A stretch of 64,000 nucleotides of DNA, from sequence record NC_070882.1; one strand, written 5' to 3'. The translations under genes were made by a program, and so were the position numbers. The notes beneath the pieces are model-generated. The model ran no database searches. It saw only the letters and a list, made by a program, of their open reading frames with translations, and was not told the DNA's origin. Below, piece by piece: positions 1 through 64,000 of the stretch (positions are counted from its first letter, which is position 1; each line of letters opens with the position of its first letter).

Positions 1-255
1 AGTATCGGTCTTGGAATTGTTAGCCGAAAGCAATGGCTTGAACTCACTGATGATTCCCTGATTCTCAATAAACCAAATAAAGATCCGATTGTCATTCCCT
101 ATGACGCTATCTACGAGTTGAACATTCCTCTGGAATATGGCGAACAAGCAGAAAAAGAAGGTTGGATGTATTACAACCTTCTTGGGGAATCGATGTTCAT
201 GTATTTGGATACCGGTAAAGAAGAGAAACTTCAACTAGCTAAGGTAGAAGCCTGA
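1..255 (+). CDS. hypothetical protein, 5'-truncated by the window
   Basis: Frame 1 is open from base 1 to TGA at 253-255, which overlaps the next ATG. Confidence 0.75.
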   Translation, partial: SIGLGIVSRKQWLELTDDSLILNKPNKDPIVIPYDAIYELNIPLEYGEQAEKEGWMYYNLLGESMFMYLDTGKEEKLQLAKVEA

Positions 256-1079
256 TGGATCCACGACACCCAGTTAGCGATGAAATGCGCGCAACGGTAA
301 ACGCTGAACTTGACAGAATTGAGAGGAAGTACGGTGTAAAGATTATTTACGCTTGTGAGTCTGGTAGTCGTGGATGGGGCTTTGCTTCTACTAACAGTGA
401 CTACGATGTTCGTTTCATCTACGTTAACCATCCGAGTCATTACGTTCGTGTAGATAACGAAGGTCGTGACACTATCGAGGAGATGGTATCGAAGGAACTC
501 GATCTAGCTGGTTGGAACATCACCAAGACTCTACAGTTGGCTTACAAGTCCAACCCAACTCTGTTGGAATGGCTAAACTCTCCGATCGTCTATCGGAAGA
601 ATCAATGGGACTACGATCTGATTCGTTCCTATGCCATCAAGCACTTCATTCCTGAATCGAGCTTCATGCACTATATCTCCATGGCCAAACAAACCAAGAT
701 GCGATGGCTGTCGGATGATAAGGTTCGAATGAAGAAATACTTCTATGCTTTGCGTCCTCTACTTGCAGCATTGTGGGTAGAGACCAGTCATGAACATCCA
801 CCCATGGTGTTCCATGAATTGTTGCCTATTCTGTCTGATCCTACTCTGTACAAGCGTATCCAAGAATTGGTTAACGCTAAGGTTGGAGCTACTGAGCAGG
901 ATCTCGTTGACCGTTGCCCAGTTCTGGATCGGTTCATTGATTTCCATCTGGCTAAAGAGAAACCAAACTTCGGTGAATATGAACGCCCGGATATCTACAA
1001 GCTAAGTGAACTCGCCTGGCACTTCGTCGATCAATATAAATTCGATACGTTCCAGTTACTACACGGGAATCCAAAATGA
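255..1079 (+). CDS. RlaP/YcgL-like Pol-beta-superfamily nucleotidyltransferase
   Basis: ESGSRGWGFASTNSDYDVRFIY (GS...DxD) motif, plus LEWLNSPIVY and KKYFYALRPLLA family motifs. Confidence 0.85.
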   Translation: MDPRHPVSDEMRATVNAELDRIERKYGVKIIYACESGSRGWGFASTNSDYDVRFIYVNHPSHYVRVDNEGRDTIEEMVSKELDLAGWNITKTLQLAYKSNPTLLEWLNSPIVYRKNQWDYDLIRSYAIKHFIPESSFMHYISMAKQTKMRWLSDDKVRMKKYFYALRPLLAALWVETSHEHPPMVFHELLPILSDPTLYKRIQELVNAKVGATEQDLVDRCPVLDRFIDFHLAKEKPNFGEYERPDIYKLSELAWHFVDQYKFDTFQLLHGNPK

Positions 1080-1666
1080 GTGCATCTATTAATGCAGCTG
1101 AATTAGCAGCAATGGTAGGTCGTCATCCTGTTCAATATGGACAAGCGATTGAATGTACTGTGTCGTACAGACGTGAACCATACATTCCCATTACTCGTTG
1201 GGTAAAACTTCGGTGTGTGGTGTTGTATTTGATCTGCCTGACATTCTTGGGTGGAGCTGCGTATAACTCCTTTTTCTCGGATTACATTACCAAACGTAAG
1301 ACTGAAGTTGTTCTGACGTGGAAATGGGAAGAGTCTCACAAATATAAATCGGGTGTCTACACTGAGTTAATGGGGCGTTGGGAAGGGAAGATGAAAGGCG
1401 TGCCCTTCGTATACGAAACTAAACTCGGTAACTACACTTATCATCATGTTCCTGTTGGTACCGAATATCGGCTCGACATTGCGCCACGTGATGTCGATCA
1501 TGAGAACGATGCATGGGTTATTCTCAGTGCGATATGGCTGGCAGTCGCGATTATTCTTGGTGGGCCCGCTATGTGGTTCAGTGTAAAACCTTGGTTCGTT
1601 GATGCTGAACGCCGGAGGAAAGAGAAAGAATGTGCTATGAAAGAAGAATCATCCCACTCGCAATAA
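1076..1666 (+). CDS. membrane protein with 2 hydrophobic segments
   Basis: ATGA-coupled start; two TM-like stretches. Confidence 0.75.
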   Translation: MSASINAAELAAMVGRHPVQYGQAIECTVSYRREPYIPITRWVKLRCVVLYLICLTFLGGAAYNSFFSDYITKRKTEVVLTWKWEESHKYKSGVYTELMGRWEGKMKGVPFVYETKLGNYTYHHVPVGTEYRLDIAPRDVDHENDAWVILSAIWLAVAIILGGPAMWFSVKPWFVDAERRRKEKECAMKEESSHSQ

Positions 1667-2015
1667 GCTCTTATCCTCTTCCAGCATTCTTCTGGAATGA
1701 GCGGTGCCTCCGGGCACCAAAGCCCTTCATAGTTGATGGCTACTATCACCTATCACCCTATCGTAAGGTAAGACCAGGATTGATAGCTTTCCCTACTGGG
1801 TTCACCACAACACCGTCCTCTGTAAGAGATGTAATTGAGTCTCTTAATGGACATGTGCGTAATACAAATAAGGCTATTAACAATTTACTCAAAAGTCTTA
1901 TCTAATACGGACGAGCATGACACTACTCTACTTGTCCTTGGAATTCTGCGGTCCCGACCTTGGCACAACGTTAAATCGTTGAATTCCTAAACCTTAAATA
2001 CCTGGAGCGTCTACA

Positions 2016-4220
2016 ATGACTACTCAAAATTACGTTATGCTGAACGAACAAAATGAATTCCCAATTAAAGCTTGGGTTAAGGGTGTCCCCGTTGAGGCTG
2101 ATGCTAAACGTCAGCTGAAAAATATTTCGGGTCTCCCATTCATTTACAAGCATCTGGCTGTAATGCCTGATGTCCACCTCGGTACTGGTGCTACCATCGG
2201 TTCCGTAATCGCTACACGGGGTGCAATCATTCCGTCTGCGGTGGGGGTCGATATTGGATGCGTTGACAAGGAGACAGAATTCCTTTCTCCAAATGGATGG
2301 AAACGAATTGATGAATGGAATGGTGATTCAGTTCTCCAGTACGACAGGCTTACTGGTGAGGCTAGCTTCGTAGAACCTCTTGCTTACATCCGCAAACCGG
2401 CAGATAAGTTCTATCACCTGAAAACCAAATACGGTGTCGACCAAATGTTGTCACCTGATCACAAGGTCCTTTATCGCAAAACATCGCGTAATGGACCGAT
2501 GGCAGGTGAATTGGCGGATATCAGTGTAGAAGAGATTTTCACAAAACATTCCCTGAATGAACAGGGATGGTCTGGTCGATTCCTGACTACGTTCATACCT
2601 AAGCTCGATACATCACTCCCTCTGACGGATGAGCAACTGCGGGTTCAAGTTATGGTAATGGCTGACGGGCATTTTGATAATCGCCGCGATAATCTTCGGT
2701 GTAGCCTTCACTTCAGAAAAGAACGTAAAGTCAGTAGAGCGATCCAGCTTCTGGTGGATGCTGGAATTGACTACACCTACGATGTGAAAGAATGGGCTGA
2801 CGGAAAGACTTCGGTCATCGCATTCAATGCGCCCATACGCTGGAAGTCTTTGGGGATGTTCTGGGAAGCTAGTCATGAACAGCTCAAGATTATCGCTGAA
2901 GAGTGCCTGAAATGGGATGGTAGTGACGAACATAGTTGTTTCTATACTCGTGACAAGAGTGCAGCTGACTTCATTCAATATGCATTCACCGCCTGTGGTA
3001 CTCGTGCTCGTCTCCTGACGGATATTCGTGTCGATGGTTCTCGTGATTATCGGGTGTTTGCGAACTCCAATACCGAGGTGGGAATTAAGAGCGTTCCAAA
3101 AACCCCTATCGAGGTTGTAACTGGTCTTGATATGGAACAGTTCTGCTTCACCCTTCCGAAAGGTTACTGGGTAATGCGGCGGAACGGGTGCGTGGCAATC
3201 ACAGGTAACTGTGGAATGGCAGCTCAGTTGACTGATCTGACAGCTAACGACATGACCCGTGGCCTACAACATCTTCGTTATAGAATCGAATCTCGTATCC
3301 CCCATGGTCGTACTGACAATGGGGGACCTAACGATCGTGGTGCATGGAGTGACTTCAATAATGTCTATAAGAAACTTGAACCTGAGCTCCAAGTTCAGGT
3401 TAAGAAGCTTGAAGAGGAACTGAAGCTCATTGTAGCTAAACACCCCAAACTGGGTAAAGCAGCTAACCGTGCGTTCAACCATGCCGGTACCCTCGGTACC
3501 GGTAACCACTTCGTCGAAATCTGTCTGGATGAACAAGATCGAGTTTGGATCATGCTCCATTCGGGTTCTCGTGGGATCGGTAACGCTATTGGTCGGTACT
3601 TCATCGAGAAAGCAAAAGAGGAGATGCGGCTCTACCACATCAACCTGTCCGATCAGGACCTCGCTTATCTGCCGGAAGGTACCAAGTACTACAGCGATTA
3701 CATCGAAGCTGTACATTGGGCTCAGCGTTATGCAGCACTCAACCGTACCATCATGATGCGGGCGACCATTGAGGCTGTAGCTGATTACATGGGTCGTCCA
3801 ATCAATACCAGTCTCACTGCGGTCAACTGCCACCACAACTACGTGTCGTTCGAGAATCACTTCGGTGCGAAAGTATCCGTTACTCGTAAAGGTGCTGTAC
3901 GGGCAGATGAAGGCATGTATGGTATTATCCCTGGATCGATGGGTGCAAAGAGCTTCATCGTGAAAGGTAAAGGGAACCGCGAGTCCTTCTGTTCGTGTTC
4001 GCACGGAGCAGGACGTGTCATGTCCCGAACCCAAGCCGCTAAGACCTTTACTCTTGCTGATCATGCTCGTGATACTGCCGGTATAGAATGCCGGAAAGAC
4101 ATTGACGTAATCGACGAGACTCCAAAGGCTTATAAGAACATCGAAGACGTAATGGCTGCTCAGGATGACCTCATTGAGATCGTCCACACCCTGCGTCAGA
4201 TTGTTTGCGTCAAGGGCTAA
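2016..4220 (+). CDS. rtcB: RtcB RNA ligase (3'-P/2',3'-cyclic-P to 5'-OH), interrupted by an intein
   Basis: MPDVHLG, VGVDIG/CG, LGTLGTGNHFVE, MLHSGSRGIG, NCHHNY, RKGA, PGSMG, SCSHGAGR, DETPKAYK motifs. Confidence 0.96.
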   Translation: MTTQNYVMLNEQNEFPIKAWVKGVPVEADAKRQLKNISGLPFIYKHLAVMPDVHLGTGATIGSVIATRGAIIPSAVGVDIGCVDKETEFLSPNGWKRIDEWNGDSVLQYDRLTGEASFVEPLAYIRKPADKFYHLKTKYGVDQMLSPDHKVLYRKTSRNGPMAGELADISVEEIFTKHSLNEQGWSGRFLTTFIPKLDTSLPLTDEQLRVQVMVMADGHFDNRRDNLRCSLHFRKERKVSRAIQLLVDAGIDYTYDVKEWADGKTSVIAFNAPIRWKSLGMFWEASHEQLKIIAEECLKWDGSDEHSCFYTRDKSAADFIQYAFTACGTRARLLTDIRVDGSRDYRVFANSNTEVGIKSVPKTPIEVVTGLDMEQFCFTLPKGYWVMRRNGCVAITGNCGMAAQLTDLTANDMTRGLQHLRYRIESRIPHGRTDNGGPNDRGAWSDFNNVYKKLEPELQVQVKKLEEELKLIVAKHPKLGKAANRAFNHAGTLGTGNHFVEICLDEQDRVWIMLHSGSRGIGNAIGRYFIEKAKEEMRLYHINLSDQDLAYLPEGTKYYSDYIEAVHWAQRYAALNRTIMMRATIEAVADYMGRPINTSLTAVNCHHNYVSFENHFGAKVSVTRKGAVRADEGMYGIIPGSMGAKSFIVKGKGNRESFCSCSHGAGRVMSRTQAAKTFTLADHARDTAGIECRKDIDVIDETPKAYKNIEDVMAAQDDLIEIVHTLRQIVCVKG
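2259..3209 (+). mobile_element. 317-aa intein with LAGLIDADG-type homing endonuclease region
   Basis: Starts CVDKETEFLSPNGWK, block B SPDHK, blocks VMVMADGHF and CLKWDGS, ends CVAITGN followed by a +1 Cys; excision restores GVDIG-CG. Confidence 0.93.
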
Positions 4221-4227
4221 CCCGAAC

Positions 4228-4243
4228 GGGGACTTCGGTCCCC
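4228..4243 (+). terminator. GC hairpin with TTCG loop
   Basis: ggggac-ttcg-gtcccc directly after the rtcB stop. Confidence 0.6.
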
Positions 4244-4267
4244 ATAACTTTCCTAAAGGAAAAATAA

Positions 4268-5155
4268 ATGATTCGAATTACTCAGCTTCACGGTAACGGC
4301 CTGGCAGATCACTACGATTGTCAGCCCTTTAAATTCCCTGGCGGTGAGATCGGTATCAAGATCCCTCTGAAAGATCACAGAAAGAAAGGTGAACAATTCA
4401 TAGTCAATGCTTGGCTTCGTAATAGTGATGACATCATGGAACTGTTCCTGGTGTTCGATGCTATTCGTCGTCAACGTATTCGTCCTGAAATGCACCTGGT
4501 TATTGGTTATCTGCCGTATGCACGACAAGATCGTGTTTGCGATGAAGGTGAACCTTTGTCGATCAGTGTGATGACTAGCTTGATCAACGCATTGGATGCT
4601 ACATCCGTGTGTTTGTACGATCCGCACAGCAATGTGTCGCTACCGCTCATCAACAACTGTCGCGAAATCACCCAAGCTGATATTATCAAGAGCTGGGTAT
4701 GTGTAGAAGGACAACTTCTGGAAACTCCACAAGAATGGTGGTTGGTTGCCCCTGATGAAGGTGCACGTAAAAAGATCGAAGCCATTGCAAAAGAGATCGG
4801 TGCTGCTGGTGTACTCTACGCTTGCAAGAACCGTGAACTGTCGACTGGTAAGATCACCCATACGTCTTTGTTGAATGCCCATGATGTTCCTCGATTAGCA
4901 AAGCTTTTGGTTATCGATGACATCTGTGATGGTGGCCGCACGTTCATTGAACTTGCTAAGGTTATCCACGAACAGTGCATCGTAGATCAACTGGGTCTGT
5001 TTGTAACCCATGGTATTTTCTCCAAGGGTTTCGACGAGCTGAACGAATACTACGACTATATCCAGACCACTAACACCTATCATCCTAACGCCGTAAATGA
5101 TTATCGGCATGATGGTGTACGTGACCCGAAATTCTTCTCCCATTCTGTTTTCTAA
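4268..5155 (+). CDS. ribose-phosphate pyrophosphokinase-like protein (probable Adps of NARP1)
   Basis: FPGGE, YLPYARQDR, DPHS, APDEGA, IDDICDGGRTF, VTHGIFSKG; adjacent to a Nampt-like gene. Confidence 0.88.
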   Translation: MIRITQLHGNGLADHYDCQPFKFPGGEIGIKIPLKDHRKKGEQFIVNAWLRNSDDIMELFLVFDAIRRQRIRPEMHLVIGYLPYARQDRVCDEGEPLSISVMTSLINALDATSVCLYDPHSNVSLPLINNCREITQADIIKSWVCVEGQLLETPQEWWLVAPDEGARKKIEAIAKEIGAAGVLYACKNRELSTGKITHTSLLNAHDVPRLAKLLVIDDICDGGRTFIELAKVIHEQCIVDQLGLFVTHGIFSKGFDELNEYYDYIQTTNTYHPNAVNDYRHDGVRDPKFFSHSVF

Positions 5156-5171
5156 TCCGAGGATCAAAAAT

Positions 5172-6938
5172 ATGTCTAATGCTCTCTATGCTGCAACTGC
5201 TACTGACTGCTACAAACCCGGTCATGGTGCTCTGTACCCGAAAGGTACTGAACGTAAATATGCTAACTTCACCCCGCGCTCTGCTAAGCAGTTCCTGCGG
5301 TCGAAGTCTTGCTCTGCGTTCTACGATAACAAAGTCGTTAACTTCGGGTTGCAAGGTACTTGGCACGAACTGGTAGAACTGTGGGATCGCACCTTCTTCA
5401 ATCTGCCTCGTGAAATTGCCGTCAAACGTGCACAACGTCGTTTCGACAACATGTGCGGTAAAGGCGTAATCAAACATGAGTGTCTGTACAAACTACATGA
5501 ACTGGGTTACCTGCCTCTGACTGTACTGGCTATTGATGAAGGTGAACGTGTTAACATTGGTGTTCCAACTTTCGTAGTTTACAACAGTCTGGATGACGAT
5601 GATCATTACTGGCTGGTGAACTATCTGGAAACCATCGTTAGTTCGTACAACTGGAAAATGATTTGCAACGCAACCATCGCTGCTGAATACCAACGTGTAT
5701 TGAACCATTATGCTGACCGTACTTGCGATAACCGTGAGCACGTTAAGTTCCAAGCACATGATTTCAGCTTCCGTGGTATGAGTGGCCCTGAAGATGCAAT
5801 GCGTTCTGGCTCGGCTCACCTGACTAGCTTCGCTGGTACTGATACCATCCCGGCACTTGATTACGCTGAGATGTATTACGGTGCTAATAGCGATACTGAA
5901 CTGTTGGGTGCTTCGGTTACTGCAACCGAACACGCTGTAGCCACTACCAACATCCTGTACCGTTTGCAAATGAAGGTCAACTTCCTCAAAGAGGAAGGTA
6001 CTGTGATCACTCCGGAACTACATGACAAACTGCGACTGGAAGCTGAACGTGACTACATTCTGGAGATCATTCTTCAGAAAGTTCCGGAAGGCATCATCTC
6101 GCTGGTCTGTGATTCCTTCGACTTCTGGGGTGTTATCTCTGATGTTCTCCCGAGCATCCGTGCAGAAATCGAAAGTCGTCTGAAGAATGAACTTGGCCTT
6201 GCCAGGGTTGTTGTTCGTCCTGACTCCGGTGATCCGGTTAAAGTTATTACTGGCTATATGGCTTACCCGACTGAGTTTGCAGATCGCGCTGATTTCGAGA
6301 AGCACATCGGTGAACTGGGGTCCATTGAGTTCAGTGGCTACGAAGTTGTACGTATCGCAGGCGAATACTACGAGATCAATCACATTGCTTCGTCGCTTTC
6401 CGATTTCCTGTCTGAAAAGACTATCCCGGAAGTTGAAGTACGTGGTGTGATTGAAGTCCTGTGGGATTCCTTTGGCGGTACTGTTAACGGTAAGGGCTTC
6501 AAGTGCCTGAACGAGTACGTCGGTTTGATCTATGGTGACTCGATCACTGTGGAGCGTACTGAGCAGATCATGTCTCGCTTGGAACGTAAAGGCTACGCCT
6601 CCAGCAACGTCGTTCTCGGTATTGGTAGCTACACCTATCAGTACAACACTCGCGATACGTTCGGTATGGCCGTTAAAGCCACCGCTGTTCAGATCGATGA
6701 GGAATTCGTAGAACTGTATAAAGATCCAAAAGCTGCATCTAGTAAGAAGTCTGCAAAAGGTTTCCTTCGTGTAATTAAAGATGAAGAAGGTAACTTCGTT
6801 CTTGAACAAGAAGCCGATCTTTCTTGGGCGACTCTGGAAACAGAATCCGGTGAATTGAAGCTATTCTTTAAGAATGGTGAATTCTACAAGAACGACACGA
6901 TGGCAAAAATCCGGGAACGGATTGCGACCTCTCTGTAA
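5172..6938 (+). CDS. nicotinamide phosphoribosyltransferase-like protein (probable Namat of NARP1)
   Basis: TDCYK, HDFSFRG, HLTSFAGTDT, ATEH, SLVCDSFD, VVRPDSGDP, LIYGDSIT, FGMAVKAT, KKSAKG; start moved to ATG 5172. Confidence 0.9.
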   Translation: MSNALYAATATDCYKPGHGALYPKGTERKYANFTPRSAKQFLRSKSCSAFYDNKVVNFGLQGTWHELVELWDRTFFNLPREIAVKRAQRRFDNMCGKGVIKHECLYKLHELGYLPLTVLAIDEGERVNIGVPTFVVYNSLDDDDHYWLVNYLETIVSSYNWKMICNATIAAEYQRVLNHYADRTCDNREHVKFQAHDFSFRGMSGPEDAMRSGSAHLTSFAGTDTIPALDYAEMYYGANSDTELLGASVTATEHAVATTNILYRLQMKVNFLKEEGTVITPELHDKLRLEAERDYILEIILQKVPEGIISLVCDSFDFWGVISDVLPSIRAEIESRLKNELGLARVVVRPDSGDPVKVITGYMAYPTEFADRADFEKHIGELGSIEFSGYEVVRIAGEYYEINHIASSLSDFLSEKTIPEVEVRGVIEVLWDSFGGTVNGKGFKCLNEYVGLIYGDSITVERTEQIMSRLERKGYASSNVVLGIGSYTYQYNTRDTFGMAVKATAVQIDEEFVELYKDPKAASSKKSAKGFLRVIKDEEGNFVLEQEADLSWATLETESGELKLFFKNGEFYKNDTMAKIRERIATSL

Positions 6939-6990
6939 TAGACATGGGGAGCTTCGGCTCCCCTTTATGTCATAAAAAAGATTTCAAATC

Positions 6991-6998
6991 TATATTAC
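6991..6998 (+). promoter_or_regulatory. phiKZ-type early promoter motif TATATTAC
   Basis: Exact motif with AT-rich upstream sequence, between a hairpin and an RBS. Confidence 0.7.
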
Positions 6999-7027
6999 TC
7001 TCTTGTATCCACAACGAGGTAACTGCA

Positions 7028-7426
7028 ATGTCGAATAAAGACCGTTTAGATGAAAAGAAAGAATGGCAAGAATCGAACCCAGTTCTCAATGAGTTCTGCT
7101 GGACTGTAAGTCGTACCATGGGCGACGTAGCACGTACCAGTGACGACCGTACTCCCATTGTCGATATCCCTGCTGGAAAGACTTATGAAATCACTACCAA
7201 CCAGGAGAACGATATTTATAATGTCGGTCTTGAAACTGGTATGGTGAACTTCGTTGATCACCTACGCGAGAATGGTTACAAGATCATCTCGCCGGTAAGT
7301 GGGCATCCTGTCCCATTTGAGCAAGCTGTAACCTTGGTAAATAGCACAGAGCAGGTCGTACAAGAACTACCTGGTAAGTCTTTCGTTGAAACCTTCTATG
7401 ATTATAACTGGGGTGTGAATACATGA
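7028..7426 (+). CDS. hypothetical protein
   Basis: RBS GAGGT before ATG 7028. Confidence 0.75.
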   Translation: MSNKDRLDEKKEWQESNPVLNEFCWTVSRTMGDVARTSDDRTPIVDIPAGKTYEITTNQENDIYNVGLETGMVNFVDHLRENGYKIISPVSGHPVPFEQAVTLVNSTEQVVQELPGKSFVETFYDYNWGVNT

Positions 7427-7629
7427 TTGCAGCGCCGCCGTCACCGGGTAAAGTAACGATAGATGGTTTACGTCGAACGTTGTCAGATCAGATTGAAGCT
7501 GAAATTTCATTGGCTTGTCGTGAAATTGAACTGACAGACATTCGTTATGTAGATCAAAAAGAAATACTCGAAATAGTGCGGCGGTTCCGTAATGACGTTC
7601 GCACAACCATCACTGATAAAGGTAAATAA
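7423..7629 (+). CDS. hypothetical protein
   Basis: ATGA-coupled to the previous gene. Confidence 0.7.
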   Translation: MIAAPPSPGKVTIDGLRRTLSDQIEAEISLACREIELTDIRYVDQKEILEIVRRFRNDVRTTITDKGK

Positions 7630-7630
7630 A

Positions 7631-8986
7631 ATGACGATTGAAATGGATGAATTGAAACCGATCCGCGAAGGTTTTGGTGTAGTAGAAGAAACTCGTAAGC
7701 TTGCACGCATTGTTGAGATCGATGATGTTGTGAAACACCCTAATGCCGATGCTCTGGAATTGGCTATTGTTGGTGGTTGGCAACTTTGTGTAAAGATGGG
7801 CGAATATAAGAAAGGTGATCGCGCTATTTACTGCGAGATTGATTCTCTTCTTCCTCTGGATAACGTTAAGCTCTTCGGTTTTCTTGAGAGCCGTCGGTCC
7901 GACAATCGGCGTGTAGACGGTAAAAACTATCATCGTTTGAAAACTATCAAGCTTCGTAAAGAGCTCTCTCAAGGACTACTGGTTCCGATTCCCGATGAGT
8001 TCAAAGATGAACCCGTTGATACTAACCTGACCCTGAAGCTGGGTATCCTTAAGTACGAGTCTGCTCCTCCGATGGTATCGAAGGCTCATGCAGCACGTAA
8101 CGCTCCGTGGATCGTTAAGCTTGGTGCCAAGCTGATTGGTAATCTGGGTGGCGCTCTGAAACCGTGGCCTGAGATGCTAACTAAGTCCGATCAAGACCGC
8201 ATTCAGAATAAGACCGTTGCGTTTTATAACCTGAAAGAAGACGGTGATGACATGGAAGTTACCTATAAGCTGGATGGTAGCTCCATGACCGTATTCTGTG
8301 TCGATGACAAAGGCATTCGTACTGGCGTTTGTTCGCGGAACTACGAACTCGGAATGGGTGGCGAGAAGTGGGGATTCATCCAGCAGCTTCGGTATTGGGT
8401 TGGTAACTTCCTTATCCGTAACCGTAATCTGTTCCGTAAGAAGACCTGGGTTACTCCAGAAGGTAAACTTCGTAATGGTATTATTCTGCCCCTTTGGACG
8501 AAAGGTACCGCTATCGAAGACAATAACTTCGTACGTGTAACTAACCAACAACAGATCATCGAACGTCTTCTCAAGTTCCACAAGAACACCGGTCGCTTCA
8601 TTTCTGTACAAGGGGAACTGATTGGACCATCTATTCAAGATAACTTTGAAGAAGTGGCTGATTACGATTATTACATCTTCAACGTGTATGAGGATGGTAA
8701 TCGTGAACTCCTGCCGGCCGAAGCACGAGCTGTTGTAAAAGACCTTGGTCTGAATTATGTTCCCGTGCTTGACCAGTGCTGGAAACCTTCTAAGGAAATG
8801 TCTGTTAAAGATGTTCTCGCTATGGCTGAAGGTCCATCTGCATTTAAGAACAAGCGCGGATACCGGGAAGGTCTGGTATTTAAGTCCAACCAACGTGTAC
8901 TATCTTGGAAGGCTATCAGTAACGCATATCTTCTCAAGAAAGCAAAAGAAGAAGAGAAAGCAGCTGCTAAAGAAGACGCTGTATAA
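7631..8986 (+). CDS. ATP-dependent RNA ligase, DRB0094-like family
   Basis: N-terminal HPNADALELAIVGGW module; motifs TYKLDGSS (I), QGELIG (III), EGLVFK (IV), WKAISN (V). Confidence 0.9.
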   Translation: MTIEMDELKPIREGFGVVEETRKLARIVEIDDVVKHPNADALELAIVGGWQLCVKMGEYKKGDRAIYCEIDSLLPLDNVKLFGFLESRRSDNRRVDGKNYHRLKTIKLRKELSQGLLVPIPDEFKDEPVDTNLTLKLGILKYESAPPMVSKAHAARNAPWIVKLGAKLIGNLGGALKPWPEMLTKSDQDRIQNKTVAFYNLKEDGDDMEVTYKLDGSSMTVFCVDDKGIRTGVCSRNYELGMGGEKWGFIQQLRYWVGNFLIRNRNLFRKKTWVTPEGKLRNGIILPLWTKGTAIEDNNFVRVTNQQQIIERLLKFHKNTGRFISVQGELIGPSIQDNFEEVADYDYYIFNVYEDGNRELLPAEARAVVKDLGLNYVPVLDQCWKPSKEMSVKDVLAMAEGPSAFKNKRGYREGLVFKSNQRVLSWKAISNAYLLKKAKEEEKAAAKEDAV

Positions 8987-9042
8987 CGACATAAAAGGGG
9001 GTTCTAACCCCCTTTTTTATTTTTTGTCAAGAAGGTGAATAT

Positions 9043-9429
9043 ATGTCGCATGCTCTAAAGTACCTGACGCGTAATCTGGATAGTGAAGAACTATACCTGT
9101 TGTTGAACTGGAAAACCGATAAGGTTCTCTCACCTATTCTTCAAAAAGTCGGTATTCTATCCGAAGAAATGGGTGAAGAGGGTCGTCGCGTTTACTACAA
9201 GTTTGACAATGCTATTTGGAAACTTTGTCGAATTATCCGGGCTGAATATAATCTCCCGGATTTTCAAGAAGACCTTATCAGCGTTGTTCGAAATTACTTC
9301 AAGTTTACTTGGCGCGATGATAAGTTCAATATTGTTATTTTCGAAGAACCTGGATATGCTCGTGTAGAGTATAGTACTTCACTTGACGTAATGGACATCT
9401 TCCATGAAGGTAAACCTCGTCGGCTCTAA
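9043..9429 (+). CDS. hypothetical protein
   Basis: RBS AAGGTG; first gene after a hairpin. Confidence 0.7.
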   Translation: MSHALKYLTRNLDSEELYLLLNWKTDKVLSPILQKVGILSEEMGEEGRRVYYKFDNAIWKLCRIIRAEYNLPDFQEDLISVVRNYFKFTWRDDKFNIVIFEEPGYARVEYSTSLDVMDIFHEGKPRRL

Positions 9430-9685
9430 GAAAGCTATAACTGCACTGTTGTATAACAACAACGTGTATTCATTTGCTTTCTTTGCTGAGACAATCAGGA
9501 AAGCTATTGAAGCTTATGATCCCAATCAACGCTTTGTAATTAGCTATCGTCGTTATATGCCACTATGGCAGAAAATCCGGATGACGATATTCCGCCAATA
9601 CTCGGATCAGATGTATGTCAATCAAATAAAGATCCAGCTTCAGACGGATAAAACCTGGGAAACTATTCTTGACGTAGAGGGATAA
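9404..9685 (+). CDS. hypothetical protein
   Basis: Fits the co-directional packed run. Confidence 0.6.
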   Translation: MKVNLVGSKKAITALLYNNNVYSFAFFAETIRKAIEAYDPNQRFVISYRRYMPLWQKIRMTIFRQYSDQMYVNQIKIQLQTDKTWETILDVEG

Positions 9686-9687
9686 AC

Positions 9688-10137
9688 ATGTCAATATTTT
9701 ACCGTTACGCTAGTCAACCTAAAACAGAAATTGTTTGGTGGAATCCCATTAGTTGGATTAAACGTGGTTGGCAAGAACTCACCACAGCTAATGCATCTGA
9801 TGGACACACGTTCTTTACAGCGTTATATTTCTGTTCTCTCCTTCTGTCAATGTGGTTGATCCATATTCTATTCGTGGGTTGGTTCCGTTGTCTGTTTATA
9901 CCTCGGTGTTGGATTGGTCGAGTTGATCAGCTGAAGGAAGGTTACATTGATGATTGGGGCACTTACACGAAAGAGGCTAGAGAATGTATTCTAGCTAATT
10001 CTGATAGCCCTCACGCAATTGTAAAAATCGTTGAACGAGTTAATCCAATCTTCATGGCAGATGAAGGTTTCTGTAGTATATACTCACCTAACTACAAATG
10101 GAAACGAAACTGGTGTGAACTTTTTTCTCGGAATTAG
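9688..10137 (+). CDS. membrane protein
   Basis: Long hydrophobic segment; RBS GAGG. Confidence 0.7.
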   Translation: MSIFYRYASQPKTEIVWWNPISWIKRGWQELTTANASDGHTFFTALYFCSLLLSMWLIHILFVGWFRCLFIPRCWIGRVDQLKEGYIDDWGTYTKEARECILANSDSPHAIVKIVERVNPIFMADEGFCSIYSPNYKWKRNWCELFSRN

Positions 10138-10189
10138 AAAATACCGAGTTAACTGATAATGTGTTATTAACTATAAACAGGAAACGAAA

Positions 10190-10747
10190 ATGTCTCAAGA
10201 AATCGATTTGACTGTATCTCCGCTGGAACCTCGTAAAGAGACTCCCCTACAACCGACTGACGTTTTTGACATCGTCCGTAAGTGTGGTCTTACTGAAGAC
10301 TTTAAACGTCTCTGCTATGAAGATGCCACTCCAGAAGAACTCGATTTTAATCCTGACGTAGTTACTGTCTACCGTCATGATCTCGGATTGAAATTCCTTC
10401 GTGGTAAAAATCTGCCGACTACGCTGGAAGATCTGAAGGATCGAACTGAAGTTCTGTTTGAAACCATGACTGCTGGTAAGATTGACTATAAAGCCGGTGA
10501 AATGATTGTTCTTTTCCCTCGCCCTGTTTATAGTGGTAGCGATCTTAAAAATAACATGGTCATTGCCATTGTTAAAGAAGACTTTAAGTTCGAATCGGAC
10601 GTAGATCTTAACTGTGGTGGCGAAGAGAATTTCGAAATTGCGATGCGCCCCTATGTAGAAGGTGGACAACTGGAACTGGTTACTAATCCTGGTCTTCGTG
10701 TGTATAGCGCGTATGAACGTTGGACTTTCCTGGAACGGTTTAAATGA
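10190..10747 (+). CDS. hypothetical protein
   Basis: RBS AGGA. Confidence 0.75.
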   Translation: MSQEIDLTVSPLEPRKETPLQPTDVFDIVRKCGLTEDFKRLCYEDATPEELDFNPDVVTVYRHDLGLKFLRGKNLPTTLEDLKDRTEVLFETMTAGKIDYKAGEMIVLFPRPVYSGSDLKNNMVIAIVKEDFKFESDVDLNCGGEENFEIAMRPYVEGGQLELVTNPGLRVYSAYERWTFLERFK

Positions 10748-11313
10748 AAATTCTTGAACAACTGACACAAAAAGGTCTGCTTGACGAATTCATTTCTGAA
10801 TTTTGTACGACCTCTGCTCTCGGTCCACAAGTTATTTCAGATCGTCTTCCCGATGCCAAGAAATGGTTGGAAAGTCATTCTATCACATTTGAGTCGAAGG
10901 GGAACATCGAAAGAACCCCTCGGCTCATTGCAGAAGCTGATTTCCGTATTGATCAATGGATGCGTGTTGTAAACAATAAGCTGGACTATCTTGAGACAGC
11001 TTATGATAAAGCAATTGAACAAGGGGTTAGTCTAAATAACAGCTTCTTCAATTACGATATCAGTGTCCTGTATACTCTTGATAAAAAGCGTCTAGATGCT
11101 TACCCAATAACTGTCGCTCGGGTTAGAGCCTTTGCAGAGAAGATCGGTGCGCAACCTTATCGTCTTCTTAATGGCGATATTAATACGAGGATAGCTTATG
11201 AGGAAGAATACTACGCTGCGTACGTCAAGGAACCATATAAGGCGATCATGGGAAACCCCGACTACTACAAGGAAACCATCGAAGCCGCGAATGAATGCTA
11301 CGGACGTCCGTGA
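10744..11313 (+). CDS. hypothetical protein
   Basis: ATGA-coupled. Confidence 0.75.
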   Translation: MKILEQLTQKGLLDEFISEFCTTSALGPQVISDRLPDAKKWLESHSITFESKGNIERTPRLIAEADFRIDQWMRVVNNKLDYLETAYDKAIEQGVSLNNSFFNYDISVLYTLDKKRLDAYPITVARVRAFAEKIGAQPYRLLNGDINTRIAYEEEYYAAYVKEPYKAIMGNPDYYKETIEAANECYGRP

Positions 11314-11569
11314 TATTTATCGCGACATCGAATCGTTAGTTCCTGTCCCACCTCCATTGAAAGAACCAATTCCAGTGAGTGTCGATCCAGTCTATTCGAC
11401 GATAAACATAGATTGGAATGAGAAGAAATCTGGTGTCAAGTTTGTACCCAGAGAACGATTCAATCTGTTTGACGGTATATCGCCGTGGACATGGTTCTGC
11501 ATCGCCTTTCTCTCTGGATGTTGGATTGGTATCGAAATCATTAGCGCTTACTTAACGAGGTCATTATGA
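11291..11569 (+). CDS. small membrane protein
   Basis: C-terminal TM segment; start uncertain. Confidence 0.6.
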   Translation: MNATDVRDIYRDIESLVPVPPPLKEPIPVSVDPVYSTINIDWNEKKSGVKFVPRERFNLFDGISPWTWFCIAFLSGCWIGIEIISAYLTRSL

Positions 11570-11877
11570 GTCTGCTCCTTTCTGCTTGTCAACGACTGCA
11601 TGCTATCGCCACTGTTGGTTTCCCCAACTATCTAAAAGATCGAGCTACTTTTGTTGGAGATAAGGAGTATATTCTCCAGGTAATTGCACATTTCGAAAAG
11701 TATCACTGGACCGAACAGTTGAGTGAAGCTATCAATGATTATGTACGCAGTCGTAAGAAAGCGCGTACATGGACAGTCACCGTTGTACCTTCGATTCTTC
11801 AACCTGGTACAGCTCTGTTTAAGTTCAAAGGTGACGATGGTAGTACTCTTTCTATTCGCATTAGGAAAGCTCTATGA
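11566..11877 (+). CDS. hypothetical protein
   Basis: ATGA-coupled; RBS GAGGT. Confidence 0.7.
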   Translation: MSLLLSACQRLHAIATVGFPNYLKDRATFVGDKEYILQVIAHFEKYHWTEQLSEAINDYVRSRKKARTWTVTVVPSILQPGTALFKFKGDDGSTLSIRIRKAL

Positions 11878-11979
11878 GAGACGATTATGAAGGTTTCTGA
11901 TTCTTGGGAAGACTACATCTTCTCTTAACGTCATATAAGCCCGGCGTTAGCTGGGCTTTATATCGATTAGGGTATTCCG

Positions 11980-12447
11980 ATGTCAGCAAAAAATAAAATC
12001 AACATAGATCTATACGAAGTGTATCTCCGCTTCATTTATTTGAATCAGGCGATAAAACTTCCACGTACTGAATTCGAGCAATTCAAAAAAGAGTTTGTCA
12101 GAAAGGTACGCTATTTTTATAAAAACGTAACCAGAGCTCCTCTCATCTGGAACAATAGTCATTATCTCGTTCAACTTTACAGAGTAATGGTTGAAGAAGA
12201 TAAAGAAGCTATTCAAAAAGAAATTCAAACCGAACTCGATTGGCTGTTCGATATTTGTCGTATTTGGATCGACTCTCCTAATTGGAATGGAGTCGGTGTA
12301 GATGAGTATGTTTACCGAACAGATCTATTCCATATCGAATCTTATTACAGATGGGTTTGGAATAGAAGGGCAGAAATTGTTTATCCTCCCTTCTCAGAAA
12401 TCAAAGAAATCTACATCGCCATCGAAAAAGAACTTGAAGGAAAATAA
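11980..12447 (+). CDS. hypothetical protein
   Basis: ORF after a hairpin. Confidence 0.65.
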   Translation: MSAKNKINIDLYEVYLRFIYLNQAIKLPRTEFEQFKKEFVRKVRYFYKNVTRAPLIWNNSHYLVQLYRVMVEEDKEAIQKEIQTELDWLFDICRIWIDSPNWNGVGVDEYVYRTDLFHIESYYRWVWNRRAEIVYPPFSEIKEIYIAIEKELEGK

Positions 12448-12448
12448 A

Positions 12449-13009
12449 ATGCAATCCAACAGTATCCGTAATCAAATCCTCGTTATGACCGATGACCCTG
12501 CTACCAGCCTGGCTATTCGCAATGTGCTTTCTAATGGGTTGACATCTCTTGGTCTTAACCACGAAGTAATGCACACCGGTCGTGAAGACTATGATAATCT
12601 TGATCCTGCTGTAATCTTGAGTAAGTTCAAAGAAGATGATTATCATCTAACTGTCAGTGAGCACGCTATTCATCCATGTGGCACTAAGGTGTCCCCACCT
12701 GTGAACAATGCGATCAACCCGCTCTGGAGTAAAGAACTCCGAATCTCCGTGCTGGGCGGTACCCATCGCGGTAAGTCGATCCTGTGTCAAGTGATTTACC
12801 ACATTCTGGTACAACACCTGAAACTGATTGATGCTAACAAGTTCACTCTGCGTGATATCGACGGTCCTCGTTTCGCTTTCGAGAGTCCTCTTGATACAGA
12901 GCATTGGCCTGCGGCAGCTGAAGCTATTAGTCGTTGGGGTATCGATCTGCGTTCGGTGTTCCTGGAATCTACCCAGAGTCTCGATCCGATCCTGCGTCGG
13001 TCCATCTGA
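12449..13009 (+). CDS. hypothetical protein with a P-loop-like segment
   Basis: ISVLGGTHRGKS is Walker-A-like; no Walker B recognised; start moved to ATG 12449. Confidence 0.6.
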   Translation: MQSNSIRNQILVMTDDPATSLAIRNVLSNGLTSLGLNHEVMHTGREDYDNLDPAVILSKFKEDDYHLTVSEHAIHPCGTKVSPPVNNAINPLWSKELRISVLGGTHRGKSILCQVIYHILVQHLKLIDANKFTLRDIDGPRFAFESPLDTEHWPAAAEAISRWGIDLRSVFLESTQSLDPILRRSI

Positions 13010-13014
13010 ATCAC

Positions 13015-13032
13015 GGGGAGCTTCGGCTCCCC
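13015..13032 (+). terminator. hairpin terminator
   Basis: ggggagc-ttcg-gctcccc followed by a T-rich tract. Confidence 0.7.
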
Positions 13033-13049
13033 TTGTTCTTTATTTTTTG

Positions 13050-13090
13050 TATTTAAACGTTTTAAAAACCTACATTACCAATTTGATATT
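13050..13090 (+). promoter_or_regulatory. early promoter variant (TACATTAC at 13071-13078)
   Basis: TATTTAAAC..TTTAAAAACC-TACATTAC-CAATTTGATATT aligns with the copies at 24261 and 24311. Confidence 0.65.
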
Positions 13091-13150
13091 CGTAGAGATA
13101 TCATTCAAATACGTAAAGAAGATCATCGATAGTCCATAGAGGAATGTTCC

Positions 13151-13555
13151 ATGAATACCGAAATCCAAACCAGCGTACATATCACCATTCTGCAACGCAT
13201 TGCAGAAGCTGTATTCGTTTACTATAATAACGCTTTCCGTCGTGAAGCTGCTAATGCCCTCCCCACTGTTGAGGTTGGTGACGCTACTGTTACCTTCCAT
13301 CATCGCTCCGTTGATCGTCGCCTGAGCTATGTCGTTGCTGAGGTAAAGGTATCTGATCGTCTGTGGAACGTCGTACAGGAATATAGCTATGGCGTCCCTG
13401 GTGGCATTGACTTCCAACTAGTTGGAGGTACAGTTTCTGATGACATCATTTCGGATATGGAAGAAGTGAACAGTTTGTTTACAGAGGCAGTTGCATATTG
13501 TTCCTCTAACTTCGATCAATACGGTAAACCTATCACGGTTAAAACTAAAGTCTAA
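13151..13555 (+). CDS. hypothetical early protein
   Basis: RBS GAGGA; follows a promoter. Confidence 0.75.
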   Translation: MNTEIQTSVHITILQRIAEAVFVYYNNAFRREAANALPTVEVGDATVTFHHRSVDRRLSYVVAEVKVSDRLWNVVQEYSYGVPGGIDFQLVGGTVSDDIISDMEEVNSLFTEAVAYCSSNFDQYGKPITVKTKV

Positions 13556-13591
13556 CTGTTTCTTCTAACCCTCATTGCAAGGATTTAATTT

Positions 13592-13930
13592 ATGGATACC
13601 GATAAGCGTTATCAAGAGCTGTGGAAGAAAACAATAGTCATGGTTGTCACCGATACGGTCATGTCGCATCCAAGTTGCTTGGATAAAGAGCATGTACATT
13701 TCTGCGATGGGACGCAGGTGATAATCGGTGATACCAGTTTTGATCCGGAAGTAAAAACCTGGACAATCGCCGTAGGTACCGGTCCTGGTATCCTTCACTT
13801 CGATGTGACCGTTCATGACGGTGGCGTAATAATTAATGACTACGCTAGTCGCGGTTGTATCGAATCTGCTGAGCTATACCGTGACTGTGCACAGGTTCTT
13901 GTGAAATGGGCCGAGTATGTAACTCGATAA
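13592..13930 (+). CDS. hypothetical early protein
   Basis: RBS AAGGA. Confidence 0.75.
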   Translation: MDTDKRYQELWKKTIVMVVTDTVMSHPSCLDKEHVHFCDGTQVIIGDTSFDPEVKTWTIAVGTGPGILHFDVTVHDGGVIINDYASRGCIESAELYRDCAQVLVKWAEYVTR

Positions 13931-13940
13931 GGAAAAAGTA

Positions 13941-14333
13941 ATGGATCAAGAATTCCATCGCCTTCGTCGTAATGAACTTTATATCCTTGAACACGATGCA
14001 ATCTCAATGGCATTGTTCAGGTTCATTCTCGATAAAGTTACACCAGAGAAGCTTCCATATATCCTCAACAACATCACTGGTCCAGATAACCACTCGGTTG
14101 ATGTGAGGATTGATTGGAAATCTGAAGCACCAGAACGTTTCATCGTCCATATCACGGCAACTCGTGACAAAGAGACATCTTGGATCGAATATGAATTCGA
14201 CATAGACTGCATGAACCATTTGACGATCTTTAAGAAATATCGTCAAGGAAGTCGCTCTGAGGGTTGGATGAGAAGTCTTCTTCATGAAGTGCTTCGCTAC
14301 GTAGCCCAGAACTGCGATGCATTAAAAGCTTAA
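13941..14333 (+). CDS. hypothetical early protein
   Basis: RBS AAGGA; ends at a hairpin. Confidence 0.75.
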   Translation: MDQEFHRLRRNELYILEHDAISMALFRFILDKVTPEKLPYILNNITGPDNHSVDVRIDWKSEAPERFIVHITATRDKETSWIEYEFDIDCMNHLTIFKKYRQGSRSEGWMRSLLHEVLRYVAQNCDALKA

Positions 14334-14448
14334 GGTGCATAAAGCCCTCTCCTTCGGGAGAGGGCACTCTATCTTTTTCTTTACCGTTAAAGATTATCTC
14401 AGATCTACATCATGTAGATGATCATGAACTCATTACTAGGAGGTGTCC

Positions 14449-14928
14449 ATGATAGAACTACATCCTATTTTGGAGTCGGTTGTACTTACAGCCATCCGTT
14501 CTTCTACCATGGCATGCGGTAGAGCGGACGAGCTTGAAGAGGAATATAGGGCATTCTTTGCCGAGCCTCAATTTAAGCGCCGGATTCCAATTAAAGATAA
14601 GAAACATTGGTTCACAGTTGAAAGTGGTCAACAATTCCTTTATCGTGAACACGTGCTTGATTTAATGAGCGGTGTGGACGATGAGGATGATGATGACGAA
14701 GACCTCGATGATACCCTAGACGAAGAGGATATGTCCAAACTTCGATTCTATCAATTGCAGATTGAAGATGGTCCGATCTATTATGGTTCATTCGATCCGC
14801 TTGATCTAATCGATCTTGAAGATGCATATGAAACGGGTATTCTCCAAACTAAAACTTGGATGGACGTAATTCTCGTTAATTGTGGATTCTTTGTTGATCC
14901 TAACGAGAAGATCCTTTTTCCTCAATAG
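14449..14928 (+). CDS. acidic hypothetical protein
   Basis: RBS AGGAGGT; DDEDDDDEDLDDTLDEED tract. Confidence 0.75.
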   Translation: MIELHPILESVVLTAIRSSTMACGRADELEEEYRAFFAEPQFKRRIPIKDKKHWFTVESGQQFLYREHVLDLMSGVDDEDDDDEDLDDTLDEEDMSKLRFYQLQIEDGPIYYGSFDPLDLIDLEDAYETGILQTKTWMDVILVNCGFFVDPNEKILFPQ

Positions 14929-14951
14929 TACTAACGCTTAACGTGGAGTAA

Positions 14952-15560
14952 ATGATGGATATTGTAGCAGAAGCATATCAGCAAGTTAAAGCTATCTTGG
15001 ATACTCGCATCCCGGCGAACGTGCTTCCGCTATGGAAAGGGCATCACACAGTAGAGTTAGCAGCAGCTATTGGTGTAGGTTATACGATTGGTTCTGGTGA
15101 ACGACGTAAAGGTTCTGGGCTACCGGTATGGACACATTTACACAATGCAGCATCCATCGGTAAAATGTTTGGGCTTGGTCCGGGTGAACAGGCTGCCTTG
15201 TGGTTACATGATATCGTCGAAGATAGTAGCTGGACTCTCGATGACGTTCTAACTCATTTCACGCCGTATATCACCAAACTTGTACAAGGTTTAACGCAGC
15301 CGAATTTTGATGCTCCTCGGAAAGTTCGAATCGATGCGTATCATCGGCAATTAGAAGAATGTTGTGACGTTACACAGACGTGCAAACTTATTGAATCTCT
15401 CACCAACGTGTATGTCATCGTTGATGATGCTCCTAAGTTTGCGCCCGTCTTCCTCAAAGAGAAATTGGACCTCTATAATCGAATGACTAAAGCTCATCCG
15501 GTAGTAAGAGATGTATTCAAGATTTTCTTAGACGAGGCATTTGCTAAACTGGAGGCTTAA
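14952..15560 (+). CDS. HD-domain RelA/SpoT-hydrolase-like protein (small alarmone hydrolase/Mesh1-like)
   Basis: RRKGSGLPVWTH, WLHDIVEDS, KLVQGLT. Confidence 0.8.
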   Translation: MMDIVAEAYQQVKAILDTRIPANVLPLWKGHHTVELAAAIGVGYTIGSGERRKGSGLPVWTHLHNAASIGKMFGLGPGEQAALWLHDIVEDSSWTLDDVLTHFTPYITKLVQGLTQPNFDAPRKVRIDAYHRQLEECCDVTQTCKLIESLTNVYVIVDDAPKFAPVFLKEKLDLYNRMTKAHPVVRDVFKIFLDEAFAKLEA

Positions 15561-15832
15561 TGTCATACTACCTTGCTTTTATAGTTGGTATAGTAACCGC
15601 TTATATCTCTGCTTATCATGAGAGTGTAGCGATAGTTATGTTCATAGGTACATCCATCTGGTTCTACCTTTATATACAACTGGAAGCACGTGGTATTTGG
15701 AAAGATATTTTCAAATGGTCACCCGTGTGGTATAAACGTTGGGTAATTGGACATAACTTTTTGATGCCATGCGTATTCGCTATATGGATTGGCTATCTGG
15801 TTGGTCCAATTGTAGAGTTGTATGCTATCTAA
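15560..15832 (+). CDS. small multi-pass membrane protein
   Basis: TAATG-coupled; 3 hydrophobic segments. Confidence 0.7.
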   Translation: MSYYLAFIVGIVTAYISAYHESVAIVMFIGTSIWFYLYIQLEARGIWKDIFKWSPVWYKRWVIGHNFLMPCVFAIWIGYLVGPIVELYAI

Positions 15833-15877
15833 ACATAGTCCTCCCTTCGGGGAGGACTTTATGTTGGATGGATATTA

Positions 15878-15918
15878 CATTTAAAACATTTGAATCACTA
15901 CATAACAAACTTGACATA
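15878..15918 (+). promoter_or_regulatory. early promoter variant (TACATAAC at 15899-15906)
   Basis: CATTTAAAACATTTGAATCAC-TACATAAC-AAACTTGACAT aligns with the extended consensus. Confidence 0.5.
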
Positions 15919-15939
15919 TACTCAAAAGAGGTTAAGGAG

Positions 15940-16296
15940 ATGAAACGCTATATAATCGCTTTTCTGATCATGATGTTTACTGGTTGCCAACCATCGTTCG
16001 CTGAACGTGATCAACAGATAACCGAAAAATCCTGTAAGATCGCTGTATCTATGTCCCGCGATGTTATCAAGATCTTTCGGAATGGCGGTGACCAGTTCCA
16101 AGCAATGTCCTATTTGAATAAGCGCATGGGCGACACTGATAACGATGACATTCGTACTGGTGCCATCTATGCACAAGTTCTTGTAATAGATATTAAACGC
16201 AACATAACTAAACGTTTTCCTGATAAAGATATTATTCAGGCCGTAATCGAAAGTTGTGAAGCTAACATGGGTTACAAATTCGCAGGGAGTAAATGA
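15940..16296 (+). CDS. exported protein with signal peptide and Cys pair
   Basis: RBS AAGGAG; MKRYIIAFLIMMFTGC...SFA signal (a lipoprotein is possible). Confidence 0.75.
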   Translation: MKRYIIAFLIMMFTGCQPSFAERDQQITEKSCKIAVSMSRDVIKIFRNGGDQFQAMSYLNKRMGDTDNDDIRTGAIYAQVLVIDIKRNITKRFPDKDIIQAVIESCEANMGYKFAGSK

Positions 16297-16748
16297 ATAT
16301 GTTCGTTCGTCTTATTGTAGGTTTTGTAATGATAGCGGTAATGAGCGTGGCCAATGCAGCGCCGGTACCTAAAGGTTTCATGCGGGATATCCGGATGGTT
16401 GACACTGAGCTCTGTGAAAAAGTCGAGATTATCGCGACTGCTCTTGCCATCGATAACATGCAGAGTTCTGTGGGTGCACGGGATCTTTCTCAACAAGTAG
16501 TTACTGCTCTTCTTAATAACGAGAGCAAAGACCCAACCAGTTGGGCAACATTCCATTTCATTTCGGTCTATTCGCCAACGTTGCACGGTAACCTCTACAG
16601 TAAAACCTACCGGCTTAGCTGGCTTAATCTGAAAGGTAATCTCAGCCAATACCCTGATTTTATTGGCGGTGCAGCTTACCTCGATTGCAAAAAAGCAATC
16701 GGCACTAAGTTCGAATACCTTCGTCCTATTGTAGGTCGCGCCCTTTAA
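16293..16748 (+). CDS. exported protein with signal peptide and Cys pair
   Basis: Signal peptide ending VANA; one Cys near each end. Confidence 0.75.
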   Translation: MNMFVRLIVGFVMIAVMSVANAAPVPKGFMRDIRMVDTELCEKVEIIATALAIDNMQSSVGARDLSQQVVTALLNNESKDPTSWATFHFISVYSPTLHGNLYSKTYRLSWLNLKGNLSQYPDFIGGAAYLDCKKAIGTKFEYLRPIVGRAL

Positions 16749-16762
16749 ACTGAGGATATTTC

Positions 16763-17212
16763 ATGAAACATGTAGCAGCTCTATTTCTTCTCGTCTTGTC
16801 CTTTGCAGTCAATGCGAATAATTATCTCGTGTTGAACGATGACGTATGTGCGTTGGTTTATCAAACCAGCATCGTTGCCGGTAATCAGATTGAGGAGAAG
16901 AACGCTAATTCTGATCAAGCTTCGATTGCTGTTCAGAATGCGTATTGGACTCTATGGAATAAAGTGAAAGACATGCCGAAATCCATGGAGTACGAAATCA
17001 CTGCAAACCTTACGGCTCTGTGGTATATCAAAGACAAGATCGTTAACTTCCATGTTGACATTACGCGATACAGGAAACAGTTTGGTCCAAATGGTTTTAA
17101 TGGGATGACTGCGACCGATCGTGCGGCTGAAAGATTGTTTTCTGCATGTCGGATGAGTAAGAGTTTCGATCCTAAACCTTTTACGGTACCTAACCCAGCC
17201 GATAAGAAATAA
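16763..17212 (+). CDS. exported protein with signal peptide and Cys pair
   Basis: RBS GAGG; signal peptide ending AVNA; one Cys near each end. Confidence 0.75.
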   Translation: MKHVAALFLLVLSFAVNANNYLVLNDDVCALVYQTSIVAGNQIEEKNANSDQASIAVQNAYWTLWNKVKDMPKSMEYEITANLTALWYIKDKIVNFHVDITRYRKQFGPNGFNGMTATDRAAERLFSACRMSKSFDPKPFTVPNPADKK

Positions 17213-17269
17213 ATGCATATGCCCTCTCCCGAAGGAGAGGGCTGTATGTACTAAAATTTTTTTCAGATC

Positions 17270-17277
17270 TATATTAC
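17270..17277 (+). promoter_or_regulatory. early promoter motif TATATTAC
   Basis: Exact motif 20 nt after a hairpin. Confidence 0.7.
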
Positions 17278-17307
17278 GTATTTGCTGAATCCATAAGGAC
17301 TTTACAA

Positions 17308-17478
17308 ATGACGTATAAGAGGAAACAGTCTATCTGGTTAATGATAATTGGACTAGTCGTCTTTGTCATTATTGCCTGTATCTACACGAAGAAACACGCT
17401 GAACGTCAAGTTGAGCAATGTAAAAAATATCCCCTTTCTTGTCAAGAGGTAGTTACACATGTCCAGCCGTTCCGCTGA
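17308..17478 (+). CDS. 56-aa membrane protein (absent from the ORF track)
   Basis: RBS AAGGA; MTYKRKQSIWLMIIGLVVFVIIACIY... Confidence 0.6.
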   Translation: MTYKRKQSIWLMIIGLVVFVIIACIYTKKHAERQVEQCKKYPLSCQEVVTHVQPFR

Positions 17479-17653
17479 TCGTCTTCAAGTACTTGTAAAT
17501 GGTGGTAAATCGGTTATCGCTACAAACCCAGATATCGCAAAACGTATCACCAGTCTTGAGATAGGTTGGGAAGAACGTTCTGGTGAATTACTTCCCACTG
17601 TAAAAATTACATTCCGAGATCCAGAACCTTTGAGGGGTGGTGTAATTGGCTAA
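17459..17653 (+). CDS. hypothetical protein
   Basis: RBS GAGGT. Confidence 0.65.
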   Translation: MSSRSADRLQVLVNGGKSVIATNPDIAKRITSLEIGWEERSGELLPTVKITFRDPEPLRGGVIG

Positions 17654-18140
17654 CAAGATCGCAATAATCCACGGTACATGGATGCCTGATCCAGATAATG
17701 AGACCGGCTGGGAACTCGCTGTCGTTCCGCTTGTTCAGACGTATTGCAATTCAAATTGTACTCGTTATATCCCTGGTGGTCAATTCAGTCTGATTAATCT
17801 GACTGATGATACTGTTCTCGATAAGGCTATTAATAACTCAATGTCATTTACGCATGACATTGAAACCTTTATCAAGGTAACAAATAAACCAGGTATTCAT
17901 CGAATGACACCTGTTCCTAAAACAGGTAGTATCACCATGCATAATCTCGGCCAGTTGGACGATGAAGGTGAAGAGTATGATGTTTACCTGATGATCCCAA
18001 GTAATATTAATGCCGCTCTTAAAGACCGGTGTTTTGAATGGGAAGGGATGTACTTACTGAGAGACATCGAGGTTGAAGAAGATGAGCTGTTGGAATTGGC
18101 TACCTTGGAACTTCTCAAGCAAGTCCGCTTCGGTGAATGA
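17646..18140 (+). CDS. hypothetical protein
   Basis: Packed + run; start uncertain. Confidence 0.65.
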   Translation: MANKIAIIHGTWMPDPDNETGWELAVVPLVQTYCNSNCTRYIPGGQFSLINLTDDTVLDKAINNSMSFTHDIETFIKVTNKPGIHRMTPVPKTGSITMHNLGQLDDEGEEYDVYLMIPSNINAALKDRCFEWEGMYLLRDIEVEEDELLELATLELLKQVRFGE

Positions 18141-18528
18141 CTCAAATGTCACGTCACTAAATAAAAAAGAGTTATCTTTTATGCTTCGAGATAGAACCAT
18201 TGTCATAGATTCTAAAGAAGAGTTCTATGACAAATATGTTCGCTACATGACAACTCAAATTCTTCGGGATATCCGTTCTGAAATGGAATTGGATGATTAT
18301 GGTGGAAATTACGCGAACGTAAAATATGATTCGTCTGGAGCAGCCTGGTTCGAAATACATGTATCCCACATACTCACAAAAGAGTTAAAACTCTCTCTAA
18401 GAGAAGCAATGGGTAAGCATGGTTGGTCAATTGAAATCATTGATGAGGCTAGCCCTACTAATGAAACAGGTGAGTCAATTGTGACCCGTATTAAAATCTA
18501 TCTCACTCATGGAGAGCTTGTCCGATGA
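18133..18528 (+). CDS. hypothetical protein (paralog family with 18525 and 23783)
   Basis: Shared L..A...xGW..E pattern; start uncertain. Confidence 0.65.
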   Translation: MNDSNVTSLNKKELSFMLRDRTIVIDSKEEFYDKYVRYMTTQILRDIRSEMELDDYGGNYANVKYDSSGAAWFEIHVSHILTKELKLSLREAMGKHGWSIEIIDEASPTNETGESIVTRIKIYLTHGELVR

Positions 18529-18869
18529 CCCTTGGTATTTCAAAATCGCTTCTGGAAGATGCAATCAAAACTCTCCGGATGGAAACCGACAATTGTTCTA
18601 TTCCGACAAAAAGTGAAGTTATTGCGATGCTGGTAGAACGCCAGGCTAATGAAGTCTGTGCAAGCATCCGTAAAAAGATCATTGAAGATCTACCTGGTTT
18701 CAATAACTTCCATTATGTCAGAAACTATGAGATTGTTGTCGAACATAAAGACGACATTGCTTTGTCTGTAAAGAAAGTTGTTAAAGCGCGGTTGAAAGAA
18801 GCAGGATGGACGAAGGTAGAGTTCTGCGAACATAGTTGCGGTATTACAAAGATCAGGATCAAGCTATGA
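18525..18869 (+). CDS. hypothetical protein (same paralog family)
   Basis: ATGA-coupled; RLKEAGWTKVE. Confidence 0.7.
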   Translation: MTLGISKSLLEDAIKTLRMETDNCSIPTKSEVIAMLVERQANEVCASIRKKIIEDLPGFNNFHYVRNYEIVVEHKDDIALSVKKVVKARLKEAGWTKVEFCEHSCGITKIRIKL

Positions 18870-19288
18870 AAAACATCCGTTTAGTAGAAGTGGCTAAACA
18901 TGCCTATTGTTTAATCGGTGGTCTGCCTGAGCCAGAAGACCTTGATGAAAATGAAAAAGAATACTGGGCGACTATACCGAGTGAAGACATCAAACTTGCT
19001 TCGCATTGGAAACTCGTATCTACCGGTCCTCTTTACGACCTCCTGATGAAGTTTAGTAAAATAGACCACGATCGAGTTAACCCTTATCCGGGTGGTCCCA
19101 CTCTTAACACCGATGAACTTGAAACATTCAGGATTCCAGGTGAAGATGAGAGCGCTTTGATTTGGCGTGATGTCTGTATCACGTGGTACAAACGACCAGG
19201 GCGTTGCATGTGTGCTTCAAGGGATCTCACCGATGAAGAACTCGTGCAACTAGAACAAGAACTCAACAAAGCGATCGAAAAACCATGA
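18866..19288 (+). CDS. hypothetical protein
   Basis: ATGA-coupled start. Confidence 0.7.
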   Translation: MKNIRLVEVAKHAYCLIGGLPEPEDLDENEKEYWATIPSEDIKLASHWKLVSTGPLYDLLMKFSKIDHDRVNPYPGGPTLNTDELETFRIPGEDESALIWRDVCITWYKRPGRCMCASRDLTDEELVQLEQELNKAIEKP

Positions 19289-19653
19289 CCGTATATTTCG
19301 AAGGCACTGGTGAACCGCGCGCAGCCACGTTCAGTGAAGTACGTGATCTGTTTATAGACGCGGTAAATAGTAAACGAGATGAAATTCTCGCTGAAGCTGA
19401 ACAAGGTAAGTATGAGGCATATGTCAATCCGAATGCTGCCATGGCGGATGATATTGTCTCTGGTGTACTCGGTGTGATTGAAGGTAACCATCCCGACTGT
19501 CCCGGTTTTTCACTCATTCCTAAGGTGGGTGAAGAAGAAAAAGCCGAAGCTATTGAAGCAGGTGGAAACTGGATTCCATTCGCATCTGAAGATGTGGAAG
19601 CAATCGATATTTCCGATGGGGTAGTTGATTATTTCAAATTGGTAAACAGCTAA
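19285..19653 (+). CDS. acidic hypothetical protein
   Basis: ATGA-coupled. Confidence 0.7.
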   Translation: MTVYFEGTGEPRAATFSEVRDLFIDAVNSKRDEILAEAEQGKYEAYVNPNAAMADDIVSGVLGVIEGNHPDCPGFSLIPKVGEEEKAEAIEAGGNWIPFASEDVEAIDISDGVVDYFKLVNS

Positions 19654-20153
19654 TGAACTACAGTATCATCGAAGCTCCCATTCTTGTGAAGATGTCCCTA
19701 CGTTCGATCATAGAGAACAAACTTTACGAACAATCCGGTTCACTCTGTCGTTATATCAAAACCATTCTGAAAAATGGTACCGTGAGACGTTACCGTGTGG
19801 TAATGGCGATCGATGATACTGATGGTGCACTGGTTGGTTATATCTTGCACAATACTGGCCGTCGTAATCTCTGTATGTTCTACGTTAAACCCGAATTCCG
19901 GCGAAAAGGCGTCGGTTCAGGTATGGTGAAAGAACTACGACGATTGACTGGTTCAAAACTTCTACGTGGTTATTATGGTTTCCATGGATACCAACATTTC
20001 TACGAGAAGCATTACATCTACCAAGTCGATGCTGACTTCACGACTGAAGAAACTAAACGCATTCTGAGGGGTGAAGTTAAAGCATCATCCATTCTGAAAT
20101 ACCGGCAACACAAACTACGTCTTAAAACCAAACAACTTGTAGGAGAAGCTTAA
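19653..20153 (+). CDS. GNAT-family acetyltransferase
   Basis: FYVKPEFRRKGVGSGMV acetyl-CoA-binding motif A. Confidence 0.8.
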   Translation: MNYSIIEAPILVKMSLRSIIENKLYEQSGSLCRYIKTILKNGTVRRYRVVMAIDDTDGALVGYILHNTGRRNLCMFYVKPEFRRKGVGSGMVKELRRLTGSKLLRGYYGFHGYQHFYEKHYIYQVDADFTTEETKRILRGEVKASSILKYRQHKLRLKTKQLVGEA

Positions 20154-20443
20154 TGGCTACTCAACTGATTGGCGCTGCTGTAGAAGTACGTACTGAGGCA
20201 ATTGAACTGTTCAAGAACAAAGTTCGTGAACTCAGTAAAGATGACACCAACGACGGCAATGATGTTCTTTGCGGGGCAGCTGCTGCCGCTATTGACTATG
20301 CGGTGGGTGGTGTTCTCGACGCTGTTGAAAACCATTACGAGGATATCATCACTGGGTCTACCGACCACGATGAAGATCCTGGTGTGAATCTCACTTGTGT
20401 CTCCGGGCTCTCGGAAACCTACTTCGAGTCCGTGAATACCTGA
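20153..20443 (+). CDS. acidic hypothetical protein
   Basis: TAATG-coupled. Confidence 0.7.
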   Translation: MATQLIGAAVEVRTEAIELFKNKVRELSKDDTNDGNDVLCGAAAAAIDYAVGGVLDAVENHYEDIITGSTDHDEDPGVNLTCVSGLSETYFESVNT

Positions 20444-20784
20444 TGAAGGTTCCTTCGTTAGATTGGAACGATCCAGACCTTGACTCCCTGCTCCGAGTGA
20501 GTGGGGAGTTTTCTGCCGTTGTTATCGACCTTGAGAAATCCATTATCAATGTCGGTGTTGCAATGTTAAATGATCTTCTGGATAAAGCAACGGTTGACGT
20601 GGTTGACAAGACGGGTATAGCTGAAGGACCTGTCCGTGAATGGCTCACTGACTTTGCTTACAAGCTCGGTGACATTAACCTCTCCGCTGTGAAAATGGTG
20701 GAGAACCATTCTCTGGATACTTCAGCTGCTAGTCACGTTGTGGGTTCCATCTACTCCTATCACTACGACAGGGTTAACACATGA
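20443..20784 (+). CDS. hypothetical protein
   Basis: TGATG-coupled start (MKVPSLDW). Confidence 0.7.
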   Translation: MKVPSLDWNDPDLDSLLRVSGEFSAVVIDLEKSIINVGVAMLNDLLDKATVDVVDKTGIAEGPVREWLTDFAYKLGDINLSAVKMVENHSLDTSAASHVVGSIYSYHYDRVNT

Positions 20785-20996
20785 GTGATCCGGCTAACGC
20801 TCTTATCGAGTATTACGCATCTCGTGGTCTTAGTGGCGTAATGGCTACACATGAACTACATACACAGATCAATGGCGATCACATCATCTTCGGTGGTGGT
20901 TGGACCGAGACAACAGAGAAAGCAGCATCATCGCTAAGGCGGCGAATGAAGCGTAGTTCCATAACCGAGGTGAATGTATGGAAGAAGCGAAAGTAG
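20781..20996 (+). CDS. hypothetical protein
   Basis: ATGA-coupled. Confidence 0.65.
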   Translation: MSDPANALIEYYASRGLSGVMATHELHTQINGDHIIFGGGWTETTEKAASSLRRRMKRSSITEVNVWKKRK

Positions 20997-21313
20997 AATA
21001 CCCCTACCATGATAACGAATTTCAGAGCGGGAAAACAAAATTCCTACAAGATGAAATTCGCGAACGGGTAGATGGCATCATCAATGAAGGTTTCGCTGAT
21101 ATTTCATATAACGGCGAAGGACGAATGATGTCTAAACTCTTCACTGATACTGCAAGAAAAGCTGCTTTGGCTACTATCGATGCTATTCAGACTCATGGTC
21201 AAATCATGATCGTCGGTAGTGATGTGTACGATGAAGAGGGTAAAATCCGCCTCACTAGTACGCCGTGGTATCCTGATCTCACGCAATCTCTTTTTGAGGG
21301 AGTTAACACGTGA
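20978..21313 (+). CDS. hypothetical protein
   Basis: RBS GAGGTG. Confidence 0.7.
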   Translation: MEEAKVEYPYHDNEFQSGKTKFLQDEIRERVDGIINEGFADISYNGEGRMMSKLFTDTARKAALATIDAIQTHGQIMIVGSDVYDEEGKIRLTSTPWYPDLTQSLFEGVNT

Positions 21314-21654
21314 CTGATACGAAAGATGATTGTCCCTTTAAACCTACAAAAGAGTGGTTAAGAGCAAATGACTTATTCCTCCAAGAGTTTTCAGAAACTC
21401 ATGAAACGTTCAGCCGAGAAAATGTGCTCCGTTACACGGACGCTGCACAACAAGACGCGTTCGATGAAGGAATTAAAGAAGGTATCCTTCTGGCCCTTCG
21501 GTTCCTGAGTTCTGGTAACTATCGTTGTTCCAGGGATTATGATTCCAAGCTTAAGCGGAGTAAATCTGTAACTGATCGCGCTGTTGGTGTTAGGCTTATT
21601 TCTGATAATAACAATACCCTAGCAGATCGATATTTCAAACACATTAATCAATGA
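21310..21654 (+). CDS. hypothetical protein
   Basis: GTGA-coupled. Confidence 0.65.
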   Translation: MTDTKDDCPFKPTKEWLRANDLFLQEFSETHETFSRENVLRYTDAAQQDAFDEGIKEGILLALRFLSSGNYRCSRDYDSKLKRSKSVTDRAVGVRLISDNNNTLADRYFKHINQ

Positions 21655-21661
21655 GGTAAGT

Positions 21662-22012
21662 ATGCATAATCTAAACATCGTTATTATTGGTAGTCCATTC
21701 CTCTATGGGATCCTCACACTGATTTCGATTGGTCTGGCGGGATGGATTCTGTTCTCTAAAAAGAACTGGGTCAAGCAACTTGGTTTTGCAAAGCGTTTCC
21801 TGATCGCTCTGGTTATCGTTATCTTCTTCCAGGCATCTTTGCTTCAGATCACTACTCCGGTAAAACCTTCAGCTGTGGCTCGTTTCGATGCACCGCTGGT
21901 TGATCAATCAACTATCCCGGAAAAAGTTACCAAACCCCAAGATAATGTGTCGAAAGCTCAATCTTCTTTTGACGAACAACTCAAGAAATCTAAACAGGAA
22001 AACGCGCAATGA
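21662..22012 (+). CDS. two-TM membrane protein
   Basis: RBS GAGGT; coupled to the SPFH gene. Confidence 0.75.
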   Translation: MHNLNIVIIGSPFLYGILTLISIGLAGWILFSKKNWVKQLGFAKRFLIALVIVIFFQASLLQITTPVKPSAVARFDAPLVDQSTIPEKVTKPQDNVSKAQSSFDEQLKKSKQENAQ

Positions 22013-22875
22013 AAAAGTACATCCAATTTGTTTTTGCAATTCTGATCGCTCTCGCAGTTACCGGTTGTTCGTTTGAGGTTATTCCTCCGGCGCACAAAGG
22101 TAAGCTACTCACTGTTAACGGCTATTCCCCGGAAGTTCTCGAACCCGGTAAACTCACTGTCTATGGACGTGATCAACTCATCCTGCTGGATGGTTCGGTT
22201 CAGACCAAAAACGAACAACTGACTGTAAAGATGGCAGATAAACTCGATCTGACTTTTACTGTTAGTTTCCGTACTCGCGTTGCTGGTAACGAACAAGTTA
22301 TCAACGCCATGTTCAACTCGATCACCGTTGTTGACAACATCGTTACCCTGGATCAAGTTTACAGTATCTACGGGCGTGATGTAGTTAGCTCGGTTTCTCG
22401 TTCTGTGCTCGGCAAATATAAAGTCGAAGAAGTTCCTGCAAACTTCGATAAGATCACTGCTGATCTTCTGGCCAAACTCCAAGAAGCAATGAAAAATTCT
22501 CCGCTTGAAGTATCTAACGTTACTCTCGGTAGTCTGAAGTATCCGAGTGTTATTACTGAAGCTATTGAGAAACAAGCTGAGCGTGAACTTGCTATTCAGA
22601 CCGAGAATAACCAGCAAGCGATTGAAATGACCAAACGCACTAACGCCTTGAAACTGGCCGAAGCTGATCGTGAGGTTGAGCTGACTAAAGCACGTACCCT
22701 GCGTGATCAGAACCAAATCGTTGCTGCGGGTATTAGCGAGAAGCTTCTGCAATATCGTGCTCTGGAAGTTCAAGAAAAAATGGCTAACAGTCTGGGTAAC
22801 TCCGGCTCGTCCATCTTCGTTCCATATGAAGCACTGAACAGCACTGGCATGAGCAATCGTGTATTCAGCAAGTAA
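22009..22875 (+). CDS. SPFH/band-7 (prohibitin-like) lipoprotein
   Basis: Lipobox LAVTGC; SPFH-type body (VIPPAHKGKL, ITEAIEK) and coiled-coil tail. Confidence 0.8.
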   Translation: MKKYIQFVFAILIALAVTGCSFEVIPPAHKGKLLTVNGYSPEVLEPGKLTVYGRDQLILLDGSVQTKNEQLTVKMADKLDLTFTVSFRTRVAGNEQVINAMFNSITVVDNIVTLDQVYSIYGRDVVSSVSRSVLGKYKVEEVPANFDKITADLLAKLQEAMKNSPLEVSNVTLGSLKYPSVITEAIEKQAERELAIQTENNQQAIEMTKRTNALKLAEADREVELTKARTLRDQNQIVAAGISEKLLQYRALEVQEKMANSLGNSGSSIFVPYEALNSTGMSNRVFSK

Positions 22876-22881
22876 TTTAAT

Positions 22882-22903
22882 CTGCGTCTCTTAGGAGACG
22901 CAG
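22882..22903 (+). terminator. hairpin
   Basis: ctgcgtctc-ttag-gagacgcag after a stop codon. Confidence 0.55.
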
Positions 22904-22934
22904 CTATACCTTCTCTCTAATTAAGGATACGAAA

Positions 22935-23246
22935 ATGGAACATGTAGAAAACGTAATTGAACAACATTCGGCTCTGACCAACGCTGGTGCTTCTGTACTG
23001 AAATACTGCGAAGATCTCAAAAGCGATCTTCTTAAAGGTCTCGATGTTGAAGCCGAAGCAGTCAAAGTACATTCGGCATTTATCGATCGTGCTATCGCTG
23101 GTACCATGGCCGGTATCCAGAATGATTTCCATCTGGTACCGAAGTTCATTGTTAATGAGAGTGGTGAATCTCAGACGGTTGAAGTCGCTCCGAATACTCT
23201 GGAGATTGACCTGGCTGCTTCCTATTGGGCAACTGTTAATAACTGA
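22935..23246 (+). CDS. hypothetical protein
   Basis: RBS AAGGA; ends at a hairpin. Confidence 0.75.
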   Translation: MEHVENVIEQHSALTNAGASVLKYCEDLKSDLLKGLDVEAEAVKVHSAFIDRAIAGTMAGIQNDFHLVPKFIVNESGESQTVEVAPNTLEIDLAASYWATVNN

Positions 23247-23308
23247 TCCGACATAAGGCTGTCCCCGCGGGGACAGCTTTTTTACCGTTTAATTTTTAGG
23301 TGGAAAGT

Positions 23309-23731
23309 ATGCCATTTACTATTCCGACATCGGCTATTATTCTTTTAATTCTGGCCGGTTTAATTTGGTTAACACTACCAACAGAATCAAAAAAGAAAGA
23401 AAAGCCAAAAAAGAAAGAAAAGCGTCGTGTTATTATCGGTAGTATGACACACTACGTCGGTAGTAACCTTATTGCTTATTCAGACTTCCGTCGAATGTAT
23501 CTAGACTTTCCAGATACCCAGGGCACTGTGTTTCTTTGCTGTCAGGATAGAACAATTGAAGTATACCAATCTCTTGAATCGGCATACCGAATGGCAGGGG
23601 AAGATACGCATTCTATTCTAGAAGTTACTTTGGTTGGCGATCCTGAATGGAGTGTTAAAGTAGAGCAGGTTACAGAGGGGCAAACCGGTGTACGGACTGA
23701 ACTTGGCTTTGGTATTATCGCTATGAAGTGA
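23309..23731 (+). CDS. membrane-anchored hypothetical protein
   Basis: N-terminal TM segment then a Lys-rich linker. Confidence 0.7.
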   Translation: MPFTIPTSAIILLILAGLIWLTLPTESKKKEKPKKKEKRRVIIGSMTHYVGSNLIAYSDFRRMYLDFPDTQGTVFLCCQDRTIEVYQSLESAYRMAGEDTHSILEVTLVGDPEWSVKVEQVTEGQTGVRTELGFGIIAMK

Positions 23732-23782
23732 CCGATGTTATGTACAGCAATACCGCTGTTCATGACTATGGAGAATCACCCA

Positions 23783-24190
23783 ATGGCGATTTATTCCCTG
23801 GACGAAGCCGGCAAGGCTATGTCCGATGCTGAGATTGCTCAGTATGAAGATGCTATCAACGAATATCTGTCTCTTCCTGGGACTGTTGATTTCCTTAACG
23901 ATCCGGAACAAGCTGTCCATTTCGTTCACCGTCATTTCCGTAATGTCACCATTGCTGAAACTTCCGTTGCTGCTCTAAAGAAAGCGATTGAAGATGCCGG
24001 TTGGAAATCCGTTTCCGTTGAAATCAAGAATGGAAATGAGATGTTCGTTAGCTTCTATGTTGAAGAACAACCGGAAGCTCCGGTAGAACCTGAACCGGGT
24101 GAAGGTGGCGATAACGAAGGTGAGAATGGTGGCACTGGCGGTACTCCTCCGGAGACTGGCGGCGAAACCGAACCCGACGTTGGTGAGTAA
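23783..24190 (+). CDS. hypothetical protein with acidic Gly/Pro/Glu tail
   Basis: RBS GGAG; IEDAGWKSV; low-complexity C-terminus. Confidence 0.7.
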   Translation: MAIYSLDEAGKAMSDAEIAQYEDAINEYLSLPGTVDFLNDPEQAVHFVHRHFRNVTIAETSVAALKKAIEDAGWKSVSVEIKNGNEMFVSFYVEEQPEAPVEPEPGEGGDNEGENGGTGGTPPETGGETEPDVGE

Positions 24191-24238
24191 ACATAATTGC
24201 CTCTCCTTCGGGAGAGGCGTTATGTCCTTTTTTCTTTT

Positions 24239-24330
24239 ATATTTAAACGCATTAAAAGCCTATATTACAACTGTGATAATAGAAGGTTATATTTAAACCT
24301 TTTAAATCCCTATATTACAAATGTGATATT
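24239..24330 (+). promoter_or_regulatory. two tandem early promoters (TATATTAC at 24261 and 24311)
   Basis: Imperfect direct repeat of about 43 bp with a 50-bp period. Confidence 0.8.
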
Positions 24331-24354
24331 CCACCATGTAAAAAGGATAGTACA

Positions 24355-24960
24355 ATGAAACAATTGCGAAAAGAAATTCTGAGCAATACCATCGATGGTA
24401 TTCCGTCTGCATGTGAGCTTCACCTGTACGTTGATTTCATTTTTAACGTACCTGTGTTCATCGTCCATAATCAACTAGCTAATGATTTCGATGTAGACGA
24501 TGTTCGTCGTTACGGTGCTGTGTTCGTGGATTTCTATTCCGCGATGAATTTCATGCAACTCGCTAAAGCTACCTGGTATGGTAACACCGAGATCGAACTC
24601 GGGCGGGTACAAGGGTGCATCAAATACCATGAGCTTTATGAGCTACTGGAAGACAAAAACGGTGATGATGAACTTATCATCGAGATCTCGGCTGGGAACA
24701 AATTTGTGTTTCTCACTGTTGGAGATGATCCCAATTCTCTTCACTTCACATCGGATATCAGTAAGGCATGTAACTTCAATAATCTTGGACATGCTGACAT
24801 GATTATCGCTCGCCTTGGACTCGCATGTGAGATGGCGTCCGTAACCGAAATCATCAAAACTGGAGTTTTCAACGATCATGATGTCGTTAACTTCAGTGTT
24901 CTCCGAAAAACCGCAGAGCGTACACATAGTGTCGTTCGCCACTACACCACTAATATTTAA
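24355..24960 (+). CDS. hypothetical early protein
   Basis: RBS AAGGA; directly after the tandem promoters. Confidence 0.75.
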   Translation: MKQLRKEILSNTIDGIPSACELHLYVDFIFNVPVFIVHNQLANDFDVDDVRRYGAVFVDFYSAMNFMQLAKATWYGNTEIELGRVQGCIKYHELYELLEDKNGDDELIIEISAGNKFVFLTVGDDPNSLHFTSDISKACNFNNLGHADMIIARLGLACEMASVTEIIKTGVFNDHDVVNFSVLRKTAERTHSVVRHYTTNI

Positions 24961-24974
24961 AAGGAAAATTCAAA

Positions 24975-25211
24975 ATGCTGACTTACAACATCCTGAACGA
25001 TATGGTTACCATCATCCATCTGGATCCGGTTACCATGACACCCGAGCGCTTCCAGGCTTACAACATGCATGTGGCTGGTAAACTCGGACATGATGCACGT
25101 GCTTTCATGAAGAAAGATGGGCACGGCTACGACGTGATCGAATGCTGGGGTTCCAGCGTAGAAGCCAAAGAAAAACTGATTCAAGCACTGCGCGAGGTTG
25201 ATTCCAAATGA
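24975..25211 (+). CDS. hypothetical protein
   Basis: RBS AAGGA. Confidence 0.7.
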   Translation: MLTYNILNDMVTIIHLDPVTMTPERFQAYNMHVAGKLGHDARAFMKKDGHGYDVIECWGSSVEAKEKLIQALREVDSK

Positions 25212-25600
25212 GTATCGTATCTGTAAAGGTTACTCGTAAGCGTAAAGGCGTTATCTATGTTCCACGTGGTGTTGGGTGTGCCGTTAATCCCGGTACCAAT
25301 CTGATCAGTATCGAATACAACCGTGCTGATAATTACGGTATCGATGACGGTGTCAATGTCTTCGAGATTGATGGATTCGATAATCCCATCAATAGCCGTA
25401 ATGCAGAGCTCGTCGAATGGGTGAAAGCCTGTAATGGCGAAAATATCGTTGTCCATTGTGAAATGGGCATGAAGCGTTCCAAGCAAGTAGCTCTGTGGAT
25501 CATTGAACACTTCGGTTACCACATGATGGATACCATTGAATTCCAGCGGCCGGGTGATGGAAACTGGGTTCGTTACAACCGCTATCGCTCGGGAGAATAA
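25208..25600 (+). CDS. CX5R (tyrosine/dual-specificity-like) phosphatase
   Basis: VVHCEMGMKRS P-loop. Confidence 0.75.
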   Translation: MSIVSVKVTRKRKGVIYVPRGVGCAVNPGTNLISIEYNRADNYGIDDGVNVFEIDGFDNPINSRNAELVEWVKACNGENIVVHCEMGMKRSKQVALWIIEHFGYHMMDTIEFQRPGDGNWVRYNRYRSGE

Positions 25601-25601
25601 C

Positions 25602-26132
25602 ATGTTCGAACTCAAATTCGCTGAAAAGGAAAGTTTCCCTGGTCGTGGTCCATGCATTGAACTCTATGGTGACTATGTCACCGAGCGTGTATGGGAAGCT
25701 GTTCATCGGGTTGTTACATGTAACCTGATGTCCTCTCCGTTCTATCAAGCAAAACAAGGTTTCAGTGTATTCTTCCAAGGCGGTCATAATGACCCACGTG
25801 GAAAATGGATCCTTCTGGAATTCTGGGTTGATGACATCGAGAAAACCAACGAATTCGTCCGACTCTTGTCGATTGAAGTTGATAAGGTTCTGATGAAGCG
25901 TAATACCCAGATCTGCGTTAACCCGTACAAAATGGGTTACGATGATGGCAGTGGTTCTTATACCGCTCTCAGTGAAATCCATAAAGAAACTGGCTGTCGT
26001 GTTGACTGGGGTTGTTCGATGAGCCCCATCACATTCCATCCAGAAAATAACCTGGAACATCGTGCAGTAACTAAACTCTGTGAGATGTTCCAACTTCCTG
26101 TAACTCGCTGGAAAGACACCTGGGAAGTCTAA
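25602..26132 (+). CDS. hypothetical protein
   Basis: RBS GGAG; start moved to MFELK. Confidence 0.7.
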   Translation: MFELKFAEKESFPGRGPCIELYGDYVTERVWEAVHRVVTCNLMSSPFYQAKQGFSVFFQGGHNDPRGKWILLEFWVDDIEKTNEFVRLLSIEVDKVLMKRNTQICVNPYKMGYDDGSGSYTALSEIHKETGCRVDWGCSMSPITFHPENNLEHRAVTKLCEMFQLPVTRWKDTWEV

Positions 26133-26174
26133 CCCGGAATCCCAATCTACTGATTAACTAAAAAGGAAAATGTA

Positions 26175-26648
26175 ATGTTCGGTTCTAATAATACTGCTGA
26201 TCGCCGCCTCGCTTCCACTCTGGCTCAAGAAAACAAAATCGAGATCGTGGGTGGTAATATCGTCCTGTCGGATCTGTATCGTGCAACTCCTCTGATGGAC
26301 GACAAGCTGTTGTTCAACGTGGAGGCTCTTCCGGAATTCATGCCTCACCTACTGACCTTCGCTCCGGTGGAAGTCGAACGTAAAAATCTGATCCTGGGCG
26401 ATGAGCGGGTGTTCCAGCTGATCGAGAACTACATCGAAAATATGACCGATGAGGAAGCGCTGGTTATTCGTAACCAAATCGATCGCATCAATGTCGTTTA
26501 TGGCATCCGTTCCATCGAGTGTTACAAAGACAGCTTCATCGTGCACTTCAACATGGGCAAGAAACCCATGAGCGCGATCATCGCTGTGTTCAACATGGTT
26601 GATGGTGTCGATACCTTCGAGTACGCTCATCGCACTTCTCTGAACTAA
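26175..26648 (+). CDS. hypothetical protein
   Basis: RBS AAGGA; followed by hairpin 26653-26674. Confidence 0.75.
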   Translation: MFGSNNTADRRLASTLAQENKIEIVGGNIVLSDLYRATPLMDDKLLFNVEALPEFMPHLLTFAPVEVERKNLILGDERVFQLIENYIENMTDEEALVIRNQIDRINVVYGIRSIECYKDSFIVHFNMGKKPMSAIIAVFNMVDGVDTFEYAHRTSLN

Positions 26649-26702
26649 TGACAGGGGACCTTCGGGTCCCCTTTCTATACATTTTTCTTTAGGGTCTTGA
26701 AA

Positions 26703-27053
26703 ATGCAAGTTAAACAAGGTTGGGGTTCACTCCCCGAGTCGTTGTCTCTCTTCGACAACACGAGTAAGGCTTCTGAAGCATTCCGTAAGGTACGCGAAGC
26801 TAATCCAGAAATGTTCAATGTCGTTGATCAAACGCGCATTATTATTCGGTCTGGTGTATTGGAACCGGAGAACTGGAAACTCGATGACCACACTAAAGGT
26901 CTGGTCTATCGCGTCAGTATGGGTAGTATGCCGTGGAACATGGCATACTATCAAGAACTCCGGCAATGGCTTTTCCGTTTGGGTTATGTCAACCCCTACA
27001 TCGAATACAACCCTGAAAAATCTATGGTCACCATTCAATTTGAGATGCCATAA
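26703..27053 (+). CDS. hypothetical protein
   Basis: Packed + run. Confidence 0.7.
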   Translation: MQVKQGWGSLPESLSLFDNTSKASEAFRKVREANPEMFNVVDQTRIIIRSGVLEPENWKLDDHTKGLVYRVSMGSMPWNMAYYQELRQWLFRLGYVNPYIEYNPEKSMVTIQFEMP

Positions 27054-27475
27054 TGACTGAACTCGACGAAAAGATAAAGAAGCTATTGGACTGGAGTTGG
27101 CGTGTAGAGATAGAGCCTCGCCATTATAATGGAAAGGCCACTCTGACACAAATGCTATGTGGCCGTAGTTGCTATTATGGATCCTTCATCGATGCCAATA
27201 AACTCTTGGTGTCTGATGAAGACCAGAAGACTATGTTTGAATCCGCTAAGGCTACGAAGCAATTCGTATCGCTTAGCATCGAGCTTACCTACAAAGAACC
27301 TAAAAAGTACTCGTGGGAAAAACAAACATATCGAACTAAAACCTTGTGTATCTGGGCCGATACCATTAGCAAAGCTGTGCAGATAGCTTATCTCTATTTA
27401 GATGAACATACGACTAATGAGACACATGACAATGGTCAGTCTGTTTATAAGGTCGTAAAATTACCCGGAGAATAG
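27053..27475 (+). CDS. hypothetical protein
   Basis: TAATG-coupled. Confidence 0.7.
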   Translation: MTELDEKIKKLLDWSWRVEIEPRHYNGKATLTQMLCGRSCYYGSFIDANKLLVSDEDQKTMFESAKATKQFVSLSIELTYKEPKKYSWEKQTYRTKTLCIWADTISKAVQIAYLYLDEHTTNETHDNGQSVYKVVKLPGE

Positions 27476-27477
27476 AC

Positions 27478-27738
27478 ATGAATTCTAACATCAAACTGGT
27501 AAAAAACGAAGGCGAATGGCTGGTACAGAAAATGGAAACTCAAAACAAGTTTACGTTTTCGCTGGATGATGATACCAGTTGGGTGTCACTAGGAATTCAT
27601 CCTGACTCGGGTCTTCGTTTCGAATGCAATATGAGTGGTGTTCTAGAACGGGTTTATCGGGTGAAAGACAACATTGATCTTGATGTGGTTGAAATCCCAT
27701 CTAACCATGGTCTTGCACGCCAACTTAATATTCAATGA
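27478..27738 (+). CDS. hypothetical protein
   Basis: RBS GGAG. Confidence 0.7.
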   Translation: MNSNIKLVKNEGEWLVQKMETQNKFTFSLDDDTSWVSLGIHPDSGLRFECNMSGVLERVYRVKDNIDLDVVEIPSNHGLARQLNIQ

Positions 27739-28139
27739 GGTTATCAATGTTTATTGAAACACTGGTTAACTTATGCATCATAGTTGCGGTAATTGCACTT
27801 GCTTATACAGTCGTTCGTTTTGTATTTAGGATCAGGAAACATTTCGTCGTAAATGTACTACATGTCCGAGGTGCAGTGAGTCGCAAAATACCAATTAAAA
27901 ATAAAGGTAATTGCTATGGGCTGCGTGATGGTAGGAACCAGTTCTATGTTGTAGTTAGAAATGGTGAAGTGACCTACCACAAAAACCTTACCAATCTGGA
28001 GATAGATTTAATCTCCAACGATGCTGATACCCTGTACTTCAAATATCACCAAGTCTGGTTAAGAGGCGGTGGCGCTTATAAATTCGAGGAATTCGATTTG
28101 AAGGGTAACAATAACGTTATTGATTGGAGGACAATCTAA
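27735..28139 (+). CDS. membrane-anchored hypothetical protein
   Basis: ATGA-coupled; N-terminal TM segment. Confidence 0.7.
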   Translation: MRLSMFIETLVNLCIIVAVIALAYTVVRFVFRIRKHFVVNVLHVRGAVSRKIPIKNKGNCYGLRDGRNQFYVVVRNGEVTYHKNLTNLEIDLISNDADTLYFKYHQVWLRGGGAYKFEEFDLKGNNNVIDWRTI

Positions 28140-28153
28140 CACGGAGATTCCGT

Positions 28154-28531
28154 ATGGATAAAACTCTCATTGAGTTATCTTTTCTATTATTCATGACTGC
28201 ATTACTACTAGCTTGGGTAATGATTATTATTCATCGTCCTCTTGTAGTGAATAATAAGCGCGTGAATATAGAAGTAGTAGGATACTCACATGACGGTATA
28301 AAAACGACTCCGGTCTGTTCGAATCCTGTTGTGGTCGATAGCTTAGATTCGACATTTTATGTCTATCTTTCTAATGACATGGTTATACTAGATCAACGCT
28401 ATAGGGAAGATTTGATATATCAGTCCTCGTTCTATTATGTCATTGAAACTTCATTGAATGAATTTGTTCGAGTCATTAGAACGCGATCTGATAAACCCAT
28501 TAGCTTCAATTTCAAATTTGGAGAATACTGA
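28154..28531 (+). CDS. membrane-anchored hypothetical protein
   Basis: RBS GGAG; N-terminal TM segment; similar layout to 27735. Confidence 0.7.
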   Translation: MDKTLIELSFLLFMTALLLAWVMIIIHRPLVVNNKRVNIEVVGYSHDGIKTTPVCSNPVVVDSLDSTFYVYLSNDMVILDQRYREDLIYQSSFYYVIETSLNEFVRVIRTRSDKPISFNFKFGEY

Positions 28532-28971
28532 TGACTGAGAAAGTCTCTAGTTCTATCCGTGTACCGCTTTACCAAATGGGTAAGAGCGATAAGCACTTCG
28601 CACAACATCTACGTATGCCTGTTTATCGGGTTGATATAGAAGGTGTTGGTTCGGTTCTGTCTAGTTATGTGAAGGTGGATTCCACGTTCAATATCTTTGC
28701 ACTCTGCGGTGGTGATGAAGACATTCGTAAACTGAAGATTGAAGAAGTCGCCTACGTTGATTCGGGTGATAATATTCTATTCCACAAAGTCACCGAACAC
28801 GATCCTATCGAAATTCGTCGCGATGGCCTTTTCCGTTTTGGTATGGTATCCAAGATGGATGGACTGCGGTGGGGAACTACCTTCGAAGTCGATGGTGTTA
28901 CTGGTCGTGCTGTGATCAAGATCGATCGGGAATCTCCGATTATCGGAGTTAAGTTCTCTCTGGTAGCTTAA
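28531..28971 (+). CDS. hypothetical protein
   Basis: TGATG-coupled; ends at a hairpin. Confidence 0.7.
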   Translation: MTEKVSSSIRVPLYQMGKSDKHFAQHLRMPVYRVDIEGVGSVLSSYVKVDSTFNIFALCGGDEDIRKLKIEEVAYVDSGDNILFHKVTEHDPIEIRRDGLFRFGMVSKMDGLRWGTTFEVDGVTGRAVIKIDRESPIIGVKFSLVA

Positions 28972-29030
28972 CATAGAGCTCTCCCTTCGGGGAGAGCATT
29001 ATGTCGTTACATTCAATTGTTTTAAAAGCC

Positions 29031-29038
29031 TATATTAC
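29031..29038 (+). promoter_or_regulatory. early promoter motif TATATTAC
   Basis: TTTAAAAGCC-TATATTAC-AA; near-identical context to 24261. Confidence 0.75.
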
Positions 29039-29064
29039 AAGCTTGGTCAACCGGGGAACATGTA

Positions 29065-29421
29065 ATGAAAGATATACTGATCCGTGAATCACGTAATGCG
29101 GCTGTAACTAGCGTCATGCGTATTTATTACGATCAACAACATAAGGCTGGTGTAACGACTGAAGCTGCAACGAATGCTATCGTTGATGCTTTCAACAATC
29201 GTTTCGACTTCAAAGCTGAACTGAGGGATAACGCAAACGATGAACGTCTGTTTGTTGTAAACTGTATCTTCGAGGGACGGGATCGCCGTTACCTCACTGT
29301 TTGGGTTGATCGTTCCACGGGTGAGATCAATGCACATGCAAATCACACTCTGAATTGGCCCGATGCAAATCGTTTCCAACGTGAACTAATCTCTGTCGCT
29401 GTAATTGCTTCAACGGTGTAA
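29065..29421 (+). CDS. hypothetical early protein
   Basis: Follows a promoter. Confidence 0.7.
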   Translation: MKDILIRESRNAAVTSVMRIYYDQQHKAGVTTEAATNAIVDAFNNRFDFKAELRDNANDERLFVVNCIFEGRDRRYLTVWVDRSTGEINAHANHTLNWPDANRFQRELISVAVIASTV

Positions 29422-29532
29422 AATGCAACAAGTTACAACAAGTAAACAAAAATATATCATCAACACGATACTCGACCAAAAATGGAGAGAGCGTAAAGAT
29501 GTAGTGACAGATAAAGCGAAAGGTAAAAAGAA

Positions 29533-29832
29533 ATGAACTTCAGTACTCTCATTAGTGATACAATGAAACTTAGTGCTAACCTGGCAAAGAACGATGTCGT
29601 TAAAGGCATGGTATTGCAGGCGGCCAGGGATATTTTTATTACCCGTACTGATAGAGAAAAAGGTTATACCGAAACAAAGTATGCCAATGAAGGTGATGAC
29701 CTTGAAATCATTTGCGAGGATGTAGATAATCCAGCTGGTGGTTTCCGGGTAATCAACCATGATAATTTCAATCAGATTGAAACCATCCCATTTAGTGAGA
29801 TGGAAGATACATTCAACGACTATGGCAAATAA
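29533..29832 (+). CDS. hypothetical protein, SH3-like
   Basis: YANEGDDLEII pattern. Confidence 0.65.
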   Translation: MNFSTLISDTMKLSANLAKNDVVKGMVLQAARDIFITRTDREKGYTETKYANEGDDLEIICEDVDNPAGGFRVINHDNFNQIETIPFSEMEDTFNDYGK

Positions 29833-29863
29833 ACATAGTTATCTCGATCAAGAGGAATAAACC

Positions 29864-30061
29864 ATGAGTGTTAAAGCTACTGCTCTGGAAAACATCACTG
29901 CCAACGTTAGTGATAGTGGGCCTGGTTTAATAATGGCAAATAAAGGTGATGAACTCAAGATCATTCGTAAGGTAAGCGGGGACACTTACGAGGTTGTTCT
30001 ATCGAGTGATCCTGAAGCTGTATCGTTCTATGCCTCCCGTAGTCAGATTGTCATTCATTAA
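29864..30061 (+). CDS. hypothetical protein, SH3-like
   Basis: RBS GAGGA; MANKGDELKII pattern. Confidence 0.7.
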   Translation: MSVKATALENITANVSDSGPGLIMANKGDELKIIRKVSGDTYEVVLSSDPEAVSFYASRSQIVIH

Positions 30062-30075
30062 TAGAGGATTCGAAA

Positions 30076-30600
30076 ATGAAAGTAGGTGATCAGTTCTATA
30101 CAACTACCACACTGCGCACGCAGGATAATCCGAATGTAACCTATCATCCTGGTTGGGTACTTACCCTCGAAAAAGAAATGGAAGGCACTACACTGTTTAT
30201 CGGTGTAGATAGCTGTGGACGTCGATTCGTGGTCGGACCTCATAATGGGGTAGCCACTGATATCCCAGTCGATCCTGAACTTTTCCGCCGTGCTGTTGCA
30301 CGAGGATATGATGGTAGCCCCGAGTTCTTCCGCAAAGGTTACAACCGTATCCTCGAAATGCAATTGAAGGTGGCGATGGAAGGTCGTCAGATCTTTATGA
30401 TTTCTGACGAAGCATTGGACAAAGCCATTCAACTCGACTCCGAAATGGAATCGATTGGTGTATTCGATCCTATGTATGAGCAACATAAAGCTAGCCGAGA
30501 TGCGTATCTCAACATGGCTGAGATTCTCAATAAGCTGGAATCGCTTGTTGTTACATACCGAGAAGAATCCCGTCTGCTCTTCCCAGAATACCACAAGTAA
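30076..30600 (+). CDS. hypothetical protein
   Basis: RBS GAGGA. Confidence 0.75.
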   Translation: MKVGDQFYTTTTLRTQDNPNVTYHPGWVLTLEKEMEGTTLFIGVDSCGRRFVVGPHNGVATDIPVDPELFRRAVARGYDGSPEFFRKGYNRILEMQLKVAMEGRQIFMISDEALDKAIQLDSEMESIGVFDPMYEQHKASRDAYLNMAEILNKLESLVVTYREESRLLFPEYHK

Positions 30601-30644
30601 TACTGGGCTGCTAAATGTAATAGTCATTTAGCAAGGATTTTGAA

Positions 30645-31004
30645 ATGCAACAGGCATTCCATGGTGAAACCCAATACAACAAATGGTCTTCGACTATCTG
30701 GGGTAGGGGGAAACGTAAAGATGTTGTAACGAATGGGTTGTACTGCATTGTCCATCTTGGGACCGGTAAGTTCGTCATGGGGCGAAGTAAAACAGTCTCT
30801 AAAGATGTAGACCAATTGATCGCACGCATTAAAGGACAAGCTAGCCCTTGGCCTAAGATGAATCGATTGATGGAAGGTGATCCAGAAAACAGCAATCTGG
30901 AATTGTTGGAGTTTCCTGCAAGTCAAGCAGAAGCCAAACAAATCGAAGGTCGCATTCGGATCGCCCTAAAAGAAACGAAGTATAGCTATCTGTTACTCAA
31001 TTGA
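30645..31004 (+). CDS. GIY-YIG-like protein
   Basis: GLYCIVHLGTGKFVMGRS resembles GIY-x-YIG; followed by hairpin 31003-31024. Confidence 0.55.
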   Translation: MQQAFHGETQYNKWSSTIWGRGKRKDVVTNGLYCIVHLGTGKFVMGRSKTVSKDVDQLIARIKGQASPWPKMNRLMEGDPENSNLELLEFPASQAEAKQIEGRIRIALKETKYSYLLLN

Positions 31005-31041
31005 GGACCTTCGGGTCCTCTTTATTCCCTTAGGAGCGAAC

Positions 31042-31686
31042 ATGTCTAATGTAGTTGATGTTGCAGGAACTGTATCTGGTATGGCCATTCAACCGAACAA
31101 CCCTGTATTCGAGATGTCGCATGTACTCGAACAAAAGGTAGCAGATATCCAGAAGGCGATTGTTAATCAATTCGAAGGTAATGACTACGTTATTTATACG
31201 CGTCGCGCTGACGAACTGCCGCAAGCACGTTTCACCATTGGTCTTGGTCGAACCGGGTTACCTGAATTTGTTACCATGGGTCTTACTGAAAAAGATTACG
31301 TGCGTGACATTTTCCGTGCAGCTGCTGTAGCCGCAGATACTGTCGATATTGAGGAACGGGATCTGTACAACGCTGGAGACTGGGCAGACTATCTGAACGA
31401 AAAGCTGTTGTCGACCAAAAATCTTCGCTACTATTATCGGTTCATTCCTATTGACTCAGAACAGTTCATGCATGGAGTTGGTTTGAACTGCGGCCGTTTT
31501 TACGGACCGAACTCCGACCGTGTACGTGTAGTGCAATTGATTTACTCCCTGGATGGGTATTTCCCTGATGAAGAAGGTTATCCTTCTAATCTCATCGATC
31601 AACCTATCCTCCCGCAAATCCCTTACGGTTACCCGCATCGTGCATCTGCACGTTTCGCTGATACCGATAACCGTTGGTTGAATTGA
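31042..31686 (+). CDS. DUF4262-like protein
   Basis: FTIGLGRTGLPEF, VQLIYS..GYFPDEEGY, QPIL. Confidence 0.65.
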   Translation: MSNVVDVAGTVSGMAIQPNNPVFEMSHVLEQKVADIQKAIVNQFEGNDYVIYTRRADELPQARFTIGLGRTGLPEFVTMGLTEKDYVRDIFRAAAVAADTVDIEERDLYNAGDWADYLNEKLLSTKNLRYYYRFIPIDSEQFMHGVGLNCGRFYGPNSDRVRVVQLIYSLDGYFPDEEGYPSNLIDQPILPQIPYGYPHRASARFADTDNRWLN

Positions 31687-31693
31687 GGTAAAC

Positions 31694-31924
31694 ATGGAAA
31701 AGAAATTCAAATGTGGTACGTTCATTCTCACCAATAATCAGGTAAAGAATGCCAAAGGTGAGATCTATATGGAAGCAGATCAGCCGGGTCGAATCATGGT
31801 AGTCGATCCGGCAAAAGCTCCATTGATGTATGGTATTCGTCGAGATGAAACCACCATCAATTACGTGTATGTCACTGAAACTGATATCCGTGTAAATCCG
31901 GCGTTCCCTCTACCAAGTCTGTGA
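31694..31924 (+). CDS. hypothetical protein
   Basis: RBS GAGGT. Confidence 0.7.
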   Translation: MEKKFKCGTFILTNNQVKNAKGEIYMEADQPGRIMVVDPAKAPLMYGIRRDETTINYVYVTETDIRVNPAFPLPSL

Positions 31925-31931
31925 GGTAAGC

Positions 31932-32291
31932 ATGGTATTTAACTGGGATACATCGGGAGCGAATAGTATTCGTAACCTGATGCTCCCCGTTCAATCGCCG
32001 TACTACATGAAGGTCTCGACCGAAGATGGTCGGGATCTTTTGTGGTTCGTTCGAAAGCGCGGTGAGAAGATCGCTGAATGGGTCACTTCTTATGTTAATG
32101 AGGAGTTGGTCCGGTGGAAAGACTTCAAAACAGCTCAGCTTATGCTGGCACATGTAACCACTCAACCTGACCTACCTAAGTTGATCCTGGCAATGGGTGA
32201 AACTCCGGGTAATTACAAAGTTAAACTTGTGTATCTCCGCGATCATGAGATTGCGGCAAGTACAACTATTTCAATCGCTAAAGAGGAATAA
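31932..32291 (+). CDS. hypothetical protein
   Basis: RBS GAGGT. Confidence 0.7.
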   Translation: MVFNWDTSGANSIRNLMLPVQSPYYMKVSTEDGRDLLWFVRKRGEKIAEWVTSYVNEELVRWKDFKTAQLMLAHVTTQPDLPKLILAMGETPGNYKVKLVYLRDHEIAASTTISIAKEE

Positions 32292-32294
32292 GTC

Positions 32295-32774
32295 ATGGCC
32301 TATAGCCTGGGTATCGCTGTACGTGATAGTTCGGTATTGATCGTCACCAACGATTTCAAATACGAGAACATTGTTCTGTTCAAACCTATCAATGGCATGA
32401 AGATCGAAGGTGCTTCTGTTCATCTGGTATGCATCTGCTTCGGTGACAAAGAGAAGCGTTCTCTGGTTCACGAGATCATGACCAACAACGAACGGACCGA
32501 CTACAGTCGTGAAGACATTCTGGCCATGATGACCGAGCATGGTGTGGAACTTCGCGTTATCGCCGACAAAGTGGTCCATGTATTCCAGAACATCCGGGAT
32601 GTGGCTACACACGGTATCATCGATTCCAATACCACTACCTTCTGGTTTGGCGATACGGAGCATCGTAAACTGTTCTTCCCGTATTGTGGTAAAGAAGGTA
32701 AACCTTTCCGTCAAGCTTATCGTGACGAAGAACTCTGTCGTGTATTCGAGTTCGTAACCGTTATCAACCTGTAA
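32295..32774 (+). CDS. hypothetical protein
   Basis: RBS GAGGA; ends at a hairpin. Confidence 0.75.
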   Translation: MAYSLGIAVRDSSVLIVTNDFKYENIVLFKPINGMKIEGASVHLVCICFGDKEKRSLVHEIMTNNERTDYSREDILAMMTEHGVELRVIADKVVHVFQNIRDVATHGIIDSNTTTFWFGDTEHRKLFFPYCGKEGKPFRQAYRDEELCRVFEFVTVINL

Positions 32775-32830
32775 CAACATAATTGCCCTCCTTCGGGAGG
32801 GCTTCTATTTCGTAAAGAGGAAAATCAAAA

Positions 32831-33211
32831 ATGAAACGTAAACTCGTAGATGTACAAGGTCTTCCCCGGCTTATCGTCGAACGTATCTCCAAACATCGCA
32901 TGCATCACCATAAGGATCGTGGTTGCAGTCCGCTGATTGTATTCGAACTGAATACCGCCCTCACTCGCATGGAAGTTCTTCTAGAGGCATTGTCTAAGAT
33001 TGATTTCTATGACATGTCTCTTGTTCATGATCAGATCTTGTTTGACACAGAAGACGGCGATAACATCATCGCTATCTTCACTTCTTTCCAACGTCAGTTT
33101 ATTGGACGCAATCCAACGACTGTTCTGCTTTTCGATGCAATCATCGACCTGTGTACTACTCTTCACATTCGTGACGAAGAGTGGTGGGTTGAATATAGCC
33201 GTTTCAATTAA
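32831..33211 (+). CDS. hypothetical protein
   Basis: RBS GAGGA. Confidence 0.75.
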   Translation: MKRKLVDVQGLPRLIVERISKHRMHHHKDRGCSPLIVFELNTALTRMEVLLEALSKIDFYDMSLVHDQILFDTEDGDNIIAIFTSFQRQFIGRNPTTVLLFDAIIDLCTTLHIRDEEWWVEYSRFN

Positions 33212-33228
33212 CCAAAAGGAATATACAA

Positions 33229-33744
33229 ATGAAACATATCGTAGTTTATGGTAAGCAGGGTGTAATCATCGCACGTGATAAAGCCAATGAAGATACGGAC
33301 ATCCGTTTCGACTGGGGTATGCGGCGAGAAGGCGAGGAAGATCTTGTAACCTATCGCGGTGAAACCGCGAAGCTTTTGGTTATCCAGTCTGGCGATTGGG
33401 CAGCAAATGAACTTGTCCGTAATCGTCTAAAAATTCTTGACTTTGGTGGAAATATCATCGATGTCGATATCATCGATGCTCTTACCGATGAGCTGGGGAA
33501 TCATAAAGGTGATATCTGTGTCGCTCTTTTTACTGACCATTCGGTAACCACATTCACCCGTGATTACTCTGACAACAGTACTAGGGTCATCACAGATATC
33601 TATCCCGAAACTGGTATGAGTTTCGTTAAGTCTCCTGACGTTGATCTCGATGGACTAGAGAACGCAGATACCTTCGATGAATTCTCTCAGTTGTTCTGGA
33701 AGGATCTTGATCTGATCATTAACGGATGGTACGAATTCAAATGA
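33229..33744 (+). CDS. hypothetical protein
   Basis: RBS AAGGA. Confidence 0.75.
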   Translation: MKHIVVYGKQGVIIARDKANEDTDIRFDWGMRREGEEDLVTYRGETAKLLVIQSGDWAANELVRNRLKILDFGGNIIDVDIIDALTDELGNHKGDICVALFTDHSVTTFTRDYSDNSTRVITDIYPETGMSFVKSPDVDLDGLENADTFDEFSQLFWKDLDLIINGWYEFK

Positions 33745-34184
33745 GTGCTTTCATTCCTCAATGGCGTCGTGACACCAATAACATCGACCATAAATACGGC
33801 TTCGAACTGGCTGCATACGGTAACACCAACGGTTCCGGTATCTATGCTTTCATCGAACGTCACGTCAAATACGTAAACAAGAAAAAGAAACAGGAACATG
33901 ATGAAGTTATTCAAGTAATTCATCTTGGTAAACCGTATATCCGTAACTGGGTACATTACCCGGTAATCAATTCTACTGATCTCGGTTTGTTGTTCGGTCA
34001 TGATGATGACATGCTTGACGATGCTTACAACCGTATTCAAACTGCGGAGTACGTATCGGTAGAGTTGATGGAATCTATTTCAAAAGAATATCAGGTCTAT
34101 ATCACAGCTGTGATTGACGATATCAAATACGTGTTCAGTCCTGAACGCACATTCAAGTCTGATGAGGGTTATGAAAATGGCTAA
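33741..34184 (+). CDS. hypothetical protein, weak GIY-YIG resemblance
   Basis: ATGA-coupled; SGIYAF...IHLGK. Confidence 0.6.
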   Translation: MSAFIPQWRRDTNNIDHKYGFELAAYGNTNGSGIYAFIERHVKYVNKKKKQEHDEVIQVIHLGKPYIRNWVHYPVINSTDLGLLFGHDDDMLDDAYNRIQTAEYVSVELMESISKEYQVYITAVIDDIKYVFSPERTFKSDEGYENG

Positions 34185-34695
34185 GTCTAAGGAACAGAAG
34201 AAAGCAGAAGCATTGGAACGTGGTCGTCATGCGTATCTGCGTGACAATCTTTACACCTTCTGCGGTTATATGCCTGGCGGTTCTCACTGGATTATTGACG
34301 GTGATCCGAACGAACAACTTGAAGGGATGTTGGTCCAATGCAAATTGGTGATGGATAAGGTGAAAGAGCTCAAGCTCGAAAATCTGACTGCCAACAAATC
34401 CATGTGGACCACCATGACAAGTTGGGATCCGCTGCATGTATTCACGTTCCTGATTGGACGTAAAGAAAATTTGTTGGAGTTGATCCGACAAATGCATGAT
34501 GCCCACTGCGCTGAAGTACCCGAGGGTGATCCGTGCCGCCGTGATCTTTACGGTAATGGTTTCGTTCGGGAAGAAGAACTGAATAAGTTCGTTAAATGGT
34601 TGAAAGTAAGTCATCCGAAGTTCTTCACCACCTACAACTGGATGTCCTATAACGAAATTATCAAACCCGTCCAACCTAAAGTTACAACTGCTTAA
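34177..34695 (+). CDS. hypothetical protein
   Basis: RBS GAGG; MAKSKEQKKAEAL. Confidence 0.7.
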   Translation: MAKSKEQKKAEALERGRHAYLRDNLYTFCGYMPGGSHWIIDGDPNEQLEGMLVQCKLVMDKVKELKLENLTANKSMWTTMTSWDPLHVFTFLIGRKENLLELIRQMHDAHCAEVPEGDPCRRDLYGNGFVREEELNKFVKWLKVSHPKFFTTYNWMSYNEIIKPVQPKVTTA

Positions 34696-34721
34696 TTCCA
34701 TCAAGCCCTGAGGAAATAGAA

Positions 34722-35177
34722 ATGCCTAAAGTTAATTCCATGCTCGAAAACAAACTCCGTGATCTGGCCAAGGACGAGCGTTACTACGCTGTGCTGACCG
34801 AACTGTTCCCGGCCATGATGCGTACCATGCCGTCTGGTCTGAACTACAAACCTGGTCGTGAAGGTGTTGTCGAGTTCCATCATCGCCTGGCTGAACTGAA
34901 TGACATCGTTCGTGAGATTGATGTCAGTTGGGGTGGTATGCCGATTGAAGACGAACCTTTCGTTAAATTGGCTACCATCGATTCTCTGGTGGTTCTTTCC
35001 ACTCCGGCTGGTGTCCGTAAGTATGTTCACCAATGGCGTGATATCTGTAAAGCGCTGGAACTACCGGCAGACTCTGATGTATGGCGTGCACGTCAACCTG
35101 AAGGGGTTGATATGAAATCTGTCTGGGCTGAGTTCCAGGAGGAACTCATTGCTTATCTACGCGAGGTAGTAGTCTAA
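34722..35177 (+). CDS. hypothetical protein (paralog of 35177)
   Basis: RBS GAGGA; alignable with the next gene. Confidence 0.75.
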   Translation: MPKVNSMLENKLRDLAKDERYYAVLTELFPAMMRTMPSGLNYKPGREGVVEFHHRLAELNDIVREIDVSWGGMPIEDEPFVKLATIDSLVVLSTPAGVRKYVHQWRDICKALELPADSDVWRARQPEGVDMKSVWAEFQEELIAYLREVVV

Positions 35178-35638
35178 TGGCTAAAGCAACCACCAACCCC
35201 ATTATCCAGGAAAAACTGAACGAACTGCGATACGATAGCGACTGGCTTTACTACATGTCTATCCAATTTCCGAGTTGGATGTCCATGACGCCCGGAGCAT
35301 CGAACTATAAAAACAGCATGACTCCAGATGAGTATTACGCACATATCCAAGCCTGGCGTTCGATGACGGATGATCTGATTCGTGTCCGTGAGGTTCTTGG
35401 TATCAGCATGAGCGGAATGACCAGTGAAACTCTGGTTCATTTGGATGTTAATGAAGTTATGCGTGAGTTCAGTCTGTCGGCTACACTGCGTAACCATCGG
35501 AACCAATGGAAAGCTAATATGCTTTACCTAGGTCTTGATTGCGGCGACCACCTCTGGCGTCCAAAAGAAAGAGAGCTGGTGGTTGGTCAAACTGAGTGGG
35601 CTCGTTTCCGCGAGGCCATCATCAATGGCGTTTACTAA
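35177..35638 (+). CDS. hypothetical protein (paralog of 34722)
   Basis: TAATG-coupled. Confidence 0.75.
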   Translation: MAKATTNPIIQEKLNELRYDSDWLYYMSIQFPSWMSMTPGASNYKNSMTPDEYYAHIQAWRSMTDDLIRVREVLGISMSGMTSETLVHLDVNEVMREFSLSATLRNHRNQWKANMLYLGLDCGDHLWRPKERELVVGQTEWARFREAIINGVY

Positions 35639-35647
35639 GGAACTAAA

Positions 35648-36241
35648 ATGAAAAAGCTTACTCTGGAAGCCCTCCGAGGCAAACTACATGCAATGGCTTT
35701 TCTGCGGGTCAACTATCATGGTTGGATCATTCAACGTAATCGTGCAGCTGGCTACGATTTGATTAATATCGTTTATGACGATACCGCTATCCTGGTAGGT
35801 ACAGACGATCCCAAGCGGATTGGTTCTTTCAACAAATGGATGTCGGGTGTAGAGAAAGGTTATCTCGAACCGGTTAATGCCACCATTCGAAAGATGTATT
35901 TGTCTCCTGAAGCTTTAGTCATGAATGGTGATTCCGAGGGTATGGATCTGAATGATCACCTCGGTTTCATCGGAGACGTACTTGGTAAGAATATCCAGGT
36001 CATAAAAGATGCTCGTCGTGAAAACAGTTTTGGTCATTATGTTCTAAAAGATGACAAGCTGTGGTACGTACACTACATGCCAAGTATCTACAAAGTCAAT
36101 ACGGGTGAAATGTTGTTCACCTGTTTTGAAGGTGAATACAAAAGTATTCCAGAATATCCGCAAACTTACGCTCCGGTAAGAATGCAGTTCAAGGTCGAAT
36201 ATAACCTTTCTGGTCGAGTGGAGCATCATGATGGAGACTAA
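35648..36241 (+). CDS. hypothetical protein
   Basis: RBS AAGGA. Confidence 0.75.
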   Translation: MKKLTLEALRGKLHAMAFLRVNYHGWIIQRNRAAGYDLINIVYDDTAILVGTDDPKRIGSFNKWMSGVEKGYLEPVNATIRKMYLSPEALVMNGDSEGMDLNDHLGFIGDVLGKNIQVIKDARRENSFGHYVLKDDKLWYVHYMPSIYKVNTGEMLFTCFEGEYKSIPEYPQTYAPVRMQFKVEYNLSGRVEHHDGD

Positions 36242-36740
36242 GAAATCAACGAAGACGCGTCGGCAGACTGCTGCATTTAAAAGAGCATTCGAGGCCTGGA
36301 TGGTAATGGTTCGTAAGTTCCATTCTTATTCTGGTAAAGGCATACCAGACGTAGATGTGATGACTGACCTTCTCCATTGTCACAGGAATCTTCTGTGCGT
36401 GGCGAAAGAAAACGGCATCTACATGGATGTGATGGGTGTAGACCCTGCTAACCACACTGTCTATGAACATGCGAGCTGGTTGCTTTCGTATTCCTATTGG
36501 GACACGATCGTACATCTGAACTTTCAACTACCAAAGAACAAGTTTAAAATCTGGTCAGAATATCCCGTCAGTGAACGACGCGCTTTCGGGAAGGCACTTA
36601 ATGTGCTTGCACTGGCTTTTAAACATTACGATGAACACAAAGAATTCCTTCGTGAATTTAGGGATATTAAAAATGGCAAAAACGCAAAAGCAGAAAGCGC
36701 TGGAAGCAGCGACCCGGAAGCTGATCAAGTTCTACAGTGA
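36228..36740 (+). CDS. hypothetical protein (paralog of 36673)
   Basis: A.E.G..+D++GV and Y.WD.I..LN shared with the next gene. Confidence 0.7.
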   Translation: MMETKKSTKTRRQTAAFKRAFEAWMVMVRKFHSYSGKGIPDVDVMTDLLHCHRNLLCVAKENGIYMDVMGVDPANHTVYEHASWLLSYSYWDTIVHLNFQLPKNKFKIWSEYPVSERRAFGKALNVLALAFKHYDEHKEFLREFRDIKNGKNAKAESAGSSDPEADQVLQ

Positions 36741-37119
36741 TACGTTTCCGATGTTGATCGTAGCTATCGAAATGTGCGAGGGCGATGGTTTCGACCATCG
36801 CCCTCGTGCGGTATTCGATGCCTATAAAAAGACCTGTAAGATGGCAGAAGAAGCAGGAGTTGATCTTAGCCTCTATGGGGTCAAGCTAACTGACGTGGAT
36901 ACGTTCACTAGTTTCCGCTGGTTCATTGAAGGTGACTATATCTGGGACATGATCAGGAAGCTCAATAAGGCGAAATATGATCAGGTTTCAGATCTTCCTC
37001 GTTTGACCGAATGGAGCGAGTTGGACAGTCATCAAAAACTTCAGTTCACTCAAGGTCGTAATTACATTATCGATCGGCTTAAAGAAAAAGTCACTTACGA
37101 TCGATTCAGAAACTATTAA
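36673..37119 (+). CDS. hypothetical protein (paralog of 36228)
   Basis: Start MAKTQKQK; overlaps the upstream gene by 68 nt. Confidence 0.7.
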   Translation: MAKTQKQKALEAATRKLIKFYSDTFPMLIVAIEMCEGDGFDHRPRAVFDAYKKTCKMAEEAGVDLSLYGVKLTDVDTFTSFRWFIEGDYIWDMIRKLNKAKYDQVSDLPRLTEWSELDSHQKLQFTQGRNYIIDRLKEKVTYDRFRNY

Positions 37120-37132
37120 AAGGAGATTGAAA

Positions 37133-37648
37133 ATGACTAAGACTCTTCATGTCGTACGTGTCCGGGACGGTATCGTCGATAGCCTCAATAACGAGGGTTT
37201 GTGGATCGACAAACATGTAAACTGTCTTGAAGACAAATGGGAAGCTTACAAGCAGACCGTTCAGTTTCAAAGCATGAACTGGGGTACTCTGTATTTCGTT
37301 AACGAGGTCGATCCGAGCACTGGTGGTGACCTTACTCCTTATCGTTATCATGAAGTATGGATCTGCCAGCGGGGCGTTGTACAGAAGCTGGATCTTGTCG
37401 GTGATCTCGAAACTGGTATGATTGGTCCTGACCATGTCGTTGCGATTGTAACTACAAACGACGGCATGGAATATGGTTTCGTAAACAGTGTCTGGGGTGA
37501 TCGTCTGGATCACAGTCATTACTACGGGGATGCTATTATGCTCCCTTGTGAGAACGCCCAAGAGGCTGCTGCTGTAAACCGCATCCTGGAGAAACTGTCG
37601 AATGGGATTACTTTGTCTGTCCCTCTTGTAATGAAGCGGATCAAATAA
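37133..37648 (+). CDS. hypothetical protein
   Basis: RBS AAGGAG. Confidence 0.75.
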   Translation: MTKTLHVVRVRDGIVDSLNNEGLWIDKHVNCLEDKWEAYKQTVQFQSMNWGTLYFVNEVDPSTGGDLTPYRYHEVWICQRGVVQKLDLVGDLETGMIGPDHVVAIVTTNDGMEYGFVNSVWGDRLDHSHYYGDAIMLPCENAQEAAAVNRILEKLSNGITLSVPLVMKRIK

Positions 37649-37661
37649 AGGAGTACTTCAC

Positions 37662-38021
37662 ATGGACTACAAATGGCACGGTAAGTTCGTTGTAGAGATT
37701 CATGGTAATGGCTGTAGGAATGGATCTGGCACGAGTTACCTGGTACGTGAAGGTTCTAAAAAACACGATCAGCGTGACTATGCTATTATCTCCCGTATCG
37801 GTTTCCAGGATACTCTGTTACTCGAAGAGCATGAGGTTGAAGACTACCTGAATAACGTAGCTCCTTCGATCGCACATGCCATTTGGGAGTCCGAAGGGCG
37901 GCCGAGTGATAACCGCATGAATATCCGTGCTCTACGTATAGACATGGACAGTCTGTTCAATAGGTTCCAGATTTATTCTGGAAGTCCTATCGATATGGAT
38001 GATAGCTACAAGGCCGTGTAA
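37662..38021 (+). CDS. hypothetical protein
   Basis: RBS AAGGAG. Confidence 0.75.
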   Translation: MDYKWHGKFVVEIHGNGCRNGSGTSYLVREGSKKHDQRDYAIISRIGFQDTLLLEEHEVEDYLNNVAPSIAHAIWESEGRPSDNRMNIRALRIDMDSLFNRFQIYSGSPIDMDDSYKAV

Positions 38022-38085
38022 GGCTCATAGACGATGGATGTTGTAAAAGGCATCCATCGTATGAGTTTATCAAGAGAAACGCATC

Positions 38086-38601
38086 ATGGACAAACCAGAG
38101 CTGTTGTATCATGGCTCTCTCTACAAACAGAAGGAACTCATGCCTGGCTTTAAAAGGTCCGGTAAGTTAACAGTGTGGGATGGGGTTGAGTCTAACCTAA
38201 ATCTTTATGCTACCTCTGTCAAACGAGAAGCTGAACTACTTGGAATAGGTAGTGCTGTAGAAAAAGAGTTTAACTCTGATCGCTTCGTTGAGATCAATGG
38301 TGATATATGGATCTTCTCCGATCGATTAATCACACTTGAAGAATTCCTCAAGTTGACGATTTATGTTTACACTATTCCCTTCCGCGATTCAGATGGATGG
38401 CAGAAGAATAATAATCCGTATAACAACATTGATACGGAATGGACCACTCGGAATACTATCCACAATGTCACAGTTGAAGAGGTAGACCTTCGTGAAGTTA
38501 TGAAGGGTAAAGTTGTTACTTCGACCACTGCACCCATGGATACCGATTTCAAGGTTCTTCTGCGTCGATATCCGAAAGACGTATTGATGTATAAATTCTG
38601 A
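38086..38601 (+). CDS. putative ADP-ribosyltransferase-fold protein
   Basis: LYHGS...LMPG...LYATS...A pattern resembles Arr-type ARTs; followed by hairpin 38600-38619. Confidence 0.5.
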   Translation: MDKPELLYHGSLYKQKELMPGFKRSGKLTVWDGVESNLNLYATSVKREAELLGIGSAVEKEFNSDRFVEINGDIWIFSDRLITLEEFLKLTIYVYTIPFRDSDGWQKNNNPYNNIDTEWTTRNTIHNVTVEEVDLREVMKGKVVTSTTAPMDTDFKVLLRRYPKDVLMYKF

Positions 38602-38642
38602 GAGCTCTTCGGAGCTCTCTTTATTCCGTCACGAGGTTTGAT

Positions 38643-38879
38643 ATGCTGACAGTTATCTTTAAGAGACATGACAAGCGTCATGAGCTCTGTATTGACAATC
38701 CTGAAGATCTTATCGCTCTGTTGATTGTATTGCAGAATAGCGATGAGGTCAGTGAATATAAAGTTATTAACTCCGATTCAGGTGTAGTTAAAGACTTTAA
38801 GGTTTCTTTTGGTTGGGGTAATGAGTTCTTTAGTAAGAATGCTCCTGATGGTTTCACCTGGAGCAATAACCTTATCTAA
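38643..38879 (+). CDS. hypothetical protein
   Basis: RBS GAGGT. Confidence 0.7.
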   Translation: MLTVIFKRHDKRHELCIDNPEDLIALLIVLQNSDEVSEYKVINSDSGVVKDFKVSFGWGNEFFSKNAPDGFTWSNNLI

Positions 38880-39121
38880 AAAAAGATAAGGAATTTTATA
38901 CTGGATCACCTTGATCTAATGAGGGGGAGATTACCCCTCTTTATTCTTCTTTTAATATACACTAGCTTTAGGTACATCCGAAATGAGTATTAAACTCCCA
39001 ATACAATCCAGCATAATAGTTCCTCGGATAGCAGCTACCTCAAGAGTAGCTGTACCGAGTAAGAATACACTCCCCACCCCCGTTGTATGTAATTACTTTA
39101 ACCAAAAGAGGAAAATGCGAC

Positions 39122-39919
39122 ATGGCTAAATTCATTGGTATCTACGACCGTTTCGATATGGAGAAGGTCAAACAGGTTTTCAAGCTAACTGAACTTGACG
39201 ATCTGGAAATCATTCCCTGTAATGGAGAGAACTTGCTGACTGGTGTAGTCGCTTACACTGGTGGTAACATCAGTCGTTATATGGAAGAGCAGCTTCATCA
39301 GGCTAAACTGATTCTGAATGGCCTCGGTATCTATTGCGAACACAATGAAGTCGACGTAGAAGATTCCAGCGCCACTAAGGTATACCTTGGACCGCATGGT
39401 GATCTGTATCTGCTTTGTAAGAGCCATGTAGACTTCTTCGGAATGTCCCGTGAAGAAACCTGTTCACTGGGTATTGGTGATGGGTTCGCTCGTCCTGTTC
39501 AAATCCGTACCGACAACAACGAACACCTGTTCATTCGTGAGTTCTACTTCATGGGTGAACATAACGCACTGCGAAATGCTCGCCGCTATTTGCAACACAT
39601 CGTTCGCCGGAGCCGGCTCCTGAAAGAATCGGATATGGAGGAGATTTCTCGTCGAGCTGCTGGTAAGGTTACCATCATCGGTATTACCAGCCATGGTGTT
39701 GTCTACGATCTGGTTTCTCCGAAAGCGATCAAACAAATCCGCGATACTCAATGGCGTCTGGATCCGATTGCTGAGCGTGTGGCTGGCTACACGATCTATC
39801 AGGTTACCAGTAAATGCCGTGAACTTCCGGTAGCAACTAAATGGTCTCTGTTGGCTCTGGCTGATCGAGACTATCGTGATGCTGTTAACCAATTCCTCCC
39901 GGAACAAGGTACCGAATAA
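39122..39919 (+). CDS. hypothetical protein
   Basis: RBS GAGGA; start moved to MAKF. Confidence 0.75.
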   Translation: MAKFIGIYDRFDMEKVKQVFKLTELDDLEIIPCNGENLLTGVVAYTGGNISRYMEEQLHQAKLILNGLGIYCEHNEVDVEDSSATKVYLGPHGDLYLLCKSHVDFFGMSREETCSLGIGDGFARPVQIRTDNNEHLFIREFYFMGEHNALRNARRYLQHIVRRSRLLKESDMEEISRRAAGKVTIIGITSHGVVYDLVSPKAIKQIRDTQWRLDPIAERVAGYTIYQVTSKCRELPVATKWSLLALADRDYRDAVNQFLPEQGTE

Positions 39920-40128
39920 TGTACTCTATCGCCTGGAATCAACTCGTTGATGATATTCTCAGTAAAGGCGTACTGCCTGTAACCATGAAAGCTGAAGCTG
40001 AGATGCCCACTCGGGCAAGACCACAGGTGATAACAGCATACGCGGACGGGATCTTCCCCGTCCGTGATATGTCGTGTCTTCCACATTCTCGTAAATCAGT
40101 TTATTACAAACAAGGAAATGAAGTATGA
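39919..40128 (+). CDS. hypothetical protein
   Basis: TAATG-coupled. Confidence 0.65.
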   Translation: MYSIAWNQLVDDILSKGVLPVTMKAEAEMPTRARPQVITAYADGIFPVRDMSCLPHSRKSVYYKQGNEV

Positions 40129-40466
40129 ACGCTATCGAACAAGTAAACGCTGTTGAACATGATGAGTACGTCGATCTGGTTTTCCCGTACATGATCGAGG
40201 ATTTGGCTAACGCTGTCGATGGTGTTAACATCGCTGCATTGGAAGGTTTGGATTATCACATCGATAAGGCCCGCCAATACAAGGAAGAATGGGAACAGGC
40301 TGGTCTGAGTTTCAACCGTGCTTCTCTGATCTACCTTCTGACCTTTATGCGTGTATTCATTCAGGATACCCCGAAGCACGAATCCTGTCAGTGGGTCATC
40401 AACAACTACGAGACTTATCTGCCGTTCTTGGAACGCGGTGAAGCCATCCATATTTTGGAGGAGTGA
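40125..40466 (+). CDS. hypothetical protein
   Basis: ATGA-coupled. Confidence 0.75.
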   Translation: MNAIEQVNAVEHDEYVDLVFPYMIEDLANAVDGVNIAALEGLDYHIDKARQYKEEWEQAGLSFNRASLIYLLTFMRVFIQDTPKHESCQWVINNYETYLPFLERGEAIHILEE

Positions 40467-41029
40467 ATATGAAAGGACAAATGCATTTCGCCCAGGCAGT
40501 TTTTGCCGATCAGGTTGTTTTCTTCGGTCGTAAGGATTGCGGTTTCAATACCCATGTCGTTCGCTTCCATGAAAATAACGACAACACTTACCATCCCCCG
40601 CAGGAAGAACGCAAACAGAAAATCAAGTGTATCATCATTGGTGGTGAAGATACTCTGGTTCGTCGTATTCGTGATCTGCTTTGGGATGATGATGTTGGCC
40701 GGTTTTACGATAGCTTTACTTCCGGCCATCTGAGTGAGATCCGCGCGTTGATCCAAGAAACTCATCACGATAACGGCGCTCAAGGTAACTGCCTGTTCAT
40801 TAATGAACATCATCACGTTTATGATGTGTTCTGCGGTTATACCTATAATACTTCGATTCCGTTGACGCAGTGGTATCCGGACACTGCTATTGCGAAATCG
40901 TTGTATCATGGGATGGAAACCGGAGAATTGAAGACCGTCAAACTGTCGGGCTATGTGCCTGCAATGGAGCGTGTCGGTTTGCTCGCTGCGTGCGGGTATG
41001 ATCGTTGGCGTGTAATTGACTTTGAGTGA
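40463..41029 (+). CDS. hypothetical protein
   Basis: RBS GGAGG; may start at ATG 40469. Confidence 0.75.
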   Translation: MNMKGQMHFAQAVFADQVVFFGRKDCGFNTHVVRFHENNDNTYHPPQEERKQKIKCIIIGGEDTLVRRIRDLLWDDDVGRFYDSFTSGHLSEIRALIQETHHDNGAQGNCLFINEHHHVYDVFCGYTYNTSIPLTQWYPDTAIAKSLYHGMETGELKTVKLSGYVPAMERVGLLAACGYDRWRVIDFE

Positions 41030-41238
41030 ATGAAATGACTTATCGTGTTACTGTTCGTGCTAGTGAACGAATTGAAGCTTCAGCCTTGAAAGGGCGGACT
41101 TCTTATCTCTGTGCAGAAAAGGATGAACCCCTAACTCTGCTCGGTCAGATTCCTGGGACTGATCAATTTGTGGTCAGTGTTCAGGATCGTGCACGTCCTC
41201 TGGTATTCAAAGCCAGGGAACATGAACTGAAGTTCTAG
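41026..41238 (+). CDS. hypothetical protein, SH3-like
   Basis: CAEKDEPLTLL pattern. Confidence 0.65.
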   Translation: MNEMTYRVTVRASERIEASALKGRTSYLCAEKDEPLTLLGQIPGTDQFVVSVQDRARPLVFKAREHELKF

Positions 41239-41273
41239 AAAAAGTAGACCTCTATTCTAACCGTTTAGAGGTC

Positions 41274-41281
41274 TATATTAC
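41274..41281 (+). promoter_or_regulatory. early promoter motif TATATTAC overlapping an inverted repeat
   Basis: Exact motif; IR tagacctcta/tagaggtcta at 41245-41275. Confidence 0.6.
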
Positions 41282-41317
41282 TTTTATGCCGTTAAGCTTA
41301 ACCAAAAGGAAAATGCA

Positions 41318-42145
41318 ATGAACTTCAATGAAAGTGTCACAGCTGTCATGAACATTTACGTTGATGACCGTGAAAATAAATATGCGAAATATGTAGCGCG
41401 AGCTGCGCGTGAGGAAATTAAGTCATTCAATCTGAGTGAACTCACCAAGAACCATCGGATGCGTATTTCCGATAACGTGGAACCACATCTTCTTCGTTTT
41501 CATTTGCCGGGAGAACAAACGCAAAAGCTTTACCCGTATCATCAACTGATGCGTCGTCTGGCATATATCGAAGATTTCACCCTTAATGGCGACGTTAAGG
41601 TGGATGTAAAAATCGCACGTAATGTGTATCGTCCACCACACGTCGTAAACTTCACTGAAGGATTCTGGTTCGGTCCTGAAGTTCAGTCGTACAAAATTTA
41701 CAAGAATGCCCGAGGGAGAAAGGCTGAGTTCCGTCCCGGTTACGACGATTTGATCGAAGAAATCTATGTCGTCGGTGAAGGATCCTGGGCACATAAATGT
41801 GCAGGTGAGCTTCGTCGTATTTCCCGTGAAGGTGGTAAAGAATACCGGTTCCCTATTGAGAAAATTAAAAAGCAGCAATGGCGTTATAAGTTCCTCCGCG
41901 GACAATGCTTTATCATCTTCAAGTGTTATACTGGTCTATTCATTGTGACCTATGAGCAACCTTTGTATCAACGTTATATTGGCGATGAAGAAAGGAAGAA
42001 CCTCGGTTACATGATCGGTGGGGAATATATTCCCGCACTCACTGAAAACATGCTTTCGATGGCCAACCATGAGATTATCGAGAAGCATCCGATCCAAAAT
42101 ACCTACACTCGTGGAAACTTCAGCTATGTGAGGGAGAAGAAATGA
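41318..42145 (+). CDS. hypothetical protein
   Basis: RBS AAGGA. Confidence 0.75.
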   Translation: MNFNESVTAVMNIYVDDRENKYAKYVARAAREEIKSFNLSELTKNHRMRISDNVEPHLLRFHLPGEQTQKLYPYHQLMRRLAYIEDFTLNGDVKVDVKIARNVYRPPHVVNFTEGFWFGPEVQSYKIYKNARGRKAEFRPGYDDLIEEIYVVGEGSWAHKCAGELRRISREGGKEYRFPIEKIKKQQWRYKFLRGQCFIIFKCYTGLFIVTYEQPLYQRYIGDEERKNLGYMIGGEYIPALTENMLSMANHEIIEKHPIQNTYTRGNFSYVREKK

Positions 42146-43656
42146 TTCAGGAGTTTATGTCCTGGTACAAAGAGATCATGTCGATCAATCCGACATTCGC
42201 ATCTTTAGTCGGTGTTGGTTTGGGTGGCTGGGTGCTTATGATGGCGCGAAGTTTGCCTAAGAAAATGTTCAACGCAATTCGGAATCAGGTTGTCACATCT
42301 CTGATAATGAACAATGGCGGACATGGCCCTAATGAAGAACAATGTATCGCCTTCATGAAGTGGTTCAAACAACAACCTATCGCCAGGTTCAGTCGGAAGC
42401 TATCGTTGAACTCTATGTGGAATGGTAGTCCCTCTCCTAGCACCGATATCGGCGCTGGTTTTGGTACCCATTTCTTCTTCTACAAAGGGCGCTTCTTCTG
42501 GTTCAATCGCTCTAAGCTGGATAGCTCTGGTACTCATATGGAAAAATTCCAGATTGAGATCCACGGCTTGACTAGGAACACTCAACTACTGTTAGATCTT
42601 GTAGAGGAATTCCGTGTTAAGGGAGATGATAAAGAAGTCTGCGTCATTCCATGGGAAGGCTTGCGTTGGGGTGATTCTATCCCGATTACTAAACGCGCGC
42701 TGAACACAGTTATCATGAACCGCAAACAAAAAGCGGAGATCATTGGTAAGATTGAAGAGTTCTTCTCTGGACGGGAGTGGTATGAGTCCCGTGGCATGCC
42801 GTACAAAATGTGCGCTATGCTTTCAGGTCCCCCTGGCACTGGTAAGACATCTATCGGTAAGGCAATCGCTTCGGCTTTTAATAAGAATATTTATTGGTTG
42901 TCTTTAGCCAGTATCTCCGATGAACTGCTTCGTAAAGCGGTTACGTCTATGCCTTCTGGTAGTGTTCTGATGATCGAGGACTTCGATACCAATAAGGCAG
43001 TCCAGAATCGTTCGCTTAAGAAACTGACAGCTGGCGAGGAAGATGAGTTGGATAGCCTTATCACTCAGATGGGGTTGACTAACTATCGAGTGATAGATAA
43101 TGGCGGCGGACCCATGTGTATATGGGATATACCCGGTGAAGATTTCAGTGTTGGGTATCAGCAACATAACCCAACTGAATCTCGCCAATACCGAGATGTC
43201 ATTGGAAACAGCTTTGATGCACCGGTGCCGGAAGAACCCCTTTCTAAATACATTGCCGATGACCCAATTATGCTTCGCATATGGGAACTTCATAACCGTC
43301 GTGCTAATGGAGGTGAAGAAGATACTCGCATGGGTGGCCTAACACTCTCTGGCCTGTTGAATGCCCTTGATGGTGTTGTTCCGTTGGATGGATCGCTGAT
43401 TCTTCTAACTACCAACCATCCAGAGCACCTTGATCCAGCATTGGTTCGTAAGGGCCGTGTTGATCATCAATGGGAGATCGGTCTGCTGGAGGATGCAGAA
43501 GTTCGTGATTATATCGAGCTGATGTTCCCGTCTACTCAAGTAGATAAAGGTATTGTGTTCCGTTCAATTGCCGGTTGTGATCTGCAAGCTCTGTTTGCAG
43601 AAAACCGCAATGACGTTAAAGCCTTCATCGAGTCTATCCCGAAAGATATCGTTTGA
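42142..43656 (+). CDS. membrane-anchored Bcs1-like AAA+ ATPase
   Basis: N-terminal TM; GPPGTGKTS, VLMIEDFD, TLSGLLNALDG, TTNHPEHLDPALVRKGRVD; followed by hairpin 43666-43686. Confidence 0.85.
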   Translation: MIQEFMSWYKEIMSINPTFASLVGVGLGGWVLMMARSLPKKMFNAIRNQVVTSLIMNNGGHGPNEEQCIAFMKWFKQQPIARFSRKLSLNSMWNGSPSPSTDIGAGFGTHFFFYKGRFFWFNRSKLDSSGTHMEKFQIEIHGLTRNTQLLLDLVEEFRVKGDDKEVCVIPWEGLRWGDSIPITKRALNTVIMNRKQKAEIIGKIEEFFSGREWYESRGMPYKMCAMLSGPPGTGKTSIGKAIASAFNKNIYWLSLASISDELLRKAVTSMPSGSVLMIEDFDTNKAVQNRSLKKLTAGEEDELDSLITQMGLTNYRVIDNGGGPMCIWDIPGEDFSVGYQQHNPTESRQYRDVIGNSFDAPVPEEPLSKYIADDPIMLRIWELHNRRANGGEEDTRMGGLTLSGLLNALDGVVPLDGSLILLTTNHPEHLDPALVRKGRVDHQWEIGLLEDAEVRDYIELMFPSTQVDKGIVFRSIAGCDLQALFAENRNDVKAFIESIPKDIV

Positions 43657-43731
43657 CGATATATTGCGGTGGGGAAAACCCACCGCTTTTCTCAATTAAA
43701 TAGAAAATACAAATTCTAAGAGGAGTACCTG

Positions 43732-44421
43732 ATGTACACTAATGATTCCAAGACCGCAGCGTACGAGAATACTCGCCGCCTGATCATGAAATACATGGCT
43801 GACTTCACCAATACCTCAACCCCACCTAAAGTTAAAAAGGGTTGGTATGCTTTGGTCACCCGCGATACTGGGGACGTATGGCTTGCGGAGTCTCCGTCAT
43901 TTTCTGCTGTAATGCAACGCTTCCGTTCTGGAAGTATGGCAAACATGCCGGTTGCTATTGATGAAGCAGTAAAGGCTGGCCAAAAACTGGATCTTTGGTT
44001 CTGTACTAAACCGGAGATCAATGTGGAACAACTGCGAGAAGAGTTGGATCAAAGGGATCAACTTCTGCAACGAACTGCGCCACGTAAATCTTCCAATGGT
44101 AGGGTGTTCGTCATCCGCCATGATAAGTCGGCGGATTATTTCCTGACGAAAACCCGTAATAATAATACCACGGAATATGAAGTACTGACCAAGTTCATGT
44201 ACTACATTGGTAAGATCGAACACTCTCACCATTTCCGTTCGAACAAGCTTCTTCAGAGCTTCGTTACTGAACAAGCTGAAGATATCCTGAAATGTCGGGG
44301 TTTCACTATCACCGAGGTAGCTGAGTTCAAGTCGATTGATGAAGCAATCGAGATCATGGAAAATTTCACCATCGATTCCCCTATGGGTCGATGCTTGAAT
44401 CAAAGCTTCACTCGTCATTAA
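43732..44421 (+). CDS. protein with two degenerate GIY-YIG-like units
   Basis: KGWYALVTRDTGDVWLAES and GRVFVIRHDKSADYFLTKT. Confidence 0.55.
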   Translation: MYTNDSKTAAYENTRRLIMKYMADFTNTSTPPKVKKGWYALVTRDTGDVWLAESPSFSAVMQRFRSGSMANMPVAIDEAVKAGQKLDLWFCTKPEINVEQLREELDQRDQLLQRTAPRKSSNGRVFVIRHDKSADYFLTKTRNNNTTEYEVLTKFMYYIGKIEHSHHFRSNKLLQSFVTEQAEDILKCRGFTITEVAEFKSIDEAIEIMENFTIDSPMGRCLNQSFTRH

Positions 44422-44498
44422 AATGTACTGAGGCTACATAATCTAGTGAGTGCTTATGTAGCCTCTAATCTCTTTTAAGAATTAATAGGAATAGCTCC

Positions 44499-45200
44499 AT
44501 GTCGACAAAGATCATCAATCTTCCCTTCGTACAACTGGTCCTGAAACGCATCAGTGATTATACGTTGAATCATCAGTCTGGTTTGGATGATGTACCGCAT
44601 CTGTGCGTAAAGGTAAAACATAACAACGGTTATGCCTGGTTTGGCGTTAACATTCTCAACCACGAAACTCGGGCATGGTCCAGTTTCGAGGTCGATGAAA
44701 TGAAAGCTCGTTTCCTCGAAGCAATCAATAAACTGTGCGATGTAATCGAGATCGTTACAGACGTATCACGACTGATGGAATCTATCCAAGATGTTGTAAC
44801 TGGTCGTAAGCGTCCCACCTTCTTTGGTGGCCATGGAAACGACATGATCCAAATGCACACGATCAATAACGTGCAGTTGGATGTATATCGCGAAGACATC
44901 AATTCAGACACCATGTCTTACGGAGGCTTTGCAGCTGAAGTTCGAATCAATGGTCAGGACTATCCTCTGTTCCTGTATCATCGTGGCGTTATTCTCTATC
45001 ACTACATCAATGAGGTAGATGCCAAACGACTGATCGTAGATTCGTTGACCAACAACTTTGGTGAACTGTTTGAGAATTATGAAGTTGATGAACAACATGT
45101 AAATGTATTCCGTGTAGTTGAACGCACGCGGAATAAAAATCGTAATGAGGCGGACAGTAGAACCATCCGTTCTCTGACCGATAGCCGACGGAGCGCATAA
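44499..45200 (+). CDS. hypothetical protein
   Basis: RBS AGGA. Confidence 0.75.
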   Translation: MSTKIINLPFVQLVLKRISDYTLNHQSGLDDVPHLCVKVKHNNGYAWFGVNILNHETRAWSSFEVDEMKARFLEAINKLCDVIEIVTDVSRLMESIQDVVTGRKRPTFFGGHGNDMIQMHTINNVQLDVYREDINSDTMSYGGFAAEVRINGQDYPLFLYHRGVILYHYINEVDAKRLIVDSLTNNFGELFENYEVDEQHVNVFRVVERTRNKNRNEADSRTIRSLTDSRRSA

Positions 45201-45622
45201 TGGCTTCTCAACTCATTGTTGTCGATCTCACTAAAGGTGGGCAAAAAGTCGACTTCAGTGAGTTGACTAGAGAGCCCACTGATAGTCTAATGTTCTATGT
45301 TGGAGAGGAACATGAGGCGGCCCATCTACATCAATTCTCCTATAACCCAGAATTCAGTAACTGGCAGAAACTAGAGTTCTGTATTTTCTGGGATCATCAA
45401 CATCGTCCTACAGCGGAAGATCCTCGTGTTGTAACTGACACTGAGTTATACATCCGTAAATTATGTAGACAATACGAAGTTGCCATCGATGGGTACATGT
45501 TAGGTGTTAAGCACTTTGGACAACGTACTATCGTTGAGTTCAAAATGAAGGAAGAGATAGCTACTCCTCTAACTTTAGATTGGACAAAGGTCGAACCTCC
45601 ACCTAGGGAGGTAATCGTTTAG
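45200..45622 (+). CDS. hypothetical protein
   Basis: TAATG-coupled. Confidence 0.7.
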   Translation: MASQLIVVDLTKGGQKVDFSELTREPTDSLMFYVGEEHEAAHLHQFSYNPEFSNWQKLEFCIFWDHQHRPTAEDPRVVTDTELYIRKLCRQYEVAIDGYMLGVKHFGQRTIVEFKMKEEIATPLTLDWTKVEPPPREVIV

Positions 45623-45629
45623 TTAAAGG

Positions 45630-45826
45630 TTACGCACTATCATATGCGTTTCCTGATCCTTTACGATAGCTCTTTTACAATTTGGTTAAGCTGGGCTGAA
45701 ATTCAGCGATCGACACGATGGGTTAGAGTCCCATCACCTTTAGGGGTCTTCCATCGGCTGATCCCTGTGACTAGTGTCACAACCAACCTTGAGCTCCCTC
45801 CCCTTGATCGGGGGAGGGGTTTATTT
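45630..45826 (+). ncRNA. candidate structured ncRNA of about 190 nt ending in a terminator
   Basis: Nested helices and hairpins (see findings); terminator tccctcccc/ggggagggg-TTTATTTT at 45795-45826. Confidence 0.45.
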
Positions 45827-45852
45827 TGTCTCTCGTCAATAGGAACCTTCAA

Positions 45853-46320
45853 ATGGCAGTAACTCTTAAATTCCCTTTTATGCCGTCTCTTGAGCCAGCT
45901 GAGCTTACGGCTGTCATTCGCGATATCTATCTTGATCAATGCGCGGAGAAAGGCACGACTCCTCATCCCGAAGCATTTGAGCATCAGCCGGTTGTCCATG
46001 TAACGAATATGGTACATGGCGAGGGAGAAGATGTTCACTGGGCAGAAGATAGCGATAGTGAGAATCTACATATCTGCTTTACCTGCCCGCTGACTGGCGC
46101 ACTTGCTAAGGTCGTCCAGCCTCTCAATTACACTGCCCCTATGAACAAGGTGTGTGTACGTCTCTGGATTGAGCATATGCTGCTCACCATGTTGGAACTT
46201 TTACTGTTTACTCAAATGCAAGAACAAATTACAATAATGTCCAATGCAGCAAGCGAACGACGTACTATCATAACCAAATCCATCCATGCAAAGAAGGAGC
46301 AACTCGATGCAGCTCAGTGA
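45853..46320 (+). CDS. hypothetical protein
   Basis: RBS AGGA; start MAVTLK. Confidence 0.7.
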   Translation: MAVTLKFPFMPSLEPAELTAVIRDIYLDQCAEKGTTPHPEAFEHQPVVHVTNMVHGEGEDVHWAEDSDSENLHICFTCPLTGALAKVVQPLNYTAPMNKVCVRLWIEHMLLTMLELLLFTQMQEQITIMSNAASERRTIITKSIHAKKEQLDAAQ

Positions 46321-46837
46321 TCTACGTATCCCCACTGAGATCATTCCTATTGGTCTGTGCTGTCTTTGGGCGCGCGAACAATACGTTGATCCAAATGGTA
46401 ATTATCTATTCACTGCCAAAGAGGTTATTAGAGGTATCCATCTGGATAAGATGGTGGAAGAGTTTAATAAAGCTATGCGTGAACATTTCTATCATAGCAA
46501 CCACATCGAGATCACTCTCCATGGTATCGAAATCAAAGATAACAAAGTCCATTACTTTCATCAAGAACCTGCTGTTGAGTTCTATGATAAAGTGAAAGCA
46601 CAGTATTGCAACGTTGAGCTGGCTCGTTATGATGCTGACGTAATGGACAAAGACCTGTTCTTTGATATGGTGTCGAAAGAAATCGCTGACCTGAGTAAGA
46701 TGATCATGCAGCATATCTACTTTAAGTTTGACCGAGTACAAGCGGAGACCTGGTCTCGTTACCTGCTAGCACGTGGATCTAATAAAAGAAACGGGACTGG
46801 TCTTGAGTCAGTTGACGTAGAAGTTAAACTCTCGTAA
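46307..46837 (+). CDS. hypothetical protein
   Basis: RBS AAGGAG; start MQLSD. Confidence 0.7.
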   Translation: MQLSDLRIPTEIIPIGLCCLWAREQYVDPNGNYLFTAKEVIRGIHLDKMVEEFNKAMREHFYHSNHIEITLHGIEIKDNKVHYFHQEPAVEFYDKVKAQYCNVELARYDADVMDKDLFFDMVSKEIADLSKMIMQHIYFKFDRVQAETWSRYLLARGSNKRNGTGLESVDVEVKLS

Positions 46838-46864
46838 AAGAATACTTGAGTTGTAATGATATAC

Positions 46865-47235
46865 GAGGACTAATGTCCCAACAGAACAGAGGTCACCCGG
46901 ATCATCTCCCCTAAGGCTCCCCGTCGCCATATTAGGGTGCCGCAGTGACCTCACCTTATTCCCACTAGCTTTCGGTGTAAGTGGGCTCTCTCCGCATAAG
47001 ATCGGAGAGACTAACAGCGATCCATGCCAAAGGATCAAGCCGAAGCAGGTATATTGACTTGGCCGTCTTTATATCTGAAGTTACGACGGTTACTACCTCC
47101 AGTTGAGAGGGGTATCCCCGAGTGGCGTTACCTAACCAGATGGGTGCCGACCCGTAATCGGTGCCTTAGCTGGCCAGCTTTCTGGTAAGGTAATCTAACG
47201 AATAGCCCGCTCCTCAACGGAGCGGGTTTTATTCC
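46865..47235 (+). ncRNA. candidate large multi-domain ncRNA of about 370 nt, family unknown
   Basis: No credible + ORF; at least 9 helices by eye; closes with terminator agcccgctcc/ggagcgggtt-TTATT at 47204-47233. Confidence 0.6.
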
Positions 47236-47266
47236 GTCTCAGCTTGTAAACAGGAGAATATAAAGA

Positions 47267-47944
47267 ATGACTATTGTCATATGGGATGGTAAGGATCTTT
47301 TGGTCGATCGAGTTACTACGATCACCCAGAGCGATATCACTGGAGAGGATGGTACACCACAACCATACTACGTGGAACTTGACAAGTCCAAGATCTATCT
47401 TGCTTCTGAGAACAAATGGGAAGCTAAAGTCTGGGGTCGAGCTATAAAAGCATTTACAATGGTTGGAGATACGGAACATCGTCATTGCTGGCTGAATTTC
47501 TTGGAGACAGGAGATGATGTACATAGTCTAGCAGAGACCGCAAAGAATTTCCAACACCTGCTTACGCCTAATGCCGAATACATCCTCATCGATGAGGATA
47601 ATGTTCTTCATGTGTTCGAATCAACCCATGACATGTTTAGGAGCAATTATTATTCCACGCCTGCACGGAAACCAATCATCTTTGGATGCGCTGTAGCGGT
47701 TGAACTGCTGAATAATGTATTCACCTCGGCTGAGAACAAACTGAGTCCGTTGGAATGTATGGTTCTAGCGCAAGCACATTATCCCGTTTTGGGTAGGCGG
47801 TTTGACCACTGGAATGCTGAATCTAATATACTCACACGTGACAACGACCTTAGTGATCGTGCACGTCATTGGGTTGCTAGTCGAGCAGTGAAAAAGATTT
47901 CGGTTAACTCTAAACCACGCCCAGTTAATATCGTAAATAGGTAA
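47267..47944 (+). CDS. Ntn-hydrolase (HslV/proteasome-beta-like) protein
   Basis: Starts M-T-I-V-I-W-D-G-K-D-L-L-V-D, placing Thr at the N-terminus after Met removal; RBS AGGAG. Confidence 0.55.
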   Translation: MTIVIWDGKDLLVDRVTTITQSDITGEDGTPQPYYVELDKSKIYLASENKWEAKVWGRAIKAFTMVGDTEHRHCWLNFLETGDDVHSLAETAKNFQHLLTPNAEYILIDEDNVLHVFESTHDMFRSNYYSTPARKPIIFGCAVAVELLNNVFTSAENKLSPLECMVLAQAHYPVLGRRFDHWNAESNILTRDNDLSDRARHWVASRAVKKISVNSKPRPVNIVNR

Positions 47945-47949
47945 ATATA

Positions 47950-48081
47950 ATGCGCAACCTCCCTGAAGAACGGCTTAAACGTCGTCAACGTGATATGCGT
48001 AAAGATAAGCTACAACGTGGATTGATGTGGTCGTTCATCAGTGTCGTTGTCATCATTTCTGTTATCCAACTTTTTTTTTAA
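47950..48081 (+). CDS. 43-aa basic membrane peptide (absent from the ORF track)
   Basis: MRNLPEERLKRRQ... with C-terminal TM segment. Confidence 0.5.
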   Translation: MRNLPEERLKRRQRDMRKDKLQRGLMWSFISVVVIISVIQLFF

Positions 48082-48093
48082 AAGGAAATTAAA

Positions 48094-48627
48094 ATGTCTC
48101 AACATGAAATCGCTATTGCAAAAGAACTCTTCACTTTCAAAACCTTTGTTGAAAGGATGGTTCACGCTGCAAAACTGCTCGGTATGACCTGGCGTGTACA
48201 AATGCGTGATGATAACGGTAATATCATTCACACCGAAGTAACCGGTAATAAAGGTGGTCTCGCATTCGTAAAGGATTATGAAGTTGCTATACCGATCTAT
48301 GGTGAGCAGCTCCTTCTGAATGAAGGTGAAACGCCATGGTTGATCGATGAAAAAGATCCTGTATTCATTGAGGTCAATCGCATCCTGACAGAATATAACC
48401 GCGCTATCACCGCACCGCTGTATAAGTCGATGCGCGACATTCTCCCATTTTCCAAACTCCTTATCGATCGTTTTCCAGTCTATAACGACCATCCCCAATT
48501 CGCTACCTATCTGGCTGTGAATCCTCTGACCGAAAGAGATGGTTATCGGATCAACAAGGACGGTAAATTTGCCTGGTGGACCGGTAAAGGTAAACATCAC
48601 GATTACGATGTAGTCGAGTTGGTATAA
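48094..48627 (+). CDS. hypothetical protein
   Basis: RBS AAGGA; last + strand gene before the convergent hairpin at 48631-48680. Confidence 0.75.
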   Translation: MSQHEIAIAKELFTFKTFVERMVHAAKLLGMTWRVQMRDDNGNIIHTEVTGNKGGLAFVKDYEVAIPIYGEQLLLNEGETPWLIDEKDPVFIEVNRILTEYNRAITAPLYKSMRDILPFSKLLIDRFPVYNDHPQFATYLAVNPLTERDGYRINKDGKFAWWTGKGKHHDYDVVELV

Positions 48628-48676
48628 GACGACATATAGCCCTCTCCTTCGGGAGAGGGCTTATGCCTTATTTTTT

Positions 48677-49561
48677 TTATTCCATCAGCTTCCAGCAGAT
48701 ATCAATATTAGACAATAGCCAGTGGTCATACCAAAGAATAGTTGCCCCGACTGTATTTTGCCTAACGTATTTAGATGCCTTGTTATTAGAAAGCGCAACT
48801 GCTGTATAAGCATCCTTCTTACTTATTGTATCATATTTAACTTGTAAGTTAGATGCTGTCCGCAACTGTTTATTATTGTTCATCGGAGTGAACAGATTAT
48901 CAAACATCCATTGATCCATAATGAATGGACGGTAGGTATGTCCTTGATAGATAATATCGCGTCCTTGTTCAACTAGACATTTAAATCGACTGTCACTTTT
49001 GATCTGCGGAGTTATATAAGTGCCGTCAAGTGTTCCCTCGATAGCTGCAAACCCAGCTGCATATATTTCATTTGGATACAACCAGTTATGTACGCTGGAT
49101 GGAATGAAATATACCTCATTGTTAACCATAAACTTTCCATAAGGAGGTTTAGTAGTACCCTTGAGGTCAGCACTCCTGAGAGAGCTATATGCTGCTACGA
49201 GTTCTGTTAGTCCAGGTAAGTCTTCCATAGGGACTGTACCGAAATAGCCCAATGTAGAATCACCCCTTTGTAACCTATCTACGCCCATATCCGCATTATT
49301 AGACAAGGCACCAGTATTACGTTCTATACAGGTAGTATGACCGGTATCTAAGAATAAACCTTCTTCTAATACCTGCCTAATAACAACATAGTACTGAACG
49401 TTCTTTATGGCATTGAAATCAACTTCATGATAGTTACGGTAAGGCGGAGTAGCTGGAATGGTTGCAATTGGCGTTAGTGTATTAAGATCAGTGATTTCGG
49501 CTGATGCATAAACACGATATTCCTTACAAGCAACTCCAGTCCCATAAAACGTAATCTTCAT
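48677..49561 (-). CDS. putative virion structural protein (phiKZ-like paralog family)
   Basis: FN3-like N-terminus (Y.VY.S...ATIP...YYVVI) then a G...LGYFGTV module. Confidence 0.55.
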   Translation of the reverse strand: MKITFYGTGVACKEYRVYASAEITDLNTLTPIATIPATPPYRNYHEVDFNAIKNVQYYVVIRQVLEEGLFLDTGHTTCIERNTGALSNNADMGVDRLQRGDSTLGYFGTVPMEDLPGLTELVAAYSSLRSADLKGTTKPPYGKFMVNNEVYFIPSSVHNWLYPNEIYAAGFAAIEGTLDGTYITPQIKSDSRFKCLVEQGRDIIYQGHTYRPFIMDQWMFDNLFTPMNNNKQLRTASNLQVKYDTISKKDAYTAVALSNNKASKYVRQNTVGATILWYDHWLLSNIDICWKLME

Positions 49562-49741
49562 TAAACTCGCCCTCTATATTTAAACAGTGGCCACAACACT
49601 CTATTTGTTGTATCGGTAGCAACTGTCTTTGTCATAACACCACGAGCAAGACGAGCGTAATCGGGGTTGTTCAGTGCAGTGGGAGTTCTAACGATCTCTA
49701 ATGACGAAACAAAGCCTTCATCAGTGGGGAAGGCTTTTATG

Positions 49742-49918
49742 TTATCTATTTCGGCGAGTTATACGGTAGCCAAGTGCACCTAAGTCTACTCTAAAAAACC
49801 CTTTACCTTTATTGAAACCACCACCAACACGAACCATACGATCACCCTTATCCATTTTGATTTCAGTGAGTTTAAAAGTTCGTGTGAACGCAACGTATTT
49901 ATGTACCAATGTACTCAT
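49742..49918 (-). CDS. hypothetical protein
   Basis: RBS GAGGTGG. Confidence 0.65.
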   Translation of the reverse strand: MSTLVHKYVAFTRTFKLTEIKMDKGDRMVRVGGGFNKGKGFFRVDLGALGYRITRRNR

Positions 49919-49925
49919 AACCACC

Positions 49926-50186
49926 TCAATGTAAAACGTTCAAACCGTCATGCTTATGGCAATCACAGGTACAGAGTTCTTGTTCAACTCCACCTATGAT
50001 TACAAACGTAGCCTTAGCTACAGGTACATCATGTTTCTTAGCATGCCATACAGCTAACTCGTCTGTACGTTCTTTCTGAATGATATCGTCTACAACACCA
50101 AATATCTTTCTTAATACATCGATGTTAAAACTACTATCATGATTGATGTAGTTCATATAGACGGCATTACAACAAGCGAAAGCCAT
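49926..50186 (-). CDS. small Cys/His-rich protein
   Basis: TAATG-coupled; N-terminal ACC, C-terminal CTCDCH...H. Confidence 0.65.
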   Translation of the reverse strand: MAFACCNAVYMNYINHDSSFNIDVLRKIFGVVDDIIQKERTDELAVWHAKKHDVPVAKATFVIIGGVEQELCTCDCHKHDGLNVLH

Positions 50187-50485
50187 TACTGTTTACTTCC
50201 GGGATAGAACAAAGGAATAAGATCAGTTTGATAGTACTCATCTTTCACGTGTGTAAAGTTCTTATCAAAGCTTTCGGTCTTATAGGAAGTCCTCAGTCCA
50301 TTCGGCCATACAACGAGCATATCTCCAATAGCGAAGTCTGTGATCAGAGACTCGAATTCGTTAGGAGTAATGGTATCTCCACTCGTCTTAACAAACCGAC
50401 TAGCGATAAATCCACTCCCCCAATCAGAAGACATCCAAGCACCTGCTTCCGTAATCAGTTTAGCACGAACCAGAGTCTTAGTCAT
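50186..50485 (-). CDS. hypothetical protein
   Basis: Coupled at both ends. Confidence 0.7.
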   Translation of the reverse strand: MTKTLVRAKLITEAGAWMSSDWGSGFIASRFVKTSGDTITPNEFESLITDFAIGDMLVVWPNGLRTSYKTESFDKNFTHVKDEYYQTDLIPLFYPGSKQ

Positions 50486-50663
50486 ATTTGTTTCCCCAGT
50501 TTACTGTTTTGTTGAGAAGAGTAGCGCTTGGCTTTCTATTCCGAATTTGTCTTTTAATAGATTCGTTTAGCTCTTCCATTGTTTCTCGAACTTTAGCCAA
50601 TCGTTCCTTTTGTTCATTTGTAGGAACACTACTAGCTATACCCTGCAAAGCTTTTAGTGACAC
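50478..50663 (-). CDS. hypothetical protein
   Basis: GTG start; fits the - strand run. Confidence 0.55.
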   Translation of the reverse strand: MSLKALQGIASSVPTNEQKERLAKVRETMEELNESIKRQIRNRKPSATLLNKTVNWGNKYD

Positions 50664-50757
50664 GTCTTTACCCTAGATAATGTTTAACCATAGGATCTGG
50701 TCTTTCAGTATATTCATGTTACGGCATAAAAGGAATCCGAAGATTCCTTTTTATGTT

Positions 50758-50834
50758 TGGCGACTCCAGCCGGACTTGAACCGGCGACCTCTTGCGTGAC
50801 AGGCAAGCATTCTAACCAACTGAACTATGGAGCC
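50758..50834 (-). tRNA. tRNA-Asp(GTC)
   Basis: GGCTCCA...loop CTGTCAC...GGTTCAAGTCC...GTCGCCA; encoded CCA. Confidence 0.95.
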
Positions 50835-50854
50835 TAATTTTAAACTACTTAAAC

Positions 50855-50932
<78 letters not shown>

Positions 50933-50971
50933 GAAAATTGAATACTCTCGTATACTATTAGACACGAAGTA

Positions 50972-52552
50972 TTATTTAATTTCGTATTCGACTACAGGTG
51001 CTGTTTTAGAAACATCACCGCTGAATCTATATACACCAGCTGATGTAATCACCATTTCTTCATACGACCTAATTGTAGGGAAAGGATCTCCGATTAGCTC
51101 TGGTTCTTTATTAAGTTGTACCAATGCTAACTGTGTTGTAGTATTATTCGTAATATAGATATTGTTGCCGAAAACAATAGACCTATACGTCGAATACTTA
51201 TTAGCCGGTGCATTTAAAGGGATGGTCTCAGCGGCACTAAAATCGGGACTAATTTTTATATAGTCCGTTGGTGTGATATTTGTTCCACCAATAGATAATC
51301 TACCTTGAGATGCAACAATAACTAATTCGTTATTATCATTAAATCCAAGATCGTGATGCCAAGCCTCAAATGGTAGAATATTTTCAATAAGATCGATTGA
51401 GTAGGAGGTTAGATCAACCGTTATAATACTCTTATGGATCTTATCGTTTCGACCAGAGAAACCACCGACAATATAGAGTATGTCATCTTTAACTATACTG
51501 GCTGTACGTTCGATGTAGTAAGCGTCAACCAAACCTGGAATAGCCGCGAGCTTTTTAGTTTCCCAGGTATCAGTAGCTATGGTGTAAATATAAATAGTTG
51601 GCCCAGTTGACAATGGGTTACCATGAAGAATTAATTTACCGTTACTGTAAACCATATTCGTGGTAGTGGTTTCACCTTGGAATGGCACAACCGATGGTAA
51701 CTTAGTCCATGTTTTTGTATCCATGTCTAATCGATGTAGGTCGGACATGAAAGCAGTTGGTCCAGTTGTATATCCACAAGCCATATAGATATCATTGTTA
51801 TCCGAGTCATATGCAAGCACTGGCATCCCACGTTGTGGTGGTGGATTTACTGTCGATAGTACAGACGATAAACCTTTAAGTTCCTTCGGTGGAATATATT
51901 CTAGTACTGGACGCCATCCTCTATAATTAGTAGCTTCCGTCGGTGGGTGTCCGTCGTAAACATAAACTCCATTCTTTGCCTGGGGATGAGTAGACGAAGG
52001 CGAGAACTGTAGATAATTACCATTTGTATTTCTATTAGCCGCCCAGCTATAACTACCGCCTTCAGCACCTATAAGTTGAGAATCTGTATATTTCGCCCAG
52101 CTTCCTTTGGTTGTAACGTTACCAAAAATATCCCATAACTCGGAACCTTCATTACCTTGGGTAGTAATATCAGAATAAGGATTTTCACCTGCATTCATAA
52201 GACGGACTTTAAACATATTTCCGTCAATTACAATAACTTTACTACCATCTATTAAACCAGCGGTATCAAGTTGGTTTGGACTAATGGATCGGAGAATAGC
52301 TGTCTTTGAATAATACATGACAACATTATTCCTAGATACCTTAATCCAGCCGGCATCGGTATTTATGCTACCAATGGAATCGAGTTCAACAAGTGTTCTT
52401 AACTGAGGGTAAGTTATAAACTTATCACTTGCTAACTCACCATACAGACCAAGTGTCGAATCACCGTATTCAAAGGTAGAGGGACCGGGTAATTTATTTT
52501 CTGTTACCTTAATGAGTACTGACAACAACGATTCAAACATAATTTTATCCAT
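50972..52552 (-). CDS. virion-type N-terminal domain fused to a Kelch-like beta-propeller
   Basis: LYGELASDKFITY...GWIK...FKVRLM...GWRPVLEY module, then Kelch-type repeats (IYMACGY, LYIVGGF). Confidence 0.7.
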   Translation of the reverse strand: MDKIMFESLLSVLIKVTENKLPGPSTFEYGDSTLGLYGELASDKFITYPQLRTLVELDSIGSINTDAGWIKVSRNNVVMYYSKTAILRSISPNQLDTAGLIDGSKVIVIDGNMFKVRLMNAGENPYSDITTQGNEGSELWDIFGNVTTKGSWAKYTDSQLIGAEGGSYSWAANRNTNGNYLQFSPSSTHPQAKNGVYVYDGHPPTEATNYRGWRPVLEYIPPKELKGLSSVLSTVNPPPQRGMPVLAYDSDNNDIYMACGYTTGPTAFMSDLHRLDMDTKTWTKLPSVVPFQGETTTTNMVYSNGKLILHGNPLSTGPTIYIYTIATDTWETKKLAAIPGLVDAYYIERTASIVKDDILYIVGGFSGRNDKIHKSIITVDLTSYSIDLIENILPFEAWHHDLGFNDNNELVIVASQGRLSIGGTNITPTDYIKISPDFSAAETIPLNAPANKYSTYRSIVFGNNIYITNNTTTQLALVQLNKEPELIGDPFPTIRSYEEMVITSAGVYRFSGDVSKTAPVVEYEIK

Positions 52553-52705
52553 TGAAAAGTGACTGTTTACAGAGGGGTGACTGTATAGAACTTCACGTTC
52601 CTACTCCCTTACCGTCTAAGGCCTCCCCCATTAAAGGTACTTACCAAAAGACTAAATCATACAATTTGCAACATAAAGCCCGCCTTTCGGCAGGCTCTAT
52701 TGAAA

Positions 52706-52791
52706 TGGTAGGAACAGAGGGACTCGAACCCACAGTGTCTTACGACGGCTGGACCTAAACCAGCTGGCTATACCAATTCGCCTATGTTCCC
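52706..52791 (-). tRNA. tRNA-Leu(TAG)
   Basis: Loop TTTAGGT, long variable arm, GGTTCGAGTCC, CCA. Confidence 0.93.
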
Positions 52792-52848
52792 ATGTAGAAT
52801 ATGCTTAACGCTAATCCTTACATATAATCACTACGCCAGTATTTGTTT

Positions 52849-53787
52849 TCATGGATTCTCTGGATCGTATACCCATAGATCATTGTGGTACACACCATTC
52901 GTGTAACCACCAGATAAATAAATCTTACCGTCGTAGACTTCCATATTAGCATAGAATCTAGTAGGGGGCATCTTGCCCGGAGGAAGTATTATGTTTGACC
53001 ATGTATCGGTTTCAATATCATAGACACTGAAAATATGATCGTTGTTAATAGTGTTTGGAGTAGAGCTCGTACCAGATTGACCGCCGAATACATAGATCTT
53101 ATTATTAAGAGCTACGGCAGAATGTCTATTTCTATTTACAAGACCATTCTTGTGGGCAGTCCATGTGTTGTTGTCAACATTATAACTTCTAAATGAGGCA
53201 ACTGATGTGTTAGCGGTTTCATATCCACCGAGCGTGTAAAGACGGCGATCATGACTAGTTAGAGACGCATAACGGATTTGGTATGGTGGTGTTAGATTAG
53301 CTACTGTAAAGTTATCGGTATTGTAGCTTTTAAATTCATACATAATACCCTGTGCGCCGTTCCCACCAAACAGATACACTTTATTATCAATAGCCGACAT
53401 GCAGTGGCTATTACGAACAGCCAATCCACCATTGGATCGAGTTACAGGTGTGATAGTTTCGCCATCAATAGTAAACTCTACCATTGTATTCGTATCAGCG
53501 GAACCTGTATATCCACCGAATACGTAAAATTTATTACCAACTAAACCACCAGCAGCACGTAGGTTAACGTTCGCTCCAGCTGGTAGTTCTTTCCATTCGT
53601 CTGCTATGAAGTCATAGACGGATACCGTGTTAAACGCATTAGTGGTGGCACGGCGCCCACCGAAGATATAAAGTTTGTCTCCTACAACAACAGATGTTGA
53701 CTGATTTCTTCCGACATCGGGTCCCTGTAGCTGAACCCAACCTTGCTTACTTTTATATTCCCCAATTCCTAACAATACTTCAAACAT
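52849..53787 (-). CDS. Kelch-repeat beta-propeller protein
   Basis: About six LY(I/V)FGG...(V/Y)D....W repeats. Confidence 0.9.
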   Translation of the reverse strand: MFEVLLGIGEYKSKQGWVQLQGPDVGRNQSTSVVVGDKLYIFGGRRATTNAFNTVSVYDFIADEWKELPAGANVNLRAAGGLVGNKFYVFGGYTGSADTNTMVEFTIDGETITPVTRSNGGLAVRNSHCMSAIDNKVYLFGGNGAQGIMYEFKSYNTDNFTVANLTPPYQIRYASLTSHDRRLYTLGGYETANTSVASFRSYNVDNNTWTAHKNGLVNRNRHSAVALNNKIYVFGGQSGTSSTPNTINNDHIFSVYDIETDTWSNIILPPGKMPPTRFYANMEVYDGKIYLSGGYTNGVYHNDLWVYDPENP

Positions 53788-53847
53788 AACGATTACCTTT
53801 CGTCAAAATCATAACATATAACCTCCCCGAAGGGAGGCTTTATGTTT

Positions 53848-54150
53848 TTAATCTTGATTAGCTAACCATTCTTTCAAAAGGGCTACAAAATTAACGGGTT
53901 CTTTTACAACTTGACCGTTTCTACAAACGGGTATCTTTTCAATGCTGGGGTCATCCATAATCGGACGATACCATTCTTGAAATTTCTTATTCAGATCCCG
54001 ACTAAAAATTTCCGTAATGAGTGCGCCAAGTCCATCGTCTTGGTACAGTGCGTTTTCGTTCACGATTGATCCTCTGTAGTTATAGCAAGTTTTACAAGGG
54101 CAAGTCTTCGAGTTACCCAAGCCGTAATGAAATCTCCACGTGTAGTACAA
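53848..54150 (-). CDS. hypothetical protein
   Basis: CPCKTC motif; start uncertain because of overlap. Confidence 0.55.
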   Translation of the reverse strand: MYYTWRFHYGLGNSKTCPCKTCYNYRGSIVNENALYQDDGLGALITEIFSRDLNKKFQEWYRPIMDDPSIEKIPVCRNGQVVKEPVNFVALLKEWLANQD

Positions 54151-54350
54151 TCGTAACTTACATGTGCTTGATATTCAGGATGGTTAATATTGAATTTATC
54201 TATGACCTTAGACCGTAGATAGTCTTCTGCTGCTTTTGTTGACATCCCTTCTGTATTTGGGAATTCTTCTATAAGTAGCTCTGACAACATTTTATTTCTT
54301 GAAGCTAGGTCTATATCAGCCTCAGTATGACATGGCATGAAAGCTGTCAT
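54060..54350 (-). CDS. hypothetical protein
   Basis: RBS GAGGT. Confidence 0.6.
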   Translation of the reverse strand: MTAFMPCHTEADIDLASRNKMLSELLIEEFPNTEGMSTKAAEDYLRSKVIDKFNINHPEYQAHVSYDCTTRGDFITAWVTRRLALVKLAITTEDQS

Positions 54351-54436
54351 GATTACCTCTTTACATCCTTTGACATACTGTTATATAGCCCAGTATAAAA
54401 CGACATAAAACTCTCCTTATCGGAGAGTCGTATATC

Positions 54437-54678
54437 GGACATTAAAACCAGTCTCTTTTTGATCGTAATGTCCATCGTGAGGTGACAGTTAGTGGAACTG
54501 AAGAGACACCTTTCGGTATGGGCGGCCCATTCGACTTCCCTCAATCATCGGCTTGCCACTATTAGCCTTTGGTTTCCGGGTGCTATAAATGGTCACATCG
54601 AAATACTACAGTCTGCTGGACCTAATATGAGATGTTTCTACAGGTAGCTTTCGATGAAGTAACTTTGTTCGTTACATA
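54437..54678 (-). ncRNA. candidate pseudoknotted ncRNA of about 240 nt
   Basis: ORF-poor; 8-bp stems and a 7-bp loop-stem pairing; TATGTA at its 5' end and a family hairpin at its 3' end. Confidence 0.5.
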
Positions 54679-54700
54679 TTGTAATCAACTGGGTATTATT

Positions 54701-54849
54701 TTAATCAAGCGTACAGAGTACACCGATTAAACGGAACGGGCAAGTCAAGACCCACCAAATAGCTTCGAACACAGCGCCAATGATTTCACCAACTACATTG
54801 AGGGCTTGTCGCCCTTTATGCTGTTTTTTTCTTTTTTGTCATCAGTCAT
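54701..54849 (-). CDS. small membrane protein split by a -1 frameshift (49 aa if joined)
   Basis: MTDDKKEK + QHKGRQALNVVGEIIGAVFEAIWWVLTCPFRLIGVLCTLD; break in an A7 run. Confidence 0.45.
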
Positions 54850-54851
54850 TA

Positions 54852-55022
54852 TTAACAAACCATAATTGGTACTTCAAGTCCATTGCGTTTGCAATGCTCT
54901 TCAAGTTTACGTTGAGCCTGGTTGAACTTAGCCAGTGCCTCAAGAGTTTTCTCTCGGTTACCAGCAAGTTGTTCTGGAGTCTGACGAGCATGAATTGCTT
55001 TTATAGAAAGATTAGGAACCAT
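54852..55022 (-). CDS. 56-aa hypothetical protein (absent from the ORF track)
   Basis: MVPNLSIKAIHARQTPEQL...; 2-3 nt gaps to both neighbours. Confidence 0.6.
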   Translation of the reverse strand: MVPNLSIKAIHARQTPEQLAGNREKTLEALAKFNQAQRKLEEHCKRNGLEVPIMVC

Positions 55023-55025
55023 AAG

Positions 55026-55562
55026 TCACCCGAAAGATTTACGTGCGTCGGCTTCATTGTCAAACAAACGACAACCCCAAATATAAGCTGCATCTAGTTC
55101 AGCACGGAAACATTTCTTAACTTCCTCACTAGCTGTCTTCATGTAGTTGTCTACAGCATCTAAGAAAGAATAACCTTCAGCTTTACCTACAAAGCTGGCT
55201 ATACTAGATTCACCAGTAGCGCGATGTCCTTCTTGCCAAATTTCATATTCTTTCTTCTTAAGTACAGAATCACGCTGTTCTTCTAAGACTTTCATTACTT
55301 GATCAAAGTCTTCATAACCCATGCGACTGAGTCGAGCAATGAGACTTTGCTGTGCTTTACCATCTAACAAAGTCTCATGCATCTCTTTGGTGGCTTCTAG
55401 GTACACGCCGTTTTGAAGGAGGATCAAGAAGTCATTAAACTTCATATATTCTCCACCCTCATTATCTAAGACCATCTTAGTCTCATTGACAGTGTCCTGT
55501 GGGCTCAATAGAATCTTAGGTACTGCGGGCGACCAACGTTTAATCAAACTTAATGCTGACAT
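55026..55562 (-). CDS. hypothetical protein
   Basis: RBS AAGGA; start MSALSL. Confidence 0.7.
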   Translation of the reverse strand: MSALSLIKRWSPAVPKILLSPQDTVNETKMVLDNEGGEYMKFNDFLILLQNGVYLEATKEMHETLLDGKAQQSLIARLSRMGYEDFDQVMKVLEEQRDSVLKKKEYEIWQEGHRATGESSIASFVGKAEGYSFLDAVDNYMKTASEEVKKCFRAELDAAYIWGCRLFDNEADARKSFG

Positions 55563-55624
55563 GTTATTTCCTTTTGTAATAGTTGACATAAAGCTCTCCC
55601 CGAAGGGAGAGCACTATGACGCAT

Positions 55625-55713
55625 TGGTGGAGAGGACTGGACTCGAACCAGTAATGCCCGATACGGACGGCTGATTTACAGTCAGCTGGGGTTACCAATT
55701 TTCCTATCTCTCC
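55625..55713 (-). tRNA. tRNA-Tyr(GTA)
   Basis: Loop CTGTAAA, long variable arm, GGTTCGAGTCC, CCA. Confidence 0.93.
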
Positions 55714-55756
55714 GAAATCTGATATAGTCTTACATAGTATTACTATACAAGTATTT

Positions 55757-57652
55757 TTATACACTGATAGCTTCAACTTTAGACTGACGTGTTGTAATTA
55801 CACCTCCAGCAGCTACTACTACGTTACCCAATAGACCATACGCTGAATCGTAAATTACATCATTTGCGTCTGGTAGCTGTGTCCAACTATTATCGAGAGT
55901 GTTATATCTCCATAGGTCTTTCAAGTTACTATTACCGCCACCACCAGCAATATAAATATCTGTACCCGAAGACATCATCCCGAACCAGCTACGGGCAATG
56001 ACACTCGCTGGTGGAGCGGCTAACAGTGTCCATTCCCATGTACTCAAATCGAGTTTATACATGGATTTGGAATGACTACCTGAATATCCACCGAACAGGA
56101 ACAAAACATTATCTACAAGTGCCACACGATGGAATCGGAGGGGCGACGGTTTTGTACCTGAAGTTACCTGAGTTGACCAACTATTACCAGTGATATCATA
56201 GACGGCAAAATTCATAACTATATTGTTACTGTCTATGCCCTGGCCACCAAGGATGTAAATTTTTCCATCTTTATAGAAAGATGCATGTCCACTTCGACCA
56301 GCGGGGGTAGTTCCAGTGGGGGTTAACTTAGTCCATGTGTCAGTAGAAATCTCGTAACGCCAGAAATCATTATCACCTCGTGACTCGGTTTGGGAATTAC
56401 CACCAAACATGTAGATATATTTACCGTCGGTTGCAAGGGCGGTGTCGCTACGTTGCACAGGTTTAGCCTCGGTACCTTTCCCAAGAATAATCCATTTGTT
56501 AGACACGAGGTCGTAACGAATTAAGCTTGCTAAGCGAACACCACCGGGATCAGTAGAACCTCCATAGGTGTAAAGACTATTACCAATACTAAGGTACCCT
56601 GCCCCTCTGCGAGGTTCTGGCATTGGTGTACGTAGTACCCACTTATCACTTGGTGGTAACGGGGCAGGAAGAATGAACTTGTATATTTCTGTCTTCGTTT
56701 CTGCCTTTCTGCCGAATGGTGGGTTAGTCGAGCCCAATGGAATTGAACATCCACCAATCAGATAAAGCTCTCCTTTATTACCAATCACACCGGTCGCGTT
56801 GCGATAACTAATGTCTGTATCAAAACGAATAAATCTCTTACCGGATACATCATAGCGAACTGCACCGAGTTTACCACCGCTCCAACTAATATAACTGAAG
56901 ATACCTTCATGGTAGTGACCGGCGCCCTGGTTACCACCATGATATTCGGTAGGTAATATATCATACACTTCCCATAATTGTGTAGAAATCGACATTCTCA
57001 TAATTGTCGTCATTGCTGTCCCAGCGTCGAATTTTGCCAGGTGATCCGGATTTGATGCAACACTGGATCCCCAACCACCCATCACGTAAATGTAGCCTTT
57101 ATGCTTGAATATAAAAGCACCACTTAGACTAGCAGCAGGGAAGCCCTTCGGGCTGTTTTGATAGACACCAGCGGTTGTGTAATAACCGAATTGATTACTA
57201 TCGTGGTATTGGACGTAGATTCTGTTGTTATCTTCGTCAAATACCGTGGCGTTACCATAGTTAGAACGAGGTGAAGACCAACCAAGATTAACTATAGTTT
57301 CCGCAGACGCGTCCATGGCATGGACTATGCTAGAGCTCCAGCTACCATTAGACCTACCATTAAATAAATAAACTCTGCCAGTTCGTGGATCTTGCGCTGG
57401 ATTCGTATGATAGATGTAGTTGCTTAAATTCTTATTATTCTCAAACGTACCATCTAATTTAAACCTGCGTAGTCCGGGATCACTAGAACTAACATCTGTT
57501 CCGCCACCCTTAATGAATAGTTTATCATTCCAAATATAAGGGATAGAACCATGTAACGGAATATCCAGGTCAGCTATTTTTTCATAACCGATATATTGTA
57601 CTAATTCAACTGGCCTTATTTTACCACTAGTTGCTAATAGTAATTCAAACAT
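55757..57652 (-). CDS. double Kelch beta-propeller protein
   Basis: About 12 Kelch-type repeats (IYVMGGW, LYTYGGS, IYMFGGN, IYILGGQ, LFLFGGY, IYIAGGG). Confidence 0.9.
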   Translation of the reverse strand: MFELLLATSGKIRPVELVQYIGYEKIADLDIPLHGSIPYIWNDKLFIKGGGTDVSSSDPGLRRFKLDGTFENNKNLSNYIYHTNPAQDPRTGRVYLFNGRSNGSWSSSIVHAMDASAETIVNLGWSSPRSNYGNATVFDEDNNRIYVQYHDSNQFGYYTTAGVYQNSPKGFPAASLSGAFIFKHKGYIYVMGGWGSSVASNPDHLAKFDAGTAMTTIMRMSISTQLWEVYDILPTEYHGGNQGAGHYHEGIFSYISWSGGKLGAVRYDVSGKRFIRFDTDISYRNATGVIGNKGELYLIGGCSIPLGSTNPPFGRKAETKTEIYKFILPAPLPPSDKWVLRTPMPEPRRGAGYLSIGNSLYTYGGSTDPGGVRLASLIRYDLVSNKWIILGKGTEAKPVQRSDTALATDGKYIYMFGGNSQTESRGDNDFWRYEISTDTWTKLTPTGTTPAGRSGHASFYKDGKIYILGGQGIDSNNIVMNFAVYDITGNSWSTQVTSGTKPSPLRFHRVALVDNVLFLFGGYSGSHSKSMYKLDLSTWEWTLLAAPPASVIARSWFGMMSSGTDIYIAGGGGNSNLKDLWRYNTLDNSWTQLPDANDVIYDSAYGLLGNVVVAAGGVITTRQSKVEAISV

Positions 57653-57775
57653 GAGTGTGCTCTCAAGTAAACCATTTAGATCATAGGATAACCTTTGCGG
57701 TTCAGATATTTATTTTATTATCATAGACAGAATAATGCCTCCCCTATTTAAGGGAGGCATTATGCTTTATTAATT

Positions 57776-57852
57776 TGGTGGGTCCAGTAGGACTCGAACC
57801 TACGACCAAGCGATTATGAGTCGCCTGCTCTAACCAACTGAGCTATAGACCC
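57776..57852 (-). tRNA. tRNA with CAT anticodon, Ile2 type
   Basis: AGAGCAGGCGACTCATAATCGCTTGGTCG matches the enterobacterial tRNA-Ile2 (lysidine) body rather than Met. Confidence 0.85.
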
Positions 57853-57895
57853 TAATTCATTACCTACATATTAGTATACATAGGGATTTATAATA

Positions 57896-58243
57896 TCATG
57901 AACGGTCTGTCCAATGCTTAAAATAGTTACTGTCACTAGGGCGACCATGTTTAGTGAGAATATTTTTAAGTTCTTCACCAGACAACTTAATTCTATCGCC
58001 TACTTGACTATCCAGTTCAGGACAAGGTTCAGTCTTACGCGTGACGATTAAATTATCAGTCCCATCTTTGAAGATAAAGATAAACTGAGTTTCATTATCA
58101 CTAATCTTTTTCTTAACACAGTGCTTTACTTCTGGATGTTTCTTGTGGATAGCTACAAAAGATTCAACAAGAGTTAGTTTCATAAACTCAGGACTAACAA
58201 ATGTGAAATATACAGCGTTCTGCGTTGGGGTTAGATGATTCAT
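57896..58243 (-). CDS. hypothetical protein
   Basis: RBS GGAG. Confidence 0.7.
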   Translation of the reverse strand: MNHLTPTQNAVYFTFVSPEFMKLTLVESFVAIHKKHPEVKHCVKKKISDNETQFIFIFKDGTDNLIVTRKTEPCPELDSQVGDRIKLSGEELKNILTKHGRPSDSNYFKHWTDRS

Positions 58244-58245
58244 AT

Positions 58246-58551
58246 TTACTCCGTATGTTTGAGATAGGTTTCAACTGCTTTAAGACCTTTATTGAAGAAC
58301 ATGGCTTCAACATAAGTAATGTTACTTATACTCTCTTCGATAAGTTCCCATTTGATACAACGTGTAATAGCGTTGATTGTAATATCTAATCCGTTTGGGA
58401 ATAGGGTTACTTCATCAGTTAGGCGGATCCAATCGGGAGCTTTCGCTCCATTACGTAAGCGGGGACTAAACGTAAGATTGTAGAGTTTCTGCAATGGTTC
58501 TTTTAGTAGCGCTTTTTGTTCTTGATGTTCCATAATTTCTCTTAAAGACAT
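58246..58551 (-). CDS. hypothetical protein
   Basis: Fits the - strand run. Confidence 0.7.
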   Translation of the reverse strand: MSLREIMEHQEQKALLKEPLQKLYNLTFSPRLRNGAKAPDWIRLTDEVTLFPNGLDITINAITRCIKWELIEESISNITYVEAMFFNKGLKAVETYLKHTE

Positions 58552-58763
58552 TTGAAAATAAAAATAGAATACTCGTCAGGATTAGTAACTTTCAACGTAT
58601 TCTCCGTTCGTAGTATCTCGTATCCACGGTACTTGTTTTCTAAAATATCTAGACGCGAAATACACTGTGCTTTATTTTCAAACTGGATAGTCGATTCTTC
58701 TGTGGATGTAATTCCAAACAACCCCACGTGAATCGCTAAAACAAACATTGTCGCGATATTCAT
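58542..58763 (-). CDS. small exported or membrane protein
   Basis: Hydrophobic N-terminus MNIATMFVLAIHVGLFG; the longer ORF-track start overlaps tRNA-Pro. Confidence 0.6.
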   Translation of the reverse strand: MNIATMFVLAIHVGLFGITSTEESTIQFENKAQCISRLDILENKYRGYEILRTENTLKVTNPDEYSIFIFKCL

Positions 58764-58821
58764 GTCTATTATCTCGATACAATATAAAACCCCTCTATGA
58801 CAGAGGGGCTCTATATTTAAA

Positions 58822-58897
58822 TGGTCGGAGTGGAGAGACTCGAACTCCCGACATCCTGCTCCCAAAGCAGGCGCGCTACCAACTGCGCTACACTCCG
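58822..58897 (-). tRNA. tRNA-Pro(TGG)
   Basis: CGGAGTG acceptor, loop TTTGGGA, CCA. Confidence 0.95.
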
Positions 58898-58903
58898 TAA
58901 ATT

Positions 58904-58989
58904 TGGTACCCGGTGTCGGACTCGAACCGACACGGCTTTCGCCGAGAGATTTTAAGTCTCTTGTGTACTACCAATTTCACCAACCGGGC
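58904..58989 (-). tRNA. tRNA-Leu(TAA)
   Basis: Loop CTTAAAA, long variable arm, CCA. Confidence 0.93.
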
Positions 58990-59084
58990 ATTTCTTCTCT
59001 ATAAATAGAGACTCTTCAGTACTTTTCAACATAAAGCCTCCCGATGGGAGGCATTATGCTCATCAACACAACAAGGAGAAAGAT

Positions 59085-59229
59085 ACAACTTACCAACTGA
59101 AAGGAGGGGACCACAACAGGGAGTCTTACTTCCTAGAAGCCAGCTGGAAGGGTTGCTGGCTCCGGCGAGCTGTGGTCTATGTAAAAACGAGGAGTGACGT
59201 CTCTACATATCATTACATAGTGGGTAAGT
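59085..59229 (-). ncRNA. candidate small pseudoknotted ncRNA
   Basis: gaccaca/tgtggtc and agccagc/gctggct stems plus cttcc/ggaag loop pairing; strand inferred from context. Confidence 0.4.
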
Positions 59230-59957
59230 TATTCTTCATTGCTAATGAAGGCCATACGCTCTTCAATATTTTCTACTGCGATACTTTCTTCAAAGTTTTC
59301 AGTAGATACGCTAGTAAAACCATGTTCGGTATCTATCTGAGATAGACCGATTTGCATTAGTTTGCGTGCAGGTTGACTAAGACCATCAATGCCAGCTTGT
59401 TCGATGGCAGCTTTATAACCAGTTAAGGTAGCGAGAGAAGACATGTTCTTTTCCTCTTTTTTGTTTCTTACATGAATGAAAATTATTGGTCCTTCAGACT
59501 TATACATTTCAAAGCCTGGGGTTAGAATAATTTCATTATTAATATTTTTAGCTACATACCCACCACGAATAACCTTGCTAATATAGCTATTCAGACCAGC
59601 TCCACCATCTGCAAAGTATTTCATGTCCTGTAGTTGTATCTCAGTGATGCTCTTTAGTGTATAAAGATAAAACACTTCTCCACCGAATTCCACAAGCATC
59701 CAATCAGGACCATATTTGTAGCTCTTTACATTAGATCTACCGGAACGATTGTAATATGTCCACATATCGTCCGTATTATTAATAAGCTCGGTTATGGTGG
59801 GTGGCTGTATACCGTTATCAGAATCTGGCTCGACCCATACATCGTAAGGGCGATCAGCGCGCGGGTTATTGACCTCATCAAATAACTGATTGATTAGATC
59901 ATCCATTTCCGCTTCGAGAGATATCGCATATCGCAGCAAAAGGTTAATGTTAGGCAT
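59229..59957 (-). CDS. KTSC-like domain protein with S/A-x-E motifs
   Basis: SNVKSYKYGPDWMLVEF...YLY...GLNSYI; SLE, STE and AVE motifs. Confidence 0.55.
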   Translation of the reverse strand: MPNINLLLRYAISLEAEMDDLINQLFDEVNNPRADRPYDVWVEPDSDNGIQPPTITELINNTDDMWTYYNRSGRSNVKSYKYGPDWMLVEFGGEVFYLYTLKSITEIQLQDMKYFADGGAGLNSYISKVIRGGYVAKNINNEIILTPGFEMYKSEGPIIFIHVRNKKEEKNMSSLATLTGYKAAIEQAGIDGLSQPARKLMQIGLSQIDTEHGFTSVSTENFEESIAVENIEERMAFISNEE

Positions 59958-60014
59958 GGTTGTTACCTTTAGAATTGACATAACATAAAGCCCTCCCGAA
60001 GGAGGGCAGTATGA

Positions 60015-60428
60015 TTACATGACTTCACGGGTACCATCTACCATTTCAAGAACAGTGATCGTTTTACCGACCTCTGGTTTCTTGTTAACGATAGTTTGCA
60101 TTAGATGTTGCTTACCATCAGATTCGATAATCATCTTGCATTGGAATGTCTCTGTGGCACCCATCTCGTTTCCAACGGCGCCGCCAGCAGCACCTCCAAC
60201 GAGACCACCGATCCAACCACCAGATTTACCAAAGATAGCACGACCGAGCATTGCACCACCAACTGCGCCAGCTGTACCACCGACAGTCGCACCAACGATG
60301 CTATTATCTTTAGCAATCAGTTGACATTCAGATTGCCTTACGATACCAGTTGTAGAAGACTTGATCTCCCCCGCTGCGATCGTGGTAAGAGGGAACATCA
60401 GAGTTACAGCGAGAGCGATCTTTTTCAT
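60015..60428 (-). CDS. exported glycine-zipper protein
   Basis: Signal peptide; GATVGGTAGAVGGAMLG...GGLVGGAAGGAVG. Confidence 0.8.
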   Translation of the reverse strand: MKKIALAVTLMFPLTTIAAGEIKSSTTGIVRQSECQLIAKDNSIVGATVGGTAGAVGGAMLGRAIFGKSGGWIGGLVGGAAGGAVGNEMGATETFQCKMIIESDGKQHLMQTIVNKKPEVGKTITVLEMVDGTREVM

Positions 60429-61585
60429 TACAGGAAGTCCACATCAAACTCATCTTTCTCGCCACGAGTGTCAAGAAGGTTAACCATGTAGTCACCTTTC
60501 TCGGCTTCTTGCGGGGAGGCTTGGGTTGCAGAGATATCGAGATATTCAACCATGAATGGCAGAGGGTTATCTTCCGGGAATTCCAGAGGAACACCAGTCA
60601 GCTCCAGATATTCTGCCGAATGTTTCTCTAGGGTATCCGGAATGATGTTCAGGAAAGTACCGGCAGCATTACCGTTAAACAGTACCCACTGGAAAAGTTT
60701 CTGTGCGTTAACACCAGCAAGGCTACGACCTTCAGAGAACAGGTATTTAACCCAGGTAACTTCAGTACGGATGATTTCCCAGAACAGTTCGATGATCTGA
60801 GGTTTGCACTGCTCGTACGCAGTCATACCACGTTCGGTCTTCAACAGTGCCTTAATTACTTCTTGGCCATATTGTGCATGGATCTCGAATTCATCCTGGG
60901 CGATCTTCTTAACCGCTTCACCAATCTGCTGGAACAGGCCAGTTTTACAAATAGCGAAAGTCACTGCAAACGATGCCATGAACTGAATACGTTCCAGCAT
61001 ATAAAGAGCAATGAAGAACATGAAGATCTTATTGTAAGTCTCCTGGTTATTCGGTACTTGCTTCAATGCATAGGCGTGAGACGTGTCATGTGCTTCACCC
61101 ATTACACGGGCAACAGCGACCATACGTTCTTGTGCTTCTTCAACACGCAGGATCTCATCGAGGATAACGCGAGGATTCTTAAACGAACCCCTCACAATCT
61201 CGGAATAAGTAAGAGCATGAACGTCTTCGTTATCGTTGATTCGAACGTAACCTGTCCAGATCCTAGAGTCGGTCATTACCGGACCAAGAATATTCACAAT
61301 CGCTCGACTAGCTACAGAGTCAGCTTCCCATTGCCATGCAAGGGTCTTGATCATCATGTCGTAAGTCGATTTATTACATGTTTCAAATTCGATAAGGCAT
61401 TGTTGGAAATCGAATTCCAATTCGTCCCAGTCAAGCTTACGTAGACGTTTGTAGAGAGACCATGGTACAGGGAAGTGGGTATGAATAGAATCTAGGAGTC
61501 CAGGTTCTTGACCAAGGATAATTTCGGGTACGTCATAGTCAGTCTTTTCTACGTTAAAAATTTTCTTGGGGAGCTTGTCAGTCAT
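60428..61585 (-). CDS. nrdB: class Ia ribonucleotide reductase beta subunit
   Basis: QWEADS, NEDVHALTYS (radical Tyr), LERIQFMASF, QDEFEIH. Confidence 0.95.
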   Translation of the reverse strand: MTDKLPKKIFNVEKTDYDVPEIILGQEPGLLDSIHTHFPVPWSLYKRLRKLDWDELEFDFQQCLIEFETCNKSTYDMMIKTLAWQWEADSVASRAIVNILGPVMTDSRIWTGYVRINDNEDVHALTYSEIVRGSFKNPRVILDEILRVEEAQERMVAVARVMGEAHDTSHAYALKQVPNNQETYNKIFMFFIALYMLERIQFMASFAVTFAICKTGLFQQIGEAVKKIAQDEFEIHAQYGQEVIKALLKTERGMTAYEQCKPQIIELFWEIIRTEVTWVKYLFSEGRSLAGVNAQKLFQWVLFNGNAAGTFLNIIPDTLEKHSAEYLELTGVPLEFPEDNPLPFMVEYLDISATQASPQEAEKGDYMVNLLDTRGEKDEFDVDFL

Positions 61586-61714
61586 TTTCGTTTCCTTGTT
61601 AATATCAAGATTACTTACACTTGATATAGAACGTTAGTAATTCTTCTAATTATTAAAGTGATGTTAATGTTTGTTATCATAAAGCCCTCCCCTTTAGGAG
61701 AGGGCGATATGTCG

Positions 61715-64000
61715 TTACAGAGTACAAGCTCCACCAGCGCAACCTTTGGAACCATCGTTATTTTCAAACGCGGATTCTAATGCAGCAAGCGACAGATTAG
61801 CGGAAGTCTCGGTGTTCATGTAGTATCGAGTCTTCATACCAAGCTTAACCTGCAAGAAGTAGTCGCGAAGCATTTCGTTAGAGCTAATCTTCTCGTCGCC
61901 GATAATCCGACGATACAGGTCAGCAGAAATACCTTGGTCAGTCCACTTCTGGAAGATAGCGTAAGCTTCGATCATATCCTTAGTTGGAATATCGTAAGCA
62001 AGTTCATACTTGTACGCTTTATCATCACCAAACGGTGCAGCCCAGTTAATCAGGTTGTTATTGTCCGACTTGTTAATAACAAGACGACGAACCGGATAGA
62101 TCGAGTTAGCACCGCCTACTGCTTTAGAGGATGCTTCACCAGGCATATATGCAACGAGCACCGAGTGACCGATACCACCGTTAGCAATAATTTCCTTACG
62201 GAGTTTCTCCCAGTTATAAATGTTCTCAAACCCACCAGGTACGATTTCATCTACATTTCGCTTGTAGGTATCAAGAGGCAGCCAACCTTCAGGCCACAGA
62301 GTCTTATGCATCCATGGAGCAAGACCACGTTCTTTAGAGATACGCAGGGAAGCCTCGATCAGGTGATACATATGCCGTTCTGCAACAAAGTGCATTTCAC
62401 GCTTACCAGCCTCGGAAGAATATGCCAGACCTGCACGGGCCATATGAGTAGCAAGACCCATGATACCGACACCAGCGCTCATACGTTGCTTAGCAGTGAA
62501 GCCCAGGTGAGGGAAGGCGTATTCTGCGTTGAGAATACAGTAGTCAATCATCTTCAGTGCATAATAAGCAGCTTTACGATAAGTTGCTGCATCTGGGATA
62601 TTGTCAACAACAATAGCTGCCAGCGAGCAGGTAGCAATCTCACCTCGACCATGGTCTTCCTCAGAATAGAGATCACGCATGTCATAGTAAGGTTTGGTCG
62701 GTTCAGCAATTTCCATGCAGAGGTTCGAGCTATGAATCGGTTCTTTGAACGGGGTATGACGATTCATTTCATCGATTTGAGCAGTATATGCAACACCAGT
62801 TTCATAGGCTTCGTTAAGAACCGTTTTTAGAAGATCCCGTGCATCGATGTAGGTCTTAGCAAAGTTCGGATCGGCTTCATACTTTTCATAGAGCTCTTTG
62901 AACTTAGCTTGGTCTTTACCGTAGAATGCTTCGAACAGGTCAGGAGCAGTATACGGGTTAAATACGAACACCTTTTCATTCTTAGCTGCTTTAGCTGCGA
63001 ACAGAACGTTACCCATTGCTGCATAGTGAAGATCACGATTCTTACGGTCTTCGGTAGAGCGAGGGTTACGGAGTTGGGAAATCATATCAGCTTCTGGATC
63101 AAAGAGACTGTAGAAGCTAGTTACGGCGCCACCACGACCATTTTGCAGGTTAGCTCGAACAGCCTTACCCATTACGTCGATGTAAGGTTTCTTACCTTGG
63201 TGAACAATGAGACCGTTACGTACAGGATCTCCAACAGAACGAGACATGATGTTAACGCCAATACCAGCAGAGGACTGGGTCATGATGTTCGCGATGTAGT
63301 CTCCGATAGCCAGCGAAGTACCGTTATCACCAGAAGCGAAGAGGCAGCAAGAAGCAAAGCCCCGCAGTACAGTGCCAAGGTTAACGTAGTTAGGAGTCGG
63401 TGCCGACAGTTGTTTCTGAGAGAACAATTCATAATAGTTCTTCACATGTTCCAGTCGTTCAGCTTTAGGTTCTTTCTCAGAAAGAGCCATTGCCATCCGC
63501 ATGTAGGTAAACTGTTGAGTTTCATACTCTTTCCCAGATACGCGATTGCGCAGAGAGTATTTACCACGGATGTGATGAAGAGCGAAATGAGGAGAATTAA
63601 AATCGAGATCATGATCAATCATTTTCTGGACAGCTTGATACTCTTCATCACTGTAGTCAAGCTTGATCATTACTCCGTCTTCTTGCATTTTTGCATGAAG
63701 TTGTTTTACAGTCGGGATACCATCCAGACCATAAATTTTCTTACGCAGGAATACCGCGTATAGGCGGCCTGCCATCAGGTAATACGACCAGGTCTTACGA
63801 TTAAGACATTCTTCGATCAGCCAACCCTGGAACTCCTGAGATGTAACTTTCTTGGGTTTACCACTTACAGCACCGAGGACGATGCTACCCCAATCAACTT
63901 TGTTACCCAGTCGTGCAGCTGCCCATTCACCCCAACCATTAGCTTTCTCGTTATCGAAGGGTTGTTCAGTGCCATCCAGTTTGATAATAGTTTCAATCAT
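61715..64000 (-). CDS. nrdA: class Ia ribonucleotide reductase alpha subunit
   Basis: PTPNYVN, ASCC, SSNLCMEI, TCSLAA, GVGIMG, MPGEASS, KTRYY and C-terminal CAGGAC; ATG at the window edge. Confidence 0.97.
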   Translation of the reverse strand: MIETIIKLDGTEQPFDNEKANGWGEWAAARLGNKVDWGSIVLGAVSGKPKKVTSQEFQGWLIEECLNRKTWSYYLMAGRLYAVFLRKKIYGLDGIPTVKQLHAKMQEDGVMIKLDYSDEEYQAVQKMIDHDLDFNSPHFALHHIRGKYSLRNRVSGKEYETQQFTYMRMAMALSEKEPKAERLEHVKNYYELFSQKQLSAPTPNYVNLGTVLRGFASCCLFASGDNGTSLAIGDYIANIMTQSSAGIGVNIMSRSVGDPVRNGLIVHQGKKPYIDVMGKAVRANLQNGRGGAVTSFYSLFDPEADMISQLRNPRSTEDRKNRDLHYAAMGNVLFAAKAAKNEKVFVFNPYTAPDLFEAFYGKDQAKFKELYEKYEADPNFAKTYIDARDLLKTVLNEAYETGVAYTAQIDEMNRHTPFKEPIHSSNLCMEIAEPTKPYYDMRDLYSEEDHGRGEIATCSLAAIVVDNIPDAATYRKAAYYALKMIDYCILNAEYAFPHLGFTAKQRMSAGVGIMGLATHMARAGLAYSSEAGKREMHFVAERHMYHLIEASLRISKERGLAPWMHKTLWPEGWLPLDTYKRNVDEIVPGGFENIYNWEKLRKEIIANGGIGHSVLVAYMPGEASSKAVGGANSIYPVRRLVINKSDNNNLINWAAPFGDDKAYKYELAYDIPTKDMIEAYAIFQKWTDQGISADLYRRIIGDEKISSNEMLRDYFLQVKLGMKTRYYMNTETSANLSLAALESAFENNDGSKGCAGGACTL

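Follow-up and report, generated by a model that had tools for sequence, protein, structure and literature searches.

Introduction

PhiKZ-like phages build a nucleus with a protein wall, possess RNA polymerases of their own and rank among the leading candidates for phage therapy; to our knowledge, their RNA biology has barely been charted. Phage T4 encodes the stable RNAs C and D (species 1 and 2) together with its tRNA genes, and these RNAs of ~120-140 nt are cut out of tRNA precursor transcripts. The ROOL and GOLLD RNAs, ~580-800 nt in length, are associated with phages or prophages and are often found near tRNA genes.

For phiKZ itself, an ONT-cappable-seq study reported many short RNAs derived from 5'UTRs by premature termination, widespread conditional termination in 5'UTRs, and promoter-proximal ncRNAs marked by a mapped start, mapped termination within ~250 nt and an abundant short RNA (PMC10914365). 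The phiKZ middle promoter consists of a TACT centred 22 nt before the start with an A repeat ahead of it (PMC8244752), and a tRNA gene of 201phi2-1 is reported to be driven by a middle promoter (PMC11512511).

Here, we describe a real, conserved and structured plus-strand RNA of Pseudomonas phiKZ-like phages that corresponds to no Rfam 15 family. The portion of the literature open to searching yielded no prior description of it.

A non-coding locus between a promoter motif and a terminator

The window, i.e. the whole 64-kb stretch of DNA analysed, is a 100% match to the Pseudomonas jumbo phage vB_PaeM_PS119XW (MN103543, genus Pawinskivirus, 301.5 kb). Positions 46838-47266 are annotation-free in the PS119XW GenBank record and are flanked by two hypothetical genes. 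The RNA locus spans 46866-47233 on the plus strand, with a promoter motif on its 5' side and an intrinsic terminator on its 3' side.

46836..46866, +, promoter: A-rich run, AATACT (46841-46846), 13 nt, TATA (46860-46863)
46841-46863, +, copy of AATACT-N13-TATR upstream of the RNA
50951-50973, 52821-52843 and 55733-55755, -, copies of AATACT-N13-TATR, each directly upstream of a tRNA gene
47206..47233, +, intrinsic terminator from a terminator scan: GC-rich stem-loop 47206-47226 plus U-tract
47267..47944, +, gene for an HslV-like (Ntn-hydrolase-type) protein, downstream context outside the RNA

The motif 5' of the RNA, AAAAGAATACT-N13-TATACGAG, agrees with the published phiKZ middle-promoter description (PMC8244752) and with the reported middle promoter at a 201phi2-1 tRNA gene (PMC11512511). 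It predicts a transcription start at ~46866. In the 64-kb window, AATACT-N13-TATR has four exact copies where 0.37 would be expected; 0/100 shuffles reached this number, and the three copies other than that of the RNA are located directly 5' of the tRNA-Thr/Asp, tRNA-Leu and tRNA-Tyr genes. This arrangement suggests a promoter subclass serving stable RNAs. The nearest tRNA gene is 3.5 kb away from the RNA locus.

On the 3' side, the terminator scan reported the palindromic stem at 47206-47226 as read on the reverse strand, and the RNA probably ends at ~47230. Both predicted ends agree with the coordinates of the initial annotation of this region, a reading of the bare sequence that had proposed a new phage ncRNA. 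An equivalent promoter motif precedes each homologue, and each has its own terminator at its 3' end: in every case a GC-rich hairpin followed by UUUAU, with stem sequences that differ freely. Downstream of the U-tract, a similar sequence, UUUAU..(C)GUCUC, was observed at 47227-47245, at 45820-45835 and in the homologues; it may contribute to the signal at which the phage RNA polymerase terminates.

On the plus strand, ~1 kb upstream of the RNA, there is another conserved non-coding gap.

45623-45852, +, second gap: promoter-like TATCATATG, more hairpins, strong terminator (45795-45819)
45717-45736, +, T-arm-like hairpin GAUGGGUUAGAGUCCCAUC, with the canonical GGGUUCGAGUCCC in PhiPA3

A gap is present at the matching position in PhiPA3, phiKZ, Psa21, RVTF4 and D6. 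The segment 45623-45852 received no Rfam, tRNA or tmRNA call and may encode a tRNA-like ncRNA.

Comparison with known RNA families

The initial annotation had noted that a cmscan match would make the RNA a known one. At gathering level, cmscan against Rfam 15 returned the seven tRNAs of the window alone, with no match at the RNA region. The best sub-threshold match was Thr_leader (RF00506; 47130-47236, 28.5 bits against a cut-off of 55). We rejected a threonine operon leader, as the match is below the cut-off, covers only the 3' stem and the terminator, and is accompanied by no Thr/Ile-rich leader peptide. The 201phi2-1 homologue had no Rfam match, and neither it nor the window region matched ROOL, GOLLD, OLE or other large orphan RNAs at gathering level or at E ≤ 10.

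Further candidates were rejected individually. ARAGORN called no tmRNA in the window and neither a tRNA nor a tmRNA at the RNA locus, and no Rfam tmRNA model matched even at E ≤ 10. The bacterial, archaeal and other RNase P RNA models of Rfam 15 gave no match at E ≤ 10 either. A group I or II intron is contradicted by the lack of any intron model match, by the locus having its own promoter and terminator, and by the flanking genes, of which the upstream ORF has its own stop and the downstream gene its own ribosome-binding site and start codon. Rfam 15 and ARAGORN concur with the original impression that hallmarks of tmRNA, RNase P, introns and tRNA are missing. An rRNA mimic or antisense RNA was considered on account of anti-Shine-Dalgarno-like strings and of CCCGUC and GAAGU, which we take to resemble the 16S decoding site; when the RNA was aligned locally to E. 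coli 16S and 23S rRNA in both senses, the top scores were within the shuffle distribution, and the Rfam SSU and LSU models did not match the RNA region. Nor is the CUCC string retained in the 201phi2-1 group, which has AUCUCUC.

Folding of the whole RNA

The plus strand folds at -147.4 kcal/mol, compared with -118.6 ± 5.5 kcal/mol for dinucleotide shuffles (z = -5.24; 0/100), and the minus strand reaches z = -2.5. Across three genera, the folding z-scores were -5.2, -3.0 and -3.3. A z-score near zero against dinucleotide shuffles, or homologues devoid of compensatory changes, had been named beforehand as outcomes that would speak against the RNA; the measured value is -5.2, and compensatory changes are abundant in other jumbo phages. 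The strand signal from G-U versus A-C pairs (10 vs 5) is weak.

All helices listed in the initial annotation are present at the positions it gave (see the feature lists below), and compensatory changes back most of them. One exception is gccgtc/gacggt (47062-90), which is not kept in relatives; these instead keep a two-tier hairpin, AGGUAUA/UAUAUCU around GAC-UUGGCC-GUC, and we therefore discarded the gccgtc/gacggt pairing. Taken together, the fold, Rfam and homologue tests support the proposal of an undescribed, large, helix-dense phage non-coding RNA ending in a terminator.

A conserved core of ~87 nt

The 5' part of the RNA comprises a small hairpin and a compact core.

46867..46878, +, 5' hairpin GGAC-UAAU-GUCC (ggac/gtcc at 46867-78), kept with changed sequence in PhiPA3 (GGAA-ACAU-UUCC) and 201phi2-1 (GGAG...CUCC)
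46876..46962, +, core motif, ~87 nt with four covarying helices
46889-96 with 46945-52, +, core helix Pa (gaggtcac/gtgacctc, with ccctaa/ttaggg inside)
46898-900 with 46940-42, +, core helix Pb
46901-08, +, core internal loop AUCAUCUC
46909-14 with 46932-37, +, core helix Pc
46915-17 with 46926-28, +, core helix Pd
46918-25, +, core apical loop UCCCCGUC
46938-39, +, core bulge UG
46953-60, +, core 3' tail ACCUUAUU

Twenty sequences were aligned with MAFFT (alignment A3). At core pairs, 86% of the cells are paired, compared with 62% in shuffles (0/500), and the covariation score is 0.66, compared with 0.23 (0/500). Sliding the partners by 1-3 columns as a control lowered this score to ≤ 0.17. 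Both sides have changed in 18 of the 21 core pairs. The unpaired bases are invariant: AUCUC and UG on the 5' and 3' sides, respectively, of an asymmetric internal loop, YCCCGUC in the apical loop, and CCUA downstream of the last helix. A covariance model of the core, R1, matched the window at 82.7 bits (E = 1.7e-22) and, across 24 distinct loci from phages or metagenomes, matched exactly once in each.

Distribution and size classes

Blastn matched the region in seven Pawinskivirus-like phages and, in PhiPA3, the non-coding part alone. Of the flanking proteins, the downstream one is 33% identical in PS119XW and PhiPA3, and the upstream one is undetectable; that blastn matches the RNA and not its flanking genes we count as selection on the RNA itself. 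Compared with HPP-Temi, PS119XW is 100% identical in the core, 97% in the middle part, 79.5% in the 3' domain and ~74% in the flanking genes; the higher values of core and middle part we count likewise as selection on the RNA.

With a profile from the first alignment, the syntenic sites of phiKZ, 201phi2-1, Viktualia and Psa21 matched weakly, as did RVTF4; the D6 homologue was recognised by eye. Querying IMG/VR and metagenomes with an alignment of a conserved neighbour protein (phiKZ gp287-like) added 29 further loci; a search of IMG/VR for close relatives with a single-protein query had returned no match. Relatives of the RNA occupy the syntenic site in the Pseudomonas phiKZ-like lineages examined wherever the sequence reached that site. 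The exception is the locus L026, which is long enough and has no core match. The RNA family is conserved across at least five named genera.

Two size classes were found. The short form consists of the core, ~12 nt and the terminator (~110 nt in total) and is carried by phiKZ/PA7, Psa21, RVTF4, D6, Phabio and several uncultured relatives. In the long form, 250-300 nt are inserted between core and terminator, giving 365-480 nt overall (~365 nt in PS119XW); it is carried by PS119XW-like phages, PhiPA3, 201phi2-1-like and Viktualia-like phages. The model R2 had no match in the ~10-kb loci of short-form phages, and the whole-genome contigs of PA7, Psa21 and Phabio do not contain the exact extension pattern. 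In 201phi2-1 (L018 6088-6190) and Viktualia (L009 ~1535-1630), the 5' hairpin and the core are separated by an additional ~100 nt. In the long forms of these groups this insert forms a long stem, CCCGUGAU...AUCACGGG, plus a hairpin, and the RNA reaches ~470-480 nt.

Pattern searches delimited the family further. The exact extension pattern had six true matches in IMG/VR, all on ~300-kb jumbo-phage contigs that also contain the core, and 11 further chance matches in coding sequence. A loose core pattern gave more than 120 chance matches in IMG/VR, and only known jumbo-phage contigs passed the model; R1 rejected all unrelated IMG/VR sequences matching the loose pattern (74 of 79 loci tested). 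Among 185,579 bacterial and archaeal genomes, a strict pattern matched 36 times, which equals chance level, and none of these matches had a core. In the sequences searched here, the family occurred in Pseudomonas phiKZ-like phages alone.

Extension and 3' domain of the long form

The extension alternates conserved blocks with hairpins that keep the architecture and vary in sequence.

46961..46985, +, hairpin H3 (CCCACU/AGUGGG; cccact/agtggg at 46961-85), with the compensatory change CCCUC/GAGGG in PhiPA3
46969-46975, +, CUUUCGG block in the H3 loop, invariant across all long forms
46987..47010, +, hairpin H4 (UCUCUCCG/CGGAGAGA; tctctccg/cggagaga at 46987-47010), present with other sequence in PhiPA3 and 201phi2-1 (CCGUCCC/GGGAUGG)
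47019..47036, +, hairpin H5 (GAUCC/GGAUC; gatcc/ggatc at 47019-36), loop AUGCCAAA with conserved CCA, covarying
47040..47046, +, CCGAAGC block, invariant, with complementarity to the UUUCGG of 46970-75
47047..47076, +, hairpin H6 in two tiers, with outer stem AGGUAUA/UAUAUCU, inner stem GAC/GUC and the conserved UGG in the loop UUGGCC
47077..47083, +, GAAGUUA block, invariant across all long forms
47084..47127, +, variable hairpin region H7, a hairpin in each lineage with unrelated sequences
47109-19, +, helix gggg/cccc
47123-47127, +, conserved U(G/A)GCG, 3' of H7
47128..47193, +, 3' three-way-junction domain (H8, H9, H10)
47128-40 with 47181-93, +, outer stem H8, ttacctaaccaga/tctggtaaggtaa, the 12-of-13-bp stem seen in the initial annotation
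47142-50 with 47158-66, +, hairpin H9 of the 3' domain
47168-79, +, hairpin H10, AGCU-GGCC-AGCU, holding the near-invariant palindrome CUGGCCAG (47170-77)

The conserved blocks are thus CUUUCGG, CCGAAGC, GAAGUUA, URGCG and CUGGCCAG. The Viktualia-like group has other hairpins in place of H4. In H5, both sides have changed in all five pairs (nine distinct sequences) and 93% of cells are paired; in the outer H6 stem, both sides have changed in all four pairs and 92% of cells are paired, and the H6 architecture recurs in every long form folded singly. Jointly, H5 and H6 are paired in 85% of cells versus 56% in shuffles, with a covariation score of 0.91 versus 0.32 (0/500).

RNAalifold pairs UUUCGG with CCGAAG in 10/10 long forms, and the minimum-energy fold of the 201phi2-1 RNA contains the same pairing. 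This makes it a candidate pseudoknot, one that covariation cannot test because both blocks are invariant. A loop-loop contact between the CCA of H5 and the UGG of H6 is likewise a candidate: the permutation test for this kissing loop was not significant (1724/5040), the loop-flanking bases change together in a few lineages, and RNAalifold offers the palindrome as an alternative partner.

Because the MAFFT registers of the 3' domain differ between lineages, we tested H8 by duplex energies and permutation instead of column-wise pair counts. Strands of one and the same phage form a duplex with a mean of -13.3 kcal/mol, compared with -6.0 kcal/mol for strands combined across lineages, and only 2 of 40,320 permutations performed as well. 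The three-way junction was predicted independently in several lineages.

Coding potential and neighbouring genes

The RBS-led 13-codon ORF pointed out at the 5' end of the region is present (46873-46914, +) and is not conserved because its ATG is ATT in PhiPA3. The ORFs of 41, 54 and 76 codons are not conserved either; indels and the lost start codon disrupt the small ORFs among relatives, and we rejected a coding function. Other phage records contain hypothetical-protein genes on the RNA or terminator, namely HHBS36_1 (L004 1782-1907), HPP-Temi (L003 3282-3407 and 3404-3499), Viktualia (L009 1586-1867 and 1947-2036) and 201phi2-1, where the gp425 start overlaps it (L018 6505-6573). These genes are probably spurious; for gp425, the ATG at L018 6574, which is preceded by a ribosome-binding site, is the more likely start.

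The protein encoded at 47267-47944 (starting MTIVIWDG...) weakly matches phrog_25842 (E = 9e-4). This family is defined by phiKZ gp289, which also matches, more weakly, the HslV peptidase family phrog_1040 (E = 1e-5). The product is consistent with an N-terminal-threonine hydrolase, as had been guessed initially. About 35 nt separate the terminator from this gene, which leaves no room for a promoter of the type found at the RNA. Downstream of the RNA, 17 of 23 loci contain an HslV-like gene, in some cases after one or two other genes. It was not detected near the RNA in the other six (201phi2-1, Phabio and the four metagenomic relatives L032, L039, L042 and L046). The suspected link between the RNA and the Ntn-hydrolase-like gene thus holds in part only, and we rejected an obligatory one in view of these 6/23 loci. 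The first gene 3' of the RNA differs between lineages and does not belong to one family.

On the 5' side, PhiPA3 gene 354 (L002 3600-4004; 134 residues), just upstream of the RNA, is annotated as 'putative phage integrase' and is not a detectable counterpart of the upstream protein of PS119XW. For a lytic jumbo phage, this label seems doubtful.

Discussion

Covariation in the core, H5, H6 and H8 argues for a structured RNA, and its own transcription unit, its independence of neighbouring genes, the lack of attenuator logic and the lack of coding potential argue for a separate RNA gene. Judging from these sequence features, we see an even chance that the locus encodes a separately transcribed, stable, multi-domain non-coding RNA of ~365 nt, whose core would bind a conserved partner and whose extension would be accessory. 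The phage's own RNA polymerase would initiate at ~46866 and stop at ~47230, and partial read-through of the terminator would allow expression of the HslV-like gene. The ~87-nt core would be the working module, its invariant unpaired bases forming the surface that a single conserved partner, most probably a protein, recognises. The extension would act as an accessory tertiary-fold module, with the candidate UUUCGG/CCGAAG pseudoknot, a loop-loop contact, the three-way junction and the palindromic GGCC loop, and would make the particle more stable or provide a further interaction. The RNA would act in trans, as a ribonucleoprotein component or a decoy, in the middle or late phase of infection.

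The promoter-less position of the HslV-like gene behind the RNA in 17/23 loci counts against a separate RNA gene, as it also fits a cis-acting 5' leader or attenuator. In this main rival explanation, which we consider less likely, the core would sense a protein or small molecule and set read-through into a downstream operon of the HslV-like peptidase and its neighbours, with the short RNA as a by-product. Promoter, structured domain with invariant loop bases, terminator and ribosome-binding site follow one another in the same order in all homologues, the core resembles a sensor in having its invariant loop bases within covarying helices, and no space for a second promoter exists after the terminator. 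Conditional termination in 5'UTRs is also reported to be widespread in phiKZ (PMC10914365), and the short form could be one of the premature-termination 5'UTR RNAs described there. What makes us doubt this explanation is that no mutually exclusive antiterminator pairing is visible: terminator stems vary freely while the core stays constant, and no upstream segment covarying with them was seen among more than 20 homologues whose alignments were judged by eye. Moreover, the first downstream gene family varies by lineage, with the HslV-like gene missing near the RNA in six loci; a 250-300-nt extension with tertiary contacts of its own is hard to reconcile with a simple attenuator; and the exact promoter pattern occurs elsewhere in the window at tRNA genes alone.

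The size of the RNA, its several invariant single-stranded blocks, the candidate pseudoknot of invariant sequences, the near-invariant palindromic GGCC loop and a tRNA gene cluster a few kb away would also suit a ribozyme, or a homo-oligomer assembling via the palindromic CUGGCCAG hairpin in the manner of ROOL or GOLLD. We consider this reading very unlikely, given that the ribozyme and large-RNA families of Rfam 15 do not match, the loop-loop covariation test was not significant and no cleavage or ligation site can be named. Because the short forms lack the whole extension, such an activity cannot be the common function of the family. We give hardly any credence to a DNA-level element (for replication, packaging or protein binding) or small proteins as the cause of the conservation. 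The palindrome TGGCCA could bind a protein, and the records of HHBS36_1, HPP-Temi and Viktualia contain annotated short ORFs within the region; however, compensatory changes preserve base pairs and not codons, indels and start codon loss break the ORFs between relatives, the promoter and the terminator U-tract set one strand, and the plus strand folds much better than the minus strand. A broader proposal, which we consider improbable, is a new functional RNA class specific to nucleus-forming jumbo phages, with a high-affinity aptamer or decoy core and a self-folding, possibly dimerising or catalytic extension. If true, the core would target a factor from the host or the phage, such as a component of translation or immunity or a small-molecule signal, and the RNA would be the phage equivalent of the large orphan RNAs and would take part in the phage-nucleus life cycle.

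Returning to the separately transcribed RNA, its conservation across at least five named genera makes it likely that it serves a need of these phages. It is held tighter than the neighbouring genes, shares its promoter type with phage tRNAs and, in some lineages, has grown from ~110 to 365-480 nt by an added tertiary-fold module. RNA structural biology thereby gains a new multi-domain fold in naturally minimal and expanded versions that can be compared, and phage biology a defined target for knock-down, pull-down and localisation. The annotations of small hypothetical proteins on the RNA can be corrected.

Among described systems, terminator-type riboswitches and protein-binding leaders are similar in placing a compact domain with invariant unpaired loop bases ahead of a terminator and a gene. 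They differ from the PS119XW RNA, which matches no Rfam family, whose downstream gene varies, and in which alignments judged by eye showed no alternative antiterminator pairing. The short ncRNA candidates of phiKZ and 201phi2-1, intergenic or derived from 5'UTRs, in the ONT-cappable-seq (PMC10914365, PMC11512511) and Grad-seq (PMC8545117) reports come from the same phage group and likewise combine a phage promoter with a close intrinsic terminator upstream of a gene. For one 201phi2-1 sRNA, conservation across genera has likewise been reported. The ~110-nt short form fits the layout of the phiKZ promoter-proximal terminated ncRNAs, and the phiKZ copy may be among the 17 phiKZ candidates (PMC10914365); the long form exceeds 250 nt and falls outside the 201phi2-1 study, which kept only units below 250 nt (PMC11512511). 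The examples given in the available portions of these reports are located elsewhere (upstream of gp182/gp277, PHIKZ221, PHIKZ302, p40 and PHIKZ297/298), and those portions describe no family, covarying structure or long form. ROOL and GOLLD share the large size, the many helices and the association with phages and tRNA genes; the PS119XW family is smaller (365-480 nt), and its ~87-nt core also occurs alone. Like T4 RNAs C and D, compared by description, the PS119XW RNA is phage-encoded and presumably stable; the T4 RNAs are co-expressed with the phage tRNAs, whereas the PS119XW RNA has a promoter and a terminator of its own and belongs to a family that extends up to ~480 nt.

Follow-up and report, generated by a model that had tools for sequence, protein, structure and literature searches.

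The species 1 and 2 RNAs of bacteriophage T4 (rnaC and rnaD) are small, stable RNAs about whose function little is known; they are located inside a co-oriented cluster of phage tRNA genes and are cut from a tRNA precursor. GOLLD and ROOL, two RNAs of complex structure, frequently occur in phages in the vicinity of tRNA genes. Short terminator-bounded RNAs have also been mapped in phiKZ-like phages, none of them with a known function and few with a supported fold. They include sRNA005 of phage 201phi2-1 and the phiKZ sRNA upstream of gp182, which are short structured chimallivirus RNAs reaching from a transcription start site (TSS) to a terminator and conserved across genera (PMC11512511). The phiKZ short RNA designated 3'UTR_PHIKZ298 (270595-270485, minus strand), first detected by Grad-seq (Gerovac 2021; PMC10914365), has an identified TSS and was confirmed by northern blotting (Putzeys 2024, PMC10914365), and it was read by Putzeys et al. 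as a product of the PHIKZ297 5'UTR (PMC10914365).

The window considered here, a stretch of 64,000 nucleotides from record NC_070882.1, matches at 100% identity its source, the Pseudomonas phage vB_PaeM_PS119XW, a phiKZ-like jumbo phage of the genus Pawinskivirus with a 301.5-kb genome; window position 54300 is record position 291843. An initial annotation of the window had proposed an uncatalogued, structured and pseudoknotted noncoding RNA among the phage tRNA genes at 54437-54678. The proposal is borne out by covarying helices, by the lack of a match in Rfam and ARAGORN and by the lack of a conserved ORF. Sequence comparison makes it very probable that the flagged DNA is a genuine gene, situated beside the tRNA genes, whose product is a folded RNA that does not code for protein.

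Genomic context and extent of the candidate gene

The seven tRNA genes and every annotated gene around the candidate RNA are on the minus strand, and the tRNA genes are interleaved with genes for Kelch-repeat virion proteins. The flagged span lies within a 350-nt stretch that contains no conserved ORF and is flanked by genes for a 96-aa and a 48-aa protein (Table 1). The 48-aa ORF, encoding a small hydrophobic protein, is kept in the phages HHBS36_1, phiHQ, BRkr and HPP-Temi, where most substitutions fall at third codon positions. In PS119XW a poly-A run near 54820 is two A longer and puts the ORF out of frame, the frameshift being either a sequencing error or the mark of a pseudogene.

Two further observations concern the tRNA region. 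The tRNA-Leu(tag) gene at 52706-52791 (minus strand) is given as a pseudo-tRNA in MN103543, yet it is a normal tRNA by ARAGORN and Rfam (48.9 bits). At a place where PS119XW has a Kelch-protein gene, HPP-Temi has one for an HNH endonuclease together with additional tRNA genes (Phe, Thr), and reshuffling is therefore ongoing in the tRNA region.

Table 1. Features of the candidate RNA gene and its immediate neighbours (window coordinates; helices in 5' to 3' order of the RNA).
Feature	Position	Strand	Description
48-aa small-protein gene	54701..54847	-	upstream neighbour, outside the RNA; unannotated in MN103543
Promoter-like motif AATAC-N14-TATGTA	54673..54697	-	abuts the first hairpin; predicted +1 = G at 54675
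P1 hairpin	54659..54675	-	GUAAC/GUUAC, 7-nt loop; PhiPA3 GUAGC/GCUAC, A-U to G-C
P2 long stem	54596..54656	-	8 + 5 bp; variable apical part with conserved UCUCAY and GCAGACU
Core	54552..54588	-	UAUAGCACCCGGAAACCARAG ... UAGUGG.AAG, nearly invariant
GGGAAGUCG and P4 hairpin	54521..54540	-	GUCG/CGAC, 4 bp, kept in PhiPA3; one U.C mismatch in PS119XW
P5	54480..54511	-	AGGUG/CACCU; encloses internal loop UCUCUU and P6; PhiPA3 CGAAU/GUUCG
Pseudoknot, 5' strand UCUCUU	54501..54506	-	pairs with AAGAGA 54452-54457
P6 hairpin	within 54480..54511	-	CAGUU/AACUG, loop CCACU; PhiPA3 UUUGU/ACAAA, loop kept
P7 two-part hairpin	54437..54473	-	8 + 5 bp; 9-nt loop holds AAGAGA (54452-54457)
Intrinsic terminator	54405..54429	-	8-bp stem, loop GAUAA, then UUUUAU
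96-aa gene	54060-54350	-	other flank of the candidate RNA

The candidate RNA unit runs from about 54675 down to about 54405 on the minus strand, roughly 270 nt. The unit is longer than the span originally flagged, and its terminator lies just beyond that span. The 242-nt span folds no better than its shuffled versions (z = -0.34 for the plus and -1.08 for the minus strand), while the full minus-strand unit (54404-54677) gives z = -2.66, none of 200 shuffles folding as well, and its plus strand gives z = -1.07.

The strand was also read from the pattern of substitutions. All seven one-sided transitions in the pairs lead to G.U on the minus strand, where the plus strand would have A.C; with the test restricted to the helices listed in the initial annotation, five of five do so, and this subset of the seven is free of prediction bias because those helices had been defined from a single sequence. 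The plus-strand reading was rejected on the wobble test together with the fold z-scores, so the pairings, originally given in plus-strand coordinates, belong to a minus-strand transcript.

Six close relatives cover the region at 84-99% identity (HHBS36_1, PA1C, phiHQ, phiLBG22, BRkr and HPP-Temi). HPP-Temi has three 1-nt indels inside the RNA region, and the small CDSs annotated over it vary from one phage record to another; the region is therefore not coding, and a protein-coding reading was rejected on these grounds. Identity to HPP-Temi is 87.6% over the RNA region, 65-77% over four neighbouring genes and 85% over the adjacent 48-aa ORF, a comparison that speaks for selection on the RNA. 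A 17-aa ORF beyond the terminator was discarded as well, its substitutions in HPP-Temi being, by inspection, all non-synonymous. The CDSs annotated over the RNA in PhiPA3 (ORF 368, plus strand), HPP-Temi (minus strand) and HHBS36_1 (minus strand) are mutually inconsistent and probably spurious.

Promoter-like motif and terminator

The initial annotation gave no boundary signals; a putative promoter of the type found at the tRNA genes and a predicted terminator can now be placed just outside the flagged span. Exactly three perfect copies of the motif AATAC-N14-TATGTA occur in the 64-kb window, against 0.05 expected, a count that is partly post hoc, the pattern having been derived from these very sites. 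One copy is that of the candidate RNA; the remaining two precede tRNA-Leu(tag) and tRNA-Tyr by 20-30 nt. At the candidate RNA, neither block varies in BRkr and HPP-Temi, while 4-5 spacer bases are changed, and the two-block motif was also found in PhiPA3 and phiKZ. The late motif of phiKZ is TATG, with G as +1, and its middle promoters carry AAanTTACc near -24 (PMC4666361); in 201phi2-1 a middle promoter drives a tRNA gene (PMC11512511). The start predicted for the candidate RNA follows from the TATG rule of phiKZ.

Upstream of tRNA-Leu(tag), tRNA-Tyr and tRNA-Met stands either (A/T)ATAC-N14-TATGTA or ATATGTAG by itself, at 52819-52843, 55731-55755 and 57864-57871, respectively, all on the minus strand. 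A further copy of the tRNA-type promoter, at 59203-59210 (minus strand), is about 210 nt upstream of tRNA-Leu(taa) and is followed by a terminator near 59040; the two may mark the ends of a further RNA, about 150 nt long.

At the other end, PhiPA3 has a different, GC-rich terminator stem in the same place, and pairing of the stem is maintained between the PS119XW and PhiPA3 lineages by compensatory changes. The gene downstream of the RNA has its own TATG motif (54374-54383), and a TATG immediately behind a terminator recurs elsewhere in the window and in phiKZ. In many terminators of the window (e.g. 53820-53839, 55593-55612 and 52660-52690) (U)UUAUG comes straight after the hairpin, so that the U-tract runs into the TATG start motif, as in phiKZ. 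Terminator-plus-TATG is a compact stop-and-restart punctuation, general in these genomes.

Secondary structure

All seven complementarities listed from the single sequence are present at their plus-strand positions, and the comparison with relatives confirmed most of them as helices that covary, two small hairpins excepted. Between the two lineages, many compensatory changes preserve the pairing of six helices and of the terminator stem. P7 (ggacatta/taatgtcc on the plus strand) has two compensatory and three wobble changes and no broken pair within the clade, the informative sequences being effectively only four and each covariation count therefore small; the PhiPA3 counterpart has a stem of 3 + 7 bp and likewise a 9-nt loop. 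The hairpin gtaac/gttac (P1), the long stem (P2) and cagtt/aactg (P6) gained compensatory changes against PhiPA3. In P2, both bases of three pairs differ from PhiPA3, wobbles occur as well, and A-U has become G.U in BRkr and HPP-Temi. Over the 5' half, four pairs are changed on both sides between PS119XW and PhiPA3, a number reached by 3 of 500 shuffles, and 95.8% of cells pair, compared with 29-49% in slid controls.

The two exceptions were replaced by other helices. The proposed acc/ggt hairpin is not conserved, P5 being formed instead, and atggg/cccat is broken in BRkr and HPP-Temi, the conserved element in its place being P4. The first P4 of RNAalifold and its full P3 were not kept in PhiPA3 and were dropped. 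The near-invariant parts of the molecule are the core around AUAGCACCCGGAAA..CCARAG and the block GGGAAGUCG. P3, predicted within the core segment (54552..54588), is conserved only in part, and the central region has no consistent fold.

The pseudoknot keeps its 6 bp in all sequences, with one compensatory change of U-A to G-C in PhiPA3 (UCUCGU:ACGAGA), and its context is the same in PS119XW and PhiPA3. An inter-loop match of 6 bp arises in 32% of loop shuffles, i.e., at chance level when judged from a single sequence. The pseudoknot first proposed as H-type is thus retained as a pairing kept in homologs with one compensatory pair, but its geometry is different, joining the P5/P6 internal loop to the hairpin loop of P7.

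The core segment UAGUGG is, moreover, complementary to CCACUA of the P6 loop, perfectly in PS119XW, BRkr and PhiPA3 and with one wobble and one mismatch in HPP-Temi; because of the latter this pairing is offered as a hypothesis, and the fold may carry two pseudoknots.

Homologs in other phages

Covariance models were made for the 3' half, the 5' half and the core. The two half models gave self-matches only in the PS119XW genome, and no paralogs of the RNA were found within the window. A distant homolog is present in PhiPA3, of the genus Miltoncavirus: the 5'-half model matched 301411-301533 on the minus strand (40.7 bits, E = 1.7e-6), and the match of the 3'-half model (301262-301410, minus strand, 19 bits) directly adjoins it on the same strand. 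This copy has a matching promoter layout, TATAC-N14-TATGTAGC, a terminator and a fold z of -2.44. It is located beneath the plus-strand ORF 368, which is probably spurious, and immediately upstream of a gp297-type gene. Since the proteins flanking the PS119XW and PhiPA3 loci are unrelated, the RNA has been conserved as a module of its own.

The 5'-half model did not match in phiKZ, 201phi2-1, Phabio, Noxifer, Viktualia or EL, nor did the core model in the first five of these; in all six, the 3'-half model gave weak matches only, which were terminator hairpins. Pattern and flanking-protein searches of IMG/VR returned PhiPA3 itself only, and one apparent IMG/VR homolog proved to be a chance match. 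Metagenome contigs yielded chance matches only, and scans of GTDB genomes gave no true homolog either.

In phiKZ, the gap that precedes PHIKZ297 is in synteny with the PhiPA3 copy; the promoter motif occurs here too, as TATAC-N14-TATGTAAG, its G being at 270596 by our own count. TATG with an ATAC block 14 nt upstream is common to PS119XW (as a sequence motif only), PhiPA3 and phiKZ. By analogy, the published phiKZ short RNA from this gap lends experimental support, in a relative, to the putative promoter of the candidate RNA. The body of the phiKZ RNA gave no significant match to any of the three models, the weak 3'-half matches in that genome lying elsewhere. Within the gap (phiKZ 270365-270648, minus strand), a second hairpin-plus-terminator module is found downstream of this 111-nt RNA; its homologs in PhiPA3 are P7 and the terminator, but it has no GAGAC loop.

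Proposed mode of action and alternative readings

The reading that we prefer, with a probability of about 0.6, is that of a minus-strand gene for a structured, pseudoknotted noncoding RNA of about 270 nt, which would be released by termination and act through its folded core. The non-virion RNA polymerase of the phage would transcribe it together with the tRNA genes, starting at G 54675 of the TATG motif, and most transcripts would stop at the terminator near 54405, yielding a discrete stable RNA; a fraction might continue into the genes downstream. The RNA may then work through its core, to which a protein, a ligand or another macromolecule would be bound, and not as a simple antisense RNA; the compact fold and the invariant unpaired core are the reasons for favouring action as a folded particle over that of an antisense seed RNA.

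A discrete folded RNA is the most likely product; a less likely one, and a tentative proposal, is a cis-acting leader whose fold senses a protein, a metabolite or a condition and sets the frequency of termination. Like a riboswitch-type attenuator, it would thereby control how much transcription reaches orf96, orf71 and the gene for the Kelch virion protein. The order of promoter, pseudoknotted fold, terminator and gene is indeed the layout of a termination riboswitch, P7 is only 7 nt from the terminator, and the PhiPA3 homolog is likewise immediately upstream of a gene. Short phiKZ RNAs of less than 250 nt, including the PHIKZ297 counterpart, often come from premature termination in a 5'UTR, with two modes of read-through (PMC10914365), and the published reading of this counterpart as a 5'UTR product would, by analogy, favour the leader. 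Set against these points, inspection revealed no antiterminator pairing common to PS119XW and PhiPA3, the two lineages have different genes downstream, each of these genes has its own TATG motif past the terminator, and the terminator-plus-TATG arrangement is widespread punctuation in these genomes. It is doubtful, too, that the element is a sensor, riboswitch-like or a site for a phage or host factor, governing termination by the non-canonical phage RNA polymerase, or else a catalytic RNA; were it true, the termination sensor would be the first of its kind that is specific to nucleus-forming jumbo phages.

The invariance of the loops CCACU, AAGAGAC and GAACAAA between variable stems, together with the RNA's own promoter and terminator, would suit a regulatory sRNA that base-pairs through these loops with phage or host mRNAs. 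Such a role is nevertheless improbable: the conserved loops have conserved internal partners, UCUCUU and UAGUGG, and the candidate RNA far exceeds typical seed-bearing sRNAs in size and compactness. Still harder to sustain is the view that the region is no RNA gene at all and is instead what remains of a coding gene or pseudogene, acts as a signal at the DNA level or is transcribed from the plus strand. Small CDSs have been annotated here in HPP-Temi and HHBS36_1 (minus strand) and in PhiPA3 (ORF 368, plus strand), but these ORFs disagree among records and are broken by 1-nt indels, the wobbles fit only RNA pairing on the minus strand, and the nearby genes and tRNAs are all on that strand. The least credible alternative is a degenerate form of a known catalytic or housekeeping RNA, whether RNase P-like, tRNA-like or a self-cleaving ribozyme. 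The position among tRNA genes and the possible two pseudoknots might suggest it, and GAGGGAAGUCG and ACCCGG recall what we take to be CR-I and CR-V of RNase P; the two motifs are, however, in reverse order compared to RNase P, neither the PS119XW nor the PhiPA3 version matches an Rfam family at E ≤ 10 beyond noise, and ARAGORN finds nothing. Readings as RNase P-like, SRP-like, CsrA-sponge or Hfq (ARN) elements were motif-based only, had no model support and were set aside.

The discrete folded RNA preferred here offers a testable architecture comprising seven helices, a pseudoknot that covaries, perhaps another pseudoknot and an invariant core of 20-35 nt, with a defined promoter-like motif and terminator and with homologs in two genera infecting PAO1-type hosts. 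The architecture and the homologs thus make it a tractable entry to the roles of structured RNAs in nucleus-forming phages. Several phage records, moreover, have small-ORF annotations, probably spurious, that the analysis corrects.

Comparison with known RNAs

The only gathering-level matches of Rfam 15 in the window were the seven tRNAs. At E up to 10 the PS119XW, PhiPA3 and phiKZ versions gave noise only (10-18 bits), and among the Rfam 15 families GOLLD, ROOL, T-box, RNase P, tmRNA and the riboswitches did not match the candidate RNA. ARAGORN likewise found seven tRNAs in the window and no tRNA or tmRNA within 54353-54851. The expectation that the RNA forms no tRNA cloverleaf agrees with the empty ARAGORN and Rfam results, and the Infernal/Rfam check that had been suggested places the candidate in no catalogued family.

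The T4 species RNAs and GOLLD/ROOL, named as precedents in the initial annotation, are apt as analogies, but a match was found neither to T4 nor in Rfam. With filters off, the two half models reached at best 5-6 bits in the T4 tRNA region, none of it at rnaC or rnaD. Like these T4 RNAs, the candidate RNA lies inside a tRNA gene cluster and on the same strand; it has no sequence or structure similarity to them, and, unlike them, appears from its flanking motifs to have its own promoter and terminator. GOLLD and ROOL are much larger than the candidate RNA. Both sRNA005 and the sRNA upstream of gp182 are at a different locus, are smaller and are described without a pseudoknot or a conserved core (PMC11512511).

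The phiKZ RNA 3'UTR_PHIKZ298 differs from the candidate RNA in its length (111 nt versus about 270 nt) and in having neither the conserved core nor the GAGAC loop. In common with PhiPA3, the phiKZ locus has only the promoter and the last ~110 nt, comprising a P7-like hairpin, AAAUCGGCAU, the terminator and the leader. The protein encoded downstream in PS119XW is unrelated to the gp297 type, unlike the situation at the phiKZ and PhiPA3 loci. The phiKZ RNA is, like the candidate RNA, intergenic, terminator-bounded and on the same strand as the tRNA genes, and in position it corresponds to the PhiPA3 homolog, each of the two being followed immediately by a gp297-type gene.
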